From positions 64,001 through 83,264 of IMG/VR virus record IMGVR_UViG_3300023184_000076: DNA of 19,264 nt; one strand, written 5' to 3'. Under the pieces are notes generated by a model. It was not told the DNA's origin and did no database searches. It saw only the letters and a program-made list of their open reading frames with translations. Each line of letters starts with the position of its first letter. Positions within the stretch are counted from its first letter, which is position 1. Positions 1 through 19,264 of the stretch are shown one piece after another. The position numbers were made by a program, and so were the translations under genes. The DNA is from a virus (lineage: Duplodnaviria > Heunggongvirae > Uroviricota > Caudoviricetes).

Positions 1-576
1 CCATAATAATGGATCCGTATTTTTGATGAGGTATTGACCACCACCTGAATTTTCTTGATTTTGTTTTATAAGATCAACATCAATACCAACAATGTCGGCC
101 ATTTCTTGAAGTAGTTGTTCTTTATTTGATGTTGGGTGTTGTTTCTCATACCTATCACAACAATCTTTAATATAATTGTACCCAATATACCCTATAGTGT
201 CCGATAAATAAGATACGTTATCATTAAGTAACTTATTAAAATCAGGTAACCTATTAAAGATAATGTCAGAATCGTGTAGGAAAAATAACTTACCATTTTC
301 AGGGTATTCTTTTAACCATTCGTATATTAAATACGGTTTTATACTTGGTATGTATGATTTGTTTTCACGATCATCATCATAAAAATGAACATTGAACCCA
401 TAATTACATAATTCTAACGCACCTTGTGATGGTTGTTGTTTTTTCTGTAATCCAAAAATGACATGAATCTGACAAGGTTTAATTCCTTTCTCAATAAAAT
501 TATGTGTATATAATTTTACTTGCCAATGAAAATAGGGTACGTCAGGTTGTGCAGTTACAAATAGAATATCTTCCAT
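1..576 (-). CDS. Putative GT-A fold glycosyltransferase resembling GT96/GT95 peptide O-glycosyltransferases (3' end truncated by window start)
   Basis: Manual translation from ATG at 576 is open to position 1 (192 codons): MEDILFVTAQPDVPYFHWQVKLYTHNF...YIPSIKPYLIYEWL...LFFLHDSDIIF...SGGGQYLIKNTDPLLW. DxD motif (DSD, 265..273) follows a hydrophobic strand. YFHWQ and YIPSIKPYLIYEWL recall the YFDWQ / YPAINKP..V..WL motifs of plant serine galactosyltransferase as remembered, not searched. Not in the ORF track, presumably because no stop lies in the window. Confidence 0.75.
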   Translation of the reverse strand, partial: MEDILFVTAQPDVPYFHWQVKLYTHNFIEKGIKPCQIHVIFGLQKKQQPSQGALELCNYGFNVHFYDDDRENKSYIPSIKPYLIYEWLKEYPENGKLFFLHDSDIIFNRLPDFNKLLNDNVSYLSDTIGYIGYNYIKDCCDRYEKQHPTSNKEQLLQEMADIVGIDVDLIKQNQENSGGGQYLIKNTDPLLW

Positions 577-629
577 ACATTAAAAGATATTAGATAATTG
601 TTAAAAGTGTATTTTACTTCAAAAAGGTT

Positions 630-3323
630 TTAAGGCGAACAAGAAGGAAAACCAGTGACCACCCCAGCGGTTACTTGAGCAATTGCGTTGTATGTTGGTG
701 ATCCTCCCAATTTAACTAAAAAATACCCTGACAAACTGGTTGATACGTCACATCCTGTGGTACTAGGGTGTAAAAAAGACCCGATTTGTGGTTCGATTTC
801 ATCGAGATATGGACCATAGGAAAGGTTGACATAACAAGTAGTTCCTGTAACACAATTTAATGCAACACAAGCAGTTGATAAGTTAAAAGTAAAACCTCCC
901 GTAGTGTCTGTGGAGGCCGCAAAATCAACCTGATATGGGTGAGAAATACTATTATTACAAGTTGCCGTTGGTGTCGGTGTGGGTGTTAAAGTTTGTGTTA
1001 CTGTTGGTGTGGGAGTTAAGGTTTGTGTTAAGGTTGGTGTGGGAGTTAAGGTTGGTGTGGTCGTTAAAGTTTGAGTTAAGGTTGGTGTGGGAGTTAAAGT
1101 TTGAGTTAAGGTTAAAGTAGGGGTTAAGGTTAAAGTAGGTGTCGGAGTAGGTGTAGTTATACATTGTTGACAAGAAATATTATACTCCAATTTTAAATTG
1201 ATCACAATATTAGCATCAGATAAATAATAAATTGTTTCAGGTTGACAACCTTCTATTTCCACACATTTATTGTAGATTTTAATCTCATTTGTTGCGTAAT
1301 TAATTTCGACTTTACTTATTCCATCATAACTTTCCAAAACTTCGGTAATTGCTTGACCCCACGCATAATCGGAAGGATAATCTGTTAATCCTGAAGAAAC
1401 GTAAAACGATTGTTGAGTATTTATACCATCAACAGTTATGTCCGCAATAAAATTCGCACTTTTTAAAATACATCCAGTATCATCATAAGTAAGATCCTTA
1501 AATCCTTCAGATAACATTTGTTGCATACCTCGTTTACCAAGTATTCCCGTATTTTGGAAATTATCGTTACAGATATTATATGTTTGATAACTTAAATTTT
1601 TATTAGTTCCAGATAAAGTGACTGTTTTTGTATATGTACATCCACTTGAATCTATAATTTCCAAACTATAGGTCCCTCCACTTAATGAAGTAACAGTTGA
1701 TCCTGTTTGCCCATTAACGTTTGGGCTCCAATTATATGTAAATGTTGGTGTACCTCCATAAATTAATGTAGATATTGCTCCATTGTTACCACTTGTTGGT
1801 TGAGTCACAACCAAATCAAATAATACCCCATTAGAATTATTTACATAAAGATTTAAAGTTTGTGAACAACCTGTACTATCAGTTACTGTCCCAACATAAT
1901 TACCGGGAGCTAAATTACTAAATGTTGTTACAGGTGAAGGTGGATAACCTGTTATCTGATAACTATATGGTAAAGTACCACCTGAACTTGCTAATAATTG
2001 TATTGATCCGTTATTTAAACCACAAGTAGTATTTTGTGTTATTGCCGAAATTGTAAATTTTTCGGTATTATTAATTGTAACTGTTGTCTCATAAGTACAC
2101 ACACCATCAGTTATTACTAAATCATAATTACCTGAAGATAATGTATTAAATTGTTGTACTATATTAGTAGTAGGACCAAAATTTGTTGTATTATTTAACG
2201 AATCAGTTAAACTATATGTATAATATCCTGACCCAATTAAAGTGATGGTTACTGACCCTGAGTTATCATTACAAATTGAATTTGTTGTATTAACACTTAA
2301 TACTTGAAAGCTATTTGATGTGTTAATTGATGTTGTTCCTGATACTTTACATATTCCAGCATCTATTATATTAAAATTATATGATCCTGAGAATAACCCC
2401 GTAAATGTATATTCATCATTAAAAATAATTGCACTATCACCGTTTGAACACCCTATATAATATGGTGCGGTTCCTCCTGTTACAATTATAGTTATTTCAC
2501 CATTGTTTACAAAACAATCAGGTGGGTATGTCATAAATCCACCAATACCTAATGGTTCCACACCTGTGATAGTTATTGTCTTACTTGCAACACAACCATC
2601 TTCGTTAATTACTTGTACGTTATACAATCCTGCAGTTAAACCTGTTACCGTTGTTCCCGTTTGTCCATTAACACTTGTTAACCAATTAACGGTATATAGA
2701 CTTGGATCAGATAAACCTGTTAAAAATATTTTACCACTCCCGTCACTACTTATACAACTTCCATCATTTACTACGTAATAACCATAATCAAAAGGGATTG
2801 AGTCTCTAACTATACAAGATTCACTCACACCTATACAACCACCCCCATCATCACCAACAACATAATAAGTTCCCGCAGGAACAGGTGGAAAAACATATTC
2901 ATTACTTACTGATGTTCCACTTGAGATATAATTATCATCAATGTCAAATAATGTGAAGGTCGCAACACTACCATAAATAGATTGTGTTGTTGCGGTTATA
3001 CCACCATTATCAAATCCACAAGTAGTATCTGTAGTGTTTATAGACACACAAGTACCTGAAGATATGTAGAAATTTACAACAACATAATTAGTATATGTTG
3101 AATCGTATACTCGTAAAAAATAACTGCCCGCACTTAAACCTGAATAATAATAAACGTAATCAACCACCGTTAATGCAGAAGTTGGTAAATTAAGGTCAGC
3201 GGTAGGTGTTTCAATCACCAACCAATCTGGACTATCCCCCGTTACAGAAAAAGTTACTTCACCTAACCCTTCATTTGAACAATCTCCCGTTACGGAAAAC
3301 CCATATACACTTATTGATCCCAT
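630..3323 (-). CDS. SprB-repeat putative tail fibre/appendage protein (897 aa) with Thr/Pro stalk and small Cys-containing C-terminal domain
   Basis: About seven repeats of the pattern C..NG.I....GG..PY.Y......F..L..G.Y...V.D..GC (e.g. TTCGLNNGSIQLLASSGGTLPYSYQ...LAPGNYVGTVTDSTGC) at ~1615..3305, the first degenerate; then a ~120-aa domain, an (X-T)33 stalk and a ~105-aa tip. No signal peptide or T9SS C-terminal signal evident. Located at the end of a baseplate gene cluster. Confidence 0.8.
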   Translation of the reverse strand: MGSISVYGFSVTGDCSNEGLGEVTFSVTGDSPDWLVIETPTADLNLPTSALTVVDYVYYYSGLSAGSYFLRVYDSTYTNYVVVNFYISSGTCVSINTTDTTCGFDNGGITATTQSIYGSVATFTLFDIDDNYISSGTSVSNEYVFPPVPAGTYYVVGDDGGGCIGVSESCIVRDSIPFDYGYYVVNDGSCISSDGSGKIFLTGLSDPSLYTVNWLTSVNGQTGTTVTGLTAGLYNVQVINEDGCVASKTITITGVEPLGIGGFMTYPPDCFVNNGEITIIVTGGTAPYYIGCSNGDSAIIFNDEYTFTGLFSGSYNFNIIDAGICKVSGTTSINTSNSFQVLSVNTTNSICNDNSGSVTITLIGSGYYTYSLTDSLNNTTNFGPTTNIVQQFNTLSSGNYDLVITDGVCTYETTVTINNTEKFTISAITQNTTCGLNNGSIQLLASSGGTLPYSYQITGYPPSPVTTFSNLAPGNYVGTVTDSTGCSQTLNLYVNNSNGVLFDLVVTQPTSGNNGAISTLIYGGTPTFTYNWSPNVNGQTGSTVTSLSGGTYSLEIIDSSGCTYTKTVTLSGTNKNLSYQTYNICNDNFQNTGILGKRGMQQMLSEGFKDLTYDDTGCILKSANFIADITVDGINTQQSFYVSSGLTDYPSDYAWGQAITEVLESYDGISKVEINYATNEIKIYNKCVEIEGCQPETIYYLSDANIVINLKLEYNISCQQCITTPTPTPTLTLTPTLTLTQTLTPTPTLTQTLTTTPTLTPTPTLTQTLTPTPTVTQTLTPTPTPTATCNNSISHPYQVDFAASTDTTGGFTFNLSTACVALNCVTGTTCYVNLSYGPYLDEIEPQIGSFLHPSTTGCDVSTSLSGYFLVKLGGSPTYNAIAQVTAGVVTGFPSCSP
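960..1157 (-). repeat. Coding tandem repeat: (X-Thr)33 Pro/Thr-rich linker
   Basis: 66 codons, TTPTPTPTLTLTPTLTLTQTLTPTPTLTQTLTTTPTLTPTPTLTQTLTPTPTVTQTLTPTPTPTAT. The DNA unit gttggtgtgggagttaa occurs at 1003, 1033 and 1081. Confidence 0.95.
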
Positions 3324-6300
3324 TATTGATTACAAATTATATCAAAATTTATCCCCACATTTAATTCAAAATTGTTTTGATCATCAAGTGACACACAATC
3401 ACTATTATATACTGTAACAATATTTGTTGTTTCGTTAATATTAAATGTTAAACCTTCACCAATCATTTGTGGTAATGAATCATAAAGAGCGTTTAACCAA
3501 TTAACTTGAGTCGGGAAACTTGTTCCACTAACAGAGTAACCATATCCATCAAAGAATTTGTACTCAACTAACTGATTTCCATTTAATCTTACATCTACAT
3601 ACCATTCAGATGTTAATGTATTTACCAAACAATCATTATTTAAATCATAACCATTGTTATTTAAATATGTAGTCAAAACCTGACCTAAAACCGCCCCGAA
3701 TGAATTCACCTGTGGATTAGACCCCCAGGGGTAAATAGGACATTCAACAGATTGTATTGGACAATCAAAAGGTAATAACTGACCAATAGCATAACAAGGA
3801 TCACATGGGACAGGAACAAGTTGACAACCCATTTGTCTTCTCCATACAAATTTTTGTCTATGGAAAATTGAGTTTTCTAATTTAGTTCCCGTATTCCATA
3901 TTGTAGTTGCAGGAACCATTTGTTCAATTAGTTTTATCCAATATGTACCTAATCCATTAACATAATCAATCATTGTTTGATATGTAAAATTATCGTTAGG
4001 AACATTAATTGCCTGACCTGATTCTAAATACTTCCAATAGATAGACTGAAGAGTCGGATAACCTCCCGTTTTTCCATCTGTAATAAATTGTCTATTTCTA
4101 ACATTAATCGTATTATGCCAAAAAGTTTGAGCAAACTCAAAAAATGTTTTTTCTTTAGGTTTAGGAACAATCTCAGTCCAATCTATCCCACCTCTTTGTG
4201 GGTAAGGAGTATTCGGATTAGGATTACAACGTGTTGGTTCAACATAATTTAATCCTTGATTAGGGATTGGGTAGTTATATTGTCGAGACATAGTCCATAC
4301 GTCATAAACCAAACCTTGAGCAGGATTCATGAATATGTCAACATTCTTAACATTTATAACTAATTTATCAGTATTCACAGGATAATACGCATTAAAGTTA
4401 CCATCAAAATTAGTTCTTAAACCATTTTGGGTGTCAGTCCAACTTTTCTTATTATCAACTACTCTACGTAATTTATACCCTAAATTCATATATGGGAAAG
4501 TTCTGTATCTTTGTAGGTATTCTTCACCATAGTTAAATGGTAATAATGTAGTTTGGTAATTAGGGTTAGCACCTGTAAATACACTATTTGTAGTATCTAT
4601 TTGTTCAGGCATTCTATGTTGTGGTGTGGATTCAAACCAACCTCCACCAATTTGGAAGTAGTAAGAGTCACTTATTGCCGGCATCGTAGGATAACCAAAA
4701 TCATCAATAGGATAATCCTCAGGATATACAATGGCATTAGATATAACACTAGTTGTTGTAAATCCTGTAAATTGTTGTCCTTGTATTGAATAGATGTCCG
4801 TAGTATCTAAAATAGGTAATTGTTGAGTATACGTACCTCCAGATAAATTAGCGTATTGACCATTAAATTCTTCAATATTTATTTTTTGATCCGCAATATA
4901 TATGTACTCATTAAATTCTATTAATGCTTCAGGAGCCCCAATTAATCTTAATAATATTTCAATAGATTTTCTTGTCCCTTTAGATTTAAAAAGATATGCT
5001 GAATTTAATACTAAATTTCTATAATATTGGTAGTTAAGTTCTTCAGGTGTCATACCAACCGACAAACCACTAAACTCATTAGTTCCAGTGGTAAACACAG
5101 AATCCAATAATTGGTCATTTGTGATCGGTGAAATATTTGTATCCCAACCTAATGTTTGTGCTAAATTTTTTAATAATTGTGATGGTATATCGTTTTTAAT
5201 GTTGTAATTAACATTATTCATGTTAGATAAAGCCGAAATAAATTTTTTGGTTTCATCAAAACTTCTACCATATATTTGTAAAACCTTTTCAATTTTTTGA
5301 TCAGGAGTATCAAATTCTTTTATTGCTCCTGTTGTTAAAAAACGAGAAATTAAATTGGTACGGTATAAATCTAAATTAAAAGCAAAATCATTTAAAGTCT
5401 CAAGGTAATTATCAAATGCCGCAGATGTAATATCTAAATTCCATTGCCCATTTTTAGGAAATGTTATTGCCTGAGTTGTTAAATAAATTGTACCATCTTC
5501 ATTTTCTCTAGGTACAGTAAACGTTGATGTATATATTGGTGTAATCGCTCTATTTAATAGGAATTGTTCAACCTCATCCATAGATTCGTTGAATGTCTTA
5601 TTAACATAGGTATCATTAGGTCTTATAACTAATGTATCATAGGATATGTTATTCCCTAAAAATGGATTACCTCTTACAACAAAACTTAAGGTTGTTGATG
5701 TGTTATTTGATGGACTATAAAAAATTATAGGATATTCATTACCATTTGAAAATAACGAATATTTTGTGTAATTTGCAGTAAAGTTTCTTAAACGAGAAAC
5801 TTCAATTTCAAGTAATTCAAAATTTCTATTTGCGTTTGAACTATAATCTATGTCAAATGGATTTCTTAATGAATTTATATAAACATCAAATGTGGTCTCA
5901 TTTTCAACGGAATCGTATTGAATGTTAAATGCGGTTTCTGCGGTACTATAATTAGGTAACGTCGCACTAATTTCTAAACCCGCAGGGAAAAAATTAATTA
6001 TATGTGAAATTGACGTAGAAATTCTCTTAACTAATGACCCATATAAAGTAAAGTTAGTTACTTGGGATAAATCAAAATTAGGGTAAACTTTAAAATTGTT
6101 AGCCTGTATTACTCTTGATTCAGTAACACTTTCAATATTTAACGTATCTAAAGATATTGGTTCTGAAAACGCACCTATACTAAAATTTCTATCTTGTTTT
6201 TCGGTAATTGACGTAGTAAATTCAAAATTTGCTTGAGTAAAACCTCCCCCATCAACAAGTTGTAAACCAACTAAGTTGTCAGAAAATGTTCCTTGACCGC

Positions 6301-6340
6301 TTGGAGACTGAGGTGGACACGTATATTTTTTTACTGCCAT
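3323..6340 (-). CDS. Baseplate wedge subunit, T4 gp7 / P2 gpI-like (1005 aa)
   Basis: Central motif LLKNLAQTLGWD...YYRNLVLNSAYLFKSKGTRKSIEILLRLIG (~4936..5190) matches the L..LA..LGW...R......A..L.K.KGT..AI...L pattern of gpI/gp7-type wedge proteins; lies in a cluster with gp6- and gp25-like genes. Confidence 0.7.
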   Translation of the reverse strand: MAVKKYTCPPQSPSGQGTFSDNLVGLQLVDGGGFTQANFEFTTSITEKQDRNFSIGAFSEPISLDTLNIESVTESRVIQANNFKVYPNFDLSQVTNFTLYGSLVKRISTSISHIINFFPAGLEISATLPNYSTAETAFNIQYDSVENETTFDVYINSLRNPFDIDYSSNANRNFELLEIEVSRLRNFTANYTKYSLFSNGNEYPIIFYSPSNNTSTTLSFVVRGNPFLGNNISYDTLVIRPNDTYVNKTFNESMDEVEQFLLNRAITPIYTSTFTVPRENEDGTIYLTTQAITFPKNGQWNLDITSAAFDNYLETLNDFAFNLDLYRTNLISRFLTTGAIKEFDTPDQKIEKVLQIYGRSFDETKKFISALSNMNNVNYNIKNDIPSQLLKNLAQTLGWDTNISPITNDQLLDSVFTTGTNEFSGLSVGMTPEELNYQYYRNLVLNSAYLFKSKGTRKSIEILLRLIGAPEALIEFNEYIYIADQKINIEEFNGQYANLSGGTYTQQLPILDTTDIYSIQGQQFTGFTTTSVISNAIVYPEDYPIDDFGYPTMPAISDSYYFQIGGGWFESTPQHRMPEQIDTTNSVFTGANPNYQTTLLPFNYGEEYLQRYRTFPYMNLGYKLRRVVDNKKSWTDTQNGLRTNFDGNFNAYYPVNTDKLVINVKNVDIFMNPAQGLVYDVWTMSRQYNYPIPNQGLNYVEPTRCNPNPNTPYPQRGGIDWTEIVPKPKEKTFFEFAQTFWHNTINVRNRQFITDGKTGGYPTLQSIYWKYLESGQAINVPNDNFTYQTMIDYVNGLGTYWIKLIEQMVPATTIWNTGTKLENSIFHRQKFVWRRQMGCQLVPVPCDPCYAIGQLLPFDCPIQSVECPIYPWGSNPQVNSFGAVLGQVLTTYLNNNGYDLNNDCLVNTLTSEWYVDVRLNGNQLVEYKFFDGYGYSVSGTSFPTQVNWLNALYDSLPQMIGEGLTFNINETTNIVTVYNSDCVSLDDQNNFELNVGINFDIICNQ

Positions 6341-6342
6341 TT

Positions 6343-7248
6343 TTAAACTATGTTGTTAAAACTTTTACTAAAATCAATGTTATTATTTCTATCTTGTCTA
6401 ACCTCATATAACAATTCATTAAACTGATCACGAACCTCAAATAAATTGTATTGTTTGTAAATGTTATTTGTACTATCGTAGATTGTATAGATACCGTCAT
6501 CAATAGATTTGGTTTGATTACCATAAAGTGCAATCGCCAATGTTGATATGTCGTGTTCCACAATTTCTATTTCCGTAGTTATTGGATTAAAAAATGTATT
6601 TGTTATAATGATATTCTGATCAGGTTGACCAATGAATGGTGTGGCACTTGGTTTATTAGTTGGTGAAGAAGATGGTGAAAGTGTACAAAAAAGTAAGTTT
6701 GATGTACTTTCAACATATCTATATCTAATTGCCTTTTGAGATGTGTTTGTCAAATTTTGAACAACTGGTTCACAATAAAATGATGAGGTTACAATTCTAA
6801 AAAAATTAGGAATTTTGGTTCCATCTGAATTTAAGTATTCAACCCTAAATCCAATTAAACCTTGATTAACAAATTTATTTCTATACTGAGATGGTACATT
6901 ATTTAAATCAATAACAATACCTTTAACATTAGGTAATGAAGATAAAACCCCACAATCAGTTATCTTAGTTCTTATCTCAGCAGGTCTTATATAAAGGGTA
7001 TAGATACCTAATTTGTTGAATTGGTCGGCAGGTAACTTTAGATTGTATAACCCCCCTAATATTTCAACACCATTATTACCGCCAGTGGCGGAATTATGGA
7101 AATATGGTCGTAAAATAGATTTTGCATCTAACTTAGTTAAAACAAAGTTATCTGTTTCATCCCTTGATGGCGTATAATTCAAGATGATCTCTACATCATC
7201 AGGACTAACGTCCGCACTTCTTATTGTTCCGTAATTACCTGTAGCCAC
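6343..7248 (-). CDS. Uncharacterised phage protein, probably structural (301 aa; GTG start)
   Basis: Long ORF ending 2 nt before the next ATG; beta-strand-like composition; context between baseplate genes. No family recognised. Confidence 0.6.
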   Translation of the reverse strand: MATGNYGTIRSADVSPDDVEIILNYTPSRDETDNFVLTKLDAKSILRPYFHNSATGGNNGVEILGGLYNLKLPADQFNKLGIYTLYIRPAEIRTKITDCGVLSSLPNVKGIVIDLNNVPSQYRNKFVNQGLIGFRVEYLNSDGTKIPNFFRIVTSSFYCEPVVQNLTNTSQKAIRYRYVESTSNLLFCTLSPSSSPTNKPSATPFIGQPDQNIIITNTFFNPITTEIEIVEHDISTLAIALYGNQTKSIDDGIYTIYDSTNNIYKQYNLFEVRDQFNELLYEVRQDRNNNIDFSKSFNNIV

Positions 7249-7281
7249 AAGAATTTAATTTATATTTAGTTTATTTTTCCT

Positions 7282-7294
7282 TATCTAATAAATA
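7282..7294 (-). promoter_or_regulatory. Candidate phage late promoter TATTTATTAGATA
   Basis: Lies in the 47-nt gap upstream of the 301-aa gene; identical 13-mer at 18854..18866. Promoter function is inferred from position only. Confidence 0.5.
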
Positions 7295-7295
7295 C

Positions 7296-8474
7296 TTAAC
7301 TAAGGTCTTTTTTAACATTAAAAAATCCATATCCGTATTTTTCTAAGTCCCCAACATTATCAACTTCACCAATCCTTTCAATGTATTCTAATGCGGAATT
7401 TTTACCTCTTTCAATGAATACATTACTTTGGACCTCAGGTTGATCAATAACATTTATTAACGCTTCATTTTTAGTTAGACCTGTCATTATTAAATCATCT
7501 TGTGTAAAACCAGATGAATACACCATAAAAACGGTAAAATCTTCATAATCAAAATAATCAATTTGATTTATCGTGTAAGCAGTGTATAACCCATTTGGGT
7601 CAGGCCCCCATACCGTACCAACACTACCTGTAGTTCCTGTAACTTGTACACCAATTTTAAATTTACCACCATAAAGATTACTTTTAGGACCATATTGTGC
7701 TAAATCATTTATTGTTGATTCAGTATATCCTGAAACTAAAAATGGTACAGTCGTATAATTGTAACTGAAGAAATCATTTATATCGGTATTTGAATCACCA
7801 CTAAAGATATAATCGTAATTAAATGATGTCCCCGTCCAATTACCTCCAGCCGGTGTAAATGTTGCGGTACCATTAGGGTTTGTAATTGTTACATCGTTAA
7901 ATGGGGTTGTAATTGTTTTTGTTATCTTTGATATTCCCCATGGCGATGTTGCAGTCATAGTGATTTGATATTCGCTATTAGATGTTGGGTAATTATGTGA
8001 TAATGGAGATGTCCCCGTAATTGTTACATTTGGTGATCCGTCGCCCCAATCTACAACATAAGTCACCAATGATAAAAATTTCATTAATTCAGTATCCGAC
8101 GTATTATAGAAATAATATGTGTAAGGACTACCCGTTGTTGCAGAAAATAAAAAATTATTAATTACATCTTTCTGTAATACCGCACCATCAAAAACAGAAT
8201 AATAACCCATATCAACCGCAGTTTGGGTAATCAATATTGGTATTGTTAATCCAGTTAAAAGTGAGTCACCGTTTGTCCCACCTGATAAGACATAAGACAT
8301 ACCTGTATAAACCCCAATATAATCCACACCTGTTACCGATGTTTCCCCTGTTAATATAGGACAACAAGGATCAGTTGTATCATACACATCAGTACCACCG
8401 GTATATTGAACCAATCTAAGGTCTCCAAAAATGTTTTCGGGGGATATTTTAAAGTAATATTTTTGTTCTTCCAT
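7296..8474 (-). CDS. Putative structural protein with PKD/Ig-like domain (392 aa)
   Basis: VTYVVDWGDGSPNVTITGTSPLSHNYPTSNSEYQITMTATSPWG contains the WxWGDGS...H.Y.....Y.ITLT PKD signature (DWGDGS near 8032..8052). Start overlaps upstream stop (TAATG). Confidence 0.65.
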   Translation of the reverse strand: MEEQKYYFKISPENIFGDLRLVQYTGGTDVYDTTDPCCPILTGETSVTGVDYIGVYTGMSYVLSGGTNGDSLLTGLTIPILITQTAVDMGYYSVFDGAVLQKDVINNFLFSATTGSPYTYYFYNTSDTELMKFLSLVTYVVDWGDGSPNVTITGTSPLSHNYPTSNSEYQITMTATSPWGISKITKTITTPFNDVTITNPNGTATFTPAGGNWTGTSFNYDYIFSGDSNTDINDFFSYNYTTVPFLVSGYTESTINDLAQYGPKSNLYGGKFKIGVQVTGTTGSVGTVWGPDPNGLYTAYTINQIDYFDYEDFTVFMVYSSGFTQDDLIMTGLTKNEALINVIDQPEVQSNVFIERGKNSALEYIERIGEVDNVGDLEKYGYGFFNVKKDLS

Positions 8475-9283
8475 TATGGGTTTACGTATTCATACCATTT
8501 TATTGGTGTCACATCACCACCGACTCTTAATGTTGTGGAAGTGGATGATACCTCATATGTCTTATTATTATAATCTAAGTTTACTTTGTAATAAAAATAG
8601 TCTTCGGGTAAAAAATTAAATTTATTTGGAGTTATTAGTGGTTGTGGAGTATTAGTCATTACCACATAAACCCCTAATTTTGCATCAAAAAATTTACTTG
8701 ACATATAAAATTCATTAATATCATAAAAATTTCTTTCTCTTAACCAATATATAAAGAAACCTTCTTTATCTCCAACATAGTCTAATTTGAATTTAGGTTT
8801 TCTAATGTCAACATTAGGTAATAACGCATTTAAACTAACACTCATAAAATCCCCCTGTTGAACAGGTAATATTATTGTAAAATAAATCTTTTGTGTTTTT
8901 TCATCAGTTGTATCATAAAAATCCAATTTAAAGAACGACTTAGTAAAAGGTTTTGTATAATAATAAACTTCTTCATTTGTGAACCCCTCATTTAAATAAG
9001 AAATACCCCAATTTGTCTGAGTAACCGTATTTGCAGTAATTGGTAAGGTGTTATCATAAAAATAAAATTCATAATTAATGTCGGTAGTTCCATCATTGAA
9101 TGAATTGTGAGAAAATTGACTAATCTCAAAATCATTCGGCGACCCAACAACTTCCTTAACCATTTCTTCTTGGTAATCCAAAATACTATCATCACGACCA
9201 GAAAAATCCCATTTCATTTCAATAGGAATATTCACATATTGATCTGTGGTTGGTCTTATTATTTTAATTTTATTCACACTCAT
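8474..9283 (-). CDS. Uncharacterised putative structural protein (269 aa)
   Basis: Long ORF overlapping both neighbours (14 nt upstream, 1 nt downstream); aromatic-rich beta composition. No family recognised. Confidence 0.6.
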   Translation of the reverse strand: MSVNKIKIIRPTTDQYVNIPIEMKWDFSGRDDSILDYQEEMVKEVVGSPNDFEISQFSHNSFNDGTTDINYEFYFYDNTLPITANTVTQTNWGISYLNEGFTNEEVYYYTKPFTKSFFKLDFYDTTDEKTQKIYFTIILPVQQGDFMSVSLNALLPNVDIRKPKFKLDYVGDKEGFFIYWLRERNFYDINEFYMSSKFFDAKLGVYVVMTNTPQPLITPNKFNFLPEDYFYYKVNLDYNNKTYEVSSTSTTLRVGGDVTPIKWYEYVNP

Positions 9284-11003
9284 CTATTATTGGTTCCGCA
9301 ATATCGTTTATGTTTTGTACCCCGATACCTTCAGGTGTTAATCTAAAAATAGTATTTACGTATGGATAATGTTTACCATTCATAAATGGATAGTTAACAC
9401 CAATACCATTACTATCTATATAACCATAAGTATATAGGTCTCTCCATCTAAAACTATTAGATAAATTAGAATAGAAGGCATAATCAGGAATATCTAATAT
9501 CATATTAGTATCGGCTTCTTCAATGTAATCGGAATATTGTCTAATTACGATTGGGCTATGAGGGTTATAATAATAACCAAACTCATTTGCAGGATCCGCA
9601 TCAGTTACAATATTAAATTTAAGATCATTATAGATTATTTTATGAACATATTTTGATATTACTCTTTCTTTTTGTTCATAGTCGTTCCATTCACAATAAT
9701 CACCATCAATAGTATTACCCGAAACCAAATCATTATTATAATAAAATGGTCCAACGGGTGGGAGAGTATTTGAATTATACTGTCCTTGTGTTATGTTTGT
9801 GTTTGATAAGAAATTTCCTTGATCCCACCAAGAATTTGGTAATCCATTATCTAATGGTTGGTTAAATCCCCAACCTTGTTTCATACCTTTTGTCCACCCA
9901 AAATAACCTTTCCATAAAGTGGTGAAATATAGTTCAGAAATTGGTCTATTTTGGTTGTCACGTAATGGTTTAATATCGATGTCACAATTAAAAGATAAAG
10001 TATAAGATTGGTTACCTTCTTTTACTGAAGTTCTATTAATGTTATTTGGACTTAAAACATCTTTTTCAAATTTTGATTTTGACTCAAATATATTTTGTTC
10101 AAAACCAGCTTTTATTAATAGTGCACAATCAGAATTTGTTAGTATTTTATGTACCCTAACATAATATTCAGATCTTGTTTCACCTGTATTACTTTTATTT
10201 ATAATTCTTCTGAATGTACTTGTGGTTCCATTTTGGAATGTGGTCCCCGTAAATCCAACATTATATACATTGAAGATGTATTCCTCACTCCCAAACCCCT
10301 CATCACCAAGACTATTAACTTGGAAAATAGTTTCCCCATTGTAATCAAACGGAAATTCCACATATTCTCCCGTTAATACACCGTGTTTCATTGGGCATTT
10401 AAATGTAATGTAATTTCCATTATCATCACTACCTGACGTTATTGTAAAAGGTATACCATCCGATGCCATCCAAAACCAAGATGCTGATGTACTACTATCA
10501 ATCGCAAATAAAGGTTTAGTGTAATCATTACTATACGCATAACTCATGTAATGAGTCCAATTATAAGTAGAGGCACTTTTATTTATAAATGTCACATGAT
10601 TATTTGGTGGTTGAGTGTATCCAGGAATATTATTATCAACTCGAATAAAATCAAATTCACTATACTGTGGATATCCTTCCCAAGGCGTATTAGGGTTTGT
10701 TGCGTAAGATATTGCATTATTAATCGCATTTGTGTAATACAAATTATTTCTATATGGGACATAAGTTGTTGATCCAGTATATTCATTTTTAAATAAAAAC
10801 GTGTATTTCGTAACAGGTCTAAAAACAGTTGAACTTTGTCTTTCATCGTCAAAAACCTGTTGTAAACTTAAGTCAACATTTCTATCAAATTCAACTATTT
10901 CTTTTTCTGTCTGTTCTAATGGAACATCAATAAAAAGATTGGTGTCACTCGATCCTTTATATCTTAAACTTCCTAATACAATATTTGTTGAGTTATCTAT
11001 CAT
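9270..11003 (-). CDS. Uncharacterised putative structural protein (577 aa)
   Basis: Long ORF starting 1 nt after the stop of the 1824-aa gene; context in baseplate cluster. No family recognised. Confidence 0.6.
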   Translation of the reverse strand: MIDNSTNIVLGSLRYKGSSDTNLFIDVPLEQTEKEIVEFDRNVDLSLQQVFDDERQSSTVFRPVTKYTFLFKNEYTGSTTYVPYRNNLYYTNAINNAISYATNPNTPWEGYPQYSEFDFIRVDNNIPGYTQPPNNHVTFINKSASTYNWTHYMSYAYSNDYTKPLFAIDSSTSASWFWMASDGIPFTITSGSDDNGNYITFKCPMKHGVLTGEYVEFPFDYNGETIFQVNSLGDEGFGSEEYIFNVYNVGFTGTTFQNGTTSTFRRIINKSNTGETRSEYYVRVHKILTNSDCALLIKAGFEQNIFESKSKFEKDVLSPNNINRTSVKEGNQSYTLSFNCDIDIKPLRDNQNRPISELYFTTLWKGYFGWTKGMKQGWGFNQPLDNGLPNSWWDQGNFLSNTNITQGQYNSNTLPPVGPFYYNNDLVSGNTIDGDYCEWNDYEQKERVISKYVHKIIYNDLKFNIVTDADPANEFGYYYNPHSPIVIRQYSDYIEEADTNMILDIPDYAFYSNLSNSFRWRDLYTYGYIDSNGIGVNYPFMNGKHYPYVNTIFRLTPEGIGVQNINDIAEPIIDECE

Positions 11004-11004
11004 C

Positions 11005-14000
11005 TTATCCCTCGTTATTTACATATAATTTAACAAACTTATCAATTGCGGTTTTACCATTATTTAACCCAAAGTAAAAATGGAATGGTGCCCCAACTAT
11101 AACTTGTGTCGATACTTGTGGTGTCGGTAATGGTTGTCCACTCACATCAAAATTAGTTATCATACCTAATTTAGTTGTTGAGGATTGGAAATATGGGTCA
11201 ATGTTAAAATCCAAATTCTGATATCCTTTATGGAAGAAAGGTCCTTGTGTGTACCAATTATTATTTTCAGACCCAAATATATTTGGAGATGAATCTATTT
11301 TCCATTTATAATGTGGGACATCTTGCGTTTTTGGATAACCGTAATAATCTTGGATTAATGGAGTTTCACTATATGTTTCAAAACCAGGTGTAAACCTTCT
11401 TCTATATTTATACTCATTTGTTGGTGTTTCAAATAAAATACCGAAAACAGGTCTTGGTGGAAATTGGTTATCATCCCCAAAATAAATTGAGTTTGGATTA
11501 GGGTAATTTTCAAAGATGAATGGATTAACTTTCCATTCAGAATTTATTGATAATGCTTGAGCAAAATCACCATCTATTCTATCACCTTTTCTGTTACTAT
11601 TAAAGAATTGTATAATACCTTTACCTTCTGTGGTACCACCACCTGTTGCTATAGGTAAAATTGCTTGTCTAAACGTATCATTTAATAATCTTGATAAAAA
11701 CCCAATTTGTATAATATCAGAAGTATCTTGGTACGATGTTGATTTAACTTGATCAACTAAATATCCATTAAAATTTGAGTTATTACATATTTCAGTAATA
11801 AACTGATCTCTAGGTCCCAAATCGGCAATCGTTGTTGGGAATTGGATTTGTTTATCATTATACCCTAATCCCGGATATCCATTTACTATTGATGATGGCC
11901 ATAATGGATTAGCAATAGGCTTATTTTTACCAATAAATTGTTGTGAACTATCTTTCCATGGTGAAGATCTATAATAAAAACTATTACTTAACTCATTAAA
12001 CACAATAACATCATCACAATAATTATATGTTGGTGTATTAGGGTCTTGTATTGTATATGTCGCAGTTTTATTAAATGAATACATATATAAAACCCCATTA
12101 ATCCAATTATTTTGGAATACTTGAGCGAATACCCCACGACAAGCAGCAAAGGTAATAGTAAACCTTGTTTTCCACTCTAAGAATAATTTTACATCTTCAT
12201 CATATTGAGAAATGTATTTTTTATTTAATAAACAATAACATCCTTTCTTAACTCTACCCTCAGGTACAATACATTGATCAGGAGGTATTACAGTTACGTT
12301 ATTACCCGAACCTTGATAACATTGTAATGAAACCATATCATCACAAGTTAACGTAGATGCGATTGACGCAATACCATCAGGTAAATCGTATTGATTACCT
12401 GAAGCTAAATCAGAAGCTGCCCCTGTTCCTGATGAGGAAGGACTACCATCGGCAGTATAAAATGTGAAATTATTATTTTGATGTAATGCAAATCCTGTTC
12501 TTGATCCCGCACCATCTTCAGTTTTTGTAGATGTTGGTAAACGGTCACTTCTCATAACCATTTTACTTTTGTCATTAAAGTTAACGCCAGTTAAACCATA
12601 TCTATAATATGCCGGTGAATATAAAGCATTTAATTGACCTGATGGTACGTCACCAATTTCTCCCTTAGCATCATCACCATTATCAGGTGTGTTTGCGTTA
12701 TGACCATCATTATCACAACTAAGGTATGACCCATTAGTTTGTGAACCTAAGAATGTACCACCACCAATATAATCACTTTGTTGTCTTGGTAATGTGTAAT
12801 CGTTATACGATAATATTGTTCTTGGAGTACTAGTTATTGAAAAAGAGTCAATAAATTGCCACCCACTAACTGGAGTGTAATTCGCAACACTAAGATCGTC
12901 AGTCGATAAATAATAATAAGGATAGTTTGAAGTAAACGCAGTGTAATTAGGGTTAGACCCAACCGCAGGTCCTATATTAAAATTATATGAAGGGAAATAC
13001 AGATTAGTTGCCGTATTTGTTGTAGTATTATGGCTAGCGGGTTTTAGTCCCGTAGGTTGTATAGGAATATTCAAATAAAAATCACCTTCATCTGTTATAA
13101 CATTACCATATGATTTACCAAATATTTTAGATAAATCATATTTTATTTTTTGTGGTGCGGTATGAACATCAACACCTCTAACTAAAATAATAATTTCAAA
13201 ATTATCACTACTTGTCATTTGGTCTAAAGCCGCACCGGCATCATAAGTATGGTAATTACCATTACAACAATATAAAAATTGTATCCTATGCCTTAAAAAA
13301 TCAGCGGTTGGGAATGTTCCTGAGATAGCACCTACTGTCATTCCAGTAAAACTAGAAACCGTCATACCTGTTATCATTTGGAAGTATTCCACATCTGTTG
13401 GGTATTGTAATGCTCCAACTTCAACATTAGTCATAGGTGTTGATATGTTTGAAATTGCAGGTTGGTTAATAATAATATTAGTCGTTAAAGGAGTTGTACT
13501 ATTAATATTAGATGGATTAGCCCAAGAAATCGTAACAGATGTATTTCCCGTCGTTGTAGTCCCCGTGATTGCATTACTACCAAATTCATTTAAAGTACCA
13601 CCCGTTATGTTAACATAACCATTTGATGTTAAAGGATTGTTAAAACTTATAGGTTTACCAACTTGCATTTGGTCTTTTGTACCAGGATTGGCTAAAACAA
13701 CCATAATTTGATCCTCAAAAAAAGTATTACCTAAAGATTGGTTAACATATGTTCTTATTCTATTTGCCCCACCATATGAATCAAAATACTTATTTCTTGT
13801 ATTAAATTCATTTAATTTTTGAGGAAAAGTTTCTTTAGTTGGGAAAGCCCAACTTCTTGGGTCCTTACCTGCATTATCCCAAGCCGCCAATAAAAATGGT
13901 TGTGGAGCATGATATAAAGCAAACTCATTACCAAAAATAATATCATGACCTACTGTTCCCGAAGATGATAAAATATCATACCCTGAAAACATTCTTTGGT

Positions 14001-16479
14001 AGTCAATTATACCTCTAGCCGCAACTTCAGGTGTAATATCCTGTTTCATTGCTGCAGTTATTAATGATGGTACCCCACAATTTGGACAACCGTCCGTAGA
14101 TCCATCAAGACAAGGTCCATCCCAAAATGGACCTCTATTAAGATCCATTTGATCTTCAATAGGATTATTTTGATTATTAGGGTGAACAACATTATACGAT
14201 CCAGGTACATTTACAGGAGCTAAAAATCCATTTGCCTGACCAAGTGTTACATTACTTGTACCTGACTGTTGTTCATCAATTGAATCCTGAACTGAGTTTG
14301 CATCAATATCATCTTCCAAAGTTGCAGGTCCACAATCGCAATCACAACTTGTACATTCAGGGTAAGATATCATAGGTAACCCTATTCTTGGGAAATTCTT
14401 AATCTTAAGCAAGTATTTGATTGTAAATGCAATGAACGCAATTGACAATGCCAATCTGAATATAAACGATAATGCTTGAGCGGCAATTCTTAAAATCAAT
14501 CCAAAATTAATAACAGGACCACCTAATGGTGCAAATGCAAATACCTCAATTAAGGAGTTAATCCAATCGATCATATCCCTTATCGCATCATAAGCAAAAT
14601 ATATCCCTAAAACGATTAATAAGTACTTTAAAACCGGCCATGCCCACGCAATAAAGTGAGCAACAAATAATAACACTAATAATGGAAATGTTAGAACATT
14701 AATTAATATGTTGAATAAAAAAAATATAAAATCAAAATTTCTAATTATATCATTAGACGGGAATGTATTAACCGTTGATTTACAAGTTCTGTTATCAATT
14801 TCCTTAATACCTAAGTGTCTTGCTCTTGACACCCCATTTTTGTATCTATCAAGGAACATTGCAGTAGTATAAACTTTATTATAGTTCATCTCATAGAATG
14901 TGTCCTCACAATTAATTGCAGATATTGGATCAACATAATCGTCCCAATCTAAACTAAAAGTATATGATCTTAATAAATCAAAATAATTTTGGGGATAAAA
15001 AGTAAAATTAACTTCTTGTTGTTGCGTATCATCTATTGGTTCTGAAACCGCTAAAATAATGTCACCGGCATTAACGGGTATTACCGTTATATCACCATAA
15101 TATGGTTGTGGACCACTACCACTATCAATATAAATTGTAAAGTTTTTACTATTAACGGAATTATCAAATAAAAGACCCCCATCAGTTGTCGCAATTGTTG
15201 ATCCTGTGTATTGTGTAGGATTAATAGGGAATGTTGACGGCATTATAATAGAAAATGGTGTTGTTGAACTTGGGTCAAAAGGGTCCGTTCCACTTGACAT
15301 CCAACCATGTTCTTTAATGTTTGGGACTAAGAAATTTGCTCGTTGGAACTCATTCTGTAACCCGCCTTCATTACTCCATTTAAATTTAAACCTATATCTT
15401 CCTTTTGTTGGTATTCCCTTTGTTGGGTCATTAGATATTACTTGTTCACCAAATTCATTTGTAATAATATAATCCAAGTTCATTGGTACATTTGCTAAAA
15501 ATGAACCATCCCCATCTATAATCTTTCCATCTTGTTCAAACTTATGTTCCTCAAGAATTGGTAGATTATTTTTATCAGGATATATTGTTTGTCTAATAGA
15601 TAAGATTTGACCTGGCCCCGCAATTAACTCACATAAGTTACCCGTATTAATTTTTGGTTTACAATTTGTTTTAAGTGCGTCATCATTAGTTGTCGAAATA
15701 AGAGACCCCATGAAAATCGCATTAGGTCTAATAGTTACGTTTGCCTCATTAGTTAAATCAAAATCAACTCTCGTAATACCTATTTGACAAATGTCTTCTT
15801 GTCCCCAAAGAGGAGATATGTCAACATTTTTATTTAATGTTTTAATTTGTGGTAATTCACTTAAATTAGATGATTTCTTAAATGTTGATCCATTAACTTG
15901 TGTTTCAGTTGCCTGACCTGCGTTAATTAAATCTTGTGGTGTTAATGAGAAACATCCAATGTCAGATAAGTCAACATCCATAAAAACAGTTTGAGTTCCA
16001 ACAGGAACTCCAAATATCATATAATCACCACTATCATTTGTTTTAACAGTGTATTTGTAATATTTGTCGTAAACTTCAATATAAGTTTGATCTAATAGAA
16101 CTTCTTCCCTATTTGGGAATGTCCCTGTTGCCGCATGAACACTATATGATGGGTCATGAGGTAATAGGTTATATCTATAACCAGCATCATTATTATCTGA
16201 TAAAGTCTTATACGGATATAATTCAGATATTGTTGGGTTTAATTCATCTTCAGAAGTTAATGGTATGAATATAGATACTTTAGCGTTTGGTAACCCAAAA
16301 CCACCGTTTACCATAACTCTACCAACTATAACCCCATAGTCAGAACATACCTTTGTATAAAGATCTGATTGATTAATTTTTAAAGATAGGATTTCTAAAA
16401 AATCAAAATCTTGATCTAACTTTACGTTGATGTATTTGTCGACACCTACTTGGGTCCTTATTCTATATGATTTTGGCAT
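11005..16479 (-). CDS. Large putative baseplate/tail-associated protein (1824 aa) with N-terminal carboxypeptidase-regulatory-like beta domain and internal hydrophobic helices
   Basis: N-terminal GVIVGRVMVNGGFGLPNAKVSI...TVKTNDSGDYMIFGVPVGTQTV resembles the G.I.G.V......PL..A.V...T.T...G.Y....VP.G pattern of carboxypeptidase-regulatory-like domains; hydrophobic block at residues ~582-691; Cys clusters. Directly downstream of the gp6-like gene. Confidence 0.6.
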   Translation of the reverse strand: MPKSYRIRTQVGVDKYINVKLDQDFDFLEILSLKINQSDLYTKVCSDYGVIVGRVMVNGGFGLPNAKVSIFIPLTSEDELNPTISELYPYKTLSDNNDAGYRYNLLPHDPSYSVHAATGTFPNREEVLLDQTYIEVYDKYYKYTVKTNDSGDYMIFGVPVGTQTVFMDVDLSDIGCFSLTPQDLINAGQATETQVNGSTFKKSSNLSELPQIKTLNKNVDISPLWGQEDICQIGITRVDFDLTNEANVTIRPNAIFMGSLISTTNDDALKTNCKPKINTGNLCELIAGPGQILSIRQTIYPDKNNLPILEEHKFEQDGKIIDGDGSFLANVPMNLDYIITNEFGEQVISNDPTKGIPTKGRYRFKFKWSNEGGLQNEFQRANFLVPNIKEHGWMSSGTDPFDPSSTTPFSIIMPSTFPINPTQYTGSTIATTDGGLLFDNSVNSKNFTIYIDSGSGPQPYYGDITVIPVNAGDIILAVSEPIDDTQQQEVNFTFYPQNYFDLLRSYTFSLDWDDYVDPISAINCEDTFYEMNYNKVYTTAMFLDRYKNGVSRARHLGIKEIDNRTCKSTVNTFPSNDIIRNFDFIFFLFNILINVLTFPLLVLLFVAHFIAWAWPVLKYLLIVLGIYFAYDAIRDMIDWINSLIEVFAFAPLGGPVINFGLILRIAAQALSFIFRLALSIAFIAFTIKYLLKIKNFPRIGLPMISYPECTSCDCDCGPATLEDDIDANSVQDSIDEQQSGTSNVTLGQANGFLAPVNVPGSYNVVHPNNQNNPIEDQMDLNRGPFWDGPCLDGSTDGCPNCGVPSLITAAMKQDITPEVAARGIIDYQRMFSGYDILSSSGTVGHDIIFGNEFALYHAPQPFLLAAWDNAGKDPRSWAFPTKETFPQKLNEFNTRNKYFDSYGGANRIRTYVNQSLGNTFFEDQIMVVLANPGTKDQMQVGKPISFNNPLTSNGYVNITGGTLNEFGSNAITGTTTTGNTSVTISWANPSNINSTTPLTTNIIINQPAISNISTPMTNVEVGALQYPTDVEYFQMITGMTVSSFTGMTVGAISGTFPTADFLRHRIQFLYCCNGNYHTYDAGAALDQMTSSDNFEIIILVRGVDVHTAPQKIKYDLSKIFGKSYGNVITDEGDFYLNIPIQPTGLKPASHNTTTNTATNLYFPSYNFNIGPAVGSNPNYTAFTSNYPYYYLSTDDLSVANYTPVSGWQFIDSFSITSTPRTILSYNDYTLPRQQSDYIGGGTFLGSQTNGSYLSCDNDGHNANTPDNGDDAKGEIGDVPSGQLNALYSPAYYRYGLTGVNFNDKSKMVMRSDRLPTSTKTEDGAGSRTGFALHQNNNFTFYTADGSPSSSGTGAASDLASGNQYDLPDGIASIASTLTCDDMVSLQCYQGSGNNVTVIPPDQCIVPEGRVKKGCYCLLNKKYISQYDEDVKLFLEWKTRFTITFAACRGVFAQVFQNNWINGVLYMYSFNKTATYTIQDPNTPTYNYCDDVIVFNELSNSFYYRSSPWKDSSQQFIGKNKPIANPLWPSSIVNGYPGLGYNDKQIQFPTTIADLGPRDQFITEICNNSNFNGYLVDQVKSTSYQDTSDIIQIGFLSRLLNDTFRQAILPIATGGGTTEGKGIIQFFNSNRKGDRIDGDFAQALSINSEWKVNPFIFENYPNPNSIYFGDDNQFPPRPVFGILFETPTNEYKYRRRFTPGFETYSETPLIQDYYGYPKTQDVPHYKWKIDSSPNIFGSENNNWYTQGPFFHKGYQNLDFNIDPYFQSSTTKLGMITNFDVSGQPLPTPQVSTQVIVGAPFHFYFGLNNGKTAIDKFVKLYVNNEG

Positions 16480-16493
16480 TAAAGTCTTTTTTG

Positions 16494-16500
16494 ATAAATA
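16494..16500 (-). promoter_or_regulatory. Candidate late promoter core TATTTAT
   Basis: Same core as the 7282 and 18854 sites, 14 nt upstream of the ATG at 16479, in an intergenic gap. The region is very AT-rich, so chance occurrence is possible. Confidence 0.4.
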
Positions 16501-16550
16501 GTTTATTTCCTATTTTCAAAAAATAGTTCTAATTAAAAAAAAATAAATTA

Positions 16551-18389
16551 TCAGGAGAAATTAACTGTACTTAAATTGATAACTCTAACATTTATATCTT
16601 TGTTAGGGAATCTAATTTGATAAATTTGTGTAGGTTCAGCAAAAATGGTGTCCGCAATTAATTGGATTTGTTTTGTTGCGGGGTCTGAATATTTTTGAGA
16701 TGTTTGATTTGAAGAGTACTGACCCCCAACCTTATTAAAGAATTCCATGTCAGAAATACTTATTACACCATTTTCCGCTTGGATCAATCTTCTCAATTCT
16801 GACACAACAACATTTTGACCTAATTGTCTTGATGTTGGACTAAAGTACGTTGTAATGATATCAATAATTTTAGATACAATTGCACCTTGATTTTGACTAG
16901 CATCCAACACAACGTCAACATTAACGGCCAAGTCAATCGGATTAGCACTTTCAATAGAAATGTAGTCATTAATCATCCTGTAGTTTGATAGGTAACTTGC
17001 CACATTACTTTTTAATGTGTTTGATATTGTATCTGTTAAATTACCACTTGTATCGTAAGATAACATTTTTATTTTTATCATGTTATTTTCCTCAGTAATT
17101 GCAACTTTTGCAGGTGCCCCAAACTGAGAAGGCATTGTTCTAATAATTGATTCGTAATCATTTATTGTAACCGCTCTATTTTGTGCTGAGAAGTTATATG
17201 AGACCATATTTCTTACTTCTTCAAGTGTTGGTGCGTTTGCCCCTCCAATTGCCGCAGTAACGTTATTACATTTCAATGTATTAATAACAGATCTGTTAAC
17301 ACTTTCTGAAGGTCCATTAACAAAGAATGAAACCGTACCAATTTGATTGATTACGTTAACCCCTAAATTAGTTGCTTGCCCACCACCAACTCTATATTGT
17401 ATAAACAATGTTGAGTTTGATTTAAGTGCCGCCCCTAATGCCAAATTGTTCGAATATTTATTTAAGTCAAATCCTTTACCAGATCTTGCAAAATCTCTAA
17501 GTTGTTCTTCAGCAGAAACATTACCACCACCAAATGTCATTTTTAAATAACCTTCAGGTGTGTACTCAGATGTAAATTTAGTGTTAGTTAAAATATATTT
17601 CCCAACCTTAATACCAGGTTGATCAGACGCTTTAGTTGGGTCTTCAATGAATACTCTGTCTTCAGCAAGTGCCTTAACTTCATACCATCTATTATCCAAT
17701 CCTAAAAATTCCTGTGGATTTGGGATTGTATTAAATTGAGTTCCGTCTTTTAAAAGGACACTTGTTATACCTAAAACATTTTTTTCAGGTAAGAACAATT
17801 CAAAGAATGGTTTAACATCATTTGGTGTAATAACTCGTTTGAATACTTTTGTAAACCCGTTTACAACAACTTCTCTTTTTGTAATGGTATAATTTAATAT
17901 TTTACCATTAGCGTCAAAGTTAGGGGTTTTTAATCTATTTAATGTTCCTTCTGAATTTATTGCCGAAGCAAAATCAATATCATAAACTGTTTCAAATGGT
18001 TGACCAGCACCACTTACTTGGGATCCTCTTCTTAGGATACCACAATATCTTAAATCTTCTCTATCACCAAACGCAGGAACCGTTATTGAGAAATCTACTA
18101 ATGCCACTGAAGGTCTTTGACCCGGTATTTTTAACCCGTAAGTCTTAGCGATATTATATACTGAAGATTTTTGTTGAGCAAATTGTAATACCGTTTCTTG
18201 GATACTTCTATCAATATTAAATTGTAGGTTATCTGTAACGGCAGCATTTAAATCTAACATTACTGAGAAAACCCCAGCATCGTTAAAGTTTTGTACCAAA
18301 TCAGGATAATAAGTACGAGTAAAATTAATTAACTCAGTTCTTATTCCTTGAAAATCTCTGGTTGTGTAGGATATTTTTTTCTCAGCCAT
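16551..18389 (-). CDS. Baseplate wedge subunit, T4 gp6 / baseplate J-like (612 aa)
   Basis: N-terminal RDFQGIRTELINF...FNDAGVFSVMLDLNAAVTD...ETVLQFAQQKSSVYNIAKTYGLK and C-terminal AAIGGANAPTLEEVR...FSAQNRAVTINDYE match the gp6/gpJ pattern (GG...E..EE.R......Q.RAVT..DY). Confidence 0.88.
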   Translation of the reverse strand: MAEKKISYTTRDFQGIRTELINFTRTYYPDLVQNFNDAGVFSVMLDLNAAVTDNLQFNIDRSIQETVLQFAQQKSSVYNIAKTYGLKIPGQRPSVALVDFSITVPAFGDREDLRYCGILRRGSQVSGAGQPFETVYDIDFASAINSEGTLNRLKTPNFDANGKILNYTITKREVVVNGFTKVFKRVITPNDVKPFFELFLPEKNVLGITSVLLKDGTQFNTIPNPQEFLGLDNRWYEVKALAEDRVFIEDPTKASDQPGIKVGKYILTNTKFTSEYTPEGYLKMTFGGGNVSAEEQLRDFARSGKGFDLNKYSNNLALGAALKSNSTLFIQYRVGGGQATNLGVNVINQIGTVSFFVNGPSESVNRSVINTLKCNNVTAAIGGANAPTLEEVRNMVSYNFSAQNRAVTINDYESIIRTMPSQFGAPAKVAITEENNMIKIKMLSYDTSGNLTDTISNTLKSNVASYLSNYRMINDYISIESANPIDLAVNVDVVLDASQNQGAIVSKIIDIITTYFSPTSRQLGQNVVVSELRRLIQAENGVISISDMEFFNKVGGQYSSNQTSQKYSDPATKQIQLIADTIFAEPTQIYQIRFPNKDINVRVINLSTVNFS

Positions 18390-18395
18390 ATACTA

Positions 18396-18854
18396 TTAAA
18401 TATTGATAATAACAAAATCACTACTTTCAAAGGCTTGATTTGTGACCTTATAGTCTATTTTAATTTTTGCGGTATGTTCTTTTTCACTTATACCTTGTAC
18501 TTTAAATTCTCTTTCTCCATCAGGATTAATAAAAGTACCCTTATCCTCTTCACCTAAAGAAGCGTCGGTAATTGATATGTTAGTTATTTGTACACCTGGC
18601 ATATATTTCTCAACCGAATCCCTGATTTCACCTTCTATTTCACTAAATGTAGGTCCATCAAGAGGCTCAAAAATATACTCATACAACCTTGTTCCAAAAT
18701 CAGGAAGATAATATCTATACCCTTTTCTAGTTAACAATAAATGAATTAAATTACTTCTTACTTCTTCTTCAGTTGTATCAGAAATATCTAAATATTTACC
18801 AACGTAAGATTCTCTAAAAGGAAAATTTATTCCGTATGTTATTCCATTTGCCAT
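18396..18854 (-). CDS. Baseplate wedge / sheath-initiator protein, T4 gp25 / P2 gpW-like (152 aa)
   Basis: EEVRSNLIHLLLTRKGYRYYLPDFGTRLYEYIFEP...EIRDSVEKYMPGVQITNISI matches the I..IL.T..GER...P.FG..L...LFE signature of gp25/gpW. Confidence 0.9.
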   Translation of the reverse strand: MANGITYGINFPFRESYVGKYLDISDTTEEEVRSNLIHLLLTRKGYRYYLPDFGTRLYEYIFEPLDGPTFSEIEGEIRDSVEKYMPGVQITNISITDASLGEEDKGTFINPDGEREFKVQGISEKEHTAKIKIDYKVTNQAFESSDFVIINI

Positions 18855-18866
18855 ATCTAATAAATA
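18854..18866 (-). promoter_or_regulatory. Candidate late promoter TATTTATTAGATA abutting the gp25-like start codon
   Basis: Minus strand reads TATTTATTAGAT-ATG; 13-mer identical to 7282..7294. A second TATTTAT core lies at 18886..18892. Both are downstream of the nrdA terminator. Confidence 0.5.
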
Positions 18867-18900
18867 TAGTATCTATGTGTTTTGAATAAATACATATAAA

Positions 18901-18928
18901 ATAAAAAATCACGACCTAAGCCGTGATT
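18901..18928 (-). terminator. Rho-independent terminator of nrdA
   Basis: Minus strand AATCACGGC-TTAG-GTCGTGATT-TTTTAT: 9-bp stem with one G.U pair, 4-nt loop and U-tract, 24 nt after the TAG stop. Confidence 0.8.
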
Positions 18929-18952
18929 CCCTATCGTGATACACGATTCATC

Positions 18953-19264
18953 CTAAGATGAACATCCGAAACATTCAAACTCTGAACTATCAGGTTTTTG
19001 TGGTAAATCCATGTTAGAAAAGTCTACTTTTGGTGTTTCAACTTTTTTAATTGGTTCTCTCTTTGTCATATCCAACGCCAAGTGTTTTGCTCCTGTTGAA
19101 ATTGCCTTTGTTCTAACGTAGTAACAAAGTGTCTTCAATCCTTTCTCCCAAGAGTGGAAGTGTGATGAGGTAATCTTTGACAATGTTGGGTTTGACATAT
19201 AGATATTCATTGATTGTGATTGATCAATAAATGGTGCTCTGTCTGCCGCCATGTTGATAAGTTC
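18953..19264 (-). CDS. nrdA: Ribonucleoside-diphosphate reductase class Ia alpha subunit, C-terminal fragment (5' part outside window)
   Basis: ELINMAADRAPFIDQSQSMN...KITSSHFHSWEKGLKTLCYYVRTK...ECFGCSS matches MAADRGAFIDQSQSLN, WxxGLKTxxYYxRT and the C-terminal CxxC shuttle of the eukaryote-like/Bacteroidota NrdA type. The frame is open to the window end. Confidence 0.93.
   Translation of the reverse strand, partial: ELINMAADRAPFIDQSQSMNIYMSNPTLSKITSSHFHSWEKGLKTLCYYVRTKAISTGAKHLALDMTKREPIKKVETPKVDFSNMDLPQKPDSSEFECFGCSS

Follow-up and report, generated by a model that had tools for sequence, protein, structure and literature searches.

A phage gene with a predicted GT-A glycosyltransferase fold lies beside threonine-rich structural genes and probably encodes a polypeptide O-glycosyltransferase

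We analysed a 19,264-nt stretch of DNA (the window) in an 83-kb contig of a freshwater jumbo phage, the host of which is likely to be a member of the Bacteroidota. The ORF list for the whole window places every gene on the minus strand. The left edge cuts through a transferase gene, which extends 399 nt beyond it, and immediately upstream of this gene is that of an 897-aa protein with a Thr/Pro stalk. The features relevant here are as follows.

1..576, minus strand: first 192 codons of the soluble, predicted GT-A glycosyltransferase (full ORF 324 aa, L001:1102-2076:-, P0003)
265..273, minus strand: DxD metal/nucleotide-sugar motif, D102-S103-D104 in HDSDIIF, with D102 and D104 invariant in a 63-sequence alignment
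577..629, minus strand: 53-nt intergenic gap between the 897-aa gene (stop at 630-632) and the transferase gene (ATG at 574-576)
630..3323, minus strand: ORF of the 897-aa protein, fibre- or adhesin-like, which has SprB-type repeats, a Thr/Pro stalk and a C-terminal domain containing Cys
633..959, minus strand: domain of about 109 aa that follows the stalk at the C-terminus, contains 6 Cys and ends in ...SCSP
960..1157, minus strand: (X-Thr)33 stalk, residues 723-788, TPTPTLTQT-type units, the proposed O-glycosylation acceptor
1947..2045, minus strand: top-scoring SprB repeat, residues 427-459, with more repeats on its flanks
16551..18854, minus strand: baseplate wedge genes, Baseplate-J/gp6-like (612 aa) and gp25-like (152 aa)

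The 897-aa protein matches SprB (PF13573) in three stretches (Pfam E 2.6e-10, 40.2 bits, passing the Pfam gathering cut-off of 28 bits), and SprB repeats are also present in a 446-aa protein encoded just past the transferase (37-38 bits against PF13573). Its longest unbroken X-Thr dipeptide run, of exactly 33 units, forms the stalk (34 T, 14 P, 11 L and 4 Q) and coincides with a DNA tandem repeat at 967-1139 that has periods of 18, 30 and 48 nt. The orthologous proteins of relatives also have a tract at this position, of 24-139 residues. Cys-containing ends comparable to the domain distal to the stalk occur on Thr-stalk proteins upstream of family members at six unrelated IMG/VR loci; the domain might be a binding head, a function that is only inferred. 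The protein lacks a signal peptide, and the start of its gene overlaps the stop of a 1005-aa gene at position 3323. Upstream on the same strand as the 897-aa and transferase genes lie the Baseplate-J/gp6-like gene (16551-18389) and the gp25-like gene (18396-18854), and because these are present we assign the block to a tail/baseplate module. The earlier note had placed the 897-aa protein in a structural module, and these two genes bear that out; its membership of the virion is inferred and has not been shown.

The terminator scan found no terminator-like hairpin inside the 53-nt gap. Its sole match nearby, at 671-658, is a weak 5-bp stem within the coding region, and the number of matches in the region was about that in shuffles. 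The gap also contains no copy of the ATAAACTATTTAT-like motif that is found ahead of neighbouring structural genes. The description made from the sequence alone, i.e. an (X-Thr)33 tract and a glycosyltransferase on the same strand, separated by 53 nt without an evident terminator, was confirmed, and the gene order is established.

Across the contig, strong Thr/Ser/Pro-rich tracts (16-17 of 20 residues) were found in four proteins, two of them SprB-repeat proteins, all within 11 kb around the transferase; a fifth, weaker tract (13 of 20) lies in a 1824-aa protein. This contig-wide clustering shows that the occurrence of a Thr/Pro tract near the transferase exceeds chance. The contig covers only ∼29% of the genome and carries neither the capsid nor the tail-tube genes, so other transferases or targets may be encoded elsewhere.

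By sequence, the transferase matched PHROG 4417, a group of unknown function (E 5e-40), with no Pfam match at E up to 10 and none in NCBIfam or the PDB. We modeled its structure with AF2, using an alignment of 63 homologues (A1), and obtained a confident model (pLDDT 97.6, pTM 0.94) that is globular from residue 4 and predicts a single Rossmann-like alpha/beta/alpha domain, as required of a GT-A fold. Significant Foldseek matches in the PDB, AFDB and BFVD were to GT-A enzymes only, those in the PDB being UGGT, XXYLT1, LARGE1, glycogenin and LgtC. The aspartates of the DxD motif are joined by an invariant C-terminal histidine, H266, which is encoded outside the window, and by about a dozen further residues invariant across the 63 sequences at identities down to 30%. 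The pairing of DxD with a C-terminal His expected of metal-dependent GT-A enzymes is therefore met, by sequence conservation and not by spatial arrangement. The fold and catalytic motifs are shown to this extent, and the transfer of sugar from a nucleotide sugar is inferred, there being no enzyme assay. No hydrophobic or transmembrane segment was found in the transferase (maximum Kyte-Doolittle 19-residue mean 0.44). Homologues are fused to a PF11397 GlcNAc-transferase, a protein O-fucosyltransferase, GT6, GT61, GT2/GT7C and a methyltransferase domain, and from these fusions we infer a glycan-building role.

These data bear on the possibility that the protein is a catalytically dead or structural derivative of the GT fold, e.g. 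one that serves as an assembly chaperone or, as a lectin-like component of the virion, binds Thr-rich tails. In its favour, the ORF always lies in structural modules and the activity of the transferase is only inferred. However, the invariance of the DxD, His266 and about a dozen other residues is as expected of an active enzyme, and the fusion partners of homologues are glycosyltransferase domains of active type. We consider this explanation very unlikely and retain an active enzyme as the preferred reading.

The earlier note had likened the enzyme to GT95 (HPAT) and GT96 (SERGT1), and this held at the level of the fold but not of sequence. Outside its own family the nearest AFDB folds were Arabidopsis SGT1, a peptidyl-serine alpha-galactosyltransferase (GT96), and the hydroxyproline O-arabinosyltransferases RDN1, PLENTY, NOD3 and HPAT1-3 (GT95), with TM scores of 0.57-0.63, whereas GT8 enzymes scored lower (TM 0.42-0.47), and HPAT-like clusters ranked first once own-family clusters were set aside. 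None of 71 family members was significant against the Pfam HPAT model or other Pfam glycosyltransferase models (the best HPAT match, E 0.38, came from one sequence among 63 relatives, and there was none in 8 GenBank homologues), and the transferase is therefore not a sequence member of GT95 or GT96. An Atlas cluster related to the family has HPAT matches on 10% of its members, which we treat as a lead only. SGT1/SERGT1 of plants and algae and the GT95 enzymes (PF23452) share with the phage enzyme a GT-A fold with DxD (E down to 5e-11). Enzymes of GT95 and GT96 glycosylate hydroxyls in extended, Pro-rich, low-complexity peptide, and the acceptor proposed here is of a similar type, although this rests only on genomic association with Thr/Pro tracts. 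The plant enzymes differ in being Golgi/ER type II membrane proteins that act on Ser or Hyp, whereas the phage enzyme is soluble, has no anchor and is proposed to act on Thr. The top solved-structure matches, i.e. retaining GT-A enzymes of GT8 type (glycogenin, LgtC and galactinol synthase), UGGT (GT24) and XXYLT1 (E about 1e-7 to 1e-5, probability 1.0), share the DxD and C-terminal His, and three of them (glycogenin, UGGT and XXYLT1) have proteins or glycans bound to protein as their substrates; however, their TM scores are only 0.35-0.47, below those of the GT95/GT96 models, and there is no sequence match.

The linkage of the enzyme to Thr-rich structural genes was examined in 79 IMG/VR loci of its own clade (59-96% identity), counting ORFs of at least 200 aa. 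Tracts were present in 204 of 456 ORFs lying between -4.5 and +7 kb of the transferase, against 5 of 272 farther off, and all 65 loci with enough flank had Thr/Pro-stalk proteins nearby. This clustering counts as a single conserved synteny and not as 79 independent events. In many of these loci PT-type tracts are found in the protein encoded upstream of the enzyme, and tracts of PT and TTTT type swap among orthologous positions.

Independent evidence came from 13 phage lineages with hosts in the Bacillota, Actinomycetota and Bacteroidota. The gene just upstream of the homologue had a poly-Thr tract in 8 of the 13, compared with 11 of 401 distant ORFs (Fisher p = 4e-9), these 11 being mostly C-termini of capsid, tail-tube or portal proteins. 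The homologue follows a poly-Thr-tailed tail-tube gene in Enterococcus phiFL1C, Staphylococcus PMBT8, Clostridium phiCTP1, Arcanobacterium TPWB06 and Lactococcus 1706, a poly-Thr-tailed capsid gene in Lacticaseibacillus R3.3 and Enterococcus 4995_1, and small Ig-like or structural proteins with Thr-rich tails in Lactobacillus Semele, 521B and LP65. Two proteins with Thr/Ser runs of 31-70 residues precede it in Chryseobacterium phage MA9V-3. In VPE25 and bIL285 the capsid gene immediately upstream has no tail, and it is the tail-tube gene, five ORFs downstream, that carries one. Throughout the 13 lineages the homologues lie inside late head or tail operons, away from integrase, replication and nucleotide-metabolism genes.

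The window tract is internal and alternates Thr with Pro, Leu and Gln, whereas the tails in the Bacillota phages are C-terminal and pure poly-Thr; outside its own group, internal tracts were found only in MA9V-3 and six IMG/VR loci. The enzyme could therefore be a protein O-glycosyltransferase for which the (X-Thr)33 stalk is not a substrate, only purer Thr/Ser runs being modified, e.g. the TTTTSTTSTSTTT tract of the 446-aa SprB protein, host proteins, or capsid or tail proteins whose genes lie in the 70% of the genome not covered by the contig. The nearly pure poly-Thr of the Bacillota and Actinomycetota tracts favours this view, as do the purer Thr/Ser run in the gene immediately downstream of the transferase and the incompleteness of the genome. 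Against it, PT-type tracts upstream of the enzyme in its own clade interchange with TTTT-type tracts, and 521B and LP65 pair the enzyme with mixed tails (TTVKPTTVAP or TETQTQTQ), which indicates that the acceptors extend beyond pure poly-Thr. Moreover, the plant structural neighbours act on Pro-rich extended peptides. This restriction appears unlikely, and the alternating stalk remains among the acceptors that we propose.

In the reverse direction, we took 62 viral loci picked on the sole criterion that they held 10 or more Thr/Ser in an in-frame run. Six had a family member, each directly downstream on the same strand; by comparison, homologues occur in 77 of 50,697 GenBank phage records. In the other 56 no family member was found within the short stretch available, so Thr runs are not exclusive to this family; three of the neighbours at these loci carried other glycosyltransferase families. 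As a presence/absence control, the tail-tube orthologues of Javan47, Javan505, Javan311, phiJL-1, cIP1 and SPP1 (37-60% identity), from phages without a detected transferase homologue, end where the poly-Thr tail of phiFL1C begins. The organism tally of GenBank homologues includes no Streptococcus, Pediococcus or Bacillus phage, and for phiJL-1 the absence of the transferase was seen only beside the tail-tube gene. The association of transferase and acceptor segments was thus found by four routes (own clade, 13 lineages, reverse search and presence/absence control), and the two-way association of family and Thr runs across lineages is tight. Co-occurrence and synteny with Thr-rich structural genes, which the earlier note had asked to be checked, therefore held, and the link stood where a lack of linkage between homologues and such stalks would have refuted it.

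A further rival is that the transferase acts on a target other than phage protein, e.g. the bases of phage DNA, a small molecule, or, for conversion or superinfection exclusion, a teichoic acid or polysaccharide of the host surface, with the tracts as ordinary flexible linkers that happen to be nearby. The best-known roles of phage glycosyltransferases are DNA glucosylation and serotype conversion, as is generally accepted and as PMC12619734 states. Unglycosylated PT linkers are a common kind of spacer, present in many bacterial proteins. These considerations, the purely inferred acceptor and the 56 poly-Thr loci without a family member in the available stretch all favour the rival. Against it stand the location of the gene in late head and tail operons beside a Thr-tailed gene in the 13-lineage set and the joint gain or loss of tail and enzyme in tail-tube orthologues. 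Homologues in the small temperate phages bIL285 and phiFL1, which live as prophages, make DNA glycosylation unlikely; the membrane segment expected of a surface-polymer transferase is missing; and the nearest folds are protein O-glycosyltransferases, not DNA glucosyltransferases. We regard a target other than phage protein as unlikely.

The reading that we prefer is that the ORF encodes a polypeptide O-glycosyltransferase acting on Thr-rich phage structural proteins, to which we assign a probability of about 0.72, the acceptor being inferred. Because the family adjoins virion proteins with Thr runs in unrelated phages, these phages probably glycosylate parts of their own particles. The enzyme would be a soluble, cytoplasmic, metal-dependent GT-A protein of an unnamed phage family that acts late in infection, binding a host nucleotide sugar while the DxD and the C-terminal His hold the metal and diphosphate. 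Sugar would then be placed on Thr hydroxyls in extended low-complexity segments before or during assembly; in this phage it would be the four fibre-like proteins around the gene, including the 897-aa protein, that accept sugar on their internal (X-Thr)n, PT or poly-Thr stalks, and the outcome would be mucin-like, glycan-clad stalks. That Thr is the acceptor, which sugar is used and whether there is any benefit are matters of inference, as is the retaining chemistry, to which the GT8/GT96-like fold points. No biochemical or mass-spectrometric evidence exists for any family member, and the literature searched contained no paper on the family. Self-glycosylation of the virion, as the earlier note had suggested, is thus supported by comparative evidence, with the attachment and identity of the sugar inferred and not shown biochemically, while its suggestions of a stiff bottle-brush stalk, protease resistance and a glycan mask remain inference.

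Virion glycosylation has been described for the mycobacteriophages Che8, Corndog and Myrna (Freeman et al. 2023, Cell Host Microbe 31:1216, PMID 37329881; via PMC12619734, PMC13313380), in which transferases encoded by the phage act in the cytoplasm on its own structural proteins, with glycans at the C-termini of capsid and tail-tube proteins (PMC12619734). The same two proteins bear poly-Thr tails in the homologue-bearing Bacillota and Actinomycetota phages. The systems differ in that the mycobacteriophage acceptors are C-terminal on capsid and tail proteins, whereas the putative acceptors in the window are internal to large fibre-like proteins; the hosts also differ, being Bacteroidota and Bacillota for the present family, which has no experimental evidence. 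Low-complexity Ser/Thr/Pro acceptors like the proposed stalks are known elsewhere: Ser/Thr-rich disordered regions of streptococcal membrane proteins are O-glycan acceptors (PMC12041528). Pro/Thr linkers of bacterial cellulases are likewise O-glycosylated. In both cases, however, modification occurs outside the cytoplasm by membrane GT-C or GT2 pathways, whereas in the phage the enzyme is soluble, and both the synthesis and the assembly of virion proteins take place in the cytoplasm.

What is new here is the type of substrate proposed for a jumbo phage of Bacteroidota, namely stalks inside fibre-like proteins. A bolder reading is that a dedicated family of polypeptide-Thr O-glycosyltransferases, a structural counterpart in prokaryotic viruses of the plant extensin-glycosylating GT95/GT96 enzymes, starts mucin-type glycosylation in the bacterial cytoplasm, with Thr runs (pure or alternating with Pro) serving as portable tags by which phages of at least three bacterial phyla coat capsids, tail tubes and, in freshwater Bacteroidota jumbo phages, the stalks of SprB fibres; taken as one joint claim, we favour this by only a narrow margin. 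To our knowledge, and in the literature searched, virion glycosylation has not been demonstrated experimentally in tailed phages beyond actinobacteriophages. If the reading is correct, sugar-coated virions would be widespread, with a bearing on phage immunogenicity and clearance in therapy, adsorption, host range and particle stability, and a Thr run beside this transferase gene would provide a simple sequence rule for predicting glycosylated phage proteins. A small soluble enzyme and a short peptide tag could also be a tool for cytoplasmic O-glycosylation in bacteria, and the fibres of the source phage group would be predicted to have mucin-like stalks clad in glycan, which have not been described for phage fibres. 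The family itself is large: it has 838 clusters at 50% identity in a representative library of 1.8 billion proteins, where a word-indexed search gave 1,489 matches. Members were also found in some 600 or more contigs of IMG/VR and in 77 phages in GenBank, among them phages of dairy bacteria, Enterococcus and Staphylococcus.

The window forms the final 19,264 bp of an 83,264-bp IMG/VR contig (completeness ~29% by CheckV), is AT-rich (GC ~32%) and carries all of its real genes on the minus strand. A ribonucleotide reductase gene, cut at the contig end so that only its 3' end is present, lies directly upstream of the baseplate genes. In transcription order the genes are:

window 18953-19264, minus strand: C-terminal piece of the ribonucleotide reductase large subunit (Pfam PF02867, E 7e-14)
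window 18396-18854, minus strand: gp25-like baseplate wedge gene, the first after ribonucleotide reductase
window 16551-18389, minus strand: Baseplate-J/gp6-like gene, next after the gp25-like gene
between the Baseplate-J/gp6-like and 897-aa genes, minus strand: six large genes without a family match (1824, 577, 269, 392, 301 and 1005 aa)
window 630-3323, minus strand: 897-aa gene, after the 1005-aa gene
L001:1105-2076 (L001 being this locus), minus strand: transferase ORF P0003, 324 codons with 192 inside the window, the last gene, after a 53-nt gap

A megablast search of window 1-3400 against GenBank phages gave no match. Neither the P0003 sequence alone nor its profile matched anything in Pfam (E up to 10), NCBIfam or PDB sequences, and its sole database match by sequence was a PHROG of unknown function. 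A word-indexed search returned 1,489 matches for the P0003 family, every one 'hypothetical' and devoid of Pfam domains; an exhaustive search gave 838 clusters at 50% identity.

Single-sequence AF2 modeling of P0003 was unusable (pLDDT 34) and was repeated with an alignment; with 63 homologues the model reached a pLDDT of 97.6 and a pTM of 0.94. All of its significant structural matches were GT-A glycosyltransferases, those in the PDB being the UGGT catalytic domain, WbbM, XXYLT1, LARGE1, glycogenin and LgtC. Among Swiss-Prot models it matched Arabidopsis peptidyl-serine alpha-galactosyltransferase and the hydroxyproline O-arabinosyltransferases RDN1, PLENTY, NOD3 and HPAT1-3 (TM 0.57-0.63), while GT8 galactinol synthases scored 0.42-0.47. 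When the family's own AFDB clusters were set aside, algal and protist 'hydroxyproline O-arabinosyltransferase-like' proteins came top. D102 and D104 (the DxD within HDSDIIF), H266 and roughly a dozen other positions, aromatic or Gly, are invariant in the family alignment, and P0003 has no hydrophobic segment. Because of the fold, the invariant DxD and H266 and the lack of a hydrophobic segment, P0003 is predicted to be a soluble, probably metal-dependent GT-A transferase, its activity being inferred. A retaining mechanism is no more than a guess from the GT8/GT96-like fold. It is very unlikely that P0003 is a dead enzyme, as the catalytic motifs are invariant in the family.

The earlier note had called P0003 GT95/GT96-like on the basis of motifs; the fold agrees with this, the sequence family does not. 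Not one of the 63 aligned members or 8 GenBank homologues was significant against the Pfam HPAT model or other glycosyltransferase models, and a language-model search gave a mere hint of HPAT, in 10% of one related cluster. In some homologues the P0003-family domain is fused to a PF11397 GlcNAc-transferase, a protein O-fucosyltransferase, GT6, GT61 or GT2/GT7C, and in others to a class-24 methyltransferase or a discoidin (F5/8 type C) domain. PF11397 is the family of Skp1 and mucin-type polypeptide GlcNAc-transferases. These fusions fit a glycan-building role for the family, quite possibly on protein. The fused homologues P0154, P0171, P0148, P0262, P0203 and P0211 in the representative library each combine several enzymes in one protein and reach lengths of 1,369 aa.

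The 897-aa protein contains SprB repeats (Pfam PF13573, E 2.6e-10) and has neither a signal peptide nor a membrane segment. Its unbroken X-Thr run is exactly 33 dipeptides long (residues 723-788, window 960-1157), is encoded by an imperfect DNA tandem repeat, and is followed by a Cys-containing domain of ~109 residues. The gene is separated by 53 nt from the transferase start codon, and a scan of this gap found no terminator-like hairpin, so that the observation in the earlier note of a stalk protein on the same strand, 53 nt away and without a terminator, was confirmed. Beyond the window and just past the transferase, a 446-aa protein with SprB repeats contains a run of type TTTTSTTSTSTTT, and PTPTPT tracts occur in two proteins of 846 and 725 aa farther on. 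Apart from these three and the 897-aa protein, no protein of the 83-kb contig has a strong Thr/Ser/Pro tract; the 1824-aa protein of the window has a weaker one. In BLASTP among the contig proteins, SprB repeats were the sole link, joining the 446-aa and 897-aa proteins, and a proposed 120-aa domain in common with the upstream wedge protein was not recovered (E 1e-4).

A ATAAACTATTTAT-like motif was observed 15-35 nt before several structural genes, at window 16494-16506 and, in genome coordinates, ahead of the genes 59665-62205, 62244-63584, 70343-71248 and 82396-82854. It does not precede the transferase, whose upstream gap carries TATCTTTT instead. With 2 mismatches allowed the motif was no commoner in the window than in shuffles, and we therefore make no claim on separate or joint transcription. 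A sigma-70 scan of the region was uninformative (19 hits vs 19.1 expected).

The earlier note had proposed that P0003 may glycosylate the phage's own Thr/Pro stalk, an idea that would be refuted if its homologues were not linked to such stalks. We tested this in four ways, and the link to Thr-rich structural proteins held. In the phage's own clade (79 IMG/VR loci on contigs of up to 318 kb, enzymes 59-96% identical) the transferase gene is kept within a cluster of large Thr/Pro-tract proteins: among ORFs encoding 200 aa or more, 45% of those between -4.5 and +7 kb carry a tract, compared with 2% of those farther out, and at least one tract protein was present at 65/65 loci with sufficient flank. 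Because the synteny is conserved, we count this clustering as one observation. Tract length (20-885 residues) and type (PT or TTTT) vary freely within the clade while the arrangement stays constant.

A tblastn search identified 77 GenBank phages with a homologue 25-39% identical to P0003, and 13 independent groups of these were fetched for analysis of neighboring genes. In the siphophages phiFL1C (Enterococcus), PMBT8 (Staphylococcus), phiCTP1 (Clostridium), TPWB06 (Arcanobacterium) and 1706 (Lactococcus) the homologue lies directly after the major tail protein gene, and each of these tail proteins has a poly-Thr C-terminal tail of ~9-20 residues. In Lacticaseibacillus R3.3 and Enterococcus 4995_1 the gene before it encodes the major capsid protein, likewise with a poly-Thr end, and in three Lactobacillus myophages (Semele, 521B and LP65) it comes after genes for small proteins, Ig-like or structural, whose tails are rich in Thr. 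Chryseobacterium phage MA9V-3 is the sole further phage of Bacteroidota among the lineages examined; there, two upstream proteins have internal Thr/Ser runs of 31 and 70 residues. A tract was scored where 12 residues included 8 or more Thr+Ser and 5 or more Thr. By this rule the immediate upstream ORF was positive in 8/13 lineages, against 11/401 ORFs lying at a distance of more than two genes (Fisher p = 4e-9). The positive distant ORFs were mostly capsid, tail-tube or portal C-termini of the same phages.

The search was also run in reverse, by scanning IMG/VR for ten consecutive ACN codons. A P0003-family member was present in 6 of the 62 loci with an in-frame run of at least 10 Thr/Ser (E 1e-88 to 1e-118), compared with 0.15% of GenBank phage records. 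In all six it lay immediately downstream, in the same orientation, of a gene for a protein of 556-2067 aa that has several poly-Thr stalks in its interior and Cys at its C-terminal end, matching the architecture in the window. Three of the 54 neighbors at the other poly-Thr loci (L102-L179) belonged to other transferase families (PF11397, GT25 and GT2). The P0003 family is thus the commonest glycosyltransferase neighbor of Thr runs in this sample and not the only one. The stalk proteins at the six IMG/VR loci (L101, L118, L131, L151, L157 and L165) end in ...SCPTCP, ...DCAPC, ...NCPCI or ...GSCS, and the 897-aa protein in ...SCSP; these ends might represent a common small disulfide or metal-binding distal domain. 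Four of the 54 neighbors carry the glycine-rich domain PF21722, and some of the family-free loci are eukaryotic viruses (baculovirus P47 and PP31).

Presence and absence of the enzyme were compared using orthologues of the phiFL1C tail tube (37-60% identity) from Streptococcus prophages Javan47, Javan505 and Javan311, Lactobacillus phiJL-1, Pediococcus cIP1 and Bacillus SPP1. In none of these six records was a transferase seen adjoining the tube gene, and the 77 family-holding GenBank records include no Streptococcus, Pediococcus or Bacillus phage. All six orthologues end at a conserved ...PGETTGDY..., exactly where phiFL1C and R3.3 run on into poly-Thr.

Family genes occur in late structural operons of phages ranging from 36-kb temperate siphophages to ~300-kb jumbo phages. 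We consider it likely (probability ~0.72) that P0003 is a cytoplasmic polypeptide O-glycosyltransferase for Thr-rich segments of the phage's own structural proteins. This interpretation, already that of the earlier note, is supported by the fold and the four comparative tests; biochemical proof is missing. Self-glycosylation is the simplest reading because of the late-operon position, the adjacency to and the gain and loss with Thr runs on virion proteins exposed at the surface, and a fold nearest to enzymes that glycosylate extended Pro-rich peptides. P0003 would decorate these segments in the cytoplasm, and in this phage they would be (X-Thr)33 and the other internal stalks of the fibre-like proteins with SprB repeats that are encoded where the baseplate module ends. 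The acceptor atom, the sugar, the addition of further sugars, the place of the 897-aa protein in the particle and the functional pay-off are inferred and not shown.

Alternatively, P0003 could act on a non-protein acceptor such as DNA or a host polymer, for which phage transferases are best known. This is unlikely, as it leaves unexplained the gene position, the temperate phages, the lack of a membrane segment and the co-variation with tails. A DNA-modification reading was rejected because the gene lies in structural operons of small temperate phages, and lysogenic conversion because the protein has no membrane segment and the gene no link to integrase. A protein transferase might instead ignore the alternating X-Thr tract and modify only purer Thr runs nearby or elsewhere. 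This seems improbable, although it cannot be excluded: the enzyme is paired with mixed tails in 521B and LP65, and PT-type and TTTT-type tracts interchange within the phage's own clade, both of which argue against a strict need for pure poly-Thr.

Virion self-glycosylation is already known as a process: it is established in mycobacteriophages, with glycans on the C-termini of capsid and tail-tube subunits (Freeman et al. 2023, via PMC12619734 and PMC13313380). In the full-text literature searched, no paper dealt with the P0003 family or with poly-Thr tails serving as a glycosylation tag in phages. What is new is an unannotated enzyme family with plant-like structural neighbors and a simple proposed acceptor tag and, in the window, a proposed substrate class: stalks inside the fibre-like proteins of a jumbo phage of Bacteroidota. 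Freshwater Bacteroidota 'moraphages' carry glutamine synthetase and four core groups of glycosyltransferases whose function is unassigned (PMC12619734), and this contig may belong to them or to a related group.

Several further observations were made in the GenBank phages. The homologue is split over two frames (two tblastn pieces) in phiFL1C (gp60/gp61, L008:19995-20900) and in phiFL2A, and is intact in phiFL1A, phiFL1B and phiFL2B; the split may stem from a sequencing error or be a natural knock-out, and this set of phages would offer a useful comparison of virions made with the enzyme and virions made without it. The TPWB06 major tail protein (L094:18425-19187) ends in nine Thr, and its gene is overlapped in another frame by an ORF of 69 codons (18981-19187) that consists almost wholly of Thr, with K, P, Q and S besides. 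By analogy to SPP1 gp17.1*, this ORF may encode a frameshift-extended tail-tube isoform with a far longer Thr tract. Annotated head maturation proteases of PMBT8 (L009:2524-3627) and at the TPWB06 locus (L094:14179-15300) have internal Thr runs (repeat type TTTTTTTTQAQD), so in these phages the putative tag extends beyond the capsid and tube proteins. Two proteins of Clostridium phiCTP1, the portal-sized gp4 and the small gp11, have a Thr run at their end as well.
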